Of a DNA stretch of 64,000 nt, positions 1-64,000 are shown piece by piece. The number at the start of each line of letters is the position of its first letter. Position 1 is the first letter of the stretch. Source of the DNA: Gammaproteobacteria bacterium (GTDB taxonomy: Bacteria; Pseudomonadota; Gammaproteobacteria; GRL18); NCBI GenBank assembly GCA_015488755.1, contig WFNB01000025.1, positions 745 to 64,744 on the forward strand. The letters are read 5' to 3'. Under the pieces are notes generated by a model that was not told the origin of the DNA, searched no databases, and saw nothing but the letters and a program-made list of their open reading frames with translations. The translations under genes were made by a program, and so were the position numbers.

Positions 1-386
1 GGCTTTCTAAAAATACTATTGTTGCGCGCAATGATAGCTTACAGGCTGATCAAATAGCGGAGCAACACGCTTTGGATCAATTCCAGCATTATTCTGCCCA
101 AGACAACAAACAAACAAGCTCAGATATAAGCCTTAATAAAAATGCTAAGGCGTTTCTTATTGGGACTATTAATTTTTCTTATATTAAACCAGAAAAAATT
201 GAAGTGAGTTTTATTTCCCCCGATCAATTCAATAATGCGAATCTTGTTATTTCTATTGAACAACTACATCAGCTTATTGGCACGATGTTAAACAAAGTCC
301 CTGATTGGGATTTGTCTAACCCATGGCAGGAAAAGAATGATCCACTAAATAGTTTACCCCTTCAGAACAATAATTTTCTACACTAG
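1..386 (+). CDS. C-terminal part of a hypothetical protein, open at the window edge
   Basis: The frame of ORF 72..386 stays open back to base 3. The listed first residue is a TTG codon. No recognisable motif. Confidence 0.4.
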   Translation, partial: LSKNTIVARNDSLQADQIAEQHALDQFQHYSAQDNKQTSSDISLNKNAKAFLIGTINFSYIKPEKIEVSFISPDQFNNANLVISIEQLHQLIGTMLNKVPDWDLSNPWQEKNDPLNSLPLQNNNFLH

Positions 387-522
387 CCTTTTGACTCTCA
401 CTTTGATGAGTTCTATACTCGTAATTAGTCAAATTTTAATTGATTAATTTAGGTTTATGCTTTTGGGTAGTGTCATGAGATGTTTTTAGTGTTGCTATTG
501 TAGCTTTAGTTTGGCTTATTTT

Positions 523-585
523 GCGGGGCTAAAGCCCCAACTCCAAAAGCGGCTACCTTATGGAGGTGGGACTTTAGTCCCGCTT
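523..585. repeat. REP-like GC-rich hairpin repeat cluster
   Basis: Stem-loops GGGGC-TAAA-GCCCC (526-539) and GGGAC-TTTA-GTCCC (568-581). The 26-mer at 523-548 recurs as an exact reverse complement at 9116-9141. Confidence 0.7.
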
Positions 586-694
586 AAACTTAACCCAAGC
601 TCCAAAACCAACCACACAATACCAAAGAGTGTCGTGGCTTGGGTTTTGTGTGGGTATAGCCTACTATAATATTGCTTTACTTGGAGGATTGATT

Positions 695-2293
695 ATGACG
701 CAAACAAGTTTGTCTGGTAATAGTAAAACAGATGGCGTATTGAGTGGCTATCAATGGGGGAATGTAAATGGTCGTTCGCAAAGGCTGAGCTATAGTTTTC
801 CTGATAATGGGTCGACATGGCCCTTTGATTATGGCAGTGGTGAACCTTTTTCTCCTTATCAATATGGCATATTCAACACCACACAGCGAAATGAGTTTAA
901 GGCTATTCTTAATGCATGGGCTGATGTGGCTAATGTAACATTTTCAGAAGTAGCAGATACAGCAACGTCAAAAGGTGATATTCGCATTGCTTTTTCTACT
1001 ATTGTTAGCGGTAATGTTGCAGGGCATGCCTATTTACCTATTTCAACTCAATATTCAGAAGCAGGTGATATTTGGTTGAATCCTGATGATGGTGATTTTT
1101 CTCTTTTTAGCCAAGGTTATGAAACCATTATTCATGAGTTGGGACATGCATTAGGATTTAAGCATCCGTTTGAAGTCAGTGATGTTAATACTCAACTCTT
1201 GACCGGTGATGAAGATTCTACTCAATATACCGTCATGTCCTATACAGAGTATGATGGCGCAGGTTATACCAGTGCTGGAGGTGGGCTGTATTATGAAACA
1301 GCAGCCTCAACACCCATGTTATATGATATAGCAGCCATACAGTTTTTATATGGAGCTAATACAACCACTAGAAGTGGGGATGATGTTTACACGTTTAGTA
1401 ATTCAAGTGCAGAGCTAAAAACAATTTGGGATGCAGGGGGGAATGATACCTTTGATTTGTCAAATCAGACATTGGCTATGAAAATTAACTTAAATGAAGG
1501 TGCATTCAGTTCGCTGGGGGTGATCACTCATAAATTAGTTGGCTCATCTATAAGAACTGTTCATGAAGCCGCTGTTGATAATATTGCCATTGCTTTTAAT
1601 GCTGAGATTGAAAATGCTATTGGCGGCTCAGGTAATGATATTATTACGGGAAATGAATTGGCTAATAAGCTAACAGGTGGTGCTGGTAATGATACCATCA
1701 TTGGTGGTTCAGGTACCGATGTCGCTTATTATTCGGGTAATTTTGCTGACTACAATATCAGTGTATCACAAGGCAATGTAACCATTAATAGTACAACGAC
1801 CAATGAAGGTATTGATATCCTAAGTGGCGTGGAACTGTTGCAATTTCAAGACTCTCTAGTTAACACCGCCAGTTTAGCTACGACACCGACAACACCCTCT
1901 GAGGTTGATACGACTCCTGATGAAGGGGCGGCTAATTCTATTAATTATTTCTTATTACAAATTAGTCAGGTATTAACCTCGAATGCAACGGTCACATATT
2001 CTACCAGTGATGGTACGGCAATTGCCGGACAAGATTATATTAGCACCTCAGGTACGGCAACGATCATTGCAGGCTCAACGAGTACGGTTATTGCGGTAGA
2101 AATTATCGGTGATTCGGTACAAGAGGCAGATGAAACCTTTTATTTGAATATTAGCGATCCTGTTGGTGGTGTCTTTCCACAAGGTTTTTCTTCTATTTCG
2201 GCCATGCACACGATTATTGATGATGATGGACCCGTTCCACAACCTTACCAATTAGATCCATTAGAAATTATAGGTGTAAATGATATTGGCTGA
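695..2293 (+). CDS. Serralysin-like (M10) zinc metalloprotease with RTX Ca-binding repeats and C-terminal Calx-beta domain
   Basis: HELGHALGFKH zinc motif, TIWDAGGNDTFDLS serralysin block, GGSGNDIITG / GGAGNDTIIGGSGTD nonapeptide repeats, and a C-terminal TVTYSTSDGTAIAGQDY...DETFYLNIS Calx-beta pattern. Start moved to ATG 695, preceded by GGAGG (683-687). Confidence 0.85.
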   Translation: MTQTSLSGNSKTDGVLSGYQWGNVNGRSQRLSYSFPDNGSTWPFDYGSGEPFSPYQYGIFNTTQRNEFKAILNAWADVANVTFSEVADTATSKGDIRIAFSTIVSGNVAGHAYLPISTQYSEAGDIWLNPDDGDFSLFSQGYETIIHELGHALGFKHPFEVSDVNTQLLTGDEDSTQYTVMSYTEYDGAGYTSAGGGLYYETAASTPMLYDIAAIQFLYGANTTTRSGDDVYTFSNSSAELKTIWDAGGNDTFDLSNQTLAMKINLNEGAFSSLGVITHKLVGSSIRTVHEAAVDNIAIAFNAEIENAIGGSGNDIITGNELANKLTGGAGNDTIIGGSGTDVAYYSGNFADYNISVSQGNVTINSTTTNEGIDILSGVELLQFQDSLVNTASLATTPTTPSEVDTTPDEGAANSINYFLLQISQVLTSNATVTYSTSDGTAIAGQDYISTSGTATIIAGSTSTVIAVEIIGDSVQEADETFYLNISDPVGGVFPQGFSSISAMHTIIDDDGPVPQPYQLDPLEIIGVNDIG

Positions 2294-3461
2294 AAATGGC
2301 GTTGTTTTTTTAAAAAACACTGGGATATCTCAAGCCTCAGGTGCATTGCTGTGGACGGGTAAACATATTATTACCGCAGCACATTTTTTTGATGAGGTTG
2401 ATGATCTCGATAATATTACTATTGGCTTTAATAGTGAGCTTAGTCTTTTGGCAGCACAGATTGCTAATGTTACTATTCATCCGGGCTGGGAGGCTGATCC
2501 TAATAACTTTAATCATGATATTGCTATTATTGAACTCAAAGCAGAGGTCGATACAAGGATCAGTCGCTATCAAATTTATCGTGATTTTAATGAATTTGAT
2601 ACTGTTTTTACGAGAGTGGGCTATAGCAATACGATTAATCCACTCACGGGAACTCAAATAGGAACGAATAAAGTTTTTCATTCAGGTAGCAATCAATATG
2701 ATGTAACAACCGATAAACTGGATAATGTTTTAAATAAAAGTATTCTTAGTGATATGCAACTGAGCTACGACTTTGATGATGGTAGTCCTGAGCATGATGC
2801 CTATGGGCAAGTGCTGAACTTGCATGATACTGGAACGGGGAGTGAAGAAGTGTTCAGTCGGCCAGGAGATTCTGGTGGCCCAGCCTTTATTGATGATAAA
2901 ATTGCCGGTATTGCCAGTTATATTTTCCGTTACGAAAGTGCTACGATTGACCCAGATATTACCTCAGAAGTGGATTCTAGTTATGGAGAACTTGCTTCAG
3001 ATACACGAGTGGCAAAATATGCCGATTGGATAGATAAAACGGTTCTAGGAAATGATTACATACAACGGGTTCCAACGACTATTGAGCAGGTTGATTTGTA
3101 TCCAGTTGAAGTGAATAACCAGACCAGTATTAATTATTTTTTATTATCAATTAATAAGGCACTGGTCGTTGATAGTCGTGTTCACTATGAAACAGTCGAT
3201 GGCTCAGCTATTGCTGGCAGTGATTATATTGCGACTTCTGGGACGGCAGTGATTCCAGCAGGGCAATTATCGGTAGCGATTGGAGTGCAAATTATAGGTG
3301 ATACGCAAAGTGAGCCTGATGAGAACTTTTTTCTTCGGATCACCGATCCTCAAGGGGCTATTTTTCCTGACGGTGTGACCGAACTATTGGCAGAGCATAC
3401 TATTATTGATAATGATTCGTTGACACCATCCCCTCTGATTTCAGCCGATATTATTGTATAA
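2280..3461 (+). CDS. Trypsin-like (S1) serine protease with C-terminal Calx-beta domain
   Basis: Catalytic triad contexts TAAHF, DIAII and GDSGGP. C-terminal VHYETVDGSAIAGSDY...DENFFLRIT Calx-beta pattern. ATG 2280 overlaps the upstream gene end by 14 nt. Confidence 0.8.
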   Translation: MILAENGVVFLKNTGISQASGALLWTGKHIITAAHFFDEVDDLDNITIGFNSELSLLAAQIANVTIHPGWEADPNNFNHDIAIIELKAEVDTRISRYQIYRDFNEFDTVFTRVGYSNTINPLTGTQIGTNKVFHSGSNQYDVTTDKLDNVLNKSILSDMQLSYDFDDGSPEHDAYGQVLNLHDTGTGSEEVFSRPGDSGGPAFIDDKIAGIASYIFRYESATIDPDITSEVDSSYGELASDTRVAKYADWIDKTVLGNDYIQRVPTTIEQVDLYPVEVNNQTSINYFLLSINKALVVDSRVHYETVDGSAIAGSDYIATSGTAVIPAGQLSVAIGVQIIGDTQSEPDENFFLRITDPQGAIFPDGVTELLAEHTIIDNDSLTPSPLISADIIV

Positions 3462-3649
3462 AAGTGCACTGTTCTCCTTTCTCTAGGCTAAAGCTCATTA
3501 TCTCAGTGATGGATTTATCATTGTTTATGCAGGGCATTGCTCTTTTTTAGCTCTGCTAAATCCTTTCCTACTATGTTAAAATGAAGCTTCGAATGAGCAC
3601 CGCTCAGTCATTCTTATTAAGAACTAGATATGGAAGCGATTGTAAAACT

Positions 3650-4756
3650 ATGAAAAAAGCGCTAATCACTGGTGTAACCGGTCAAGATGGAGCCTATTTG
3701 GCTGAATTTTTATTAAAAAAAGGTTATGAGGTACATGGCATTAAGCGGCGCGCCTCTTCGTTTAATACCGATCGAATTGATCACTTATACCAAGACCCTC
3801 ATGTGAGCAATCGGCATTTTATTTTGCACTATGGTGACTTGAGTGATTCAATGAATTTAGTGCGTATTATTCAGGAAGTACGTCCCGATGAAATTTATAA
3901 TTTAGGTGCTCAAAGCCATGTTGCCGTATCGTTTGAAAGCCCTGAGTATACTGCAGATACTGTTGGCTTGGGTGCTTTGCGTATTTTAGAAGCCATTCGT
4001 ATTTCGGGGCTAGAAAAAACAACCCGTTATTATCAAGCCTCTACCTCAGAATTATTTGGTAAAGTACAAGAAATACCACAGAAGGAAACCACGCCTTTTT
4101 ACCCTCGCTCTCCTTATGCCGCAGCCAAGCTTTATGCCTATTGGATTACGATTAACTACCGTGAAGCCTATGGTATTTATGCCTGTAATGGTATTTTATT
4201 TAACCATGAATCGCCAGTACGGGGTGAAACCTTTGTTACCCGAAAAATTACCCGAGCCATTTCTCGTATTAGTTTAGGCTTACAGGATTGCTTGTTTTTG
4301 GGTAATATGGATGCCAAACGGGATTGGGGACATGCGAAAGATTATGTTGAAATGCAGTGGTTGATGTTACAACAAGATGAGCCAGAAGATTATTGTATTG
4401 CCACAGGCGTACAATACTCAGTGCGGGACTTTGTTAATGCCGCCGCTAAAGAGCTGGGTGTTATATTGCGTTGGGAAGGCTCTGGCATAGATGAAAAAGG
4501 TATTGTTGTTGAAACTGGAGACACCTCTTTGAGTGTTGGTCAGGTGGTGGTTCAGGTTGACAAGCGTTACTTCCGCCCAACGGAAGTAGAAACCTTATTA
4601 GGTGATCCAAGTAAGGCAAAAGAAAAACTGGGTTGGGTGCCACAAATTACCTTAGAAGAAATGGTCGCTGAAATGGTGCGTGAAGACCTTGCGATTGCAC
4701 AACGTGATGAATTATGTCGCAATGAAGGCTTTAAGACCTTTGATTATAATGAGTAA
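3650..4756 (+). CDS. gmd: GDP-mannose 4,6-dehydratase
   Basis: [23 protein letters not shown]-terminus and full-length family resemblance. Start set to ATG 3650 rather than the ORF-track 3581. Confidence 0.93.
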
Positions 4757-4792
4757 ACTAAATTTGCTTACTGCCTATTTGAGTCCTATTGT

Positions 4793-5758
4793 ATGAACAA
4801 ACAGTCTAAAATTTATGTAGCAGGGCATCGTGGCATGGTTGGCAGTGCTATTATCCGTCAATTGCATACTCAGGGATTTGATAATATTATTAGCCGAACT
4901 CATGCTGAGTTAGACTTATGTGATCAGCTGGCTGTACGGGAGTTTATGCATAGTGAAAAGCCCGATTATGTGGTCTTGGCGGCGGCGAAGGTCGGGGGTA
5001 TTCATGCAAATAATGAATATCCTGCGGAGTTTATTTATCAAAATATGATGGTTGAGGCCAATGTAGTGCATGAAGCCCATAGTGCTGGGGTAGAGCATTT
5101 ACTGTTTTTAGGCAGTTCGTGCATTTATCCTAAATTGGCCCATCAACCTATGGCAGAGAGTGAGTTGCTGACAGGCTTTCTAGAACCAACCAATGAACCT
5201 TATGCGGTGGCTAAAATTGCCGGTATTAAATTGTGTGAATCTTATAATCGCCAATACGGTATGGATTATCGCAGTGTTATGCCCACCAATCTTTATGGTC
5301 CAGGTGATAACTACCAAGGTATTAATAGTCATGTTGTACCATCCATGATTAAGCGCTTTCATGATGCGAAATTGGCACAACAGCCAGCGGTTGAGGTTTG
5401 GGGAACGGGGCGTGTGAGGAGAGAATTTCTGCATGTTGATGATATGGCCATTGCCAGTGTTTTTATTATGCAATTGGATAAAGCAACCTATTTAGACAAT
5501 ACTCAAGCAATGCTCTCACATATTAATGTTGGCAGTGGTCAGGATGTGACCATCGCTGAATTAGCACAGCACATAAAAGAGGTGGTGGGCTTTTCCGGTG
5601 AGCTTGTTTTTGATACCTCAAAACCAGAAGGCACACCAAGAAAATTATTGGATGTTAGTCGTCTGAATCGTATGGGCTGGCAAGCAACAATAAGCCTCAA
5701 AGACGGCTTAAAAGATTCTTATCAATGGTACTTAGAGCGAGTCTTAACAGACAAATAA
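4793..5758 (+). CDS. fcl: GDP-L-fucose synthase (GDP-4-keto-6-deoxymannose epimerase/reductase)
   Basis: [14 protein letters not shown] Rossmann N-terminus, YAVAKIAG active-site block, and position directly after gmd. Confidence 0.9.
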
Positions 5759-5778
5759 TTGAGATTGGGGGACTGAAT

Positions 5779-6303
5779 ATGCACGCCTTGCAACCACATA
5801 ATATTACGCTAGCAGAATATTTTAGTATGACCGGTTTGCCTGAGAGAACAGAATTAATTAATGGCGTAATATACGACATGGTGCCACCAGGGCCTAGCCA
5901 TTCTTTTACCGTTGGGGAACTGGCAAAATATTTATTTCTGAATATAAATGATGCAGCTATTCGTCAGGAACAACCCATACAATTGTTCTCTGATAACGCA
6001 CCGCAACCTGATATTGCTATTCTTAAAGCGTCTAATAACGAGTACCGCACAGAGCATCCGTTTGCAGAGGATGTTATTGCTTTGATTGAGGTATCCGATA
6101 GCACACTTCATTATGATCAGCATGATAAAATGAGGCTTTATGCGCAATCTGGTATTCCATTGTATTATATTGTGGATTTAGAGCATAAATGCATGATAAA
6201 ACATACTCAGCCTATCGAAAATACTTATGAACTAATTGAGCAAACACAGGAGTTAAGCATCGAATCATTGGCTATCAGTCTAACTGTAAGCGATATTACC
6301 TAA
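5779..6303 (+). CDS. Uma2 (DUF820) family endonuclease
   Basis: Family-typical blocks ELINGVIYDMVPPGPSHS, PDIAILK and EVSDST. ATG 5779 follows a GGGGGA Shine-Dalgarno-like run. Confidence 0.7.
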   Translation: MHALQPHNITLAEYFSMTGLPERTELINGVIYDMVPPGPSHSFTVGELAKYLFLNINDAAIRQEQPIQLFSDNAPQPDIAILKASNNEYRTEHPFAEDVIALIEVSDSTLHYDQHDKMRLYAQSGIPLYYIVDLEHKCMIKHTQPIENTYELIEQTQELSIESLAISLTVSDIT

Positions 6304-6731
6304 TCCCATTCGCCTGTTAAATGATGTATAAGATCATCAGCATCTAATTCAGAAATCACTTTTCCTTGCACCGATTGACCTGCTGTATGGACGGATCCTT
6401 TATCGCCCGTTAATAATGGATGCCATGATGGCAAAGGCTTGTGCTCTGCTAAACGGCGATAAGCACAGCTTGCGGGCATAAAATAGATCTGTTCTAAGTT
6501 GTCAGGTGTCAAAGTAACACACTCAGGTACCAGAACACTTCGTTGTGAATAGTGGCTGCATTGGCATTGCTCACTATCAAGATATTGGCAAACAACATTG
6601 GTGGTATAAATATCGCCGGTATCTTCATCCTCAAGCTTATGCAAACAGCATTTGGCACAGCCATCACAGAGCTGTTCCCATTCAGATTGACTTAATTCCT
6701 TAAGCGTTTTTATTTCCCAGAAAGCGTCCAT
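6300..6731 (-). CDS. ycgN: YcgN-family (UPF0260) cysteine-cluster protein
   Basis: WEQLCDGCAKCCLHKLEDEDTGDIYTTNVVCQYLD matches the UPF0260/YcgN pattern. Confidence 0.8.
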   Translation of the reverse strand: MDAFWEIKTLKELSQSEWEQLCDGCAKCCLHKLEDEDTGDIYTTNVVCQYLDSEQCQCSHYSQRSVLVPECVTLTPDNLEQIYFMPASCAYRRLAEHKPLPSWHPLLTGDKGSVHTAGQSVQGKVISELDADDLIHHLTGEWD

Positions 6732-6861
6732 AATTGAGCGTCCATTGTCCGTTTGCTTGTATAGATTTATTTAGGATTATAGGTCTTTTTATTGTGTTTA
6801 GGTGGATAAAGTTGTATAAAATAACAATTTGAATAAAAGTGAAATAATTTAGGAGAAATCA

Positions 6862-7251
6862 ATGTACGGTATTCAGGTCAGTGTGGATTGTGATGTAGTT
6901 GAGGCAGAAAAAAGAGCCATTGAAGCACTTAAGGCAGAAGGTTTTGGCGTATTGACTGAAATTGATGTTAAAGCGGTATTGAAAAAGAAAATTGATGTCG
7001 ATCGCAAGCCATATAAAATTTTGGGTGCCTGTAATCCTGTGCTGGCGAACAAGGCACTAGAGGCGGAGCCTGATCTGGGTTTACTCCTGCCTTGTAATGT
7101 CGTTATACGTGAGGAAGACGATGGTAGCACAACAATTTCTATTGTTGATCCAGCGGCTATGTTCACTGTGGTCAATAAGCCGGAAATGGCGGAGATGGCA
7201 AATGAAGTGAGAGAGATTTTTGAACGTATTATGGCTAGCCTAAAAAGCTAA
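6862..7251 (+). CDS. DUF302 domain protein
   Basis: Size and blocks FGVLTEIDV...ILGACNP...PCNVVI are typical of DUF302. AGGAG lies upstream. Confidence 0.7.
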   Translation: MYGIQVSVDCDVVEAEKRAIEALKAEGFGVLTEIDVKAVLKKKIDVDRKPYKILGACNPVLANKALEAEPDLGLLLPCNVVIREEDDGSTTISIVDPAAMFTVVNKPEMAEMANEVREIFERIMASLKS

Positions 7252-7273
7252 GTCGCACGATTAAAGATAAATC

Positions 7274-8317
7274 ATGCCTCAACGAATCGAGTTAATTAAA
7301 CACTGGTTAACAAAACAACTTCATGCGGACATCCACGACTTTAAAGTGGCTTCCAATGATGCCAGTTTTCGGCGCTATTTTAGGGTGTCATTTAATAATA
7401 AAGTAGCAGAGCAGATTGCTGGTCAGACATTTATTATTATGGATGCTCCACCCCAGAAAGAAGCGATTACCCCCTTTGTTACTATTGCCTTATCCTTAGA
7501 AACAACGGGTGTTCATGTGCCCCATATCCATGCTGTTAATCAAGAGCTAGGTTTTATTTTACTATCTGATTTAGGGCAAAAAGATTATTTGACCTTATTG
7601 AACTCAGACTTAGATCGAGAAAGAATTGATAAATTGTATGCCGATGCCATGAGTGCTTTAGTGGTGATGCAACTGGGTTTACGCACAGACTCTGAGCAGA
7701 AAAAAATGGCTCTTTTTCCCTATGATGCTGAACGTTTGCAAATGGAAATGCAACTATTACCTGACTGGTATGCAAAGATACATTGCCAGCACCCCTTAAA
7801 TGAGGCCGAGCAAGTTATTTGGCAACAAGCAATGTCTCGTCTGGTTGAGTCAGCTCAAGAACAGCCACAAGTCTTTGTGCACCGTGACTATCATTCACGA
7901 AACCTGATGTATTATGAGGCACACAATCCAGGTGTCATTGATTTTCAGGATGCCGTCATTGGGCCAATTACTTACGATGTGGTATCGCTACTGCGTGATA
8001 GCTATATTTCGTGGCCAGATGATAGAGTTTATGATTGGTTGGAGCAATACCGCCAGATGTTGCTTAGAGAAAATCTATTAACCGAGGATAACAAAGAGCA
8101 ATTTGTCCGCTGGTTTGATTGGATGGGTATTCAACGCCAGCTAAAGGTTGTGGGTATTTTTTGTCGTTTGAATTATCGAGATGGTAAAGCAAACTATCTT
8201 AATGATATTCCACAAACTTTGGCTTATTTATTTAATGTATGCGCTCGTTATTCGGAGTTTTCAGAGTTGTTAGATTTACTTCTAAGGTTGGATAAAACAA
8301 CAAAAGCGATTAATTAA
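7274..8317 (+). CDS. amgK: Aminoglycoside-phosphotransferase-fold kinase, likely anomeric MurNAc/GlcNAc kinase
   Basis: APH-type HRDYHSRN and IDFQD motifs. Directly followed by a MurU-type nucleotidyltransferase, as in the amgK-murU recycling pair. Confidence 0.75.
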   Translation: MPQRIELIKHWLTKQLHADIHDFKVASNDASFRRYFRVSFNNKVAEQIAGQTFIIMDAPPQKEAITPFVTIALSLETTGVHVPHIHAVNQELGFILLSDLGQKDYLTLLNSDLDRERIDKLYADAMSALVVMQLGLRTDSEQKKMALFPYDAERLQMEMQLLPDWYAKIHCQHPLNEAEQVIWQQAMSRLVESAQEQPQVFVHRDYHSRNLMYYEAHNPGVIDFQDAVIGPITYDVVSLLRDSYISWPDDRVYDWLEQYRQMLLRENLLTEDNKEQFVRWFDWMGIQRQLKVVGIFCRLNYRDGKANYLNDIPQTLAYLFNVCARYSEFSELLDLLLRLDKTTKAIN

Positions 8318-8333
8318 TGAAAACTATCAATTA

Positions 8334-9059
8334 ATGAAAGCAATGATTTTAGCTGCTGGGCGTGGTGAACGTATGCGTCCTCTTACTGATCGACTTCCTA
8401 AGCCCTTGTTAAAAATTGCCGGTAAAAGTTTGATTGAATATCATATCGAAGCCTTAGTTTGTGCTGGAGTGACAGATATTATTATTAATCATGCTTGGTT
8501 GGGGGCTAAAATTGAGGCGCAGTTAGGTGATGGTTCACGCTATGGTGCCAATATCTGCTATTCGTGTGAATCTCAAGCCTTAGAAACAGCCGGTGGCATT
8601 AAACAGGCTTTGCCTTTTTTTGCAGGAGAGCCTTTTATTGTTGTTAATGGGGATGTCTTTAGTGATTACCCATTTAGCCAGCTTATTGATAAAAGTGAAT
8701 GCTTACTTTCTTTGAAAGGTAGTTGCCAAGCCTATCTTGTGTTAGTAAATAACCCAGAACATCATCCAGAAGGTGATTTTTATTGTGTTGAATCGTGTGT
8801 TTTTGATCGCTATAGTGATACGGTATTAGAAAAAAAAGGTGTGGCAAAACGATATACTTATAGTGGTATTGCTTGTTATCACCCTGATTTTTTTACTTCT
8901 ATGGGAACAGGGAAATATGCCTTAGCACCCATGTTGCGTGAGGCTATGAGCCAAGGGCAAGTCATGGGAGAAGTGTATCAGGGGCAATGGTGGGATATAG
9001 GAACACCACAGCGTTTAGAAGAGTTAAGGTTACAAATTAAGCTTAATATTGGCAACTGA
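8334..9059 (+). CDS. murU: N-acetylmuramate alpha-1-phosphate uridylyltransferase
   Basis: MKAMILAAGRGERMRPLTDRLPKPLL nucleotidyltransferase N-terminus, paired with amgK. Confidence 0.8.
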   Translation: MKAMILAAGRGERMRPLTDRLPKPLLKIAGKSLIEYHIEALVCAGVTDIIINHAWLGAKIEAQLGDGSRYGANICYSCESQALETAGGIKQALPFFAGEPFIVVNGDVFSDYPFSQLIDKSECLLSLKGSCQAYLVLVNNPEHHPEGDFYCVESCVFDRYSDTVLEKKGVAKRYTYSGIACYHPDFFTSMGTGKYALAPMLREAMSQGQVMGEVYQGQWWDIGTPQRLEELRLQIKLNIGN

Positions 9060-9115
9060 CAAAGTATTTTATGAGCAGTTGATGATTAAAAACAGTTTGT
9101 GGGTGGAGTTGGCGT

Positions 9116-9141
9116 TTTTGGAGTTGGGGCTTTAGCCCCGC
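9116..9141. repeat. REP-like hairpin repeat, inverted copy
   Basis: TTTTGGAGTTGGGGCTTTAGCCCCGC is the exact reverse complement of 523-548. Confidence 0.75.
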
Positions 9142-9207
9142 AAGCTCTGGGACTTGGGTTTGGGCTAAAGCCTTGGAACCAATAAGTTTGCCATTTCATA
9201 AAGACAT

Positions 9208-9236
9208 ACGGTCACTTAAGAGTGAATAGTGACCGT
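9208..9236. terminator. Hairpin between convergent genes, possible bidirectional terminator
   Basis: ACGGTCACT-N11-AGTGACCGT 9-bp stem. U-tracts are weak. Confidence 0.35.
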
Positions 9237-9275
9237 TATAAATGACGTGCTGAAAAAACGAGTGATACTAATGGC

Positions 9276-9923
9276 TTAAATCATGTCAAATGAAGTATCT
9301 ATTGGTGTCTCGTGAGAGCCAACAATACTGATTTCTTCATAAGGCGTGTTATAGATATAATGGCTTGGATCTGAATCATTGCCAGAGTCATTGTGGTTAT
9401 TATTGGCATTATTATCGTTGCCTGAATCATTATGATTGCCATTATTATCATTGCCATTATTATCATTGCCATTATTATCATTGCCATTATTATTATTGCC
9501 TGAATCATTATGATTATTTAATAAATCATCAGCATCTCTAATACGAGTAGTTAAAAAATCGTTATCAAGATTGTTTCGGGCACTAGATAAAATCTCATGT
9601 TGCAATTCATCTAGAGATAGTCCGGTTGCTCGTGCTGTCCATGCAGCTAAACCATCATCACTGGGTGCTCGTCCCAATGAATTACTAAATATAAAAGAAA
9701 CCATCTCCTCATCATTTTTGTCGCCATAAATTGCTGAACTTTCAGTGGATGATAGCATCTCATGTAATATATTGACTTCTGCGTCATCACTAGACAAGCC
9801 TGAGTTAAGCTTGGTTTCATACCGGCTTGCCCATGCATTTAGGGCTGAGGTTGATGAAACAGGACGTGCAAAAGCAGCTTGAAATAATTCTGAAATAACT
9901 TCTTCATTGTGGGTAAATGCCAT
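9276..9923 (-). CDS. DUF4214-domain protein with Asn/Asp/Gly-rich tandem repeat region
   Basis: Two DUF4214-like blocks (FQAAFARPVSS...LNAWASRY and SNSLGRAPSDDGLAAWTA) followed by (GNDNN)n. No signal peptide. Confidence 0.6.
   Translation of the reverse strand: MAFTHNEEVISELFQAAFARPVSSTSALNAWASRYETKLNSGLSSDDAEVNILHEMLSSTESSAIYGDKNDEEMVSFIFSNSLGRAPSDDGLAAWTARATGLSLDELQHEILSSARNNLDNDFLTTRIRDADDLLNNHNDSGNNNNGNDNNGNDNNGNDNNGNHNDSGNDNNANNNHNDSGNDSDPSHYIYNTPYEEISIVGSHETPIDTSFDMI
9435..9494. repeat. 15-bp in-frame tandem repeat (4 units) inside the DUF4214 gene
   Basis: ATTGCCATTATTATC repeated four times head-to-tail. It encodes the GNDNN units on the minus strand. Confidence 0.9.
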
Positions 9924-9975
9924 AGTTGTATTCTCTCTATAATAATTAATTTAACTCTAGTGGTTCGTTCACGTT

Positions 9976-10128
9976 CATAGCTTGGTACTTAAGCATGTCT
10001 GAGGCAGGATAACTCTGTATTTACTACGCAAGACGCCGTAAATCCATCCCTGGAGGCTTTATTGCCACATCCATGTGGCAAAAACTTCCTCCGTAAACAC
10101 AGAGTTATCTTTAAGTACCTATGTATGA
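9976..10128 (+). mobile_element. MITE-like structured element, copy A
   Basis: About 153 bp with terminal inverted repeats ending in GGTACTTAAG / CTTAAGTACC. Flanked by the 9-nt direct repeat GTTCACGTT (9967-9975 and 10129-10137). Near-identical to 31037-31189. Confidence 0.8.
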
Positions 10129-10289
10129 GTTCACGTTAAATAGGATAACTATAAATTCTTAAGAGAACATTAAGAGGATTATATGGTGCGTAAAACTGTG
10201 AACAAGTTCACTGCTTTAAATTTATGGTAGATTTATGGCTAGGAGCAAAATGAATTGAGAAAAGAAGAAAAAGAATAAGGCCTATAGAG

Positions 10290-10322
10290 CAAAATAAGTC
10301 CACCCTAAATAAAGGTGAACTT
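10290..10322 (-). terminator. Putative rho-independent terminator after prk
   Basis: On the minus strand, AAGTTCACC-N9-GGTGGACTT (one mismatch) followed by ATTTTG. Confidence 0.4.
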
Positions 10323-10349
10323 ACTGCAGATAGAAAATAACTATTAGTC

Positions 10350-11210
10350 CTAGCCTTTAGCTTTTTCCATTAACTCATGAATTCTTGGGGCAAGAATGAG
10401 TTCCATAGCAAAACCCATTTTACTGCCTGGCACCACCATATTGTTACGCCGAGACATGAATGAATCTGGGATCATATTTAATAAGTATGGGAAATCAACA
10501 TTGTCAGGATCTTTAAAGCGGATCACAATAAAGCTTTCATCGGGTGTTGGAATATCACGAGCAATAAAAGGGTTAGAGGTATCTACTGTTGGTACGCGCT
10601 GGAAATTAATATCAGTACGAGAGAACTGAGGGGTAATATAATTTACATAATCAGGCATACGGCGCAAGATAGTATCAACAATTGCTTCAGCAGAATAACC
10701 ACGCTGTGAATTATCACGATGGATTTTTTGAATCCACTCTAGGTTAACAATAGGGACTACGCCAACTAATAAATCAACATATTTAGAGACATCATCATCA
10801 CCATCTTTGGCACCACCGTGTAGACCTTCATAAAATAATAAGTCAGTGTCGGAAGGAATATTTTCCCATTCGGTAAATTGTCCCGCTGTTAGTGGTGCAT
10901 AAGGTGCAGCTTCTTCATGGCTATGCAGATAATAACGGCGTTTGCACATGCCGGTCTCACCATATTCCTTAAAGGTTTCAGATAAAATATCAAAGTGATT
11001 GGCTTCAGGCCCAAAGTGGCTGAAGGTATCACCTTTTTCTTCTACCGCTACTTTCATAGCAGCACGATCGTAGCGGTGATAACTATCGCCTTCAATTATT
11101 GCTGGATTGATGTTCTCGCGAAAGAAAATGTGCTCAAAGGCATCTTTAACGGTAGTTGTACCGGCACCTGAAGAACCTGTTACTGCAACAACTGGGTGTT
11201 TACTAGACAT
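10350..11210 (-). CDS. prk: Phosphoribulokinase
   Basis: HPVVAVTGSSGAGTTTVKDAFEHIF P-loop N-terminus and full-length resemblance to bacterial PRK/CbbP. Confidence 0.93.
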   Translation of the reverse strand: MSSKHPVVAVTGSSGAGTTTVKDAFEHIFFRENINPAIIEGDSYHRYDRAAMKVAVEEKGDTFSHFGPEANHFDILSETFKEYGETGMCKRRYYLHSHEEAAPYAPLTAGQFTEWENIPSDTDLLFYEGLHGGAKDGDDDVSKYVDLLVGVVPIVNLEWIQKIHRDNSQRGYSAEAIVDTILRRMPDYVNYITPQFSRTDINFQRVPTVDTSNPFIARDIPTPDESFIVIRFKDPDNVDFPYLLNMIPDSFMSRRNNMVVPGSKMGFAMELILAPRIHELMEKAKG

Positions 11211-11310
11211 AATGTATTCCTTGTTAATGAACCGAATAAGGCTAAGTCTATCCTACTCTTATTCAGTGACCTGAAATTTGTTTATGGATATTAACCTATT
11301 TTTTAGTGAC

Positions 11311-12606
11311 TTACAATTTCCCTGATGTCTCTCTGGCAATAGCACGGTAGCCAATATCAGTACGATAGAAGCTGTCTTGCCAGTGGATTTTAGCAACTTT
11401 TTCATAGACATTTTTATGGGCTTCGCTGACATTATTGCCAAGAGCAACCATGCATAGGACACGGCCACCATTGGTAATGACTTGGCCATCTTTATCGGCA
11501 GTACCAGCATGAAACACTTTTGTGTTATTACTATCAACCTGATCCAAGCCTTCAATAATATGGCCATTATCATAAGCATCAGGATAGCCCCCTGATGCCA
11601 TAACAATACCGATAGCGGCTCTACTGTCCCATTGCGCATTGATTGTATCAAGTTTATGAGCAATAGCGGCTTGACATAACTCAATTAAATCAGATTGTAA
11701 ACGCATCATAATAGGTTGGGTTTCAGGGTCACCAAAACGACAATTGTATTCTAAAACTTTTAACTCACCGTTGGGAGCGATCATCAGACCGGCATAAAGA
11801 AAGCCTGTGTAGTCATTGCCTTCGGCCGCCATACCCTCAATAGTCGGTATAATAACGCTTTGCATAACTTTTTCGGTAATTTCATCTGTGACAACAGGTG
11901 CAGGGGAATAAGCCCCCATACCGCCCGTATTTGGGCCTTGATCACCATTATCACGAGCCTTATGGTCCTGTGATGTAGCTAGAGGGAGAATGTTTTTGCC
12001 ATCGGCCATAACAATAAAGCTGGCTTCTTCACCCGTTAAAAATTCTTCAATAACAACACGATGTCCGGCCTCACCAAAGCGGTTTCCGGCCAGCATGTCT
12101 TTAATGGCATCAATGGCCTCTTGTTCAGTTTGGGCGACAATAACCCCTTTGCCTGCTGCTAAACCATCGGCTTTTACGACGATGGGAGCACCTTGTTGTT
12201 TGACATAGGCAATGGCAGGTTCTATTTGGGTAAAGTTTTCATAGGCAGCAGTAGGAATGTTATGGCGAGCTAAAAAATCTTTAGTGAAAGCCTTAGAGCC
12301 TTCTAATTGTGCGGCACCCTGTGTGGGACCAAAGATAGCTAAGCCTTGAGCATTAAACTGATCGACAATGCCCAGTACAAGTGGGGCTTCTGGGCCAACG
12401 ATGGTGAGCTCGATGTTATTGTCTTTGACAAATTGGATAAGGGCACTGATGTCAGTGACACCAATATCAACATTACTTAGGTTTTTCTCTCTTAATGTAC
12501 CGGCATTACCTGGAGCAACAAAGACTTCATCTACTTGAGGTGATTGTGCTGCCTTCCATGCTAGAGCGTGTTCACGACCACCATTACCGATGACTAAAAT
12601 TTTCAT
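11311..12606 (-). CDS. purD: Phosphoribosylamine-glycine ligase
   Basis: MKILVIGNGGREHALAWK N-terminus and ATP-grasp blocks. Confidence 0.95.
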   Translation of the reverse strand: MKILVIGNGGREHALAWKAAQSPQVDEVFVAPGNAGTLREKNLSNVDIGVTDISALIQFVKDNNIELTIVGPEAPLVLGIVDQFNAQGLAIFGPTQGAAQLEGSKAFTKDFLARHNIPTAAYENFTQIEPAIAYVKQQGAPIVVKADGLAAGKGVIVAQTEQEAIDAIKDMLAGNRFGEAGHRVVIEEFLTGEEASFIVMADGKNILPLATSQDHKARDNGDQGPNTGGMGAYSPAPVVTDEITEKVMQSVIIPTIEGMAAEGNDYTGFLYAGLMIAPNGELKVLEYNCRFGDPETQPIMMRLQSDLIELCQAAIAHKLDTINAQWDSRAAIGIVMASGGYPDAYDNGHIIEGLDQVDSNNTKVFHAGTADKDGQVITNGGRVLCMVALGNNVSEAHKNVYEKVAKIHWQDSFYRTDIGYRAIARETSGKL

Positions 12607-12680
12607 GCTATGATCCCATTGATAATTAAATGCGCCATTTTAGCATGTTGTGAAAAGGTTTGTCTTTGCTTATTAGGGGC

Positions 12681-13631
12681 TTATCGAGCCACTTCCTGAT
12701 AACCCATCTCAATGGATTGATTGAGCTTTTTATAGATCTCATCAATCACTTCTTTAACATTGGGCTCTTCGTCTTCACTGCCTTGCTTTTGGGTAATACT
12801 CATGGCCATAGCACAGTGAATATTGAGGAAGCCGCCTGTAGTTTTGTAGGTGCGATGGTTAACATCATTTAAAATACGTTTAAAACTGGCGCCACGGGCG
12901 TTGTATTCATTGCTGCTGTATATCGCAATGAGAAATTCATCGGGTTTAAGGTGACCCACAAGGTCAATAGGGCGGACTTGCTGGCAGATACGGTTGGTGA
13001 CATTGATTAATAGCTGTTCGGCAACGCTCTGACCGTATTGTTGGGCAATGTTATCTAAATCAGTAATTTTTAAAATAGCAGTACAGGTGGCACCGCCACG
13101 GGAGAGTGTTTGTTTTAATGGTGCCTTAAGTCGCCTTTGGGTGTCTTCTAATCGACCGAGACCGGTAATGTTATTTACCGTACATTCGCGTTCAAAGAGG
13201 CGTTTTAGGGTTTCAGTGGTCTGTAAGAGATCATTTTGAATATTAGCAACACGACCAGTAGAATAGATTCTCGCGGCTAAGTCAATTTGATTGGGTGGTT
13301 TGACAATGTAATCATCAACACCTTCCTCAAATGCAGTGCGGATAGAAGCAATATCATCTTTGGCTGTTAGTAATACAATCCCTGTATAGCGATGTTGTTC
13401 TTTATCCATTTTGCGAATGTGTTTTGCCAGCTCCAGACCATCCATTTCAGGCATAAGCCAATCGGCTAAGACGACATCAACAGGCTTCTTTTTTAAGCGT
13501 TCTAATGCCTCAGGGGCATTATTGACGACATCAATGCTTTGATAGCCTTCTTTTTTTAAGGCTCGACGAATGACTTCACAACTGAATTTCATATCATCAA
13601 CAACCAAAATGCTTAATGAATCACGCAACAT
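12681..13631 (-). CDS. Response regulator: REC domain fused to a degenerate GGDEF domain
   Basis: REC blocks ILVVDD and VVLADWLMPEMDG. The C-terminal GGDEF fold has RPID (RxxD) retained five residues before KPDEF, in place of GGDEF. Confidence 0.8.
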   Translation of the reverse strand: MLRDSLSILVVDDMKFSCEVIRRALKKEGYQSIDVVNNAPEALERLKKKPVDVVLADWLMPEMDGLELAKHIRKMDKEQHRYTGIVLLTAKDDIASIRTAFEEGVDDYIVKPPNQIDLAARIYSTGRVANIQNDLLQTTETLKRLFERECTVNNITGLGRLEDTQRRLKAPLKQTLSRGGATCTAILKITDLDNIAQQYGQSVAEQLLINVTNRICQQVRPIDLVGHLKPDEFLIAIYSSNEYNARGASFKRILNDVNHRTYKTTGGFLNIHCAMAMSITQKQGSEDEEPNVKEVIDEIYKKLNQSIEMGYQEVAR

Positions 13632-13857
13632 TTGAATACCGTTTTTATTATTTTAAAGTATGAATCTAAACTAGATTCATTGGAAAAGAATGCTTGTTTG
13701 CAATATAAAGAGCTATACCTATTTTATTTTTGTTATTATGGTACCTACGAGATTTTATTATAAAGACGTGCATAGCTTTTATAAGGTAATCATAACAGTA
13801 CACCACACTAACGTAAATAGTTAAAAAATAACAGTAACTTATTCACAAGAATAATCA

Positions 13858-15195
13858 ATGATAAAAATTTTACATACGGCAGATTGGCATCTTGGGCATC
13901 GTTTGCATGGTGTTTCCAGAGTTTTTGAACATCAGAAGTTTCTTTGCTGGTTGGTCAAGCAACTTCAGGAAACACGGGCGGATGCCTTGCTTATTTGTGG
14001 TGATGTTTTCGATTCTGCTAATCCACCTGCTCAGGCACAGTCCATGTTCTATGATTTTTTGCTGCAAGCGAAACAATGTTGCCCTCAATTGGATATTGTT
14101 ATTATTGGTGGTAATCATGATTCAGCCTTAAGGCTCGAAGCTCCGGCACAATTATTGGCTAGTATGGGGATTCGGGTGATTGGTGGCTTGCATTCTCTAC
14201 GCAATGAGGGACATAAGCAAGCAATTGACTGGCAACAACTTATCGTGCCTCTGACCAATAATAAGGGTGAAGTAAAAGGGCTCTGTGGTGCAATGCCTTT
14301 TATCCGCAATGCTGATCTGAGCCATGAACCATGTGTTGAAAATGAAACGGATCCATTGATAGCGGGTGTCAAATCTTTATACCATGGCTTGTATCTAGCT
14401 ATGCAAGACTATCAAGAAGAACATCATTTATCTGATGTCGCACAAGTGTTTACAGGGCATTGTTATATGGTCGGTAGTGAAGTTTCGCAGTTAAGTGAGA
14501 GACGGATCTTAGGTGGTAATCAGCATGCATTACCAGCCAATTTATTTGCCCAGACGATTGACTATGTTGCACTAGGGCATCTTCATAAAGCTCAAGAAGT
14601 AACCTATCGTTCTATTGATCCTAACAAGAATAAGACTAACCCACACATTCATTATAGTGGTTCGCCTATTCCCCTGTCTTTTTCCGAGCAAAATTACCCG
14701 CATCAAATTAAGTGCATCACTTGTGATAAATCGGCTAATAATAGAGAACACTCTGTGGTGGTACAAAGTATTGATATTCCCCGAGCCGTCACTATCTGTT
14801 CTATTCCAAATAATCACTATAGTCCCTTGTCAGAATTAGCAGCCTTATTAGATAAACAGGATTTTAAGTTGCGACAGAATAAAGAGCATGAATTGGGCAG
14901 TGATACCCCGATGTTGGAGATAAAAATTCTATTGGATAAACCAGAACCTGATGTGCGCCAACAAGTTGATGCGCTATTAGAGGATAAACAAGTACGCCTA
15001 TTAAAGCTTAGCTTGTCTTATTCTGGGCAAGGGGGAGCCTTGGCAGAACAACAAAAACAGGAGACTTTATTGGCACAATTACAACCTCATGATGTGTTTG
15101 AGCAATGTTATCAGCGTCAATTTGAGCAAGCCATGCCAATACAACTGCGTGCCTTATTTCAGCAATTATTGGAATCTGTTGAGGAAGAGCAATAA
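13858..15195 (+). CDS. sbcD: Exonuclease SbcCD, nuclease subunit D
   Basis: ILHTADWHLG, GDVFD and GGNHDS calcineurin-like phosphoesterase motifs. Confidence 0.9.
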   Translation: MIKILHTADWHLGHRLHGVSRVFEHQKFLCWLVKQLQETRADALLICGDVFDSANPPAQAQSMFYDFLLQAKQCCPQLDIVIIGGNHDSALRLEAPAQLLASMGIRVIGGLHSLRNEGHKQAIDWQQLIVPLTNNKGEVKGLCGAMPFIRNADLSHEPCVENETDPLIAGVKSLYHGLYLAMQDYQEEHHLSDVAQVFTGHCYMVGSEVSQLSERRILGGNQHALPANLFAQTIDYVALGHLHKAQEVTYRSIDPNKNKTNPHIHYSGSPIPLSFSEQNYPHQIKCITCDKSANNREHSVVVQSIDIPRAVTICSIPNNHYSPLSELAALLDKQDFKLRQNKEHELGSDTPMLEIKILLDKPEPDVRQQVDALLEDKQVRLLKLSLSYSGQGGALAEQQKQETLLAQLQPHDVFEQCYQRQFEQAMPIQLRALFQQLLESVEEEQ

Positions 15196-18100
15196 TGCGT
15201 ATTGTGCTTATTCGAGGTAAAAATCTGGCCAGTTTGCGAGGTGAATTTGAAGTCGCTCTGGATCAGCCACCTTTGGCACAAGCAGGCTTGTTTGCTATTA
15301 CTGGGCAAACAGGGGCAGGCAAGAGTACACTATTGGATGCTATGTGCCTAGCCTTATTTGATAAAATTCCACGGTTACTCAATAGCGTGCATGTCAAAGT
15401 TGGCCGTAGTGATGAAAGTGAAAAACATCGTATTGCCAGTAATGATGTAGCTTCTATTATCAGTCGAGGCACGGCTCATGCTTATGCCGAAGTAGAATTT
15501 ATTGGCATGGATAAATCACGTTATAAGGCTCGTTGGGAAGTAAAACGTGCTCGTAATAAAGTATCTGGCCGTTTGCAAAAGCAATCCATTACGTTTATAG
15601 ACTTGGGGCGTGATGAACGTATCGGACAAAATAAAAGTGATACCTTGGTATGTATTAGTGACAAAATTGGTTTAACGTTTGAACAATTTAGACGTTCCGT
15701 ACTTTTAGCTCAAGGTGATTTTGCGGCTTTTTTAAAAGCAAAAAGTGATGAACGTTCATCCTTACTAGAACGTATTACTGGAACAGAAATTTACTCACAA
15801 TTATCTATTGCCAGCTATCGGATGTTTCAAAATGAAGATCAATTATTATTACGACTAAAAGATAAAATCAATGCTGAAATACCTCTGCCAGATAATGAAC
15901 ATAATGATCTAAAAATAAAAAAAATGGAATTAGATGAGCAGTTATTACAATGCCATTATGTTGCAGATAATTGTCAGAAAGTGTTGCAATGGCATGAACA
16001 AAATACGCTTTTAGAAGAAAAATATCATGAGGCAAAGGCATTATTATCAGAATTAACCAATAAAAAAGAACAGCAAAACAGTCTCAGGCAAGAGCTTAAG
16101 ACTGTGCAAATGGTACAATATTTACGACCCTATGTGCAGCAGATAGAAAGTCTTAGTGTATTAAATAAGAAATTAGACAAACAAGTAAAGACACTGGATT
16201 GTGATTATAAAAAAAGGGCTAAGGAAGAGACTCAATTAAAAAATAGTCATACTCATATTCAGTTGCAATTATCGCTATCTAACAAAGATTATGATGCTCT
16301 TAAGCCCTTTATGGCACAGCTAAGAGTGCTGGATAAAGAGATAATCTGGCGAGCAGAAAACACACAACAACAAGCAGAAAAATATCATGATATAGCGTCC
16401 CGTTTACGCGAGCAAAAAAAACAATGTATTTCTCTTACTGATTATCATAGCAAACAAAAAAAAATCACTCTTTCTTTGCAGGAAACTAAAGAAAAATTAC
16501 AGCAACTTGATGCGGATTTATCAGGCTTGTCTTTGACAGAGTTAAATCAAAAAAAAGATGGCTATGTCGAGCAAGCAAGCCGTTTGCAACGCATTAATGA
16601 TACCTATCTTAGTTATAATCACATTGTTAAAAGCTTAGAATACATAAGCCAAGAAGGCAAAGACATTGATGTTCGTTTGGCGAGGCATAAACAAGACACA
16701 AAAGAGTATCAACAACAGTATCAACAGGCGCTTGCGGTGCGTGATGAGGCAAAAGATGCGCTGATGATTATGCAAGAGTCACTTTCTCAGGGGGCAAGTT
16801 CATTAAGAAGTATGCTTCAAGAGGATCAAGAATGCCCTGTCTGTGGCTCTCTAGAACATCCATGGTTTGAGCAAGAAACACGCTTACATGATAATTACCA
16901 AAAACAAAAAGAGCGTTTGCGGATCCGAGAAAAAAATAGTCAAGAAAAACAAGACTTACTCGCCGAGTCAGAGGCCATGGTTGGCAAAATTATTGTAGAG
17001 CAAACGGCTCAAGAAAAACAATATAAACAGTTAATTGTAGAGCTCACAAATATAGAAGCACAATGGCAAGTGTTTTTAGAACGCTGTCTGTTTTTAAAGC
17101 CCTTGAATGAGGATAAAAATGCCCTTGTTATTGAACATCAGATCAAACAAAATACCCAGCAATTAGAGCAGTGCAAACACGATCTGGCACAGGCGATCAG
17201 CTTGCAACAAGAGGTAAAAAAACAGCAAAAAATAAAAGATGATTATCTTAAACAAGAAAAAGACATTGTTTCTATTATCAATGAGCAAGCGATATTGGCT
17301 AGTACCATTAAGACAATAGAAAAACAAAGGGATGCTCAAAAAAAGGAGTTAGATGCCAGTGTTAAGATATTAAAGAGCGTTGAACTTGAGAGACAAAGCG
17401 TCTTTGATGACAATATGAAAGATCGCTTAAAAGAAATGAATTACCCAAAACTGCCTGATAATTGTGTTGTGGATAGTGATGATTTGGAACAGTTCTTTCT
17501 CGATACTATGAATCAACTCAATCAGCAATTTGAACAAAGTGCCAAGCAATTAGAACAGTGCCAAAAACAAGTGATTAATATTCAGCAAGAACGCCATTAT
17601 GCACATAAGAAATGTGTCGAGACACAGGATAAAAAAAGTGAACAGCAAGCACTTTTAGACAAAAAACTACTGCAACATTCTTTAAGTTTGGTGGTGCTTA
17701 GGGAAATATTAGCAAAAGATGAACACTGGATACAACATTCTCTTGATGAGATTCAGAACTTAGATAATGAATTGCTTAAAATTCAAACATTGCTACAGGA
17801 GAGGCAGCGTTTACGACACAATCATGAACAAAGCCGTCAAGTATTAATAAAACCTTTTAGTGACTTATCCGTTACTGAGTTAACTGAGCAGTCACTGCTA
17901 GAAGCCAATACGATTAAACGCATAGAGTTAGAAAAACAAGCCGTACTGGCTGCTTTAAAAGTAGATAATGATAAACGTCAACGTATAAAGCACTATCAAA
18001 AAGAATTACTGACTCAGCAAGCCTCATGGAATAATTATGCTATGCTTAATGAATTAATTGGTTCAGCCAATGGCCATAAGTTTCGTATTTTTGCCCAGAG

Positions 18101-18533
18101 TTTGACTTTAGAGACGCTATTAACTTATGCCAATGAACATCTTGATGATTTTGCCCGACGTTATCAATTACAGCGTGTACCGGCAACGGATTTAGATTTA
18201 CAAGTGATTGATCGTGATATGGCAGATGAGGTACGCAGTGTGCAAAGTCTTTCGGGGGGTGAAAGCTTTTTAGTTTCTCTTGCTCTGGCTTTGGGCTTAG
18301 CATCTTTATCATCAAGTCAGACCCAAGTAGAGTCTTTATTTATTGATGAAGGTTTTGGTTCTTTGGATCAAGAAACACTGGATATTGCCATTGCCAGTTT
18401 AGATACTTTGCAAGCATTAGGGCGTCAGGTGGGGGTGATTTCTCATGTGCCCATTTTAGTCGAGCGTATTGGTGTTCGTGTTATGGTGGAAAAAATAGGG
18501 GGAGGGCGGAGTCGAGTGAGTGTTGCTGGCTAG
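15195..18533 (+). CDS. sbcC: Exonuclease SbcCD, ATPase subunit C
   Basis: Walker A GQTGAGKST, long coiled coil with CPVC zinc hook, C-terminal LSGGESFLVSLALAL signature and FIDEGFG Walker B. Start overlaps the sbcD stop. Confidence 0.9.
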   Translation: MRIVLIRGKNLASLRGEFEVALDQPPLAQAGLFAITGQTGAGKSTLLDAMCLALFDKIPRLLNSVHVKVGRSDESEKHRIASNDVASIISRGTAHAYAEVEFIGMDKSRYKARWEVKRARNKVSGRLQKQSITFIDLGRDERIGQNKSDTLVCISDKIGLTFEQFRRSVLLAQGDFAAFLKAKSDERSSLLERITGTEIYSQLSIASYRMFQNEDQLLLRLKDKINAEIPLPDNEHNDLKIKKMELDEQLLQCHYVADNCQKVLQWHEQNTLLEEKYHEAKALLSELTNKKEQQNSLRQELKTVQMVQYLRPYVQQIESLSVLNKKLDKQVKTLDCDYKKRAKEETQLKNSHTHIQLQLSLSNKDYDALKPFMAQLRVLDKEIIWRAENTQQQAEKYHDIASRLREQKKQCISLTDYHSKQKKITLSLQETKEKLQQLDADLSGLSLTELNQKKDGYVEQASRLQRINDTYLSYNHIVKSLEYISQEGKDIDVRLARHKQDTKEYQQQYQQALAVRDEAKDALMIMQESLSQGASSLRSMLQEDQECPVCGSLEHPWFEQETRLHDNYQKQKERLRIREKNSQEKQDLLAESEAMVGKIIVEQTAQEKQYKQLIVELTNIEAQWQVFLERCLFLKPLNEDKNALVIEHQIKQNTQQLEQCKHDLAQAISLQQEVKKQQKIKDDYLKQEKDIVSIINEQAILASTIKTIEKQRDAQKKELDASVKILKSVELERQSVFDDNMKDRLKEMNYPKLPDNCVVDSDDLEQFFLDTMNQLNQQFEQSAKQLEQCQKQVINIQQERHYAHKKCVETQDKKSEQQALLDKKLLQHSLSLVVLREILAKDEHWIQHSLDEIQNLDNELLKIQTLLQERQRLRHNHEQSRQVLIKPFSDLSVTELTEQSLLEANTIKRIELEKQAVLAALKVDNDKRQRIKHYQKELLTQQASWNNYAMLNELIGSANGHKFRIFAQSLTLETLLTYANEHLDDFARRYQLQRVPATDLDLQVIDRDMADEVRSVQSLSGGESFLVSLALALGLASLSSSQTQVESLFIDEGFGSLDQETLDIAIASLDTLQALGRQVGVISHVPILVERIGVRVMVEKIGGGRSRVSVAG

Positions 18534-18551
18534 TGTTTTTTGCTGTTCAGA

Positions 18552-18579
18552 CTTGAAACTGCATAACTCAGCCTTATGT
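18552..18579 (+). promoter_or_regulatory. Sigma32-type promoter candidate upstream of hrcA
   Basis: CTTGAAA-N13-CCTTATGT compared with the consensus CTTGAAA-N13/14-CCCCATNT. Confidence 0.5.
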
Positions 18580-18643
18580 ACATTTTATTGGTAACATACC
18601 TATTAGCCAACCCTATTCGCTAACCCTTAAGAAGCCTTATATT

Positions 18644-19690
18644 GTGACCAAAAAGCAATTATTTGATGAACGCAGCAATCAATTGATGAAAGTGCTGGTC
18701 GAGTCTTATATTCATGATGGTTTACCTGTGGGTTCTAAAGCATTAGTTGAGTCATCAGGGCTAAAAGTGAGTCCAGCGACTATACGCAATATCATGTCAG
18801 ATTTAGAAAAAATGGGCTTGATTCATGCGCCTCATACCTCTGCAGGACGTGTGCCGACGGTACAAGGCTACCGCCTGTTTGTGGACTCTTTATTACATGT
18901 TAAACAACCAGACTCATCCCTATTAACAAGCTTAACATCACAAATTCAAGAGGCTAATGAGCAGAGTAAAATACTTGAAAATGCGACTGAGATATTATCA
19001 GGTATGACTCAAATGGCAGGCTTAGTCGTGTTGCCAAAAAAAGAACTTGTATCACTGAGTCAGGTGGAATTTATCCCCCTGTCAAATAAGCGTATCTTAG
19101 CGGTTTTAGTACAAAGTGATAATGAAGTGCAAAATAGGGTGTTGCAAACGGAGCAAGACTATTCGTTGACGCAATTACAGCAGATGAGTCATTACCTTAA
19201 TACTCTCCTTGCTGGAAAATCCATTAAAAGTGTCTGCCAAGTACTCTTGCAAGAAATGGATAATACTCGTCAACAAATGGATGGTATGATGCGTTCGGCC
19301 ATAGAAATGGCCAGCCACGCCTTTGCCCAACATCATGAAGAGCAAGATGATTTTATGATCAGCGGTGAAACCAATCTAATGCAATATAATGATATTGCTA
19401 ATATGGATCGTATGCGTCAGTTATTTGAAGCCTTTCATGAGAAACAGCACATTCTTAGTTTATTGAATCAGGTCAGTGATGCCGAAGGCGTGCAATTATT
19501 TATTGGTCAGGAGTCAGGCTACCACCCATTAGATGAATGTTCAGTGGTTGCTGCACCGTATCAAATTGATGGCCAAAGTATGGGCGTTCTCGGTGTGATT
19601 GGCCCTACTCGAATGGCCTATGATAAAGTGATCCCTATTGTTGATTTAACCGCAAAATTACTCTCTTCAGCCTTGAATCAGGAAAATTAA
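18644..19690 (+). CDS. hrcA: Heat-inducible transcription repressor HrcA
   Basis: N-terminal LPVGSKAL winged-helix block, family length, position before grpE. GTG start. Confidence 0.9.
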   Translation: MTKKQLFDERSNQLMKVLVESYIHDGLPVGSKALVESSGLKVSPATIRNIMSDLEKMGLIHAPHTSAGRVPTVQGYRLFVDSLLHVKQPDSSLLTSLTSQIQEANEQSKILENATEILSGMTQMAGLVVLPKKELVSLSQVEFIPLSNKRILAVLVQSDNEVQNRVLQTEQDYSLTQLQQMSHYLNTLLAGKSIKSVCQVLLQEMDNTRQQMDGMMRSAIEMASHAFAQHHEEQDDFMISGETNLMQYNDIANMDRMRQLFEAFHEKQHILSLLNQVSDAEGVQLFIGQESGYHPLDECSVVAAPYQIDGQSMGVLGVIGPTRMAYDKVIPIVDLTAKLLSSALNQEN

Positions 19691-19824
19691 TCCCTATCTA
19701 TTAGTGGCACAAAAGCTATTACCACATTTTTTATCTGAATTAAGGGCTGTTTTTCAGATAATTACTAAAATACTATTAAGCAAAAAGATAAGTCAAAAAT
19801 AAAGAGAATAATCAGGATTTTATA

Positions 19825-20451
19825 ATGTCAGATGAACAAAAAATTGATGAGCAAGCACAAGAAGAAATAGAAACTCCGGTTGCGCAAGAGATTGATAACA
19901 ATACTGATGTTGATCTTGAAACGGCTAATAACATCGCTAAAGAAGAAGTCGTTGATGAACTGGCAGCCTTAGAAGCAGAAGAATTAATTGCCCGTATTAA
20001 ACAGGCTCAGGCCAAAGCGGATGAAAATTGGGATGTCGCATTACGCACGAAAGCTGAAATGGAAAATGTACGTCGTCGTACAGAAAAAGAAGTGGCTAAT
20101 GCTCGCAAGTTTGGCATTGAAAAAATGATTAATGAAATTTTGCCTGTTAAAGATTCTATGGAATTGGGTTTGAATGCTGTCATAGAGATGGATATCGAAG
20201 ATGAATCCGTACATAAAATTCGTGAAGGTATGGAATTGACCTTGAAAATGATGGTAGATGCCTTAACTAAAATTGGTATTAGTGATATTGCTCCTCAGGA
20301 AGGGGATGCGTTTAATGCCGAGTTTCATCAGGCAATGTCCATGCAGGAAGTTCCCGGTAAAGAGTCCAATACGATTATTGCGGTGATGCAAAAAGGCTAT
20401 TTACTTAATGAGCGTCTTCTTCGTCCTGCTATGGTAATGGTTGCCAAATAG
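19825..20451 (+). CDS. grpE: Nucleotide exchange factor GrpE
   Basis: Acidic N-terminus, ENVRRRTEKE block, and position between hrcA and dnaK. Confidence 0.93.
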   Translation: MSDEQKIDEQAQEEIETPVAQEIDNNTDVDLETANNIAKEEVVDELAALEAEELIARIKQAQAKADENWDVALRTKAEMENVRRRTEKEVANARKFGIEKMINEILPVKDSMELGLNAVIEMDIEDESVHKIREGMELTLKMMVDALTKIGISDIAPQEGDAFNAEFHQAMSMQEVPGKESNTIIAVMQKGYLLNERLLRPAMVMVAK

Positions 20452-20506
20452 TTATCGAAAATTATAAATAGTAACAAGAGCTTATTTGTAAAAATATAAA
20501 TAACCT

Positions 20507-20534
20507 CTTGAAAAATGTGAATATCACCCCACAT
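20507..20534 (+). promoter_or_regulatory. Sigma32-type promoter upstream of dnaK
   Basis: CTTGAAA (20507-20513), N13 spacer, CCCCACAT (20527-20534). This is a near-perfect consensus match. Confidence 0.7.
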
Positions 20535-20582
20535 TTAAGAACATAGAAAAACATATTAAAGAATTATTTTTAGGAGAAAACA

Positions 20583-22502
20583 ATGGGTAAAATTATTGGT
20601 ATTGATTTGGGCACAACAAACTCATGTGTCGCCGTTATGGATGGTGATAAGCCAAAAGTAATCGAAAATGCAGAGGGTGATCGTACAACACCTTCTATTG
20701 TTGCTTACACCGAAGATGAAGTATTAGTTGGACAATCCGCCAAGCGTCAGGCGGTTACGAATCCTGCAAATACCATTTATGCAGTAAAGCGCTTAATTGG
20801 TCGTACATTTGATGAAGATGCAGTACAGAAAGATATTGAATTAGTGCCTTATACAATTGTTAAGGCAGGTAATGGTGATGCTTGGGTTGAAGCTCAGGGT
20901 AAGAAAATGGCACCACCTGAAGTATCAGCACAAATTCTGGCAAAAATGAAAAAGACAGCAGAAGATTATTTAGGTGAAACAGTCACTGAAGCCGTTATTA
21001 CTGTGCCTGCTTACTTTAATGACTCACAGCGTCAAGCAACGAAAGATGCAGGTAAAATTGCTGGTTTAGAAGTAAAGCGTATTATTAATGAGCCAACCGC
21101 AGCCGCACTTGCCTATGGTTTAGATAAAACTAAGGGTGACTCAACGGTTGCTGTATTTGACTTAGGTGGTGGTACCTTTGATGTCTCCATTATTGAAATT
21201 GCTGAAATTGATGGTGAGTTCCAGTTTGAAGTATTGTCAACTAACGGTGATACTTTCTTAGGTGGTGAAGATTTTGATAATCGTTTAATTGACTACCTTG
21301 CTGATGAGTTTAAGAAAGATCAGGGTATGGACTTGCGTGGTGATCCACTTGCGATGCAACGTTTAAAAGAAGGGGCAGAAAAGGCCAAAATTGAATTGTC
21401 TTCTTCTCAACAGACAGATGTCAATCTACCTTATATTACCGCAGATGCTTCAGGGCCTAAGCACTTAAATGTTAAGGTAACACGAGCTAAGTTAGAGTCC
21501 TTAGTTGAGGATCTTATTAAGCGTACTATTGACCCTTGTCGTACCGCAATTAACGATGCCGGTTTATCCGTAAGTGATATTGATGAGGTTATCCTTGTTG
21601 GTGGTCAAATCCGTATGCCTAAGGTGCAAGAAGAAGTGCAGGCATTTTTTGGTAAAGAGCCTCGCCGAGATGTTAACCCAGATGAAGCAGTTGCTGTCGG
21701 TGCTGCGGTTCAAGGTGGCGTACTAGGCGGTGAAGTAAAGGATGTTTTATTATTAGATGTCACGCCTCTGTCTTTAGGTATTGAGACGGCCGGTGGTGTG
21801 ATGACCAAGCTAGTTGAGAAAAATACCACCATTCCAACTAAGGCATCACAAACCTTTACCACTGCGGATGATAATCAAACCGCAGTAACGGTTCATGTTT
21901 TACAAGGCGAACGTGAAGTTGCCTCTGGTAACAAGTCTTTGGGGCGTTTTGATTTATCAGATATTCCACCAGCGCAACGTGGTACACCTCAGATTGAAGT
22001 TTCATTTGACCTTGATGCCAATGGTATCTTGCATGTATCTGCTAAGGATAAAGCAACGGGTAAGGAACAATCTATTGTGATTAAGGCATCCAGTGGTTTG
22101 TCTGATGATGAAGTAGAACGTATGGTACAAGATGCTGAGGCTCATGCTGAAGATGATAAGAAGTTCCAAGAACTTGTTGTCGCGCGTAATACTGCTGAAA
22201 ATATGATTCATGCGACTAAGAAGTCGATTGAAGAAATGGGTGATAAACTTGAAGCAGATGAAAAATCATCAATAGAAACCGCCATTAAAGATTTGGAAGA
22301 GTCTCTTAAAGGTGATGATAAAGCTGATATTGAAGCAAAAACCAAAGCACTTACCGATGCCTCTGCTAAGATGGCTGAACGTATGTATGCTGATCAAGGT
22401 GGTGATGCAGCTGGAGCGGCAGAAGGCGCTGCTGCTGAGAACACTGCTGATGATGATGTTGTGGATGCTGAGTTTGAAGAAGTGGATGATTCTAAAAAGT
22501 AA
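20583..22502 (+). CDS. dnaK: Molecular chaperone DnaK (Hsp70)
   Basis: [17 protein letters not shown] and the rest of the Hsp70 signature set. Confidence 0.99.
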
Positions 22503-22530
22503 GCAACAGTCTTTTTAGTTGAGTAATAGG

Positions 22531-22572
22531 AACACAGGTTGGAGTGATTTTCCACCTGTGTTTTCCTATTTA
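22531..22572 (+). terminator. Hairpin plus T-rich tract between dnaK and dnaJ (partial terminator or attenuator)
   Basis: AACACAGGT(T)GGA ... TCCACCTGTGTT stem followed by TTCCTATTTATT. Confidence 0.5.
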
Positions 22573-22610
22573 TTAAACCCAGAAAAATAGCCAATAAAAG
22601 TTTAAATATT

Positions 22611-23759
22611 ATGTCCAAAAGAGATTTTTACGAAGTACTTGGGGTTGATAAAACCGCCAGTGATGCCGAGCTGAAAAAAGCTTATCGCCGTTTGGCAATG
22701 AAACATCATCCGGATAGAAATCCTGATAGTGCAGATTCTGAAGCACACTTTAAAGAAGCCAAAGAAGCCTATGAAGTGCTGTCAAATGCCCAAAAACGTC
22801 AGGCTTATGATCAGTTTGGTCATGCGGGTGTTGATCAAAGTGCTGGTATGGGCGGTGGTGCTGGGGGCAATTTCAGTGACATCTTTGGCGATGTGTTTGG
22901 TGATATTTTTTCTGGTGCTGGAGGCGGTGGCGGCGGTCGACGTGGTGAACGGGTTTTTCGTGGTGCTGATTTACAATATAACTTAGAGCTGAGTTTAGAA
23001 GAAGCCGTACATGGTAAGTCGGTAAAAATCCGTGTCCCTACGATGGTAGGCTGTAAAAAATGTGATGGCAGCGGTGCTAAAAAAGGCTCTAGTGCAGATA
23101 CCTGTGGTACTTGTCAGGGCGTTGGACAAGTTCGTATGCAACAAGGTTTTTTCTCCTTGCAACAAACCTGTCCAACCTGTCATGGTACAGGTAAGGTCAT
23201 TAAAGATCCCTGTGATGCCTGTCATGGCGAGGGGCGTATTCAAGAGCACAAAACACTATCGGTTAAAGTACCTGCTGGGGTCGATACAGGTGATCGTATT
23301 CGTCTTTCTAATGAAGGTGAAGCGGGTCAAAATGGTGGGCCTTCCGGTGATCTTTATGTGCATGTGCATGTTAGAGCGCATGATATTTTCACCCGAGAGG
23401 GCAGTGACTTATTTTGTGAAGTCCCTATTAATATTGCCACAGCAGCCCTAGGTGGCACGTTAGAAGTACCCACCTTAGATGGTCGTATTAGTTTAAAGGT
23501 GCCTGCCGAAACGCAAACAGGAAAGATGTTTCGTATGCGTAACAAAGGTGTGAAATCAGTGCGTGGTGGTGTACAGGGTGATCTTTTATGCCGTATTATT
23601 GTGGAAACACCTGTTAAACTGAATGCGAGACAAAAAGAGCTATTAGAAGAGTTTCAGGAAACCTTAGAACAAGGTGGTAAGAGTCACAGTCCAAAAGCTC
23701 ATGGTTGGTTGGATGGTGTTAAGAAGTTCTTTGATGATATGAAACAAAATATTGGTTGA
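22611..23759 (+). CDS. dnaJ: Molecular chaperone DnaJ
   Basis: J domain with HPD, G/F-rich linker, and four CxxCxGxG zinc-finger repeats. Confidence 0.98.
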
Positions 23760-23769
23760 TAAGATCCTA

Positions 23770-23843
23770 CTTCTACTACAAATACAGGCTAATCAACAGG
23801 TTTAATTTGTTTTCAAGATCATTTTATTCAGAGTTCAGATTAA
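23770..23843 (+). repeat. Truncated right-hand portion of the structured element family (copy D)
   Basis: About 85% identical by eye to 37311-37386 (CTTCTaCtACAAATACAGGCtAATCAA...TTTTCAAGATCATtTTATTCAGAgTTCAGATTAA). The left arm is absent. Confidence 0.65.
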
Positions 23844-23882
23844 CTGGTAGGCAAACTAAAATTTCTAATGATGGCACTTAGA

Positions 23883-23920
23883 GGCGTAAAGAACAGATGA
23901 TCTTTACGCCTTTGTAGTTT
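23883..23920 (+). terminator. Rho-independent terminator after dnaJ
   Basis: GGCGTAAAGA-N8-TCTTTACGCC perfect 10-bp stem followed by TTTGTAGTTT. Confidence 0.7.
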
Positions 23921-23969
23921 ACTATGAAGCTGATTTATTTAGGTTTATGCTGAGAATTAAGGAGGCATT

Positions 23970-24557
23970 ATGACTAGAAAAAAGTTTATGACTATGAAGC
24001 AATGCTATCAACAATTGCGAGACTTCTTTCGGGGGGAAGAGGCTCAATACGAAGCGAATAGCTCGCGTCGCCAGATTTTATCAAAGCTGTTTAAAACCGG
24101 CAGTGCGGTTGCTATAGGGACTGTTGCGGTGACGGCACAGGCTCATAAAACCAAAGAGGAAGGTACAGAAAAAGAAGAGCGTTTTCCAGGTGATCCACCT
24201 GAGCACCTTATGTTGTACCAGCTTAATAAAGCTGAGCATGAATACCATCAGCATGTTTTAGGTTCGGTGGGCGCAATGGTGGGTAAATATGGTGATAATA
24301 TTAGCTTAGTTGTGTCCTGTTTCGGTCGTGGCATTCATGTCTTGGTAAAAAATCCAGCTCGGCCAGTGGATGATAAAATTAAAGAAAAAATACGTAGCTT
24401 AGCCGGTCAGGGAGTTAAATTTCATGCTTGTGGGCGTACTCTGAAAACAATGAATTGGACTGAAAAAGACCTGCTTCCTTTTGTGACATTAGTAGAAGTT
24501 GGGGTTGCTGATATGATGGAATTACAAGAAAAAAACTACGCTTATGTGGCTTGGTAG
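23970..24557 (+). CDS. Tat-signal DsrE/DsrF-like (COG1416-type) protein
   Basis: AAGGAGG RBS. SRRQILSKL twin-arginine motif plus hydrophobic stretch ending AQA. C-terminal FHACGRTL and ELQEKNYAYVAW blocks are typical of DsrE-related proteins. Confidence 0.65.
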   Translation: MTRKKFMTMKQCYQQLRDFFRGEEAQYEANSSRRQILSKLFKTGSAVAIGTVAVTAQAHKTKEEGTEKEERFPGDPPEHLMLYQLNKAEHEYHQHVLGSVGAMVGKYGDNISLVVSCFGRGIHVLVKNPARPVDDKIKEKIRSLAGQGVKFHACGRTLKTMNWTEKDLLPFVTLVEVGVADMMELQEKNYAYVAW

Positions 24558-24591
24558 ATCGTTTTATATAATCTAATTTTGGAGTATTACT

Positions 24592-25894
<1,303 letters not shown>

Positions 25895-25896
25895 CT

Positions 25897-26082
25897 ATGT
25901 TTAAGAGTATTTTTGCCTTGTTGCTTTTATTGAGTGCCGTGTTTGCAATTTTAAAAATAACAAAAAGTCGTGAAACCACGGGTATAAAAGTCTTATGGGT
26001 TGTTCTTATATTGATTTTACCTGTTATTGGTTTGCTTGCGTGGTTTTTTGTCGGCCCTGGAGATAAGTCGCTGAAAATGTAG
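25897..26082 (+). CDS. Small membrane protein, PLD-nuclease N-terminal (PLDc_N)-like
   Basis: Two TM helices. The WVVLILILPVIGLLAWFFVG pattern resembles the PLDc_N family. Confidence 0.5.
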   Translation: MFKSIFALLLLLSAVFAILKITKSRETTGIKVLWVVLILILPVIGLLAWFFVGPGDKSLKM

Positions 26083-26129
26083 GCGCTTGTTTAACTATCT
26101 ACAAATAACGCCAGAATGCCTTCAGCTCA

Positions 26130-26187
26130 CTTTTATTATTAGTTACAAAACTCGCTTCGCTCAGACAGTTGTAACGAATAATAAAAG
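26130..26187. repeat. Long AT-rich hairpin in a convergent intergenic region
   Basis: CTTTTATTATTAGTTACAA (26130-26148) pairs with TTGTAACGAATAATAAAAG (26169-26187): 19 bp, one mismatch, 20-nt loop. Confidence 0.7.
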
Positions 26188-26291
26188 CAACCTGAACACA
26201 TTCTTTAATCTGTTTTGTTATTTAAGAGTGCCCACAGCTGATTTTTTGTTATTTAAGAGTCAAACGTTTCATAGTCTGAGTCGGTTAACAA

Positions 26292-26822
26292 TTAGTCATT
26301 ATCACCCATACGTTTAAAGTGGGTGTGGTAGCAAGAAGGGCAAGGAGGGATGCGCCCAGCTTTGTGAAAATGCATTTCTTTGCCACATTGTTTGCACACC
26401 AAAGTACCCATACTGGTGACCTCGCCGGTATGCCATTCATTCGCCATTTCTTTAAGGTGATCCAGTTCTAAACGAGTTTGATCGGCCATACTTGAAAAAA
26501 CAGCCAGTAGTCTTTCTTCTACCTGATGCAAGTCAAATTCTAACCATTGTTGAAAATTCTTGTTTTCAACTTCCATCTTACTGGCCGCATCGTGTAAATC
26601 TCGTTTTACATAGCGTGAAATCAGGTCAATTTCTTCCTTGCTCCAATTTTCGAGTTGAGCCATAAATTCTTCCGCTTCTTTCACCCCATTGATGATCATA
26701 GGACCTGCGGTTTCATCGGCTTTTTCTGTCCACTCAGAAAGTTTGTCTACCATTGTGTTATAGCCGTTAACAAGCTTGTCGGTAACATGTTCAGATGAGT
26801 TGCTATTGGTTTCATGGTTCAT
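26292..26822 (-). CDS. Zinc-ribbon-containing protein (DUF1451-like)
   Basis: C-terminal CKQCGKEMHF...PPCPSCYHTHF zinc ribbon after a helical region. Start set to ATG 26822. Confidence 0.6.
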   Translation of the reverse strand: MNHETNSNSSEHVTDKLVNGYNTMVDKLSEWTEKADETAGPMIINGVKEAEEFMAQLENWSKEEIDLISRYVKRDLHDAASKMEVENKNFQQWLEFDLHQVEERLLAVFSSMADQTRLELDHLKEMANEWHTGEVTSMGTLVCKQCGKEMHFHKAGRIPPCPSCYHTHFKRMGDND

Positions 26823-26938
26823 GGCGTTATCCTGTATCAGAAAATTTGATCGGTTATGCGTTAAGTATAGCTGAAAATGCAATTACTTGGGCATAAAATA
26901 ATGGTACAATTCGCCTTTTTATGTGAAAAGAGACCTAG

Positions 26939-29434
<2,496 letters not shown>

Positions 29435-29474
29435 AGACGCTTAACACAGGGCTTAAGAAACGGGAAAATAGATA

Positions 29475-29987
29475 ATGCAAATACATACAATTGCCGGTAA
29501 AACGGCACGAGCTTTATGGCTACCCATATTGATGGCCTTATTCCTTAGTGCTTGTGGCTTTCATTTGCGGGGTGATATTGTTTTGCCTAGCTTATATGAG
29601 CGAGTACATGTGGTTGATAAGGGCTATTCAGATGTTGGCCGATCATTATCGACCGCTTTAATTAATTCCGGTAGTAAAATGGTTGCTTCACCAGAAGAGG
29701 CAAGCTCTGTGATCACCATCCTCTCTCGTGGTATCGAGCGTCGTGCTCTGAATGTCGGTGGCAAACAGGTCAGAGAATATGAGTTGCAACTCACGATTTT
29801 ATTTGTGGTGCAGGATCATAGCGGCAAGCAGTTATCCGAGCCTCAGCGAGTTAGTATTGTGCGTAATTTTCAAAATAATCCCAATGCCGTATTGGGTCGG
29901 GATAATGAAGAGCAAATTATCCGTAGGGAAATGATGCAACCTGCTATTATACAATTATTGCGCCGTCTAAAAGCCATTGCAAATTAA
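29475..29987 (+). CDS. lptE: LPS-assembly lipoprotein LptE
   Basis: Lipobox LSACGFHLRG, family size, conserved position between leuS and holA. Confidence 0.8.
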   Translation: MQIHTIAGKTARALWLPILMALFLSACGFHLRGDIVLPSLYERVHVVDKGYSDVGRSLSTALINSGSKMVASPEEASSVITILSRGIERRALNVGGKQVREYELQLTILFVVQDHSGKQLSEPQRVSIVRNFQNNPNAVLGRDNEEQIIRREMMQPAIIQLLRRLKAIAN

Positions 29988-31026
29988 ACCAGAACAACTG
30001 CGTAACGATCTTAAGGCCAGACAGTATCCTGTCTATCTGGTCTGTGGTGATGAGCCTTTACAACATAAAGAAGCCTGTGATATGTTGCGTAAAGCCGCTC
30101 ATTATTATGGTTATGAAGAGCGTGAAATCTATACTGCAGATGCAAAATTTAACTGGTCTGCTCTGTCTTCTATAGCCAATGAATTATCATTATTTGCCAG
30201 CAAAAAACTTATTGAACTGTATTTGCCAACGGGCAAACCATCAGATAAGGGGCTTGCCCTAAGCCATTATTGCGAACATTTACCAGAAGATACCCTCTTG
30301 TTGATTATGGCTCCCAAAATAGAGGCGGCAACAAGGAAATCTAAATGGTATAAAGCCTTAGAACGGGTGGCAGGTATTATTACTGTTTGGCCTATTGAGG
30401 GGTATCACTTAAACCAATGGTTACAGCGGCGTTTATTAAGCAAGGGATTAATGACCACACAGGATGCTATCGAGTTGATTAATGATCGCATTGAGGGTAA
30501 TTTACTGGCAGGGGATCAAGAAATTGAAAAGCTCAGTCTATTATACTCACCTGCTAAGGGTGAAGAGAATGTACATCTAGACTATGAGCAAGTGGCTGAT
30601 GCCGTTTCTGATAGTGCTCGTTATAATGTCTTTGAATTGTTTGATTGTGCCTTGTCAGGGGATTTAAAACGAGCTTCAAGAATACTCTATGGCCTGCAAC
30701 GTGAAGAGGTATCTATTATACTCATCTTGTCTCTATTTGCTAAGGAAGTACGGTTATTGGCAAAAATGTCAGCCGTGCTGGAGTCTATGGAACAAACTAG
30801 GCAGGTAAAAAATATCGACTTAGCAATGAAAGGTGTTTATATCTTCCCCAAAAGAAAATCACTGATTGCCCAAGCATTGCGTACCAGTCGAGCTGAGCAT
30901 TGGCAACAATTACTTAAACAACTGTTGATGGCGGATAAGTTTTCTAAGGGGGCACAGCTTGGTGATCCTTGGGCTGAGATGCAACTTATTTTATCGGCAG
31001 TCGCAGGTAAAACGTACTTAATTTGA
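29977..31026 (+). CDS. holA: DNA polymerase III subunit delta
   Basis: PEQLRNDLK...YLVCGDEPL N-terminus resembles HolA. Conserved leuS-lptE-holA synteny. TTG start. Confidence 0.85.
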   Translation: MQIKPEQLRNDLKARQYPVYLVCGDEPLQHKEACDMLRKAAHYYGYEEREIYTADAKFNWSALSSIANELSLFASKKLIELYLPTGKPSDKGLALSHYCEHLPEDTLLLIMAPKIEAATRKSKWYKALERVAGIITVWPIEGYHLNQWLQRRLLSKGLMTTQDAIELINDRIEGNLLAGDQEIEKLSLLYSPAKGEENVHLDYEQVADAVSDSARYNVFELFDCALSGDLKRASRILYGLQREEVSIILILSLFAKEVRLLAKMSAVLESMEQTRQVKNIDLAMKGVYIFPKRKSLIAQALRTSRAEHWQQLLKQLLMADKFSKGAQLGDPWAEMQLILSAVAGKTYLI

Positions 31027-31036
31027 TAAGCATCAT

Positions 31037-31189
31037 GCATAGGTAGGTACTTAAGCATGTCTGAGGCAGGATAACTCTGTATTTACTACGCAAGACGCCG
31101 TAAATCCATCCTTGGAGGCTTTATTGCCACATCCATGTGGCAAAAACTTCCTCCGTAAACACAGAGTTATCCTTAAGTACCTACGTATG
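31037..31189 (+). mobile_element. MITE-like structured element, copy B
   Basis: Near-identical to 9976-10128. Flanked by the direct repeat AAGCATCAT (31028-31036 and 31190-31198). About 19-bp imperfect terminal inverted repeats. Confidence 0.8.
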
Positions 31190-31237
31190 AAGCATCATTA
31201 ATTATTTTGACAGATAGAATAAACAATGGAATAAACA

Positions 31238-32500
31238 ATGGATATTAAACACTATATGACCGACGTGGGTCAGCGTGCACGTCAAGCCTCTAGAGCATTG
31301 GTTAAAGCTAGTAGTAATAAGAAAAATGCCGCTTTATTGGCTATTGCTGAGCTATTGGAAGCATCAATGAGTAGCTTGATTGCAGAAAATAAGAAGGATC
31401 TGGATGCGGGGAAAACTCGTGGCTTAGATGATGCTTTGTTGGATCGTTTGGCGCTTAATGAAGAACGCATTCAAGGTATGGCCGAAGGCTTGCGTCAGAT
31501 TGCTGCCTTACCCGATCCTGTTGGGGAAATATCGGATATGAATTATCAACCATCCGGTTTGCAAATTGGCAAAATGCGTGTGCCTTTAGGGGTCATTGGT
31601 ATTATTTATGAATCCAGACCCAATGTAACGGCCGATGCTGCGGCCTTATGTATGAAGTCAGGCAATGCCGCTATTTTACGTGGTGGCTCCGAAGCAATTC
31701 GTTCCAATCAGGCCATTGCAGAGTGTATTAAACAGGGGCTTGAACAAGCTGGTTTACCTGCTGATGTCGTTCAGGTGATCACCACAACGGATAGAGAAGC
31801 AGTGGGTGAATTGATCACCATGCAGGACTATGTCGATGTCATTGTGCCTCGTGGTGGCAAGGGCTTAATTGAACGCATTAGCGGTAATGCCAGTGTACCG
31901 GTTATTAAACACCTTAATGGTATTTGTCATGTCTATATTGATGATAAAGCGGATCGTCAAAAAGCTATTGATATTGCCTATAACGCTAAAACCCATCGCT
32001 ATGGGGTGTGCAATGCTATGGAAACATTATTGGTGAATCATGCTATTGCTGCTGATGTTTTGCCTGAACTGGCACAAAAATACCGTAATGAAGGTGTTGA
32101 GTTACGTTGTTGTGAGGGGAGTGCTAAAATACTTGCTGACTTTGCCACACAGGCTGCGACGGATGAAGACTGGGATACAGAATACCTAGCACCGGTATTA
32201 TCCATTCGACTGGTTGATGATATGGATGCCGCTATTGAACATATTTTTGCTCATAGTTCGGGGCATACAGAAGCCATCGTAACGGAAGACTTTAGTCGTG
32301 CCCGACGTTTCCTTGCTGAAGTTGACTCCAGTTCCGTTATGGTCAATGCCTCAACCCGTTTTGCCGATGGCTTTGAATATGGTTTGGGAGCAGAGATCGG
32401 CATTAGCACGGACAAGATCCATGTTCGTGGCCCAGTAGGGCTAGAGGGACTTACCTCACAAAAATACATTGTTTTAGGTGATGGACATATTAGAACTTAG
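31238..32500 (+). CDS. proA: Glutamate-5-semialdehyde dehydrogenase
   Basis: Full-length ProA resemblance, including the [10 protein letters not shown] catalytic Cys block. Confidence 0.95.
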
Positions 32501-32592
32501 ACTTTGTTTAAGATAAGCGATACTATGATACGTTGTAATAATAGAGACACTATAATAGTAAATACAGACGCAAATAAAGACAGAGCTATTTA

Positions 32593-33330
32593 ATGAAGAG
32601 GTATTTAATGGGACGAGATTGTTTGGTACAGGGTTTTGTTCTTGGGGTTTTCATGATGTTGGCTGGTGTGACTCAGGCTTATGTTTTAGGACCAACAACA
32701 CCAGGAAAATGGGGTAGCCCAATAATGGGGACTGGAGCAACAATCACATGGAGCTTAATGGATACAGGAGTGCTTTGTGGTTCTCATTGTACTGGTAGTA
32801 ATACCAGTTTAGCTGATTTTATGCCCGCTAATTTTAAAGATCAATTGCAATTGGCTTTTGATGCTTGGAGCAGTGTGGCTAATTTAACCTTTGTTGAAGT
32901 TGCAGATACTGGAGGAACAATAGGCACAAGTGGTCAGCTTGGTGATATTCGTATTGGTGGGCATACCTTTGATGGTACGTATGGTGTTCTCGCTCATGGT
33001 TACTATCCGCTTAATAATGGCAGTAGTTTTGCTGGCGATATTCACTTTGATACGGCAGAAACATGGGTTGATACGTTTGTTGGGGGTGGTTTTAGTATCT
33101 TTCAGGTGTTTGCCCATGAACTCGGTCATGCCTTAGGCTTAGATCATACCGCAGTGGCCGGTTCTCTAATGAACCCGAGCTATAGTGAAGCCTTTGTTGG
33201 TCCTCAGGCCGATGATATTGCCGGTATGCAATATATCTACGGTATTGCACCAACCGCTGTTCCAGCTCCAGATACGCTTATTTTATTGCTTTCTGGGCTA
33301 TTGGGTTTTATTAAATTCAAACGTGTGTGA
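32593..33330 (+). CDS. Matrixin-type (M10A) zinc metalloprotease with PEP-CTERM sorting tail
   Basis: Signal peptide, HELGHALGLDH zinc motif, SLMNP Met-turn. C-terminal VPAPDTLILLLSGLLGFIKFKRV is a PEP-like motif plus TM helix plus basic end. Confidence 0.8.
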   Translation: MKRYLMGRDCLVQGFVLGVFMMLAGVTQAYVLGPTTPGKWGSPIMGTGATITWSLMDTGVLCGSHCTGSNTSLADFMPANFKDQLQLAFDAWSSVANLTFVEVADTGGTIGTSGQLGDIRIGGHTFDGTYGVLAHGYYPLNNGSSFAGDIHFDTAETWVDTFVGGGFSIFQVFAHELGHALGLDHTAVAGSLMNPSYSEAFVGPQADDIAGMQYIYGIAPTAVPAPDTLILLLSGLLGFIKFKRV

Positions 33331-33356
33331 TTTTTGTTATAGGAAATTACTGGAAT

Positions 33357-33372
33357 CGGGGCTTTAGCCCCG
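33357..33372. repeat. REP-like hairpin, third locus
   Basis: CGGGGCTTTAGCCCCG has the same core as 526-539 and 9126-9139. It lies between two convergent gene ends. Confidence 0.6.
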
Positions 33373-33399
33373 CTCCGACATACTGCAATTTTACAAAAG

Positions 33400-33852
33400 C
33401 TACTGAATAACAAAATTAGTAAAATACAGTCCTTCAATTTGTTTTTTCCCTGTTAATTCCTTCAAAACACCTTCTACCTCTTCTTGAATTTTATTTTGCA
33501 ATGCCTTCTTTTTCTTCGGTGTATTCACACTTTCTCTTGATTGTGCCGAGAGTGCGGTAATAATAATATCACGTAGTGGCGCATTATGTTTTTGCACTTC
33601 TTCAATAGCCTTAGGGCTACCTAATACTTGCAAACGAACCTGCAAAAAGCGCATTCTTTTTTCGGTTGTTTGTAGATTGACCACAAAGGGTGGAGATAAC
33701 TCATAATATTTTGTGTCATCTTCTTGTGTTGCTTCTTCAGCCCACAGTGGTGTTATTAACGTAATAGATAAGAGTAAGAGTAAAAAAAACTGGCTGTATG
33801 AAGTCAGTCTATAAATTGTTATAAATTGTTTGCTTATCATTAGTTCGTCCAA
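33400..33852 (-). CDS. fliL: FliL-like flagellar basal-body-associated protein
   Basis: N-terminal TM helix, then a YYELSPPFVVNL...RFLQVRLQVL...LRDIIITAL...GLYFTNFVIQ pattern typical of the FliL family. Confidence 0.65.
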   Translation of the reverse strand: MDELMISKQFITIYRLTSYSQFFLLLLLSITLITPLWAEEATQEDDTKYYELSPPFVVNLQTTEKRMRFLQVRLQVLGSPKAIEEVQKHNAPLRDIIITALSAQSRESVNTPKKKKALQNKIQEEVEGVLKELTGKKQIEGLYFTNFVIQ

Positions 33853-33920
33853 TTTTTAAGTGTTTAGTGGGGTTGTTTAGATGTTTTTATACAAATTTGC
33901 GACATAAAATAAATTATAGA

Positions 33921-34802
33921 CTAAAAATACATTGAGCACAGCTTTTGCATCATACGTGTTGCCTGAGCAAGATAAGAACTACCAAATAAGTTCGCATGGT
34001 TTAATATATGATAAAGATTATAGAGTGTTTTTCTTTGTGCATAAGCGTCATCAAGAGGAAAAATAGACTGATAGTGTTGATAAAACTCGGTACTAAAACC
34101 ACCAAAAAGCTCAGTCATTGCTAAATCTGTTTCCCGATCACCATAGTAAAGTGCAGGGTCAAAAAATATCGGCTCACCGTGTTCACTAAAGGCATAATTA
34201 CCAGACCATAAATCACCATGTAATAAGGATGCTGAGGGCTGATGATCCTGTAGTAGCATATCCAGATGGTTTAATAATGGTTCCGAAAAAGGTTTTAAAA
34301 CACTGCCTAAGCCCTTATCATATAACCATTTTATCTGCGGTAATAAGCGTTCTTCACGCCAAAAACTTAGCCAACAGGTGTGTTGCTTATTACTTTGTGG
34401 GGTACTACCGATGACATTATTCTGATACCAACCATAGTGACTGTGGGCGATTTTGTGTTGTTGGGCCAGTGCTTCAGCCAGTTTTATTTGATCACCGCAA
34501 GAATGCATGTTCAGATACTCCAGCACCAGATAGCTATGAGAATGGTTGTTGCCAAAACAAATTGCTTTTGGGATGCGTGCGCATTGGGCGGTGTAGAGTT
34601 CATTTAAACTGTCGTATTCTACTTGAAACATGGTTTTTAGTGTGCGTTGGTTTACTTTGACAAAGTACCTTTGTCCTTCTGAACTGGTGATGCAAAAAGC
34701 CTGATTAATACAGCCACCCCCCATCGCCTGTGTTGACTGAATATGAAAGGGCTTATGCAAACTTTGGCTGATATGTTCAGCAATATGCGACCAATATGTC
34801 AT
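33921..34802 (-). CDS. Fructosamine/ketosamine kinase family protein
   Basis: GGGCINQAF, FVKVN, LLHGDLWSGN and DPALYYGDRETDLAM blocks. Start set to ATG 34802, which removes the overlap with priA. Confidence 0.8.
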   Translation of the reverse strand: MTYWSHIAEHISQSLHKPFHIQSTQAMGGGCINQAFCITSSEGQRYFVKVNQRTLKTMFQVEYDSLNELYTAQCARIPKAICFGNNHSHSYLVLEYLNMHSCGDQIKLAEALAQQHKIAHSHYGWYQNNVIGSTPQSNKQHTCWLSFWREERLLPQIKWLYDKGLGSVLKPFSEPLLNHLDMLLQDHQPSASLLHGDLWSGNYAFSEHGEPIFFDPALYYGDRETDLAMTELFGGFSTEFYQHYQSIFPLDDAYAQRKTLYNLYHILNHANLFGSSYLAQATRMMQKLCSMYF

Positions 34803-34896
34803 AAAATAGAATGCTCTCAATTTTTGCAATATGCAGGGCTTATCTGTTTTTTCTACTACAGATGTATTATGCAAGTTTCTAAAATCAGAATAAATA

Positions 34897-37197
34897 GTGA
34901 TAGCAGAGAATCGTGTGCCAAAAACTAATAAAGAAAATACAGTAGCAGTAAAGCCTAAACAAACCATTGTGCAAGTGGCTGTACCAACACCATTGCGCCG
35001 AAAATTTGATTATCTATTAGCCAGCGAAGATGATCATGAGCGTATACAAGTAGGAATTAGAGTCTTAGTTCCTTTTGGACGAACTACTAAAATTGCCATT
35101 GTTTTAGGTCTGAGTGAGCATAGTGATGTACCTGCTAATAAATTGCGACCTATTAGCAAGATCCTTGATAAGCAAGCTATTTTGCCGCTTGATATTATTA
35201 AATTGCTTAATTGGGTGGCTAGATATTATCAACATCCTATTGGTGAAGTGTTTCAAACGGCGATACCGGTTCATTATCGTAAAAAAGAAATCCCTTTTGC
35301 CACTGAGGAAATACGCTATATTCTCACACAACAGGCGCTTGATAATGATTGGACGACATTAAAGCGAGCAATACGTCAATTGAGTCTATTAAAACAATTG
35401 CAAACTGTACCAAAAGGCTTAACTAAAGAGCAACTGTCTCAAAAACAAGAAGGGCAATGGCAATCAGCTCTAAAAGCGTTAATTGATAAAAAATGGGTTA
35501 AAGAGCAGGTCAGTTTGAAAGCCAAGCCTGCCTACTCTTATCTGTATGGAGAAGAGATATGCAAACACTCAGCGTTAATACTTAATGAGGAGCAAGAGCG
35601 GGCGGTAAGTGCCCTATTGGAAAAAGCGGATGAGTATCATGCCAGCTTGCTTGATGGTATTACGGGTAGTGGTAAAACAGAAGTGTATCTTAGCTTTATT
35701 GAATATCAGCTGCAACAGTCTCGACAAGTATTGGTATTAGTACCAGAAATTGGCCTTACGCCTCAATTACTTGAGCGCTTTAACGATCGTTTTAATGTCA
35801 CTATACAAAGCTTACATTCGGGCTTAAATAATACTCAGCGTATGTTGGTCTGGCAACAGGTAAGTGAAGGAAAAGTGCGTATTCTTATTGGTACACGCTC
35901 TGCCGTATTTACTCCCATGCCAGATTTGGGGGCTATTCTTATTGATGAAGAACATGATTTATCTTTTAAACAGCAAGATGGTATTCGTTACTCAGCTAAA
36001 GATATTGCCTTAGTACGGGCAAATAACGCTGGCGTACCCATTATTTTAGGCAGTGCAACCCCGTCAATGGAATCGTTATTTTTATGTCAGCAAGGGAAAA
36101 TGTCACATTATAAACTACGTCAACGAGCCGGTAAGGCAAAGCCTCCCCAAGTACATCTTCTTGATGTTCGAGGGCAATATCTGCAACATGGCTTAAGTCA
36201 AACCTTAATTAATCTAATGAAACAGCATTTAGAAAAAAATAATCAAGTGCTACTGTTTCAAAATAGACGAGGCTATTCACCGGTTTTATTATGCAATAAA
36301 TGTGGCTGGATCAGTCATTGTCATCGTTGTGATGCGAAATTAACCTATCATCGTCAACACCATCGTCTGCGTTGTCACCATTGCCAAGTGGAACAGGAAT
36401 TACCAGCACATTGCCCAGAATGTGCCCATGTTGAGCTATCCTATTTAGGTATAGGTACGGAACGGGTAGAAAAAACAGTCCGTGAACTGTTTCCAGAAGT
36501 GGAAATTGTTCGTATTGATCGTGATACTACGCAACGTAAAGGTACTTTAGAATCAATGCTGGAGCGAGTTAAAGATGGACAACAGCAAATATTAATTGGT
36601 ACCCAAATGCTGGCTAAGGGACATCATTTTCCCAACGTGACATTAGTGGCCATTTTAGATATTGATCAAGGGCTCTATTCCATTGATTTTCGAGCACCAG
36701 AGCGATTAGCACAATTAATTACTCAAGTTTCTGGTCGAGCGGGTCGGGCAGAGAAAAAAGGGCAGGTGGTTTTGCAAACTTCACATCCAGAAGATGAAAC
36801 CCTCAATACCTTGTTAAATGAGGGCTATATGGGCTTTGCGCAAAAAGCACTCGCTGAGCGTAAAGAATTATTATTACCACCTTATGCTTATCAAGCATTG
36901 ATCCGTGCTGAGGCGAACAAAACAAGTGATTATCAAAAATTTCTTGATGCTTGTTTTCAAGTAATGAATCAGATTAAAAATACCTTATTACAGGGAAATG
37001 ATAGTCAGTTTTTAGGTCCTGTGCCAGCACCAATGGAAAAAAAAGCAGGTAAGTTCAGAGGCCAATTGCTTGTCCAATCGGTGCAGAGAAAAAATTTACA
37101 CAGAATTTTGCATGGCCTTATTCAAACAGTAGAAACAAATAAGATGGCTCAAAGAGTGCGCTGGTCTATTGATATTGACCCACAAGATTTGTATTAA
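34897..37197 (+). CDS. priA: Primosomal protein N-prime (replication restart helicase PriA)
   Basis: VAVPTPLRRKFDYL N-terminus, GITGSGKTEVY Walker A, DEEHD, and a Cys-rich zinc-binding insert. Start uncertain (GTG 34897 or GTG 34969). Confidence 0.93.
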   Translation: MIAENRVPKTNKENTVAVKPKQTIVQVAVPTPLRRKFDYLLASEDDHERIQVGIRVLVPFGRTTKIAIVLGLSEHSDVPANKLRPISKILDKQAILPLDIIKLLNWVARYYQHPIGEVFQTAIPVHYRKKEIPFATEEIRYILTQQALDNDWTTLKRAIRQLSLLKQLQTVPKGLTKEQLSQKQEGQWQSALKALIDKKWVKEQVSLKAKPAYSYLYGEEICKHSALILNEEQERAVSALLEKADEYHASLLDGITGSGKTEVYLSFIEYQLQQSRQVLVLVPEIGLTPQLLERFNDRFNVTIQSLHSGLNNTQRMLVWQQVSEGKVRILIGTRSAVFTPMPDLGAILIDEEHDLSFKQQDGIRYSAKDIALVRANNAGVPIILGSATPSMESLFLCQQGKMSHYKLRQRAGKAKPPQVHLLDVRGQYLQHGLSQTLINLMKQHLEKNNQVLLFQNRRGYSPVLLCNKCGWISHCHRCDAKLTYHRQHHRLRCHHCQVEQELPAHCPECAHVELSYLGIGTERVEKTVRELFPEVEIVRIDRDTTQRKGTLESMLERVKDGQQQILIGTQMLAKGHHFPNVTLVAILDIDQGLYSIDFRAPERLAQLITQVSGRAGRAEKKGQVVLQTSHPEDETLNTLLNEGYMGFAQKALAERKELLLPPYAYQALIRAEANKTSDYQKFLDACFQVMNQIKNTLLQGNDSQFLGPVPAPMEKKAGKFRGQLLVQSVQRKNLHRILHGLIQTVETNKMAQRVRWSIDIDPQDLY

Positions 37198-37227
37198 ATA
37201 AGCTGAGTTCCGGATGACAGCATAAGT

Positions 37228-37386
37228 AACGTATTGATTAGCCTGTATTTGTTACAGAAGTCACCGTAAATACCTCCCTGTAGGCTTCACTTTGGCATCC
37301 ATGCCAAAGAGACTTCTTCCACAAATACAGGCCAATCAATATGTTAAATTTATTTTCAAGATCATCTTATTCAGAATTCAGATTAA
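37228..37386 (+). repeat. Diverged member of the structured element family (copy C) with 3' tail
   Basis: About 25-bp inverted termini AACGTATTGATTAGCCTGTATTTGT / ACAAATACAGGCCAATCAATATGTT. Shares the core CCGTAAAT.C.TCCCTG.AGGCTT and the CATCCATG apical loop with copies A and B. The tail is shared with 23770-23843. Confidence 0.7.
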
Positions 37387-37485
37387 ATAAGCTCAAATGT
37401 ATTTAATTCATATTTTTGTTGATATTTTTTTATAAAATCACTAAAATCGCGGGTAATTTTCTATGCCTATCAGCACTTGATTAGA

Positions 37486-37532
37486 ATTTATTTGGCTAAG
37501 CATTTATTTGGCTAAGCATTTATCCAGCTAAG
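37486..37532. repeat. 16-bp tandem repeat (about 3 units) in the EF-G paralogue upstream region
   Basis: ATTTATTTGGCTAAGC twice, then ATTTATCCAGCTAAG. Confidence 0.85.
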
Positions 37533-37699
37533 TAATCGTGTGAGTAAAATAATATTCATGTCTGCTGAAGCAATTTTCCGTCTATTTTAAAGTATTGATA
37601 CATCAATAAAATTATTGGTGCAGATTCTTTTTTACTAACAGAAAGTGAAATCAACACCCTTTTTCTATTGACTAACCAGAGTTTAACCAGAGTAATATT

Positions 37700-39790
37700 A
37701 TGGCTGATTTAAGCAAATACCGTAACATAGGCATCTTCGCACACGTTGATGCTGGCAAGACCACGACCACTGAACGTATTTTAAATCTAACGGGTAAGAC
37801 CCATAAGATTGGTGAAGTACATGATGGTGAAGCAACCACTGACTTTATGGAACAAGAACAAGAACGTGGTATTACCATTCAATCGGCAGCAACTTCCTGT
37901 GAATGGAATGGCCACCGTATGAATATTATTGACACACCAGGACACGTTGATTTCACCATTGAAGTGTATCGTTCACTAAAAGTCCTCGATGGTGGTGTGG
38001 GTGTTTTCTGTGGTTCTGGTGGTGTGGAGCCTCAGTCAGAAACTAACTGGCGTTATGCGAATGAATCCGGTGTTGCTCGTGTTATTTTTGTTAACAAGCT
38101 GGATCGTCTTGGTGCAGATTTCTATCGAGTCGTTGATCAGGTTGAAAATGTACTACAAGCCACTCCTTTAGTCATGGTTCTACCAATTGGTGAAGAAGAT
38201 GACTTTGCTGGTTGTGTTGACTTGTTAACTCAGAAAGCATGGGTTTGGGATGGTTCAGGCGATCCTAGTAAGTATGAAATACAAGATATTCCTGCTGATA
38301 TGGTTGATAAGGCAGCAGAATATCGTGAACAGTTAATTGAAACGGCACTTGAGCAAGACGATGCACTGATGGAAGCCTATCTTGAAGGTGAAGAGCCTTC
38401 TATCGATGATATTAAGCGTTGTATTCGTAAAGGGACAATTGCTCTTGATTTCTTCCCAACTTACTGTGGCTCTGCCTTTAAAAACAAAGGCATTCAATTA
38501 ATATTGGATGCGGTGGTGGATTACCTACCTAACCCAATGGAAGTCGCTCCTCAACCAGAAGTTGATTTGGATGGTAATGAGACCGGTGAGCTTGCCATTG
38601 TTGATCCTGAAAAACCAGTACGTGCTTTAGCATTCAAAATTATGGATGATCGTTTTGGTGCATTAACCTTTATTCGTATTTACTCAGGTACGGTGCAAAA
38701 AGGTATGACCTTATTAAATACCTTTACAGGAAAAACAGAACGTATTGGCCGTATTGTAGAAATGCATGCCGACTCTCGTGAAGAGCTGGACTCTTGTCAA
38801 GCAGGCGATATTGTTGCTTTTGTTGGTTTGAAGAATACTCAAACAGGTCATACGTTATGTGATCCTAAGCAACCTGCGACATTAGAACCAATGGTGTTCC
38901 CTGATCCCGTTATTTCGATTGCTATTTCACCCAATGATAAGGGTGGTTCTGAGAAAATGGGTATTGCGCTGAACAAAATGGTGAAAGAAGATCCTTCTTT
39001 CCACGTTGAAACAGACGAAGAAAGCGGTGAAACCATTCTTAAGGGAATGGGTGAATTACACTTAGATATCAAAATTGATATCCTTAAGCGTACTCATGGT
39101 GTTGATGTCACAGTGGGTAAACCTCAGGTTGCCTATCGTGAGTCAATCACTCAAGCTGTTGAAGACAGTTATACACATAAGAAACAATCGGGTGGTTCTG
39201 GTCAATATGGTCGTATTGACTATACCATCACTCCAGGTGAGCCAAACAGTGGTTATACGTTTGAATCTAAGGTGACTGGTGGTAATGTCCCAAGTGAATA
39301 TTGGGGTGCGATTGATAAAGCGTTTGAGCGTATGATGAATGAAGGTGTTCTGGCTGGTTTCCCTGTGGTTGATGTACACGTTGAATTGCAAGATGGTGCC
39401 TATCATGCCGTGGATTCATCCGCTATGGCGTTTGAATTGGCCGCCTATGGTGCTTATCGTCAAACAATGAAGAAAGCCGGCCCACAATTACTTGAGCCTA
39501 TTATGAAAGTCGATGTGTTTACTCCAGAAGCGCACGTTGGTGATTGTATTGGTGACTTGAATCGTCGTCGTGGCATGATTAAAGATCAAGAGTCAAATCC
39601 AATGGGGACTCGCATCAAGGCCGATGCACCCTTAAGTGAAATGTTTGGTTATATTGGTGATTTGCGTACCATGACTTCTGGTCGTGGTCAGTTCTCAATG
39701 GAATTTTCACATTATAGTGCTTGCCCTAAGAACGTTGCTGAGGAAGTCATTAAAGAGACCTTAGAGCGTAAAGAAAAAGCGAAAAAATAA
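37700..39790 (+). CDS. fusA: Elongation factor G paralogue (EF-G2 type), stand-alone
   Basis: [20 protein letters not shown] and NKLD GTPase motifs, full five-domain length. Not flanked by rpsL/rpsG/tuf. Confidence 0.95.
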
Positions 39791-39823
39791 GCATTATTAA
39801 CAATGTGTTTCTTTTTCTAAAAA

Positions 39824-39850
39824 GGCCGGTCATTGACTGGCCTTTTTTTA
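39824..39850 (+). terminator. Rho-independent terminator after the EF-G paralogue
   Basis: GGCCGGTC-ATT-GACTGGCC stem (one G-U pair) followed by TTTTTTTA. Confidence 0.8.
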
Positions 39851-39880
39851 TTTAAGATTAAGTATCTAGGAAATTAACCA

Positions 39881-40135
39881 ATGCAATGTCGCAAAGGTTG
39901 TGGTGCTTGCTGTATTGCACCCTCTATATCGACACCCATTCCAGGAATGCCCAAGGGCAAGCCGGCAGGTGTACGCTGCATACAATTAGATAGTAACAAT
40001 ACCTGCAAAATTTTTGCTCAGAAGAGTCGTCCACCTGTGTGTTTGCTCTTTAGTGCCAGTGAAGAATTTTGTGGTACCTCTAATGATTTTGCACTGCAAC
40101 AGCTGAGTATCTTAGAAAAAGAAACTTGTTCATAA
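39881..40135 (+). CDS. YkgJ-family (CxxCxxCC) cysteine-cluster protein
   Basis: N-terminal CRKGCGACC motif plus downstream conserved Cys residues. Small size. Confidence 0.7.
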   Translation: MQCRKGCGACCIAPSISTPIPGMPKGKPAGVRCIQLDSNNTCKIFAQKSRPPVCLLFSASEEFCGTSNDFALQQLSILEKETCS

Positions 40136-40194
40136 TTCAATACATTTGAGTATATAATATTCAATTGTATCTTAACTCAAAGGTTGTTACATAA

Positions 40195-41475
40195 GTGAAT
40201 CAACAAGCCATACAAAGTACGGATATCCCAAAAGATGATCAGCAAATTCTTAAGGATGAGCCTAAGGAAGAACCTGTGTTTCATTATCAGCTTGCTGGTA
40301 AATCAATTACAGTCTTGGGCACGGCTCATGTGTCAAAAAGCAGTGCCGATAAAGTACAGGAGTTATTAGCAACAGGGCAGTATGATTGCGTGGCTATAGA
40401 ACTCTGTTCTAGTCGTTATAAGAGCATGATCGATCCAGATAGTCTGGCCAAAATGGATTTATTTCAGGTATTTAAAGAAGGTAAGGCCTCTATGGTGATT
40501 GCCTCTCTTGCTTTGGGAGCCTATCAGCAAAAAATGGCTGATGAATTTGGCATTGAGCCAGGTGCTGAAATGCGCATGGCGATAGAACAAGCTGAAAAAA
40601 TGGATGCTGATATCCATCTTATTGATCGTGAGGTGGGTACCACTCTAAAACGAGTCTATAATAATGTCCCATGGTGGAAGAGAGTGGGGATTGTCGGTGG
40701 TTTATTAGGCAGTGTGGTGACTAATGAGAAAGTGTCAGAAGATGAGATTGAACGCCTTAAAGAAGGTGATATTTTAGAAACCACATTTGCTCAATTTGCT
40801 GAACAAGAGCAGGCACTATTTGCCCCGCTGATTGATGAACGAGATCAGTATATGGCAGCTCGTCTAGAGCAAATAGTTTCTCGTTCAGAAAATAAGTCTA
40901 TTTTAGCAGTTGTTGGAGCTGGTCACCTTAAGGGAATAGAATCTTACCTAGCTAAAGATGGGCAAATAACTTCACCAGAAGAACTACATAGCCATGCTCA
41001 AGAAACAATTGATAGACTGGATGCCTTACCAGAGAAAAGTCGTTGGCCAAAAATTATTCCTTGGTTAATTGTGGCAATCTTATTAGCAGGTTTTGCCACG
41101 GGCTTTAGTAAAAGCACGGACTTAGGCATGCAACTTATTATCTATTGGGTTGTGATTAATGGTTCCTTGTCGGCTCTTGGTGCAGCCATTGCCAAAGGTC
41201 ATCCATTAACCATTATCGGAGCGTTTATTGCCGCACCATTAACATCTCTTAACCCAACAATCGGGGCAGGTATGGTAACGGCTGCCATTGAATTGTATTT
41301 TAGAAAACCCAATGTTGGTGACTTTAGTGAGTTAAGAAAAGATACCACTCATATTTCAGGTTGGTGGCAGAACAAGGTGGCACGAACCTTATTAGTATTT
41401 TTCTTTTCGACGATAGGCTCAGCAATTGGTACTTATGTGGCGGGCTTTAAAATCTTTGAAAGTCTGGTTAATTAG
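40195..41475 (+). CDS. TraB/GumN family protein with C-terminal membrane domain
   Basis: ITVLGTAHVSKSS N-terminal block, VVGAGHLKG block, and about 4 C-terminal TM helices. GTG start. Confidence 0.75.
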   Translation: MNQQAIQSTDIPKDDQQILKDEPKEEPVFHYQLAGKSITVLGTAHVSKSSADKVQELLATGQYDCVAIELCSSRYKSMIDPDSLAKMDLFQVFKEGKASMVIASLALGAYQQKMADEFGIEPGAEMRMAIEQAEKMDADIHLIDREVGTTLKRVYNNVPWWKRVGIVGGLLGSVVTNEKVSEDEIERLKEGDILETTFAQFAEQEQALFAPLIDERDQYMAARLEQIVSRSENKSILAVVGAGHLKGIESYLAKDGQITSPEELHSHAQETIDRLDALPEKSRWPKIIPWLIVAILLAGFATGFSKSTDLGMQLIIYWVVINGSLSALGAAIAKGHPLTIIGAFIAAPLTSLNPTIGAGMVTAAIELYFRKPNVGDFSELRKDTTHISGWWQNKVARTLLVFFFSTIGSAIGTYVAGFKIFESLVN

Positions 41476-41499
41476 TGCTGTTATTGTATCCTCTAGCTA

Positions 41500-41530
41500 C
41501 TTGGAAATATACTCTGAAACTATTTCCAAG
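41500..41530. terminator. Hairpin between convergent genes (possible bidirectional terminator)
   Basis: CTTGGAAATA-N11-TATTTCCAAG perfect 10-bp stem. Confidence 0.5.
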
Positions 41531-41549
41531 CGACAGGATGGTATGTTTT

Positions 41550-42359
41550 TTACTGCTTTTCTTTTTCTTTTAATTTAACATAGAGTTTGGTGCTTCTTTT
41601 TGCTTTACGTAAAATTTGTGATGTTAAACGAGAAATCGAAAAAGAATAATCTCTTTCTTTTTTGTTTTTATAGACAAGAATAATCAGCTGTTTGTAGTCC
41701 TTTTCAACCGATTCGAGTTTCTTTTTAATGGCATCGGTATTATTAGGATTATTTTTAAGTTTCATGAGGTTGTGAGCAAACAAGTTTAAGCTATCGGTAA
41801 ATTGTTTACTATAATCCTTGTCAATCCCCCAGTTTTCAATCAGCATAAACAGGGCAATTCTTTGACTGAGCATACGTTGTTGACCAGCAATATTAACGAC
41901 ATCTTTTTTGCTATCATGACCCTTGAGTAGTTGAGCAATAATATTATTCGACATTTCTAATAATTGTTCATTTAAAATAATGAGTATAGGCATCTGTTGC
42001 TTGTCCGGTGTCTTTAATATAATGCCTTTAAATTTGCTCCAAGTGGTCTGTAGTTTGGTCACTAACGGTGTGATTTTAGGGTTGGCTTCAAGTTTTTTTA
42101 AGTTGCTTTCAAAGTGTTTAATGGCTCGTACCTTTAAATCAACAGGGTTACCAAAACTTTGAATTTGTCCTATTTGACTATAAGCAACCAGAGCTTGATG
42201 GGCAAACATACGTTGCTGGCCAGCAATATTGACATACTGAGCTGTGCTGATTTTGCTAGTTATTTTTTTGCTCGCTTCATTTTCTGCAAAGGCAAAACTG
42301 CTATTAGCCAATAGAAAAACAAGCAGAACTAAGCTGGTTTTTTTGATGAAAGTGATCAT
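41550..42359 (-). CDS. Periplasmic protein with two PilJ / NarX-P-box-like sensor repeats
   Basis: Signal peptide. VNIAGQQRMFAHQALVAY and VNIAGQQRMLSQRIALFM blocks each match the PilJ-type N-terminal sensor domain motif. Confidence 0.7.
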   Translation of the reverse strand: MITFIKKTSLVLLVFLLANSSFAFAENEASKKITSKISTAQYVNIAGQQRMFAHQALVAYSQIGQIQSFGNPVDLKVRAIKHFESNLKKLEANPKITPLVTKLQTTWSKFKGIILKTPDKQQMPILIILNEQLLEMSNNIIAQLLKGHDSKKDVVNIAGQQRMLSQRIALFMLIENWGIDKDYSKQFTDSLNLFAHNLMKLKNNPNNTDAIKKKLESVEKDYKQLIILVYKNKKERDYSFSISRLTSQILRKAKRSTKLYVKLKEKEKQ

Positions 42360-42648
42360 AATAATTCTCGTTGTTATGGTATTTTTAACCTGCTTTAATC
42401 CGTTAAATGAAGGTTATGCTATCGCTATGGTTATTGCTGAATTATATAGATATATTCCTTATATTATGTAGACATATTTCTCAGTATCTCCTATTGTAGG
42501 AGTTTTTAAAAAAAAATCTTCTAAATTTAAAAAAATTGTTCTATTCTTTTTAGGTTTGTAGGAGAATGCTTACAAATTAAAGCTTTTCTCTAATCGGTCG
42601 ATTAATGGTATTAGATTAGAAACAAGACAATAAAATAGGAATAATAGG

Positions 42649-44715
42649 ATGCAGTGGATAAAAAATATCTCAATCAAAACCAGTTTATTAGTTAGTATGC
42701 TGTTACTCGGCAGTGTTTTGATTGCCAATATACTTTTTTCAATATTTTTTATGTATCAGCCTCAGGTAATGCATGGTGATAAGATATATAAAGCGAATCA
42801 ATTAGCCGATTATGTCATCTTAGCAACGGCTGAAGGAGCCAAAGAACGTGGTTTTACTGCCGGTTATCTATCTAATAGAGCAAAAGGTAATGCTTCAGAT
42901 GCGACCTTAAAATCAAAAATCAATCACTTTCGTCAAGAAGGGAATAGACTACTTGATCAGGTGTTTAAATTAGCTAATGAACTAATAGCAGAAAATGCTC
43001 GAGATGCCGAATTTAAAGATATTGTTAAACAAACAGAAAATCAATATCAGAAAATACAGTCTATCAGACAATCTATTGATAGTAATAATAGTATCAGTGA
43101 CTCAGAATGGGTCACTCAGATGACAAAATTGATTAATAATCTGACGGTACTAAGACAAATGGCATTTAACCCGACCAATGATATTGAAGGGGCTGTTTAT
43201 AATAACCTTATGGTTAAGCAGGCGGTTTGGAGTGTTAGTGAATATGCTGGTCGAGAGCGTGCGATTATTGCTACTTTTATTTCTTCAGGGCAAGCTATCC
43301 CTCAAGCCAAACTCAGGATGTTGGATAATTATAGAGGCGTGGTTGATTTTAATCTGGCTTATTTGAAAAATACCTCTTTACCTTTGTTAACTAATAAAAA
43401 ACATGAACAATATGCCTCTGCAGTGAATAATGACTGGCGGGAAATCCAAAGTAACTTTCTTGGTAGTTACCAAGCACTTAGAGAACAGGTTTATCAGGCT
43501 GCTGCAACAGGGAAATACCCAGTTTCTGCAACTGAATGGTTAGCACAGGCAACCAGTGCTATTAATGGCATTTCTAACTTTAATCATCAGGTCTCACTGG
43601 ATGCTGCTCGCCATAGTCAACAATATGTTGCTGCTGCACAGGCTAACTATTGGAAAGCATCCTTACTAGGTGTTATCGCTGTATTGGTTATTATTGCTGG
43701 TTTACTGGTGGTAAAATACATACTAAGGCGTATCTCAATGTTACAGAATACCTTTGTTAAGGTGGCTGATAATAAGGATATCACCTTACGTGTGGAAGAT
43801 TCTGGGGAAAATGAACTTGCAGTATTAGGCAGTGCTTTTAATTTGTTAATTCAAAACCTTGAAGATATGATAGCTAAAATTAATCAGGCGTCGGATAAAA
43901 TAGGTATTGATGTTGATACGGCTGTTAGCTCTTGTCATGCCAATAGCCGAGGTATTAGCCAACAGGAAGTCGATATTGAACAATTAGCCTCAGCAATGAC
44001 GCAAATGGTTGCTTCTATACAAAGTATTGGTGATAGCTCTCAGATCAATGCCGAGAGTTCACTAAAAATGAATGATGAAATTAAGCAAAGTGGTCAGGTT
44101 ATGCGTAATACGGCCACGTCAATTCATGGCTTGGGTACCATGATTGAACAATCTTCGGATGTGATCAGTCAACTGGCAACTGATAGCCTGAATATTGGTC
44201 AAGTATTAGAAGTGATTAAAGGTATTGCGGAGCAAACCAATTTATTAGCATTAAATGCAGCGATTGAGGCTGCCAGAGCAGGTGAACAAGGTCGAGGCTT
44301 TGCCGTGGTTGCTGATGAAGTAAGAACCCTTGCGGGTCGTACCCATGAATCGACAGAAGAAATTCAGCAAATGATTGAACGTTTGCAAGCGCAAAGTAAA
44401 AAAGCAACCGAAGCAATGCAATCAAGTCTTGAACAATCTCAATCTGCTATTGAACAAGTGACAGCTGCTGATGAAACATTAAACCATGTGATTACTTCTA
44501 TGGGCGAAGTGATGGATATGAACTCCCAAATTGCTGTGGCCACAGAGCAACAGAGCAGTGTTGCAGAAGAAATTAACCAAAATGTCAGTTCACTGCAAAG
44601 CGTCGCTGAAAAAAATCATCAGCTCGCTCAAGGATCGGTTGATAATATGGGACATATTTCTAATGAAATAAAAACATTATTGGATATTGTTAGACAATAT
44701 CGTACTAATGGTTAG
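42649..44715 (+). CDS. Methyl-accepting chemotaxis protein with NIT (nitrate/nitrite-sensing) periplasmic domain
   Basis: TM1, [13 protein letters not shown]-type block, TM2, HAMP, and a highly conserved MCP signalling hairpin ([35 protein letters not shown]). Confidence 0.9.
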
Positions 44716-44751
44716 TGTGTGGCATTAGTTTTTTGGGTAAATGTTTTGCGC

Positions 44752-45771
44752 TTAGTGTTTTTTACTCATATAAGCTTTCATTTTTTCACATTGATCATCG
44801 CGTTTTGCTCTAGGGGTGAACCAGACATAATCAAAAGGTAATTTTTGTGTTGTTTGGTTCCATGCTTGGGTATAGTCTTTCGCTTTGAGTTTCTGTTTAC
44901 TGACTTCTATAAATGCAATACTGATTAGGCTTAGTTTCGGGCTTTCTTGTCTGAGATAAAAAGGAATACCATAATCCGTACGTGTGTGACCTGAGCCAGC
45001 AATAAGAATTGTTTGTTGGTTTTTTTGTGTCATTGATTTCTGTAAAACTTGTGTCATTGCCAAGTCACGACTTTGTTGACCTAATAACATGGGAGCAAGC
45101 ATCTTTTCTGGTAGCATGCCACAATGGGCAGATTGTACTTCCTGTTCCAGTTTTTGTTGTAATGTTTCGTTATAGCGATATTTTTTTAAGCGTTGTTGTT
45201 CTTTTGGCTTTAATACCGAAGCACCTTGTTTAATTATTTGGCGTATTTGTTTAAGTTCTGCATTAGCAGCAAGAATGGGCAATTGGTTTTTAACGGCAAG
45301 TGAAAATATTGGGCGATAATAAGCCCAGTCGGGCCAACCGGATTGTTGCCACTTGAGCTGTTTCTCAAGCGTATCAATTTGTTGTGCAACGGGTATTTTT
45401 TGGCCATAATTTTCACTGATAAAGGTATCAATAGTCATTTGTTGGCCTTGCTCGAGCATTTCAAATGCAAGGCTTAACTGTTGCTTATTAGCGAGTTTTT
45501 CTTTATTTAAATAATGAACAAACTGTGCCTGTAACTGATGATGACGAGCATTATCATGAGTTTCCCCCAAAAGTATGATATTTTTTCTTAATAACTCATT
45601 ATTGAGTGTCTCCAGACGGACAAATTTTTGTTGTTTAACCGACCAGATTTTACCAATAAGAGGATGTGTTTGAAGGTCATATTCTGGGCTTATGGTAGAG
45701 TGTACTGTCTGACAAGCATTTAGCATACTTGAGGCAATTAGGATAAAAATAAAATAAAGTGTTTTTTTCAT
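44752..45771 (-). CDS. ChaN-family (haem-binding uptake, Tiki superfamily) lipoprotein
   Basis: Lipobox MLNAC and the LLGETHDNARHH block characteristic of the ChaN/DUF399 family. Confidence 0.7.
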   Translation of the reverse strand: MKKTLYFIFILIASSMLNACQTVHSTISPEYDLQTHPLIGKIWSVKQQKFVRLETLNNELLRKNIILLGETHDNARHHQLQAQFVHYLNKEKLANKQQLSLAFEMLEQGQQMTIDTFISENYGQKIPVAQQIDTLEKQLKWQQSGWPDWAYYRPIFSLAVKNQLPILAANAELKQIRQIIKQGASVLKPKEQQRLKKYRYNETLQQKLEQEVQSAHCGMLPEKMLAPMLLGQQSRDLAMTQVLQKSMTQKNQQTILIAGSGHTRTDYGIPFYLRQESPKLSLISIAFIEVSKQKLKAKDYTQAWNQTTQKLPFDYVWFTPRAKRDDQCEKMKAYMSKKH

Positions 45772-45857
45772 AGTGGGTTCACACCTTCAGTCCGACCTTT
45801 TTTGTAAAATAAATAGCAATAACACATTCCCTATGTATTAATAAGGTATCTACTTCT

Positions 45858-48038
45858 ATGCATTTTTTTATGGTTCTGTTTCTCTATTTAAGCCTTTCCC
45901 TGCTCAGTGTTTCATTGGCAAGCCAAAATCCCATTTTACAGCGTATACCAGAAAATAGCTTATTTTTTTCTGGCAATACACAGATGATAAATATCGATGA
46001 ATGGCCATTACTAAACTATAGTCAGTCATTTTCAGAGCTAAAAATAGCAAAAGAAACCATGGCTAAAGAACAAGTGTTTTTTTATGAATTATATCAGGAT
46101 TTTAGACAAACAATTCAGCAGAGCAATAGGATAAGCAAGAGTCGTGCCTTAAGAGAGCATTATGGTTTAGCACAAAATCTTGGTTTTTCTTTTTATACGG
46201 TGGGTGTTGTTCCCGTACTAAGTATCACAATTGATCATGCAGCCGCTTTTTTAACGGCATTGGATCAGGCTGAACAAGTATCGCAATTACACTATGAAAC
46301 ACAGACCTTAAGCGGGGTTCATTTTCGCTCTTACCCCATAAGTAACAATTATCAGTTTATTGTGGCGATAGATGAGTCTATAGCGGGTTATAAATTACTG
46401 ACACTGTCTATTTTTAGATCGAATATGACTCAGGTTCAAAAAGAACAAATCCTTGGTTTGTCAAAACCTAAAAAAAATATTACCAAAAAGGTTTTGGAGA
46501 TAGAAAATATCCACCAATATCAACCGATTGCCATTGGTTTTTTTGATTTTCAAGAAGTGATCCGTTCTTTATTTAAAGAGCAAGATAACCCGTGGGAGTT
46601 CTTCTTAGGTAAAGATGATCTGTTTATTAATTCGCTAAAAGAATCTCAATGCGAATTGGATATGAATGCTATTGCTTGGGATATCCCAAAGATTGTCGCA
46701 GGCTATAAACATTATGATAATCAGGGGCAGACGCAGAAAATGCTTATTGAGGTATTATTGGAGTTGGAAAATAAGCAATTTACAACACAGCTAAAGAATT
46801 TTAGAGGCTTTATTCCAGATTATATTCGTCATGGAGCGAATGATAATATTATGGCACTGGGCTTGGGTATTAAATTATCCAATATGATGCCTTTTTTTGC
46901 TTATGTTTCTCAGGTTTTTAGAGACAGTCACTTTCAATGTCAGGCATTAAAAAAGATACAGCAACGTGTGGCGAAATTTAACCCACTGATGTTAGCAATG
47001 TTCTCTGGTGTGATCGATGGTGTACAAGGCGTTGCTTTTGCTATACAAGAATTCGCCATCAAAAAAAACTCAGAACAAGTCTCTGATGCACAGAAAAAGC
47101 AGGTAGAACTGTCTATGTTAATGAGTTTATCGGCATCTGAGCCACTGAAAGTATGGCAGATGCTATCTGCTTTTGGTCTACCCGTAGGTCATTCAACTAA
47201 TGGGCAGGATAAAAATACACAGAAAAAACAAAACTTAACCCCGTCTAGCAGTCCTCAGAAGTTAGACTTTCCAGAGTTAGAAGCCCTGGGCATTGAGCTA
47301 TTTATTGCGCTTAAAGGTAAACATCTCGTTGTTTATAGTGGTCAGCAAGCAGAACAAATAAGCCAGTCCTTAGTGAATGAGCTATTAGTGCCTAATGGTA
47401 TTTTGCAAGAAAGTATGAATTACACCAAGATAAATGAATTGATGAAAACAGTGCAGTATTTTTTACGCTCACCACAAACATCGGCTAAGCAACCGCTTAC
47501 TATGGCTATGCCAGCAGAATCCTGCGTTATGTTTGATGAAGCAATGACTCGTCTATCCCAGTTCTCTGGTGTGATGGATGTACAAAATGATGTTGTGGAT
47601 CAGGGCGTGTTGACTAGCTTATATGCGGATCTCAAAATCAACTCAAGCAAACAAAAAAGTGATTTTTTAGCAGGGCGTTATGAAACCTATGCGATGCTTG
47701 ATGGTTGCCAGTTAGAAAAAGATGGCTTAGAAGAGATTTTCGCAGATGGTACGGGCTTTTATCAGCAATACTCAGATGATCGACAATGTTTTATTTTTGA
47801 AACCCGTTATCGTTGGTTAAAGGATAATGATCGCATTAAGTTGCAATATGTTAGTGAAAGGACTCGTCCAGAAGGTGTTTGTAGTAATGTTTTTAGTGAA
47901 TGGCATTTACCCGAAGCAGAATATATTAATGATACTTGCCGGTTAAGAACGGAAGAAAATGGTTATTTTTCTTGTGTCTATGAATGGGATGGCGTTATGA
48001 ATAAGGCCATTTATCAGCCAATTAGCCATTCTAAATAA
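45858..48038 (+). CDS. Large secreted hypothetical protein
   Basis: Long uninterrupted ORF with an N-terminal signal peptide (LSVSLASQ). No motif I can assign. Confidence 0.55.
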   Translation: MHFFMVLFLYLSLSLLSVSLASQNPILQRIPENSLFFSGNTQMINIDEWPLLNYSQSFSELKIAKETMAKEQVFFYELYQDFRQTIQQSNRISKSRALREHYGLAQNLGFSFYTVGVVPVLSITIDHAAAFLTALDQAEQVSQLHYETQTLSGVHFRSYPISNNYQFIVAIDESIAGYKLLTLSIFRSNMTQVQKEQILGLSKPKKNITKKVLEIENIHQYQPIAIGFFDFQEVIRSLFKEQDNPWEFFLGKDDLFINSLKESQCELDMNAIAWDIPKIVAGYKHYDNQGQTQKMLIEVLLELENKQFTTQLKNFRGFIPDYIRHGANDNIMALGLGIKLSNMMPFFAYVSQVFRDSHFQCQALKKIQQRVAKFNPLMLAMFSGVIDGVQGVAFAIQEFAIKKNSEQVSDAQKKQVELSMLMSLSASEPLKVWQMLSAFGLPVGHSTNGQDKNTQKKQNLTPSSSPQKLDFPELEALGIELFIALKGKHLVVYSGQQAEQISQSLVNELLVPNGILQESMNYTKINELMKTVQYFLRSPQTSAKQPLTMAMPAESCVMFDEAMTRLSQFSGVMDVQNDVVDQGVLTSLYADLKINSSKQKSDFLAGRYETYAMLDGCQLEKDGLEEIFADGTGFYQQYSDDRQCFIFETRYRWLKDNDRIKLQYVSERTRPEGVCSNVFSEWHLPEAEYINDTCRLRTEENGYFSCVYEWDGVMNKAIYQPISHSK

Positions 48039-48167
48039 ACTAAGTAATAGTGGTTTACCTGCCAACCACCTAATTATTACTTATTTTTAGCCCTCTGCTT
48101 AAACAGTTCAGTGGGCTAAAAAAACAAGCAATGATCAACCAGTTTGTTGCACTACTTTATCTTAGGA

Positions 48168-48704
48168 CTAATAATCAATATCGACCTTAAAGGTATCAAA
48201 AATAATATTAGCTGCACGCATGGTTGCACCACTATTAACCGCTTCAAAAATTTCTTTTTCACTTAAACCAGCCTCTTTAAGTGCCAACATATCACCTTCG
48301 GTTATATCGTGAGCATGATCAACAGCCTTCAAGACAAAAAGTAGCAGAAGTTTTTCTTTTTCATCTAATGATGCTGTACTGGGATCGGTTTTAAGTAATT
48401 GTACTTCTTCAGGGCTCATAGCAAATAGGTTAATTAACATACCAGCATTAAGGCCGATGCAATAGTCGCACTGAGCTTCTTTGGATACCAATAGACGGAT
48501 CATAGTATTCAGTTTGGCAGAAGGTGTTGTTTGGCTATCAAAATACTGATATTTTTGCCATTGATTTTTTAATAACTCAGGGCTAACAGAGTACATTTGA
48601 ATCGGATTGGGTATCATTTTCCATGTGGCTTCAATTTCACTATAGACATCGGCAACCAGACCTTGAGCATTTTCGGGTGAGACACTGGTGGTTAATAAAC
48701 TCAT
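48168..48704 (-). CDS. Carboxymuconolactone decarboxylase / AhpD-like family protein
   Basis: CDYCIGLN CxxC block in an all-helical protein of about 180 aa. Confidence 0.75.
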   Translation of the reverse strand: MSLLTTSVSPENAQGLVADVYSEIEATWKMIPNPIQMYSVSPELLKNQWQKYQYFDSQTTPSAKLNTMIRLLVSKEAQCDYCIGLNAGMLINLFAMSPEEVQLLKTDPSTASLDEKEKLLLLFVLKAVDHAHDITEGDMLALKEAGLSEKEIFEAVNSGATMRAANIIFDTFKVDIDY

Positions 48705-48749
48705 AATTATTCCTTTATTGTTTGTATTGGATTAAGTTGTTTTGCTTTG

Positions 48750-48771
48750 TTTTGTACTAACTGGTACAAAA
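48750..48771. promoter_or_regulatory. Palindromic operator candidate upstream of the AhpD-like gene
   Basis: TTTTGTAC-N6-GTACAAAA perfect inverted repeat 46 nt upstream of the start codon. Related to 49478-49499. Confidence 0.55.
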
Positions 48772-48805
48772 ATGGTTAAAAAAAAGCAATAGTGCTTATG
48801 TTACT

Positions 48806-49468
48806 TTATTGCTTGGTTTGTAATTGTTGTTTGAATCCTTTTAAAACCGCCTCAATCATCTCTTTATCAGCGCCAGCTTTGATCATAATACTGAGACCAT
48901 TTAAGGTGTTAATAAAGATGCTTGATAAGGTACTGGCATCGTAGTAAGTGCTAATATTGCCCGCTTGCTGGCCATTGTTAATAATGGTTTTAAAGGTCTC
49001 ATGAAACTGCATAAATTGCTGCTTAATTAAAGCACATAAGTCGGGATATTTTTTATAACAGACTTCAGCATTATTCATTAATAAGCAACCCCGTATCTCA
49101 CCAAATTCTTTTATTTCAGAGATAGAAATATGTAAAATATCAAATAGAATCTCTACGGCTGTTTTATGTTGTAATTGTTTATTAATCCATTGTATTTGCT
49201 CTTTAGCATATAAAGCCAAACAGCGTTCAAATAAACGTTGTTTACTGCTAAAGGTTTGGTAAAAGCTACTTTTTGAAATCTTCATAGCCTTTAATAAGTC
49301 GCTTAATGAAGCACTATCATAGTCATGATCCCAAAAATAATTCATTGCCCGCTCTAACACCTGATCTTCATCGAACTCTTTTGGGCGTCCTACCTTAGTC
49401 TCTATTTTAGAATTACTATGGCTAAGTCCTTTAGCCGGATATTTTTTGTTAGTCTGTGTTTGAGTCAT
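48806..49468 (-). CDS. TetR/AcrR family transcriptional regulator
   Basis: N-terminal HTH block YDSASLSDLLKAMKISKSSFYQTFSSKQRLF. Start set to ATG 49468. Confidence 0.85.
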   Translation of the reverse strand: MTQTQTNKKYPAKGLSHSNSKIETKVGRPKEFDEDQVLERAMNYFWDHDYDSASLSDLLKAMKISKSSFYQTFSSKQRLFERCLALYAKEQIQWINKQLQHKTAVEILFDILHISISEIKEFGEIRGCLLMNNAEVCYKKYPDLCALIKQQFMQFHETFKTIINNGQQAGNISTYYDASTLSSIFINTLNGLSIMIKAGADKEMIEAVLKGFKQQLQTKQ

Positions 49469-49477
49469 TGGAATTAG

Positions 49478-49499
49478 TTTAGTACCGAGTGGTACCAAA
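49478..49499. promoter_or_regulatory. Palindromic operator candidate upstream of tetR, shared with the divergent TauD-like gene
   Basis: TTTAGTAC-N6-GTACCAAA has the same GTAC-N6-GTAC architecture and flanks as 48750-48771. Confidence 0.5.
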
Positions 49500-49650
49500 T
49501 ATCAAGTGGTAAAATAAATTTAGTGGGATTAAAAATTGCAAGTGAATTAAATTTTTTATTTGATTTAGGTCAATTCTCTTTATTTTTTTTTGTATTTTAA
49601 TAACGCTTCCTTTTATATCGCTAGGTTCAACCGACAAAAGAGATACCTCT

Positions 49651-50571
49651 ATGACAATGCCTGATAAACAAAATATAAAGACGCCATTTGATTTGCATAA
49701 TGATAGTGTGTACCAACACTGGCGTGATGCTAAATTAGCGGATTACCCAACAACATTGGCCGATTTAGTGGTGGAAATAAATGATCCAAGACATTTATCA
49801 AAGGCTGAACATAAAAAGTTATTAGCACTTTGCCAAAAAGCCAATATGGTTATTTATGCGGCTAAAACAGCCGATGATCCCAACCCTGAAATTCCTTTGG
49901 CAATGGGTAGGGCATTTGGTTTGCTTAATTTGGATCATAATTGGCTGGCGGATAAAAGTGGTTTAACCTCATTAACGGTGGTGGATGAAGGAGCTAGGCA
50001 AAATTATATTCCTTATTCCAATCGTGCGATTAATTGGCATACAGATGGTTACTACAATAGTGCTGATAAACAGATTCATGGCTTGAATTTACATTGTGTT
50101 ATGCCAGCCCCTCATGGAGGTGAAAATCGCTTGATGGATCATGAGGTTGTGTATGCCTTGCTCAGAGATAAGAATCCTGATTATATTCAGGCATTGATGG
50201 CTGATGATGTCATGCTTATTCCCCCTCGGATGGATAAAGACGGTGATGTGGTCAGAAAAGAAGAAATTGGCCCAGTCTTTTCAGTGAACCCAGTGACCGG
50301 TGATTTGCATATGCGTTATACCATTCGAACACGCAATGTGATCTGGAAGGATGATCCTCTTACTGAGCAAGCACTGCAAGAGTTGGCCTCTTTATTAGAA
50401 ACCGACTCATCGTATAATTATCAAGGTAAACTCGATTCAGGTATGGGCTTGGTCAGTAATAATGTCTTACATGATCGCAATGCCTTTGAAGATACCCCAG
50501 AGCAAAAACGCCTAATCTATCGTGCCCGCTATTATGCTCGTTTGGAAGGCACATCTGTTCAATCTAAATAA
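49651..50571 (+). CDS. TauD/TfdA-family Fe(II)/2-oxoglutarate dioxygenase
   Basis: WHTDGYY (HxD facial triad context) and a distal HDR block. Family size. Confidence 0.75.
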   Translation: MTMPDKQNIKTPFDLHNDSVYQHWRDAKLADYPTTLADLVVEINDPRHLSKAEHKKLLALCQKANMVIYAAKTADDPNPEIPLAMGRAFGLLNLDHNWLADKSGLTSLTVVDEGARQNYIPYSNRAINWHTDGYYNSADKQIHGLNLHCVMPAPHGGENRLMDHEVVYALLRDKNPDYIQALMADDVMLIPPRMDKDGDVVRKEEIGPVFSVNPVTGDLHMRYTIRTRNVIWKDDPLTEQALQELASLLETDSSYNYQGKLDSGMGLVSNNVLHDRNAFEDTPEQKRLIYRARYYARLEGTSVQSK

Positions 50572-50595
50572 ATTTCTTTGAGTGCTTGCACACAC

Positions 50596-51105
50596 TTACA
50601 TGAGTGCATTTTCTTGGGTAACATAAGGTGTCCCAATGGGAGTAAACTTAATCCAATAGGCATAATTACCCTTCTCAAAAATTATGAGTTCGCCAGGTGA
50701 AGATACCTGGTTCCTTCTACCTGAAGGTAAGTAAGTTATGCCGCTACTATGTATATCACCAGTATCTAAATTTTGCATCTGATCGGCACCTGAAAGTTTC
50801 CCACGGACAGATAGGATGATATTGTCAGAATTGCGTAGAATAATCCAGCCTTTAGAAAAATAAGTCGCTGTGCAGGAAGTACCATTTGTTGAAGAACATA
50901 AGGTTATAGGAGTATTTTGTATAATAGCCTCATTTCTAGCTAAACGTATATCAGCTAATAAATCATTGGCTGCCACTAGAACTTGGTTTTTGTCGATGGT
51001 TTCTTTAAAACTAGGTACGGCAAAAGTGAGCATAATAGAAAGAATAAGGATTGTGATAAGTAACTCAACAAGTGTAAATCCACAGTTTTTATTCATTTTT
51101 TTCAT
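50596..51105 (-). CDS. GspH/FimT-family minor pseudopilin
   Basis: Prepilin leader MKKMNKNCG followed by FTLVELLITILILSI (N-methylation motif). Start set to ATG 51105. Confidence 0.7.
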   Translation of the reverse strand: MKKMNKNCGFTLVELLITILILSIMLTFAVPSFKETIDKNQVLVAANDLLADIRLARNEAIIQNTPITLCSSTNGTSCTATYFSKGWIILRNSDNIILSVRGKLSGADQMQNLDTGDIHSSGITYLPSGRRNQVSSPGELIIFEKGNYAYWIKFTPIGTPYVTQENALM

Positions 51106-51510
51106 CCTGTATCGTGAGCCGGTTAAGAGTGAATGCATTGTGGACTTTAGGATATAAGACAAATGTCACAGAACTTATTAATAGGAATGTTTATGTGTAA
51201 TAAAATGTAACAGCGGTCATAGTATGAATGTTATGGATCAGAAGAAGGTTGAGTATGGTTTTGTTTATTGATAATTGTAGGCGTTTAGACTATTACAGTA
51301 GATTTTTTATAAGCAATACAGGATAATATCGCACTTATCTTGACAAGCATTTAGACCCAATCTACTTGAAGATGTAGGCTTCGTTATGTTAACTAAAGCC
51401 TTAATCCTTGTAGTATCTATACACGACACTCAATCGGCTCTTAGTCAAAATGCCTCGTCAAGTAAAACGGATATATACTGCGACAAAACTCTATTTCTAG
51501 GAATAATACA

Positions 51511-53103
51511 TTGATATCAACAGCAAATCTCACCATCCAGTTTGGTGCCAAGCCCTTATTTGAAAATGTTTCTGTTAAATTTAGTGATGATAATCGCTAT
51601 GGTCTGATTGGTGCTAATGGTTGTGGTAAATCCACCTTTATGAAGATACTTGGTGGTGATTTAGAGGCCACCAGTGGTACGGTAACCATCAGTACAGGTG
51701 AACGCGTGGGTAAATTGCGTCAGGATCAATTTGCTTACGAAGAATACAGTGTGATTGATACCGTTATCATGGGGCATGAAGAGCTGTGGAAGGTCAAAGA
51801 AGAACGCGATAAAATTTATGCTAAAGCCGATATGACTGAAGATGAAGGCATGCGAGTGGCTGATTTGGAAGTTCAATATGGTGAAATGGATGGCTATACT
51901 GCTGAGTCCAGAGCAGGTGAATTACTGCTTGGTGTAGGCATTCCAGTCGAGCAACATTTTGGTCTAATGTCAGCTATTGCACCGGGTTTTAAGCTACGAG
52001 TATTGCTTTCTCAAGTATTATTTGCTGATCCAGATATTATGCTTTTAGATGAGCCGACGAATAATCTGGATATTAATACGATTCGTTGGTTGGAAGCTAT
52101 TCTTAATGAACGCAATTGCACGATGATTATTATTTCTCATGATCGTCATTTCCTTAATAGTGTCTGTACACACATGGCTGATTTAGATTATGGCTCTATT
52201 AATATTTATCCAGGCAACTATGATGAGTATATGCTGGCTGCCATCCAGGCACGCGAGCGCCAGATGCAATCGAATGAGAAAAAGAAAACTGAAAGGGCAG
52301 AATTACAAAAATTTGTAGAGCGTTTTTCAGCCAATGCATCCAAAGCAAAGCAAGCGACATCACGTCGAAAGCGTCTGGAAAAAATTCAATTAGATGATAT
52401 TAAAATATCCTCCAGAAAGAATCCTTTTATCCGTTTTGAGCAAGATAAAAAACTTTATCGCAATGCCTTTGAGATTGAAAACCTAAGTAATGGTTTTGAT
52501 GAGATTTTATTTTCTAAAGTTGACATGCTGGTCGAAGTGGGTGAGCGTATTGCCATTATTGGTGCCAATGGTGTGGGTAAGACAACCTTGCTGAGAACTT
52601 TAATTCATGACTTAGAAGCAAAAACAGGTCGTATTAAGTTTTCTGAAAATGCTGATATTGGCTATTATCCACAAGAACACATTGATGAATTTGCTGCCGA
52701 TATGACCTTATTTGACTGGATGGATCAATGGGGACAAGAAAGCGATGATGATCAGGTGATTCGAGGTATTTTAGGGCGTCTACTATTCTCTCGTGATGAT
52801 AGTAATAAATCAGTTAAAGTGCTCTCAGGTGGTGAAATGGGACGCATGGTATACGGTAAATTAATGTTGGAGAAACCCAATATTTTATTTATGGATGAAC
52901 CTACTAATCACATGGATATGGAGTCCATCGAGTCACTGAATATGGCTTTGGACTCATACCAAGGCACCTTAGTTTTTGTTAGCCATGATCGAGAGTTTGT
53001 GTCTTCGTTAGCCAATCGAATCTTAGAAATCAAAGATGGAAAAGTGGTTGATTTTAAAGGCTCCTATGACGAGTATCTTGCCAGCCAAGGTATCGAACAG
53101 TAA
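51511..53103 (+). CDS. ybiT: ABC-F family ATPase, YbiT-like
   Basis: Two ABC cassettes ([23 protein letters not shown]) without TM domains. N-terminus resembles YbiT. TTG start. Confidence 0.9.
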
Positions 53104-53214
53104 TGCATTTTTTATGCTGATATTTTTTATTAATAGTAACCATTCAGCTTAATTGTAAAGCTTCTAAACATAGCTCTGGCAAGCTATCTGAATGTTACTA
53201 TTGGTATAATTATT

Positions 53215-53973
53215 ATGGAATATTGGCAAATCATTCTCCTTGTTTTTATTGGCCTGTTTGCGGGCTGGATTAATGTCATGGCTGGTGGTGGCTCTTTGTT
53301 GACCATTCCAGCCATGATTTTTATGGACATCCCAGCTCCTATTGCTAATGGTACCAATCGTATTGCCATTCTGGCGCAAAATATCGTGGCTGTTTATGCC
53401 TTCTTTCGCCATGGTTTCTCTGATCTTAAACTCAGTTTAAGTCTTTCCTTTGCTGCTTCTTTAGGAGCCATTGTAGGGGCTTGGTTGGGTGTTTCTTTAC
53501 ACGGTGTCTGGTTTAACCGTATGTTAGCTATGGTCATGATTGCAGTCATGCTTCTTATGGCAATGGAAAAGCCTACGGTCTCATCATCAGCAATCTCTCC
53601 TGGTTCTCCCCCAGCAACTAAAAATATTTTATTAGGGCATATTCTGATGATATTTGCTGGTTTTTGGGGTGGTATGGTTCAGGTGGGTGTGGGTTTTATT
53701 TTAATGCCCATTTTACATAAGGTAATGGGTTTTGATCTTGTGCGGGTCAATATGTATAAAGTGTTTATTATTTTAAACTTTACGATTGTCGCCTTGTTTA
53801 TTTTTGCCTCTCAATTAGAATTGATGTGGTGGGCTGGCCTTGGTCTGGCATTAGGCAATTCGATTGGTGGTTGGTACGGCGCACACAGTACCATTCATAA
53901 AGGTGAAACATGGATAAAAACCGTTTTATACGCGGTTTTATGTGTCTTTATTATTAAGCTATTATTTTTCTAG
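53215..53973 (+). CDS. TauE/SafE-family sulfite exporter-like membrane protein
   Basis: About 8 TM helices with AGGGSLLTIPA and GTNRIA blocks. Confidence 0.8.
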   Translation: MEYWQIILLVFIGLFAGWINVMAGGGSLLTIPAMIFMDIPAPIANGTNRIAILAQNIVAVYAFFRHGFSDLKLSLSLSFAASLGAIVGAWLGVSLHGVWFNRMLAMVMIAVMLLMAMEKPTVSSSAISPGSPPATKNILLGHILMIFAGFWGGMVQVGVGFILMPILHKVMGFDLVRVNMYKVFIILNFTIVALFIFASQLELMWWAGLGLALGNSIGGWYGAHSTIHKGETWIKTVLYAVLCVFIIKLLFF

Positions 53974-54035
53974 TTCATCATGTTACTTTAAGCGTATTGA
54001 GTTTTAAAATAAGTATAATAAATAGACTCAACGTA

Positions 54036-55751
54036 TCACCTCACAAGAGGTTTTCTAATTCCAGTTTTCTGTTCAGGCTTAATGGTTTCAAAAACAGCTG
54101 ACATTGGTTTGATATTTGCGTCACGACCATAGATATAGCTTTGTTCGCCGACCATCACCTTGTAGGCTTTATTGAGCTGTAGAGCGCGGGAGCGGCTCGG
54201 AAGCAACAGCACAGAAATATCATTATGCAGTTTTTGCAGCATTGAAGGTTTAATGTTTCCGTTTTGATCAAAGAACTTATCAATCACTTCTTGGTTATTC
54301 CTAAATTCATTACCCGAATGATTATTTTTTAAATAAAAGCTGTATTCATACTGCTCGTCTATATTTTTATATTTGACTCGTGGCTCTTTTATACCCGCCA
54401 GTCCTTTTTGTGACCAGTGATTCCAACCGTAATCCGTTTTGCTTTTAGCTATTCCTTCAAGCTTTCGTGGGAAGGTGAATATCGAGTCCGTGGTTGCGCC
54501 CAGATGAGAATGGCAACCCATGCAGGCAATGGTTTCTTCATGGGTTTGGGGGCGAAGATCACCTTTTTTATCTTCAATAAAGCCCTGATAAACCCAGCCT
54601 ATTTCATTTTTTAGCCCTGCTTCATAGTCGCCACGGAAAACCGACAGTTGTGCTTCGTTGCTATCCAGTGACTGCATTTCCCATTGTTCTGCAAGTGCGA
54701 CACGCTCCAGCTCGCTATAGGTGCTCCAGGCGTATTTTTTTGCATAGCGCAATTCTTTCATACGCGCAGATATCTGGACGCTGTCGCTTGTATCATTCCA
54801 GTCCAAGTAACGTACCGAATGCAGAAACTCAGTATTTTCAGGGAATAGTCCTTTCGCAAGATGGATTTCCTGACGGTTAAGTTTTCCTTTTGCTCGCCCG
54901 ACATAGCTTTTGACGCTCGGCAAGATACGACTTGTGCTTGTCAACACGCCATCGCCGTTCAAATCTACGCCATACAGGTTTTCATCAATGGCTTCTGGTA
55001 ACTGGATGCTTGCATCTTTGACAATGGCTTCAACAATCGCAAGATTAAGTTTGTAAACCAGCAGATTGAAATCACCACTGGGGTCTTCCCTAAACGGCCT
55101 GTCAAGCCGGATTAGGACATCGTCGGTGGATCCATTGGTTGGCCAGAAAGTCCCCAAAAATGGCGTATAACGAAACGCCCGCCAGCCGGTGTAGTCGTTA
55201 TTTTTATCATGATCAAAGCCTTCGTCATCAAAATTAAAATAACTATCCGGCCGGTATCCTTTCCAGCTTTCTGGCAAAGCTTTGTCTAAAGCAATCGCGC
55301 CTTCCCCGTCAAAATAATTTGATTGTCGTACATACTCCAGAATGACCGCATTACTGATGGCGGCAACTGCAATTCTTCTATCTTTAAATAGATTTGTAAA
55401 CGGATTTGTGCGCACCTCCAGCGGGAAGTTATACTCCATCTGCAAAGCGGTGTCGTTATAGAAGTTGGGGACTTTTCCATTGGTATGACAACTGTAACAG
55501 GGATTAAATGTTTCAGCCGTGATGCTATCTTGTGTTTTGGTATAACACATCGAGGTGATATACACACCGCGTGTATTTTTGATGTCATTATAAGAAATCA
55601 CATTTTCTTTTTCCTGCCTGTTGATGTAGCGACTTTTAACCGTATCGCTATCATTAGAACCGCCGCCACAAGCAAAGATCAAAAAAGATAACGGTGCAAT
55701 GATCGCTGTACAAAAGAGAAGTTTTATATTCACTTGATGATCCTTAAGCAT
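54036..55751 (-). CDS. Lipoprotein of unknown function with two CxxCH heme-c binding motifs
   Basis: Lipobox LIFACGGG. CYSCH near the N-terminus and CMGCH about 315 residues later. I recognise no other family signature. Confidence 0.6.
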   Translation of the reverse strand: MLKDHQVNIKLLFCTAIIAPLSFLIFACGGGSNDSDTVKSRYINRQEKENVISYNDIKNTRGVYITSMCYTKTQDSITAETFNPCYSCHTNGKVPNFYNDTALQMEYNFPLEVRTNPFTNLFKDRRIAVAAISNAVILEYVRQSNYFDGEGAIALDKALPESWKGYRPDSYFNFDDEGFDHDKNNDYTGWRAFRYTPFLGTFWPTNGSTDDVLIRLDRPFREDPSGDFNLLVYKLNLAIVEAIVKDASIQLPEAIDENLYGVDLNGDGVLTSTSRILPSVKSYVGRAKGKLNRQEIHLAKGLFPENTEFLHSVRYLDWNDTSDSVQISARMKELRYAKKYAWSTYSELERVALAEQWEMQSLDSNEAQLSVFRGDYEAGLKNEIGWVYQGFIEDKKGDLRPQTHEETIACMGCHSHLGATTDSIFTFPRKLEGIAKSKTDYGWNHWSQKGLAGIKEPRVKYKNIDEQYEYSFYLKNNHSGNEFRNNQEVIDKFFDQNGNIKPSMLQKLHNDISVLLLPSRSRALQLNKAYKVMVGEQSYIYGRDANIKPMSAVFETIKPEQKTGIRKPLVR

Positions 55752-55876
55752 GTAACATCATTATTTATTGTTTGAGTTGCGTATAAAAAATACCCGAGTA
55801 GCATTTTAGCCAAACGGGTGTTTATTTTTTCCCGAGAATCTGTCCAAGAACATCTTCCCAGTTTATATGTATGCTA

Positions 55877-57751
55877 TTATTTAAAAATATCCGTAGGCAT
55901 ACCGTCGATGTAACCAATCACCGCTCTAAGATCTTCGTTCGTTGCCGCTTCAATCAATGCGCTGTTAGGCTTTTCCCCTACTGCATTTTTTGGGTTGTCC
56001 TTGAAAGGATGTTGTTGGTTAATCAGAAGAATGGGTTTTCCACCTACGGTACCGGTATCAACGCCAGTCACTTCTGCACCGATAGGCAACGAAGCAATTC
56101 TGACTTTTTTATTGGTTTTGGTGTTATACGCCCAAGTCATATTATTGACATGCTTTGTTGTATCTTCGCTGATCAACAAGGTATTGTGCCCAATATAGGT
56201 GATATTGTCTGGGTTAGAAATATCGTCTGGATGACATGTCCACTCATCGGCGTATTCGTCACCCTCCTTAAGTGGTTTGCCAATGACCAGAGCTTTCATC
56301 TTGTTACCGCTATAATTTGAATCAAGCGTAACTTCATAGACACCACCACAAGAGTTTTTGGGAAGCTTAATATCATTTGCGCCGACTTCCTTGCCCTTAT
56401 AGTTATCTTCCATGCTTTTTTCGATGGCGCTAATCGCTACATAAAGCACATTCTTGTCCTTGTTGTAGGTTAGGCCTTCTTCTTTTCTGAATTCAATAGT
56501 GGCGCCTTGGTAGGCAGCATACTTACGCGTTTCTAGGAAAGCCGCCGCTTTCTCTTTACCGGGTTTTAATTTAAGGCATTCAACCTTGCTGTCTTCGAAT
56601 ATTTTTTTGAATCCTGCTGTCGAACAGGTATTGTCATCGGTAGTCGCCTTGATATCAAAAATATCGGTCAGTTTCATTTCGGCATCTATCATGGCCTTGA
56701 TATCACTGTCTTTTGCATGACCTAGCTCTATCCAGAATAAATCAAAACTGCCACCATTAGCTGAGGATGTTTGGTTCACTTTAGCTGAATAGAGCGTACC
56801 TTCCCATTCCGTCTTGAAGTTATTAATTTTGTTGTCCGAAACAAATTTCCAGAACCCTTTTGCGGTGCCATCATCTGACATGTAAACCGTTTTTCCATCT
56901 GGCATCATGGTGGCTAATTCAGGTGTATAACGGCCTGTAACATAATGTTTAGTACTTTTGGTTGACCCGTCTGCCTGGGGTTGTGCTTCAACAATAAATC
57001 CGTAGTTATAAGGCCTGAAAGAAATTCCATTATAACCATTGTTTTTATCAATTGTGTTGTCCTGGAGGTATTTGGACATGCCCGCTACATAACGGCAAAA
57101 ATAGCTACCATCAGCATCATCGGCTGTCAGATTGTCGCAATCCTTGTAAAATGGAGAACTTAAATCGGCATAGCGACTATTCAGGGAATAGTTTTCTTCG
57201 CCACCCAGATGGCTTCCATAAGTGGTTTTTGTACTGGCGCAGTTAATGATTGTGCCGCCAATCGCTGCCAAGTCAACCGGCTTTGTCTCTACTGCCTTGA
57301 CCTCGCCATTCACCAGTTTCAGTTCAGTATGATAAAGTTCACCCGGTCTTTCTTCCATATGCGTAATCAGGTAATCCTTGCCAACGACATGTATCAACGA
57401 GTTGCCGTCAGGGCCATCTGAAATATCCTGAGAACCGTCGGATTTTATCAACGCGTTACCTAAAATGTCCGTCATCAAACCTATTTTCCCTGAGCCGATA
57501 GTATCACCCATCTTAGCCAGTACCTTGTAGCTCAAAGCATAATCCTGAGTCGAACTATCATCAAATAATACGGTCAATTTTGGTGAAACACGCATCTTTG
57601 TTTTTTCTGTATTGTTTTTTGCGATTGCCAGTGGTGTGAAACTCAAATCTGTGATTGATTTGGGTACCGCATCATTGGATGAACTATTGCATCCGGCACT
57701 TGTTAGACTAATGGCCGTTATGACGGCCAATGAAAGAGATTTTGTATACAT
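55877..57751 (-). CDS. phoX: PhoX-family (DUF839) alkaline phosphatase-like lipoprotein
   Basis: NCASTKTTYGSHLGGEEN, YNYGFIVEAQP, VYMSDDGT, NPDNITY...LISEDT and LLINQQHP blocks parallel PhoX signatures. The lipobox LTSAGC replaces the usual Tat signal. Confidence 0.8.
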   Translation of the reverse strand: MYTKSLSLAVITAISLTSAGCNSSSNDAVPKSITDLSFTPLAIAKNNTEKTKMRVSPKLTVLFDDSSTQDYALSYKVLAKMGDTIGSGKIGLMTDILGNALIKSDGSQDISDGPDGNSLIHVVGKDYLITHMEERPGELYHTELKLVNGEVKAVETKPVDLAAIGGTIINCASTKTTYGSHLGGEENYSLNSRYADLSSPFYKDCDNLTADDADGSYFCRYVAGMSKYLQDNTIDKNNGYNGISFRPYNYGFIVEAQPQADGSTKSTKHYVTGRYTPELATMMPDGKTVYMSDDGTAKGFWKFVSDNKINNFKTEWEGTLYSAKVNQTSSANGGSFDLFWIELGHAKDSDIKAMIDAEMKLTDIFDIKATTDDNTCSTAGFKKIFEDSKVECLKLKPGKEKAAAFLETRKYAAYQGATIEFRKEEGLTYNKDKNVLYVAISAIEKSMEDNYKGKEVGANDIKLPKNSCGGVYEVTLDSNYSGNKMKALVIGKPLKEGDEYADEWTCHPDDISNPDNITYIGHNTLLISEDTTKHVNNMTWAYNTKTNKKVRIASLPIGAEVTGVDTGTVGGKPILLINQQHPFKDNPKNAVGEKPNSALIEAATNEDLRAVIGYIDGMPTDIFK

Positions 57752-57825
57752 GGTTACCTTCCTTAATTTATACTCATTAATTGATATTATCCTGCTACTT
57801 ATAAATCACAATGTATTGAGTAAAT

Positions 57826-57843
57826 ATGACAGGGTCATGACAA
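57826..57843 (-). promoter_or_regulatory. Pho box (PhoB binding site) upstream of the PhoX-like gene
   Basis: Minus strand reads TTGTCAT-GACC-CTGTCAT: 13 of 14 heptamer positions match CTGTCAT-N4-CTGTCAT. It lies 74 nt upstream of the ATG. Confidence 0.65.
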
Positions 57844-58327
57844 CGATGCTAAAAATTAAAAGAGACCTTTACATTAATTTGACTTTCATCGCCCCATAAA
57901 AATATTTAAAAAATGAAATAAGTTAAAAAAAGCTTGGTACTGATCCCCCAATTTGATCATAGACTTATCTTTGAGTATATAAGAGGTCATCTTATTAAAT
58001 TAAGCATTCAGATCACCTAGGATTAATCACTGGATTTTGTTATGAAATTAGTCTCGTTGATTACATAAATCAACAGTTTTTCAATCAATCACCGAACAAA
58101 CCAATGACTTATTGCCATTGCCTACTGGCCATGATACAAGCTTTAGCGTAACCTCATTTATACGGGGCTAATCAGGGTAAAAGACTTGGCTGCTTTTGTA
58201 GGAATGAGAAAGGCACTGGCTATATTAAATAACGTACAAAAAGATACAATCTGCATACTAAGTCCTTACAGAAATAATAAATAAATTTAGTAAAGTAGAA
58301 TTATTATTGTTTTAGGAGTGACTCACA

Positions 58328-58561
58328 ATGACCTCACTAGAGAAAACAGGCCTGTTACTTGTACAAAAAAAGAATACTCTGCCAACTTCAGGCTTTGAAA
58401 GAATACCGATTAGAAGATTGCAAGATGCTGTAGACTTTATTATTCACTACAATCCAAAGATTGTCATGGTGGGTAGTTCAATGACTGATTTAGAGCTAGC
58501 CAAATTAAAAATGGCGGTATGTCCATGGTTCTCTGGAAAGATTTTAAAAAATGATGAATAA
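58328..58561 (+). CDS. Small hypothetical protein overlapping the response-regulator start
   Basis: AGGAG 7 nt upstream of the ATG. The 3' end overlaps the next gene by 11 nt. Faint receiver-like beta-alpha pattern without acidic pocket residues. Confidence 0.4.
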   Translation: MTSLEKTGLLLVQKKNTLPTSGFERIPIRRLQDAVDFIIHYNPKIVMVGSSMTDLELAKLKMAVCPWFSGKILKNDE

Positions 58562-59267
58562 TAAAATTGAACAAAAACATCTTTTTCTAGTTGAAGATGA
58601 TCAGCGTCTGGCCGACTTAGTTCAAGAGTATATGGAGAAACAAGGTTTCCTTGTTTCTCATGAGATTCGTGGTGATTTGGCTGTTGATAGGATTGTTGAA
58701 GCACAACCTGATATTGTTATTCTTGACTTAATGCTGCCAGGTCTGGATGGGTTGGAAGTGTATAAAAAAATTCAACCTCATTTTAAAGGCGGAGTATTAA
58801 TGTTAACCGCAAAGGATGATGATATCGATCAGATCCTCGGGCTTGAGTTAGGTGCTGATGATTATGTGATTAAACCTGTGCAGCCACGAGTGCTATTGGC
58901 TAGAATTCATGCCCTATTGCGCCGATATTATGGCTCACCAGATGAACCCAATGTCAAACGAAGCTTCGAGGTGGGAGGTTTGTCCATTAATCAAGCTGCA
59001 CGACAGGTAACACTTTCTGGTTTAGAAGTTGATTTAACGACTAATGAATTTGAGCTTCTTTGTTTTTTGGCAAACTCTGCAGGAAAAGTGATCAGCCGTG
59101 ATCAAATTCTTCATGCAGTCAGGGGAATTGAATATGATGGTTTGGATCGTTGGGTAGATATTCGTATTTCACGTTTGAGAAAAAAACTAAATGATTCTTC
59201 TGAACACCCACAAAAAATTAAAACTGTATGGGGTAAGGGTTACCTGTTTGTAAAGGATGCCTGGTAA
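58551..59267 (+). CDS. OmpR-family response regulator (RstA-like)
   Basis: REC (LFLVEDD, IVILDLMLPGLDG, TAKDD) plus winged-helix output (TNEFELLCFLA, VWGKGY). Confidence 0.9.
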   Translation: MMNNKIEQKHLFLVEDDQRLADLVQEYMEKQGFLVSHEIRGDLAVDRIVEAQPDIVILDLMLPGLDGLEVYKKIQPHFKGGVLMLTAKDDDIDQILGLELGADDYVIKPVQPRVLLARIHALLRRYYGSPDEPNVKRSFEVGGLSINQAARQVTLSGLEVDLTTNEFELLCFLANSAGKVISRDQILHAVRGIEYDGLDRWVDIRISRLRKKLNDSSEHPQKIKTVWGKGYLFVKDAW

Positions 59268-60877
59268 TGCTCAGGATATTTTTACCACTTTATCTCATAC
59301 TCATTCTTTTTGCAGTTATTTTTATCAGTGCAGTCAATTTTTTACCGACAATTTATTTACATTCAGCATTATTTGACTATGAAGATCAAATAACAAAAGG
59401 AACATTTTATCTTATTGAGGAAAAACTTAAGGGACTCAACTATCAACAACAGGTACAGGTTGTTGATGGATTACAGGATGAATTTGGTTATCCATTACAT
59501 CTACTCAAGCCAGGTGATCCTTTAATTGATACAAAAAACTGGAAAATAATTTTATCTGGAGAGTCAATACAATTAGATATTGATGATGCTAATTATAATA
59601 TCAAAAAAATTCCTGATTCTGATACAGTCATTGCAATTGCATTTTCTGAAAGTAATGCTGAAAATGCTCATAAACAAGCATTGGGCACATTTAATTTAAT
59701 TAAACAAAAATTGTTTGCTCAGTCCAGAGAAAAATGGCCAGATATTATTCATAAACTACAACCTTATTTTGGTTTCCCTATTAATTTAATAGAAAATGAA
59801 ATGCTGAGTGGTGAGTTATTAAGTGTCTTGGCAAATGATAAGGAGCTAAATCAGCGATTTGACAAAGGGAAAATAATATACATAGATGGCAGTGATTATG
59901 AATACTATATACAAAAACTAAAAGAATATCCTTATATTCTACAGGCAGGACCGATTAAACCTCCTATTGCCGTTATTATTTCTTTTCTTGTAGGATTATT
60001 TATATTATTTTTTCTAGGTCTGGCATTTACTCTTTTCTTATGGATTCGTCCTTTATGGATATCAATCAATGAATTAACGTGTGCATCAAATAATTTTGGT
60101 CAGGGTAAACTAGAATCTCGTGCAAGTGTGAAACCTCGTGCAGCATTGGGCAATCTTTCAAGTCAGTTTAATGCAATGGCAGAACGAATAAGTCGTTTAA
60201 TAACAGGACATCGTGACCTCACAAATGCTGTTTCCCATGAACTACGCACCCCTATTGCTCGAATGCGTTTTGGACTTGAAATGTTGGAAAGGACTGGTGA
60301 AATAACGGATGAAAAAGCAAAACAACGCTATTTAGATGGACTCAATGTAGACGTTAATGATTTAGAAGAACTGGTCAATGAACTGCTGCATTATGCACGT
60401 TTTGAGCAAGTCAGATCATTGCCAGATTTAGAAACAATTGAAGTACTCCCCTGGCTAGAAGGTCTTATTGAACATGCGAGGGGATATGCCGCTAACCTTG
60501 AGATACATTGCATTAATAATAATGTACCCGTAGCACTTAAAATACGATATTCCCCTCATTATTTGGCCAGGGTAATCCATAATTTACTGCGTAATGCCTG
60601 CAAGTATAGTCAGCATGAAATCAATATTATTATAGAATTGACAGAAAAAGACATTTTGATTCATATTGATGATGATGGTGTCGGTATACTTAAACAAGAT
60701 CGTCAGCGTATTTTTGAGCCTTTTTCACGGCTCGATGAAAGCCGAAGCCGCCTGAGTGGTGGTCATGGTTTAGGGTTGGCAATTGCCAAAAGGATTATGG
60801 ACACGCATAACGGCTGCATTGCTATTGATGACTCTTCGCTTGGCGGTGCCCGCTTTACAATTTCCTTACCAAAATAA
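59267..60877 (+). CDS. Sensor histidine kinase (RstB-like) with about 200-aa periplasmic domain
   Basis: Two TM helices, HAMP, SHELRTPIARM H-box, and N / G1 / G2 boxes (NLLRNACKY, DDDGVG, GGHGLGLAI). Confidence 0.9.
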   Translation: MLRIFLPLYLILILFAVIFISAVNFLPTIYLHSALFDYEDQITKGTFYLIEEKLKGLNYQQQVQVVDGLQDEFGYPLHLLKPGDPLIDTKNWKIILSGESIQLDIDDANYNIKKIPDSDTVIAIAFSESNAENAHKQALGTFNLIKQKLFAQSREKWPDIIHKLQPYFGFPINLIENEMLSGELLSVLANDKELNQRFDKGKIIYIDGSDYEYYIQKLKEYPYILQAGPIKPPIAVIISFLVGLFILFFLGLAFTLFLWIRPLWISINELTCASNNFGQGKLESRASVKPRAALGNLSSQFNAMAERISRLITGHRDLTNAVSHELRTPIARMRFGLEMLERTGEITDEKAKQRYLDGLNVDVNDLEELVNELLHYARFEQVRSLPDLETIEVLPWLEGLIEHARGYAANLEIHCINNNVPVALKIRYSPHYLARVIHNLLRNACKYSQHEINIIIELTEKDILIHIDDDGVGILKQDRQRIFEPFSRLDESRSRLSGGHGLGLAIAKRIMDTHNGCIAIDDSSLGGARFTISLPK

Positions 60878-60987
60878 CAATCATTGACTTCATACAATTT
60901 GATACAAATCTAAACAACTTGTTTGTATATTTGAAATCACGTTACCAGTTACTATGTGTTTTTTACATCTTTAATTGAGAGAATACA

Positions 60988-61335
60988 ATGAAAATTTTAA
61001 CTATAGTAATAACAGTCGGAATTATTTTTTTGCAAGGCTGTGCAACTAAAAATTATGGTCGCCAAGGTATATTATCATCCTATGAACAGGAGAGCATGAC
61101 CTGTAGAGAAGTTGAGCTTGAGTTGGCAAAAATGCGAGGTTTTATTAAATATGTTAACAAAGAAAGTGAATTCAGTGGGAAAGATGTATTGGCTATTTTA
61201 GGCGATCTCGGAGTCGGTAATTATATGGAAAAAAATGATGCTATTGAAAGTGCAGACAATCGAATGGCAGCATTAAATGCTCTAAAAGAACGCAAACAAT
61301 GCCCTAAAAATCTTTCTCAACAAAAATCGCAATAA
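60988..61335 (+). CDS. Small lipoprotein, unknown function
   Basis: Signal peptide with lipobox FLQGC. GAGAG RBS-like run upstream. Confidence 0.55.
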   Translation: MKILTIVITVGIIFLQGCATKNYGRQGILSSYEQESMTCREVELELAKMRGFIKYVNKESEFSGKDVLAILGDLGVGNYMEKNDAIESADNRMAALNALKERKQCPKNLSQQKSQ

Positions 61336-61436
61336 TATCTGCTCTAGCATTTTCTAGTGATGAATTTTGAGAGCAAGATAATTACAGCCACAAAACTCAT
61401 GAATCACATAGGCTTATTTTATATAAAGGAAAAATT

Positions 61437-61745
61437 ATGAATAAAAATAATATAACAATAGTTTTAGCTATTTTCTTTACTGGAATATTTGGTGGGTGTA
61501 CAGCTCTCATTCCAGATAGTATGATAACCTCTGCTCATCAAGATATGGATCTAAATCATGATGGATATATTGACTATAACGAATATCTAAAGAGTGGTTC
61601 AAATGAAGATGTTGCAGAGGAAGCAAAAGAGAAAGGAATGACAGTGGAAGAGTATCAAAAATGGGACTTTGAACGAGCCGATGCAGATAGGAATGGAAAA
61701 GTCACAGCACAGGAACTAATTGATTTATTTCGGAGGGAATCCTAA
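61437..61745 (+). CDS. EF-hand calcium-binding lipoprotein
   Basis: Lipobox-like FGGC. Two canonical EF-hand loops, DLNHDGYIDYNE and DADRNGKVTAQE. Confidence 0.7.
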   Translation: MNKNNITIVLAIFFTGIFGGCTALIPDSMITSAHQDMDLNHDGYIDYNEYLKSGSNEDVAEEAKEKGMTVEEYQKWDFERADADRNGKVTAQELIDLFRRES

Positions 61746-62092
61746 GTTTCCTTCTAACGCTTAAGTTAACAATTATGCATATATGTTGCTTAGTTTTAGC
61801 CGTTTAGTAAGTTCAAAATAAATGCGATAAATGGGGCTTGCTTTACAATTTCCTGGCCAAGACAATAGCTATAATCCACGGTGTACATTTTAATACAGAC
61901 TACGCATAGTTTTAGTCAAGGTATATTGTAAACTATTAGTTCAATCTTACATTAAGTAGAAGGGTATTTATCCATGAACTCAATTTCCCACAGGGATTAT
62001 TTTTTAATTTTGACCCTCCCCCTCTAATCACATAAAGTTTTTTATACTCAATAAATATTTCATTTAATCAATAAACTAGAGGCTGGAGTAGA

Positions 62093-62458
62093 ATGATGCG
62101 CATACTATCAGTTGATGATGAACCAATCAACCAGCTTGTCATTAAAGAGTTTCTCAATAAATTATATGAGCTGAGTTTTGTTGATAGTGGTGAAAACTGT
62201 CTAAAATACTTATGTTTGATGAATCCTGATATTATTTTAATGGATATCTGTCTGCCCGGAATAAATGGTTTGGAAACCAGTAAAAAAATAAGGAACACAT
62301 CTGGCTTTGATAAAACACCGATTATTTTTTTATCCACACTAGAACAGTCTGCTTGTCAACTGAAAATTCAACAAGTCAATGGCCATTATATGTCAAAACC
62401 ATTTAATAAAGAGCTCTTGATTGAGCTTATCAATACAGCTTCTCTTTTTAAAAAGTAA
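62093..62458 (+). CDS. Single-domain (CheY-like) response regulator
   Basis: ILSVDDE, IILMDICLPGING and a MSKPF conserved Lys block. GGAG RBS. Confidence 0.8.
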   Translation: MMRILSVDDEPINQLVIKEFLNKLYELSFVDSGENCLKYLCLMNPDIILMDICLPGINGLETSKKIRNTSGFDKTPIIFLSTLEQSACQLKIQQVNGHYMSKPFNKELLIELINTASLFKK

Positions 62459-62635
62459 TAATTAAATCAATAAGGTTATATTGTGCGGGCAGAAAGCAAC
62501 AGTCTGAGCAATTGCTTCAACGTGGACTACTTTAGGAACCTGAGATGAAAAAGCATGTGTACTACTGACAATCGGTAAACTCTATTATCTCTCTTTTAAA
62601 GTATGAATATTAATTAATCCTTTTGAGGAATGCTT

Positions 62636-63574
62636 ATGAAAGCGGTTATCTGCACAAAATATGGTGCACCAGATGTTCTTCAGCTCCAAAATATTGCAAA
62701 ACCTATACCTGGAGACAATGAAGTATTGATAATCATTCATGCAACAACTGTGCATATAGGTGATGTCAAAATTCGAAGTTTCAAACCTGGTATGGGTCTT
62801 TTCCAAGACTTGTTAGTCAAACCCATTATGCGAATTATGATTGGCTTTAGAGGTCCAAGAAAAAAAATACTTGGAATGGATTTAGCTGGGGAAATTGAGT
62901 CAATAGGTAAAAATGTTACTTTGTTTAAACAGGGTGATAAGGTCTTTGCTTCATCTGAGTTTCATTTTGGGGCCTATGCTGAATATATATGTTTGCCTGA
63001 AAATGGCTTGATAGCACCTCTACCAGAAAATATAACCTATGAAGAAGCTGCTCCCATTCCCAATGGCGCCATGACTGCATTACTTTTTCTTAACAAAGGA
63101 GGTATCCAAAAGGGTCAAAAGGTGCTTATCTATGGAGCATCTGGAAGTGTCGGTACTTTTGCGGTGCAGTTAGCTAAATATTTTGATACAAAGGTTACTG
63201 GAGTGTGCAGTACCGCGAATATTGATATGCTGAAGTCGCTAGGTGCTGATAAAATAATTGATTATACTCAAGAAGATTTTACAAAGAAAAATGAGACTTA
63301 TGACATTGTTTTTGATGCCGTAGGTAAACTTAGCTCTTCACGATGTAATAAATCCTTGAAACAAAATGGGGTGTACCTGAACGTCCTAAGTCCATCTGGT
63401 TTAAAATTGAAACCTAAAGATTTACTCTTTCTCAAAAAGTTGGTGGAATCCAATAAATTAAGGGCGGTAATCGATAAAACCTATAAGTTGGAACAAATTG
63501 TTGAGGCACATAAATATGTTGAAAAAGGTCACAAAAAAGGAAATGTAGTTATAATAGTAAAGCATAATCACTAA
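62636..63574 (+). CDS. NAD(P)-dependent MDR-superfamily oxidoreductase (quinone oxidoreductase / alcohol dehydrogenase-like)
   Basis: [16 protein letters not shown]-terminus and [15 protein letters not shown] Rossmann motif. Start set to ATG 62636. Confidence 0.85.
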
Positions 63575-63582
63575 AACCAAAT

Positions 63583-63712
63583 TCACATTGCTTTAATAAA
63601 TAATGAAACAATTTTGCCTGCTGACTCAATTTTCCCAGCTAACCCCATTCTGAGTATTTTCTTAGCATCTAAAATTAGGTGATCCGTATTTTGTACAAAT
63701 AACTGCTTTCAT
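63583..63712 (-). pseudogene. Decayed fragment of a paralogous MDR oxidoreductase gene
   Basis: Minus strand reads [16 protein letters not shown]-stop, then MGLAGKIESAGKIVSLF. These match residues about 3-21 and 82-103 of the intact neighbour ([15 protein letters not shown]..., [18 protein letters not shown]), with an in-frame stop and an internal deletion. Confidence 0.6.
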
Positions 63713-63803
63713 AAGTGTTCCTTCAATCGTAACTGAGTTCAACATAGAATATTGTTTTCTTTGAACTGATAAACTTAACGTTTACATGATAGCCGTCTGC
63801 AAG

Positions 63804-64000
63804 CTATTCTGATGTGATTAATTTGTCTAAATATTTCTCAACTTTCATTTCCAAAGTTACTAATTTTCCTTTATAAAAAACACTATTGATTATCCAGGGA
63901 ATTGGCATATTATGCCCGTCCTCTTTGTTTTTTATATGATTTAATGTAAGAGGTATATTATTATTTTTTGAATATTCTCTAAGCAATTTATTCGTATAGT
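63804..64000 (-). CDS. C-terminal part of a hypothetical protein, open at the window edge
   Basis: The frame stays open to base 64000 and the listed first codon is TTG. The PIPWIINSVFYKGKLV pattern faintly recalls YoaP-like domains, but that is unproven. Confidence 0.35.
   Translation of the reverse strand, partial: YTNKLLREYSKNNNIPLTLNHIKNKEDGHNMPIPWIINSVFYKGKLVTLEMKVEKYLDKLITSE

Follow-up and report, generated by a model that had tools for sequence, protein, structure and literature searches.

Gene context of the repeated element

The window, that is, the whole 64,000-nucleotide stretch of DNA analysed here, is a metagenomic scaffold (ENA ERZ23495603, REYS20-1 scaffold_102), and, among named organisms, its holA and prk have their best relatives in gamma-proteobacterial sulfur-oxidising symbionts, the hosts of which are lucinid clams (Lucinoma, Bathyaustriella, Taylorina) and the snail Gigantopelta. 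Searched without bias for repeats, the whole window yielded a 153-nt direct repeat at 9976-10128 (copy A) and 31038-31190 (copy B), with a start-to-start spacing of 21062 and 97% identity in a MAFFT alignment (Table 1). The initial annotation had placed copy A at the same coordinates and copy B one base too low (31037-31189), and it had rightly described the copies as nearly identical, intergenic and in one orientation (A and B lie on the same strand); its count of about six substitutions becomes five per 153 positions upon alignment, four of which fall within the outer 20 bp.

Copy A lies 52 bp upstream of the start of an Asn-rich ORF (9276-9923, minus strand), with the stop codon of prk (10350-11210, also minus strand) on its other side, and copy B lies between holA (29977-31026) and proA (31238-32500), both on the plus strand. 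The target of copy B corresponds to the last four codons of a 353-aa holA, which read GAT AAG CAT TAT TAA in the sister lineage described below. In the window, an additional A shortly upstream introduces a premature TGA, so that holA is 349 aa long rather than 353 aa. This extra A (31020-31026; CTTAATTTGA in the window as against CTTATTTGA in six sister contigs) is located 11 bp upstream of the element, and without it holA would run into the element and end at the TAG of GCATAG.

Table 1 Positions of the family-1 copies, their ends and target duplications, and of the related family F2 in the window
Feature	Position	Strand	Remark
Family-1 MITE copy A (CAT...ATG, 152 bp)	9976-10127	+	Absent at the orthologous site in L038 and L039; BLAST breakpoints 10128 and 9975
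Family-1 MITE copy B (CAT...ATG, 152 bp)	31038-31189	+	Absent in six sister-lineage contigs, L026-L031
Copy A left terminal inverted repeat, CATAGCTTGGTACTTAAG	9976-9993	+	
Copy A right terminal inverted repeat, CATACATAGGTACTTAAA	10110-10127	-	Minus-strand reading
Copy B left terminal inverted repeat, CATAGGTAGGTACTTAAG	31038-31055	+	
Copy B right terminal inverted repeat, CATACGTAGGTACTTAAG	31172-31189	-	Minus-strand reading
Copy A target duplication, left, CGTTCACGTT	9966-9975	.	Exact 9-mer GTTCACGTT at 9967-9975
Copy A target duplication, right, AGTTCACGTT	10128-10137	.	Exact 9-mer at 10129-10137; L038 HSPs overlap by 10 nt
Copy B target duplication, left, AAGCATCATG	31028-31037	.	Exact 9-mer AAGCATCAT at 31028-31036
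Copy B target duplication, right, AAGCATCATT	31190-31199	.	L026 HSPs overlap by 9 nt
Conserved centre, copy B	31099-31160	-	Hairpin UUGCCAC-AUGGAU-GUGGCAA and a second AYGGAY; copy A equivalent at 10037-10098
F2, second related MITE family	37205-37383	+	Ends CTGAGTTC.../...GAATTCAG; flanked by ATTAAATAAG(CT); centre ~70% identical to family 1
F2 right half (truncated)	23769-23843	+	Just past the stop of the gene ending at 23759

Structure of the element

The family-1 element is 152-154 bp in length, with a variant of 180 bp, and forms a nearly complete nested palindrome that, as initially proposed, has no coding capacity (that is, no ORF of its own). The inverted-repeat ends also stand, with a length of 18 bp in place of the approximately 19 bp claimed at first: the repeat CATAnGTAGGTACTTAAG is present at both ends in all full copies. 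Joined into a single pattern, the terminal and subterminal repeats match the window four times, at the four ends and nowhere else, and never in 100 shuffles. When folded as RNA, the plus strand of the element reaches -64.3 kcal/mol and the minus strand -68.1 kcal/mol (z -8.6 and -7.5, respectively, against shuffles). A promoter scan of the element gave no convincing outward promoter, and a terminator scan gave a weak terminator-like hairpin only, on the minus strand.

Target site and duplication

Both flanking duplications described in the initial annotation are present. Copy A is bracketed by the perfect 9-nt direct repeat GTTCACGTT at exactly 9967-9975 and 10129-10137, and copy B by another 9-mer, AAGCATCAT, at 31028-31036 and 31190-31198, the register of which is shifted by one base relative to that of copy A. 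The probability of an exact 9-mer repeat at a fixed junction by chance is ~4e-6. A single description fits both copies, namely a 152-bp CAT...ATG element with a 10-bp duplication that carries one mismatch in each.

The same pattern extends to all 16 full copies known from the window and from a second metagenome (see below). In each of them (16/16), the 8 bp that adjoin the element are repeated at its other side, with a different duplication for every copy; this 8-bp core is perfect in 13/16, two copies have one or two core mismatches, and in copy B the core is perfect and the mismatch lies at the adjoining base. The reconstructed targets have T in 16/16 and A in 15/16 before the 8-bp core, and T in 14/16 and A in 15/16 after it, and these base counts define the target as TA-N8-TA. 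The sole exception to TA on the left side is copy A (TC), for which the empty allele reads TA. Furthermore, in 15 of the 16 copies, two A/A cases included, CAT is separated from the left 8-mer by a base that recurs directly after the right 8-mer. This base is thus part of the duplication rather than of the element, and the duplication would be at least 9 bp. The most natural reading may be the symmetric one, in which a 152-bp CAT...ATG element is flanked by a 10-bp duplication (A-N8-T) after cuts inside both TA dinucleotides. The positions that would decide the exact length hardly vary among the targets, so that, on sequence alone, 8, 9 and 10 bp are all compatible; alignment overlaps at empty sites are 9 and 10 nt. 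The duplication claimed at the outset is thus present at every full copy, and its strict length of 9 bp is better read as 9-10 bp within TA-N8-TA.

These duplications bear on how such a repeat could have spread. A strongly palindromic, intergenic and multi-copy sequence with the stable folds given above might be thought of as a REP/REPIN-type or other palindromic intergenic repeat, dispersed by a RAYT (IS200/IS605-like) or by recombination and not by a DDE transposase. However, REP/REPIN elements make no target duplication, whereas here every full copy has its own 9-10 bp duplication of a defined target, which, together with the precise empty sites described below, is a hallmark of staggered-cut DDE transposition, and the Pfam matches of the window include neither a RAYT nor a Y1 transposase. 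We consider this reading very improbable. The Correia elements of Neisseria and the ERIC elements of enterobacteria are similar to family 1 as near-palindromes of ~100-170 bp that are intergenic, form long hairpins and are co-transcribed with their neighbours, but they duplicate only the TA dinucleotide, and they share no sequence similarity with family 1, in which the duplication spans 9-10 bp and takes in part of each of two TA dinucleotides. A Correia/ERIC-type, TA-duplicating element is ruled out by the duplication of 8 bp plus one or two flanking bases; it is on the basis of the 9-10 bp duplication that both the REP/REPIN-type and the Correia/ERIC-type readings are rejected.

Empty sites in a sister lineage

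A sister lineage with a DNA identity of ~95.6% to the window (98% for holA and 99% for prk) is represented in independent assemblies (ERZ27262679, JOHN19-1, GCA_027012275.1, GCA_026990855.1 and three Logan runs). The locus of copy B is empty in 6/6 aligned sister contigs (L026-L031), in which the holA-proA spacer is 36 bp: the empty allele ...TTTGATAAGCATTATTAATTA... contains the target once, GATAAGCATTATTAA, as against ...GATAAGCATCAT-G-[CATAGG...GTATG]-AAGCATCAT-TAATTA at the filled site in the window. The locus of copy A is empty in two sister contigs (L038 and L039), with ...TTTAACGTGAACTAACAAC... present once; on the strand opposite to the forward strand of the window, this allele has a single TA-ACGTGAAC-TA, and the filled site on the reverse strand of the window is ...TTTAACGTGAAC-T-[CATAC...CTATG]-AACGTGAAC-GAACCAC. 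The sister-contig BLAST alignments break exactly at the element, with HSP overlaps of 9 nt for copy B and 10 nt for copy A, and the flanks of both junctions of both copies are collinear with the sister lineage. Alleles of this kind had been named in the initial annotation as a check on mobility; they are found for both window copies, one of them with the single GTTCACGTT that was expected (AACGTGAAC when read on the opposite strand).

More distant relatives (holA 74%) lack the element as well, and insertion is therefore a more parsimonious reading than excision. Insertion of both window copies after the split from the ~95.6% sister lineage is, as judged from these alignments, strongly supported.

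Copies outside the window

A metagenome scan for the family yielded 16 contigs, without exception from the JGI metagenome Ga0256831 (at least 16 loci), with at least 14 further full family-1 copies as well as truncated ones, such that the additional copies for which the initial annotation had suggested a search do exist and, as described above, carry flanking direct repeats at each full copy (16/16). Together, the window and Ga0256831 provide 16 full copies with 86-100% mutual identity (BLAST and alignment); besides these, one copy is cut by a contig end, one is truncated and one is a chimera. Seven metagenome matches outside Ga0256831 differ in spacer length and are not otherwise similar, and we regard them as chance, as we do a single match in a Terriglobia MAG (GGTACTTAAN{0,18}GATAACTCTGT, searched in 185,579 species-representative genomes) that likewise shows no further similarity. 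BLAST searches with the family-1 element against plasmid and phage collections, in distant mode, returned no match.

The host in Ga0256831 has a PurL with 99% identity to that of the MAG GCA_027070535.1 and 83% identity to that of a Bathyaustriella symbiont, which places it, on this protein, in the same broad clade as the window lineage. The relative with a holA identity of 74%, GCA_013139395.1, is a different organism. Copies A and B share the diagnostic bases CATGTC, and all other copies have CACTTT; the window copies therefore derive from a source copy specific to their lineage.

Four full copies and one truncated copy, from different subfamilies, contain a 26-bp extra hairpin. This insert (CGTACCCCAAGGGCACTTCCTTYGGG) is bounded by a CGTA repeat and distinguishes the 180-bp variant (L009 987-1166, L017 2010-2189, L019 2809-2988, L020 8925-9104 and L018 about 870-1018), one copy of which is otherwise 100% identical to a 154-bp copy. 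The distribution of the insert suggests that it may have been lost or gained precisely and repeatedly.

As the window is a metagenomic scaffold, and as repeats can cause mis-joins, the two copies could in principle reflect an assembly artefact or a chance repeat. We regard the probability of this as negligible, given that the same family occurs at no fewer than 16 loci in an independent metagenome, that both junctions of both copies run into DNA collinear with the sister lineage, and that the end pattern is absent from all 100 shuffles.

A non-autonomous transposon and its proposed mobilization

Taken together, we propose, with a probability of about 90%, that the repeats are recently inserted copies of a non-autonomous DNA transposon (that is, a MITE) mobilized by a DDE-type transposase from elsewhere. 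The transposition reading of the initial annotation is borne out by a separate duplication for each copy, by empty sites at both loci, by the copy family and by the target motif. The element is smaller than 500 bp and without coding capacity, has terminal inverted repeats and copy-specific target duplications, is dispersed (two window copies, and no fewer than 16 loci in Ga0256831) and shows presence/absence polymorphism. Its ends, duplications, empty sites, copy family and target motif are direct observations. In its small size, lack of ORFs, inverted-repeat ends and target duplication, it is similar to bacterial MITEs such as the MIC231 cassettes, as it is in its many dispersed intergenic copies, its insertion polymorphism between close relatives and its nesting. 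No sequence relative of it was found in plasmids, in phages, in Rfam at threshold or among 185,579 species genomes, and we know of no described MITE to which a TA-N8-TA target with a 9-10 bp duplication could be assigned. We therefore view it as an ordinary kind of element that constitutes a new family.

The following sequence of events can be envisioned. A DDE-type transposase encoded elsewhere would recognize the ends of the element, cut a TA-N8-TA target at staggered positions approximately one helical turn from each other and join the element in, after which repair of the gaps would duplicate 9-10 bp. Copy B inserted in holA, within its final four codons, and the insertion of copy A is 52 bp in front of the start of an ORF. 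No copy lies inside the body of an ORF, and several are 0-8 codons from a stop, as expected given that stop codons contain TA; the restriction of the surviving copies to intergenic DNA and gene ends would reflect the presence there of TA-rich targets, stop codons among them, and the removal of mid-gene insertions by selection.

These findings attest to very recent transposition within an uncultured clade of sulfur oxidizers related to clam and snail symbionts; a literature search on MITEs in sulfur-oxidising symbionts gave nothing relevant. Between close relatives, insertions alter the ends of genes (the C terminus of holA) and the spacers of operons, so the elements could serve as strain-level markers and could be a source of regulatory change. 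Moreover, the 16 copies yield a clean TA-N8-TA motif and an end signature that, in combination, narrow the search for the transposase.

Candidate family of the transposase

As initially reported, the window has no transposase: a Pfam search of all window ORFs of at least 120 aa identified no transposase family, with two ORFs, at 45858-48038 (726 aa) and 48168-48704 (178 aa), lacking any family at E <= 1e-5. The suggested search for an insertion sequence (IS) with matching terminal inverted repeats was negative in the window, in ~400 kb of related loci, and among plasmids, phages and viral contigs. Within the window and the ~400 kb of related loci, additional end-like sequences (up to 4 mismatches in 18) were MITE ends only, with no full-length IS, and no autonomous IS with matching ends was recovered among plasmids, phages and viral contigs. 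A single viral-contig match to the end sequence lies inside a coding region and was attributed to chance.

The ends themselves offer a lead. IS231 has the end signature CAT-------AA--TAA--- with direct repeats of 10-12 bp, and ISH8, a subgroup that is also found in proteobacteria, has CAT-----------T----- with direct repeats of 10 bp (De Palmenaer et al. 2008, PMC2266710, Table 1). The end of the family-1 element, CATAAGTAGGTACTTAAG, fits 7/8 IS231 positions and 4/4 ISH8 positions. It shares with these subgroups the 5'-CAT ends, the A at end position 12, the TAA at positions 15-17 and, on the 10-bp reading, a duplication of approximately one helical turn, and differs from IS231 at end position 11, which is T and not A. 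IS231 prefers GGG-N5-CCC-like targets, in contrast to the TA-N8-TA target of the element. On the basis of an end of ~18 bp and the duplication length, we infer as a lead that the parent transposase most likely belongs to the IS4 family and may be IS231/ISH8-like.

A second family, F2

A second MITE family related to family 1, F2, is present in the window (Table 1) and is likewise polymorphic, in that one copy, located between fusA and the gene that follows it (L026 19730-19906), is present in the sister lineage and missing from the window. The empty F2 site of the window is near 39790-39880, and the borders of the sister F2 insertion are fuzzy. Other F2 copies are common to orthologous sites, so F2 appears to be older than family 1.

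The two families also meet in single loci. Downstream of purL, the MAG GCA_027070535.1 has an intact F2 (L043 7880-8200), and in a 95.5%-identical contig of Ga0256831 (L020 8816-9170) a remnant of F2 encloses a family-1 copy. This remnant carries a deletion at CTAATC microhomology. At L015 10315-10470, the left half of a family-1 element and the right half of an F2 element are joined within the shared ATCCATG loop, with a 23-bp deletion. Given that this chimera has no common flanking duplication, it would be a recombinant between elements rather than a chimera that was itself transposed.

The conserved centre and its resemblance to TwoAYGGAY

Among the 16 copies, 8/62 columns are variable in the centre compared with 37/92 elsewhere (Fisher p = 3e-4, with copies that are non-independent). 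The best-conserved part of the element is therefore the centre and not the ends, which a purely selfish MITE model does not predict. The minus strand contains two AYGGAY sites and the plus strand none. As RNA, the family-1 minus strand would form a first hairpin with a stem of 8-9 bp and the loop AUGGAU within a long outer stem, and the stem at the second AYGGAY is only ~3 bp. Between the two families, the loop AUGGAU is kept and the first stem differs in a compensatory manner (GCCAC/GUGGC in family 1 versus UUUGGC/GCCAAA in F2).

These features recall the orphan RNA motif TwoAYGGAY (Rfam RF01731). In small searches with permissive filters, RF01731 matched copy B with 27.8 bits (E 0.014; 31056-31188, minus strand), one Ga0256831 family-1 copy with 28.1 bits (E 0.011) and F2 with 39.7 bits (E 2.9e-5; 231-nt search, minus strand), in each case over the full model length and on the minus strand. 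The gathering cut-off of RF01731 is 43 bits, above all family-1 and F2 scores; at the gathering threshold Rfam has no match in the window, and the RF01731 matches were lost under normal filters in larger searches. A match to Ysr224 (~20 bits) was at the noise level of a generic hairpin and was discarded.

According to its discoverers, TwoAYGGAY has two AYGGAY loops and occurs in Clostridia, gamma-proteobacteria and gut metagenomes, and its closing stem is 'often very large (e.g., 24 base pairs)' (Weinberg et al. 2010, PMC2864571). In the accessible portion of its alignment, several copies from Psychromonas ingrahamii have conserved flanks, and the end strings of family 1 and F2 are absent from that portion. 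The loops have been proposed as CsrA sites (PMC4333381), and Rfam places TwoAYGGAY in the Csr-Rsm clan CL00106 (PMC5753348). With its long closing stem around two AYGGAY-loop hairpins, TwoAYGGAY resembles the structure predicted for the family-1 minus strand; it also occurs in gamma-proteobacteria and has multiple copies in at least one genome (P. ingrahamii), and F2 comes close to its cut-off. By contrast, family 1 reaches only 28 bits and has a weak second hairpin, and TwoAYGGAY is not known to have been described as mobile, or with inverted-repeat ends or target duplications.

It could be argued that the element is primarily a structured RNA module (that is, TwoAYGGAY-like and of the Csr/Rsm-binding clan), the minus-strand double hairpin of which, with its GGA loops, would for example bind CsrA, with the MITE ends serving as a vehicle. 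The full-length minus-strand matches, the restriction of the AYGGAY pair to that strand, the loop kept despite a changed stem, the low variability of the centre and the proposed CsrA role of the motif and its clan all point in this direction, as do the very long P1 stems remarked on by the discoverers of TwoAYGGAY, which fit a MITE-like palindrome. On the other hand, every score is below the cut-off and disappears under normal filters in larger searches, the second hairpin of family 1 is short, and no covariation was detected within family 1 (term +0.15, with a double change in 1/48 pairs). Nor does the AYGGAY-sense strand show a bias with respect to the direction of the flanking genes, as it coincides with the direction of transcription in only 4 of 11 co-directional contexts (4 sense and 7 antisense). 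A tblastn search with E. coli CsrA found no match in the window and related loci, although this absence of csrA from the available sequence is uninformative. Furthermore, such a module would not replace transposition, for which the evidence is direct. We consider it unlikely that RNA function is the primary nature of the element and continue to favour a MITE.

We regard the resemblance of the centre to TwoAYGGAY as real, but the link is unproven and the resemblance is compatible with hairpins that are needed at the DNA level. We raise, tentatively and with more doubt than belief, the possibility that the centre of family 1 and F2 is a genuine relative of TwoAYGGAY, in which case the motif would be the core of an end-swapping superfamily of mobile palindromes, at least in gamma-proteobacteria. 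A requirement of the transposition machinery or of a host factor for the hairpins may then have preserved the core; alternatively, it may have been kept because its spread seeds GGA-loop (CsrA-type) binding sites in transcripts. Such a link would explain the unusually long closing stems and the multi-copy distribution of TwoAYGGAY, and the CsrA binding proposed for it would become a matter of mobile regulatory modules.

Other repeats in the region

The product of the Asn-rich ORF next to copy A (9276-9923, minus strand), which has no Pfam family, is Asn/Asp/Gly-rich, with 15-bp tandem repeats (NDNNG units) at 9397-9515. An inverted repeat pair of 36 nt with 92% complementarity (TTGCGGGGCTAAAGCCCCAACTCCAAAAGCGGCTAC) lies at 521-556 and 9108-9143, 8.5 kb apart; it contains a GC-rich hairpin and may represent another small repeat family or a shared terminator. 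Finally, in the 74%-holA relative GCA_013139395.1, the holA-proA spacer (L044 1374-1618) is occupied by a different palindromic element, one arm of which has approximately ten tandem TTAACGC heptamers.

Follow-up and report, generated by a model that had tools for sequence, protein, structure and literature searches.

A probable MITE at the priA stop codon and its structured centre, a likely relative of the TwoAYGGAY RNA motif

The palindromic sequence directly behind priA in the window, that is, in the whole stretch of 64,000 nucleotides analyzed here, is real and lies far beyond chance. The explanation that accounts best for this sequence, here called copy C, and to which we assign a probability of about 0.6, is that it is a non-autonomous DNA transposon (MITE) with a central cassette that represents a variant of the TwoAYGGAY motif and has CsrA/RsmA as its leading candidate ligand. 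The parts of this reading differ in strength. It is very probable that copy C is a MITE, and we are almost as confident that its family is related to TwoAYGGAY and to the YPAL repeat; binding of CsrA by the cassette is a tentative proposal derived from sequence motifs. Copy C is structured, but it is not a new kind of thing. The general picture is that of a MITE family that is dispersed through the Gammaproteobacteria, with YPAL/RU-2 from Yersinia as its described member. The outer terminal repeats, which are specific for each subfamily, would be recognized by a transposase encoded elsewhere, and all subfamilies have in common a central cassette in which an inner long stem closes a three-way junction with two short hairpins, a presumed TwoAYGGAY variant without the lower half of one stem. 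If the strand that reads GGA is transcribed, the cassette may offer two binding sites to a dimeric RNA-binding protein, most plausibly CsrA/RsmA.

Copy C and its companions in the window

The gene preceding copy C, an open reading frame at 34897-37197, encodes the Pfam domains of PriA with 96% identity to the protein of a relative, and the gene order on three contigs that carry a 96% identical PriA is the same as in the window. The inner palindrome of copy C begins 30 nt past the priA stop codon. The following features were assigned to copy C and to the other copies in the window:

37194..37202: left target-site duplication TTAAATAAG, with the priA stop codon TAA inside (37195-37197), read directly from the sequence
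37203..37382: complete C-type copy of the probable MITE, 180 bp, limits taken from 23 sister copies with unrelated flanks
37203..37217, plus strand: left outer terminal inverted repeat CTGAGTTCCGGATGA (family consensus CCTGAGTTCTGGATAA)
37215..37359, minus strand: sub-threshold match to Rfam RF01731 (TwoAYGGAY), 39.7 bits at a gathering score of 43, E about 3e-5, model positions 1-168 of 168
37227..37346: inner long hairpin, 120 nt, arms at 37227-37262 and 37311-37346 (the element as originally predicted)
37264..37287, minus strand: conserved core CCGTAAATACCTCCCTGTAGGCTT, minus-strand reading AAGCCUACAGGGAGGUAUUUACGG
37271..37282, minus strand: small hairpin within the core, stems 37271-37274 and 37279-37282, loop TCC at 37275-37277 (GGA on the minus strand)
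37290..37309, minus strand: apical hairpin CTTTGGCA-TCCA-TGCCAAAG, minus-strand loop AUGGAU
37367..37382, minus strand: right outer terminal inverted repeat TTATTCAGAATTCAGA (family consensus TTATCCAGAGTTCAGG)
37383..37391: right target-site duplication TTAAATAAG, read directly and from the layout of the sister copies
9976..10128: copy A, 153 bp, ends CATAGC..GTATGA (A/B type), 9-bp duplication GTTCACGTT at 9967-9975 and 10129-10137
31037..31189: copy B, 153 bp, 97% identical to A, AAGCATCAT at 31028-31036 and 31190-31198, site empty in relatives
23769..23839: fragment D, a 5'-truncated C-type copy with the right inner and right outer arm retained, its start 10 nt past the dnaJ stop codon
39850..39872: site unoccupied in the window, with a second C-type copy in relatives, junctions not clean

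The original prediction took the inner palindrome for the whole unit and therefore missed the duplication: it placed the element at 37228-37386, left out the left outer arm (37203-37226) and found no target duplication, but TTAAATAAG flanks the 180-bp unit on both sides. The inner hairpin is bordered by a GTAAC start at 37226 and a GTTAA end at 37347, and its arms of 36 nt each are 86% complementary with 48 nt in between. The outer repeats of copy C match at 11 of 15 positions, those of its sister copies near-perfectly over 16-19 bp. The C-type unit stays below 300 bp and contains no open reading frame of 60 or more amino acids except for the end of priA. These limits became apparent when the metagenome of a relative was scanned with an arm-specific pattern and yielded the 23 sister copies, which resemble each other from (AA)CCTGAGTTCTGGATAA to TTATCCAGAGTTCAGG(TT) and are enclosed by duplications of 7-9 bp of a TTAnnTAA-like target (e.g., TTAGGATA, TTAAGTAA, and TTAATTA). 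The junction layout of copy C is also seen in at least 15 sister copies. Copy C has inserted at the stop codon of priA, duplicating 9 bp of its target. An empty site for copy C was not found among the three relatives, all of which carry it at 98% identity.

For copy B, the unoccupied state is preserved. Relatives that are 96%–98% identical have a single AAGCATTAT at this position, and the window has AAGCATCAT, 153 bp and again AAGCATCAT; this junction was read by eye, as MAFFT misplaced the gap. The spacer between holA and the Aldedh gene is accordingly 36 nt long in three relatives as compared to 211 nt in the window. B is thus a precise insertion with a 9-bp duplication, and its empty site proves that the element is mobile. 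Both the sister copies of C and the A/B subfamily have been recently mobile.

In the window, the core pattern CCGTAAATNCNTCCCTGNAGGCTT occurs exactly three times (at 10036, 31098, and 37264) where none is expected, and a covariance model of the family (see below) recovers only copies A, B, and C (77, 76, and 74 bits), the next match scoring 10.7 bits. Three full copies and one truncated copy are thus present. Fragment D shows 88% identity to C over its right half and about 35 nt outside the palindrome, and this extension was the first sign of a unit larger than the palindrome. In the relatives, the second C-type copy is located behind the next gene (core model match at L121:15047-15132, element roughly at L121:15000-15180). 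Copy A sits between two minus-strand genes; copies B, C, and fragment D directly follow the stop codons of the plus-strand genes holA, priA, and dnaJ, respectively. Copy C has the core, the CATCCATG loop and part of the inner arm in common with A and B. Its apical hairpin (CTTTGGCA/TCCA/TGCCAAAG) differs from that of A and B (TTGCCACA/TCCA/TGTGGCAA) by paired changes, as had been predicted. The accompanying statement that the outer arms are completely different is correct for their outer parts, but the inner arm of C can be aligned with those of A and B (shared CTGTATTT..TAC..AAG).

RNA folding of copy C gave −52 kcal/mol for the plus strand (z = −12.0) and −57 kcal/mol for the minus strand (z = −9.7), and no shuffled sequence was as stable for either strand. 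The minus strand folds into a three-stem architecture with a long P1 and two hairpins. The position just behind the priA stop codon would also suit a chance palindrome or an ordinary priA terminator. This explanation is refuted by the fold (z = −12), the family model score of 74 bits, the presence of the core in at least 114 stretches of other genomes and the existence of sister copies with different flanks, and we attribute practically no probability to it.

A family with variable ends and a conserved centre

The 114 or more stretches were retrieved by an exact-pattern scan with CCGTAAATNNNTCCNTGNAGGCTT, using one genome per species. Family members are present in more than 100 gammaproteobacterial assemblies, and all titled records among the matches listed belong to the Gammaproteobacteria. 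The hosts among the matches listed include Methylococcaceae, Stenotrophomonas, Microbulbifer, Marinobacter, Alishewanella, Idiomarina, Vibrio, Pantoea, Tolumonas, and many MAGs; chromosomes of E. coli did not yield a match to the 56-nt consensus. All copies follow a common plan in which long, complementary and lineage-specific arms enclose a near-invariant core and a variable stem of about 8 bp, capped in all copies by C-N-TCC-N-T-G, before the return arm begins. The 24-nt centre is nearly invariant across orders of bacteria.

Pairs were counted in 83 non-redundant aligned copies on a structure that was written by hand. In this set, 82.8% of the cells pair compared with 63.7% in shuffles, and the covariation score amounts to 0.50, a value reached by none of 500 shuffles (0.18). 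It drops to 0.10–0.20 once the partners are slid by 1-3 columns. Each pair of the apical stem is represented by three to five pair types. A covariance model derived from the 83-copy alignment found about 146 copies among the loci examined. When 94 copies were aligned with the model, 89.9% of the cells paired and the covariation score rose to 0.65, in an alignment that leans towards the structure of the model. The collection of copies, structural alignment and covariation check that had been suggested at the outset therefore bear out a diverged family member with compensatory stem changes around a conserved internal segment. That segment is not unpaired, as had been assumed, but forms a 4-bp hairpin (37271-37274/37279-37282 in copy C) and a closing helix of 3 bp, both with compensatory changes. 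In the small hairpin, U-N1-C-N2 pairs with U-G-N4-A. Among the 94 copies, the N1-N4 pair is AU in 68, CG in 22, and GC and UA in one case each, the U-A pair is UA in 86, CG in five and AU in one, and neither is ever unpaired. The closing helix changes from GCC/GGC to GCU/AGC in Alishewanella.

The 83-copy alignment suggests that a single G.A opposition recurs at the base of the apical stem; the pair counts do not include it, and copy C has A.A at the position. Other insertions have a hot spot in the apical loop. Of ten close pairs of neighbouring copies, six were convergent, a number too small to be meaningful.

Taken by itself, the complementarity of the arms is weak proof, as in a quasi-palindrome it is restored without selection when the template switches from one arm to the other, and covariation in inverted-repeat DNA by itself cannot prove an RNA function. 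The ends follow lineage: GTAACT.. termini are combined with 8-bp duplications in three families, CATAGSTAGGTACTTAAG ends with 9-bp duplications in A, B, and a MAG, and CCTGAGTTCTGGATAA ends with 7–9-bp duplications in the C type. The first of these combinations may be IS66-like; an IS66 transposase was not found. One copy is a hybrid of the GTAACT.. and CATAGSTAGGTACTTAAG end types, and one copy (L136) has its centre flipped between its arms. Since the ends vary by lineage and hybrid as well as flipped copies occur, the centre behaves as a cassette carried by differently ended MITEs. Searches with the end sequences in all loci examined gave only small copies and no transposase with matching ends, and no gene for an HUH/Y1 transposase or another candidate was seen beside any copy.

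The original prediction held that covarying stems around a conserved centre exceed what terminal repeats recognized by a transposase would explain. This reasoning on a functional centre is sound: in a large set of copies, the ends differ while the centre stays nearly invariant, and the centre has a counterpart among the catalogued candidate structured RNAs. The element is nevertheless still a MITE by its terminal repeats, target duplications and empty site.

Strand preference and candidate ligands of the centre

Which strand is kept in shape can be judged from the imperfections in the arms. On the UCC strand, the one described in the original prediction, A.C mismatches are found 164 times and G.T mismatches 62 times. 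A.C exceeds G.T in 41 of 65 arm clusters, and the reverse applies to 11 (p = 3.6e-5); the excess is mostly confined to the 30 bp nearest the core. An A.C mismatch on one strand is a G.U on the other, so wobble pairs are tolerated on the minus strand, which reads GGA. Folding likewise favours the minus strand in 83 of 98 copies, a bias that is partly owed to the constant core. Structural selection acts on the strand opposite to the one originally described, and the TwoAYGGAY match points to the same strand.

The GGA strand has UACA-N-GGA-N-GUA in the core and C-A-N-GGA-N-G in the apical loop. Both hairpin loops have the sequence CANGGANG (A-N-G-G-A-N), are closed by C-G and lie 23-24 nt apart, a distance between the two GGA motifs that is maintained in 103 of 106 copies. 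In copy C, 23 nt separate the GGA motifs of UACAGGGAGGUA and GGCAUGGAUGCC on the minus strand. The SELEX consensus for CsrA is RUACARGGAUGU, with ACA and GGA as invariant parts and GGA located in a hairpin loop (PMC4347634). Of 118 copies, 95 contain UACA.GGA and 33 the complete UACARGGAUGU, and where the core varies, it does so at the N positions of CANGGANG. Two sites bridged by a dimer of CsrA are 10-60 nt apart. It is the fit to the SELEX consensus that places CsrA first among the candidates, and on this basis the cassette may be bound by CsrA, even though we hold this to be somewhat less probable than its opposite. UUUACGG and AAG are conserved but not explained by CsrA. The window does not encode csrA, which gives no information on the rest of the genome, and we found no literature linking CsrA with MITEs or YPAL.

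Orientation relative to flanking genes is near random, with 23 copies in the same and 21 in the opposite direction across taxa, and 10 versus five in the genome of the relative. Such near-random orientation gives no sign that the GGA strand is preferentially transcribed. A promoter-like or terminator-like site was not detected inside the element, and scans around copy C and the Alishewanella array were uninformative. These results bear on the idea that the priA locus harbours an independent sRNA gene whose minus-strand product would act as a CsrA sponge of the TwoAYGGAY type. Such sRNAs have been predicted (Gardner and Eldai 2015, PMC4333381), and the sub-threshold TwoAYGGAY match does lie on the minus strand. 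A minus-strand promoter-like site and a terminator-like site were not found, however, and transposon ends, a target duplication and many dispersed copies speak against a dedicated gene, which we consider very improbable.

Read-through from the plus-strand genes ahead of B, C, and D would yield the UCC strand, so copy C is probably just a passenger behind priA that adds a stable hairpin to the 3' UTR. The situation would differ for copy A, for which a transcript of the flanking minus-strand genes would carry the GGA strand. It could be argued that the entire family is nothing but such a structural passenger and acts as an mRNA stabilizer in 3' UTRs, as a processing site or as a terminator, as proposed for ERIC and YPAL, with loops that lack a specific ligand. 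The location of B, C, and D right behind stop codons and the very stable folds (−52 to −59 kcal/mol) agree with this, and YPALs have been reported to be co-transcribed with upstream genes and possibly to affect their stability (PMC2229807). A generic hairpin, however, does not explain a near-invariant 24-nt centre or identical loop motifs at fixed spacing, and no U-tract terminator was detected. It is therefore quite unlikely that structure alone is what matters.

The main rival explains the conserved centre and the changing ends equally well. According to this explanation, the centre is a cis-acting signal for propagation of the element, and the folded single strand, be it DNA or RNA, shows its two identical loops to a dimeric transposition or replication protein. 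Retention of the centre across subfamilies that differ in terminal repeats and duplication lengths is what selection on 'master' copies would give. The wobble asymmetry picks one single strand, and G.T is tolerated in DNA hairpins, too; the random orientation to genes, the insertions into the apical loop and the copy with the flipped centre are likewise in line with a propagation signal. On the other hand, clean 8-9-bp duplications and defined terminal repeats are typical of DDE transposases, which need only the ends, and the genes beside the copies offered no candidate for a protein acting on the centre. In addition, the exact agreement with the CsrA SELEX consensus, down to the choice of variable positions, does not follow from a propagation signal. 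All in all, we regard it as unlikely.

Under the preferred reading of copy C as a MITE with a TwoAYGGAY-variant cassette, a further-reaching idea can be formulated, namely that the cassette is a mobile high-affinity two-site CsrA-binding module that is carried by variously ended MITEs through gammaproteobacterial genomes and plasmids, with YPAL, Ysr224, and TwoAYGGAY as views of one mobile element. Drawn from sequence comparison, this idea is doubtful in its entirety. If it were true, transposition would seed CsrA sites in UTRs and antisense transcripts, and the copies together would constitute a distributed CsrA sponge or a rewired Csr regulon. Should binding of CsrA be real, a transposable element would be disseminating the binding sites of a global post-transcriptional regulator. 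The family copies, including those in well-studied Yersinia strains, would then provide a concrete set of sequences for testing the CsrA idea. For the window itself, the finding carries little weight: it adds one more small mobile repeat of a known type in a 3' UTR.

Relation to described repeats and RNA families

A match to a known repeat or RNA family, which the original prediction had named as a refuting result, was obtained. We found the repeat under three names: YPAL/RU-2, Ysr224, and, just below threshold, TwoAYGGAY. When pieces of the core were searched in the full-text literature, the sole match was RU-2 from Y. pestis (Delihas 2007, PMC2759123). The reverse complement of the 168-nt RU-2 printed in this article holds gacgCCGTAAATACATCCATGTAGGCTcgagccgcgCCATCCTTGGcgcggac and has CCGTAAATACATCCATGTAGGCT followed by a hairpin, that is, the shared central module. 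According to the articles by Delihas, RU-2 is identical to YPAL (De Gregorio et al. 2006), a repeat that is MITE-like, occurs in Yersinia and Erwinia and has a length of 167-168 bp, internal instead of terminal inverted repeats and duplications of 3-26 bp. YPAL/RU-2 resembles the copies in the window in the central module (gacgCCGTAAATACATCCATGTAGGCT, then a hairpin with an ..ATCC.. loop), in its long complementary arms, intergenic multi-copy distribution and target duplications. It differs in that the arms are unrelated and in that the window copies have terminal repeats and 9-bp duplications.

In Rfam scans at gathering thresholds, no family was assigned to the window and TwoAYGGAY was not detected in 21 other loci; the relationships with TwoAYGGAY and Ysr224 surfaced only in a permissive scan. 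Comparison with Rfam covariance models, which had been proposed as a check, thus returned nothing at first and then the TwoAYGGAY match of copy C at 39.7 bits (threshold 43). The same permissive scan gave no TwoAYGGAY match for copy A and none at E ≤ 1 for eight other loci. A Yersinia copy reaches 133.9 bits with the Ysr224 model (RF02770) and 72.7 bits with our own family model. The Ysr224 model yields 17.9 bits for C and 19.9 bits for A at a threshold of 70, and the Yersinia sRNA Ysr224 corresponds to the UCC strand.

TwoAYGGAY was reported from Clostridia, Gammaproteobacteria and the human gut as a motif with two AYGGAY loops and a P1 that is in many cases very long (Weinberg et al. 2010, PMC2864571); mobility, terminal repeats and target duplications are not mentioned in that article. 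A pair of strong hits for the CsrA motif led to the prediction that TwoAYGGAY is a CsrA-sequestering RNA, and tandem G.A pairs in one of its stems have also been mentioned (Gardner and Eldai 2015, PMC4333381). In Rfam, TwoAYGGAY belongs to clan CL00106, as does CsrB. Copy C has its similarity on the same strand and shares with TwoAYGGAY the very long closing stem, two hairpins with A-Y/N-GGA-Y/N loops, the junction nucleotides AAG, UUUACG, and CGG..CGUC, and the occurrence in Gammaproteobacteria. In the alignment with RF01731, it matches CAUGGAUG, the second GGA, UUUACGG, and CGUC, and an approximately 11-nt deletion shortens the second hairpin (P2). Unlike in TwoAYGGAY, the second hairpin of copy C lacks the lower stem, which leaves a UUUAC bulge. 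Loop 1 of copy C (AUGGAU) fits AYGGAY, and loop 2 (AGGGAG) keeps GGA but differs at the Y positions; family-wide, the loops read A-N-GGA-N instead of AYGGAY. We base the relationship on the score of copy C together with the shared architecture and junction nucleotides. As the widespread variant, present in well over a hundred gammaproteobacterial assemblies, stays below the Rfam threshold, it is unannotated. The YPAL/RU-2 MITE, Ysr224, and TwoAYGGAY, three catalogue entries that have been treated separately, appear to be one mobile family, and it appears that the link between the TwoAYGGAY RNA motif and a mobile element family has not been made before.

Three other assignments were considered and rejected. 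A REP/RAYT relationship was dismissed because the GTAG in CTGTAGGC is no invariant tag: 16 of 83 copies have GGAG instead, with a matching change in the pairing partner, and the unit is much longer than a REP of 20-40 bp. A resemblance of the right inner end (..ATATGTTAAAT) to a XerD arm of dif is not kept in fragment D or the sister copies, and target duplications are present. Finally, integron attC sites were discarded since the left end departs from RYYYAAC, even if the right one agrees with GTTRRRY, and again target duplications occur.

With sRNAs of the CsrB/RsmZ type (clan CL00106), the cassette has in common that GGA is presented in hairpin loops and that the core fits the CsrA SELEX consensus. 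The family described here is unlike these sRNAs in that each of its units has only two sites and no promoter or terminator of its own was found, and in that it is dispersed, mobile and inserted in either orientation. Other bacterial MITEs, such as ERIC/RU-1, Correia/NEMIS, and RUP, and also REP/REPIN elements are similarly small, non-coding and hairpin-forming, often lie behind genes and are associated with target duplications. The difference is that here the centre is conserved and the ends vary by lineage, which is the reverse of the usual arrangement.

Copies in the window and their neighbourhood

When 590 nt of the window were compared with the close relatives L115 and L116, about nine substitutions were found, six of which lie in the left outer and inner arms of copy C, the MITE behind priA (37203-37263). 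Otherwise, part of its right arm agrees with the relatives, as does the spacer. A 16-nt unit, ATTTATTTGGCTAAGC, occurs in about three tandem copies (37486-37530) in the interval that separates copy C from the EF-G-like gene. Tandem repeats of 15 nt resembling TTATCATTGCCATTA also occur at 9397-9515, within a minus-strand open reading frame (9276-9923) whose match to DUF4214 is marginal and barely exceeds the curated cutoff.

At the site of copy B, holA encodes 349 amino acids in the window as compared with 353 in the relatives (window 31020-31036 versus L121:6320-6345). An indel of 1 nt immediately before the insertion site shifts the stop codon of holA relative to L121, so that copy B is inserted within the final codons of holA as the relatives have it.

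Rearranged, hybrid, interrupted and tandem copies

In a C-type copy, i.e., one with the ends of copy C, from JGI metagenome 3300028030 (L136:780-1010), the central hairpin and core are inverted with respect to the outer arms: on the left it carries the right arm of other copies in reverse complement, and on the right their left arm, likewise in reverse complement. Judged from this arrangement, it looks as if the centre had been flipped through recombination between the arms. Another copy (L145:2880-3170) is a hybrid that carries the terminal repeat of copies A and B, CATAGCTAGGTACTTAAG, at its left end and the C-type repeat TTATCCAGAGTTCAAG at its right end, and these mixed ends suggest that the two subfamilies recombined at a segment common to both, GGATAACT.

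Three copies contain an identical insertion of 25 nt, CACCCCAAGAGTACTTCCTTCGGGC, within the core, between CCG and TGAAT:

Copies with the 25-nt core insertion CACCCCAAGAGTACTTCCTTCGGGC
L130:5720-5900, copy with the insertion
L132:165-340, copy with the insertion
L134, approximately 3200-3400, minus strand, copy with the insertion

Among the core matches, the apical loop is interrupted within CATCCATG by other short palindromic sequences at five loci (L014, L021, L028, L042, and L102), and it appears to be a favoured target of other small repeats.

In Alishewanella tabrizica (L093:3640-4320), a 177-nt unit with one element copy per unit occurs three times in tandem and is followed by a fourth copy in reverse orientation. 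All four lie in a 1-kb spacer flanked on either side by plus-strand open reading frames, and a search of the array for a promoter or terminator yielded no convincing candidate.

Relation to YPAL and to TwoAYGGAY

Conjugative plasmids from E. coli, Klebsiella, Citrobacter, and Shigella (NZ_CP067312, NZ_CP055058, and others) carry unannotated YPAL-like elements, which share about 75% identity with RU-2 (YPAL, the Yersinia MITE with the same core). Such plasmids are a plausible route by which the MITE family passes between species. In the seed alignment of the TwoAYGGAY RNA motif (Weinberg 2010), the flanks of several seed sequences (Psychromonas ingrahamii, NC_008709) are alike far outside the motif and, because of this resemblance, the original TwoAYGGAY examples may likewise be copies of a repeat element.
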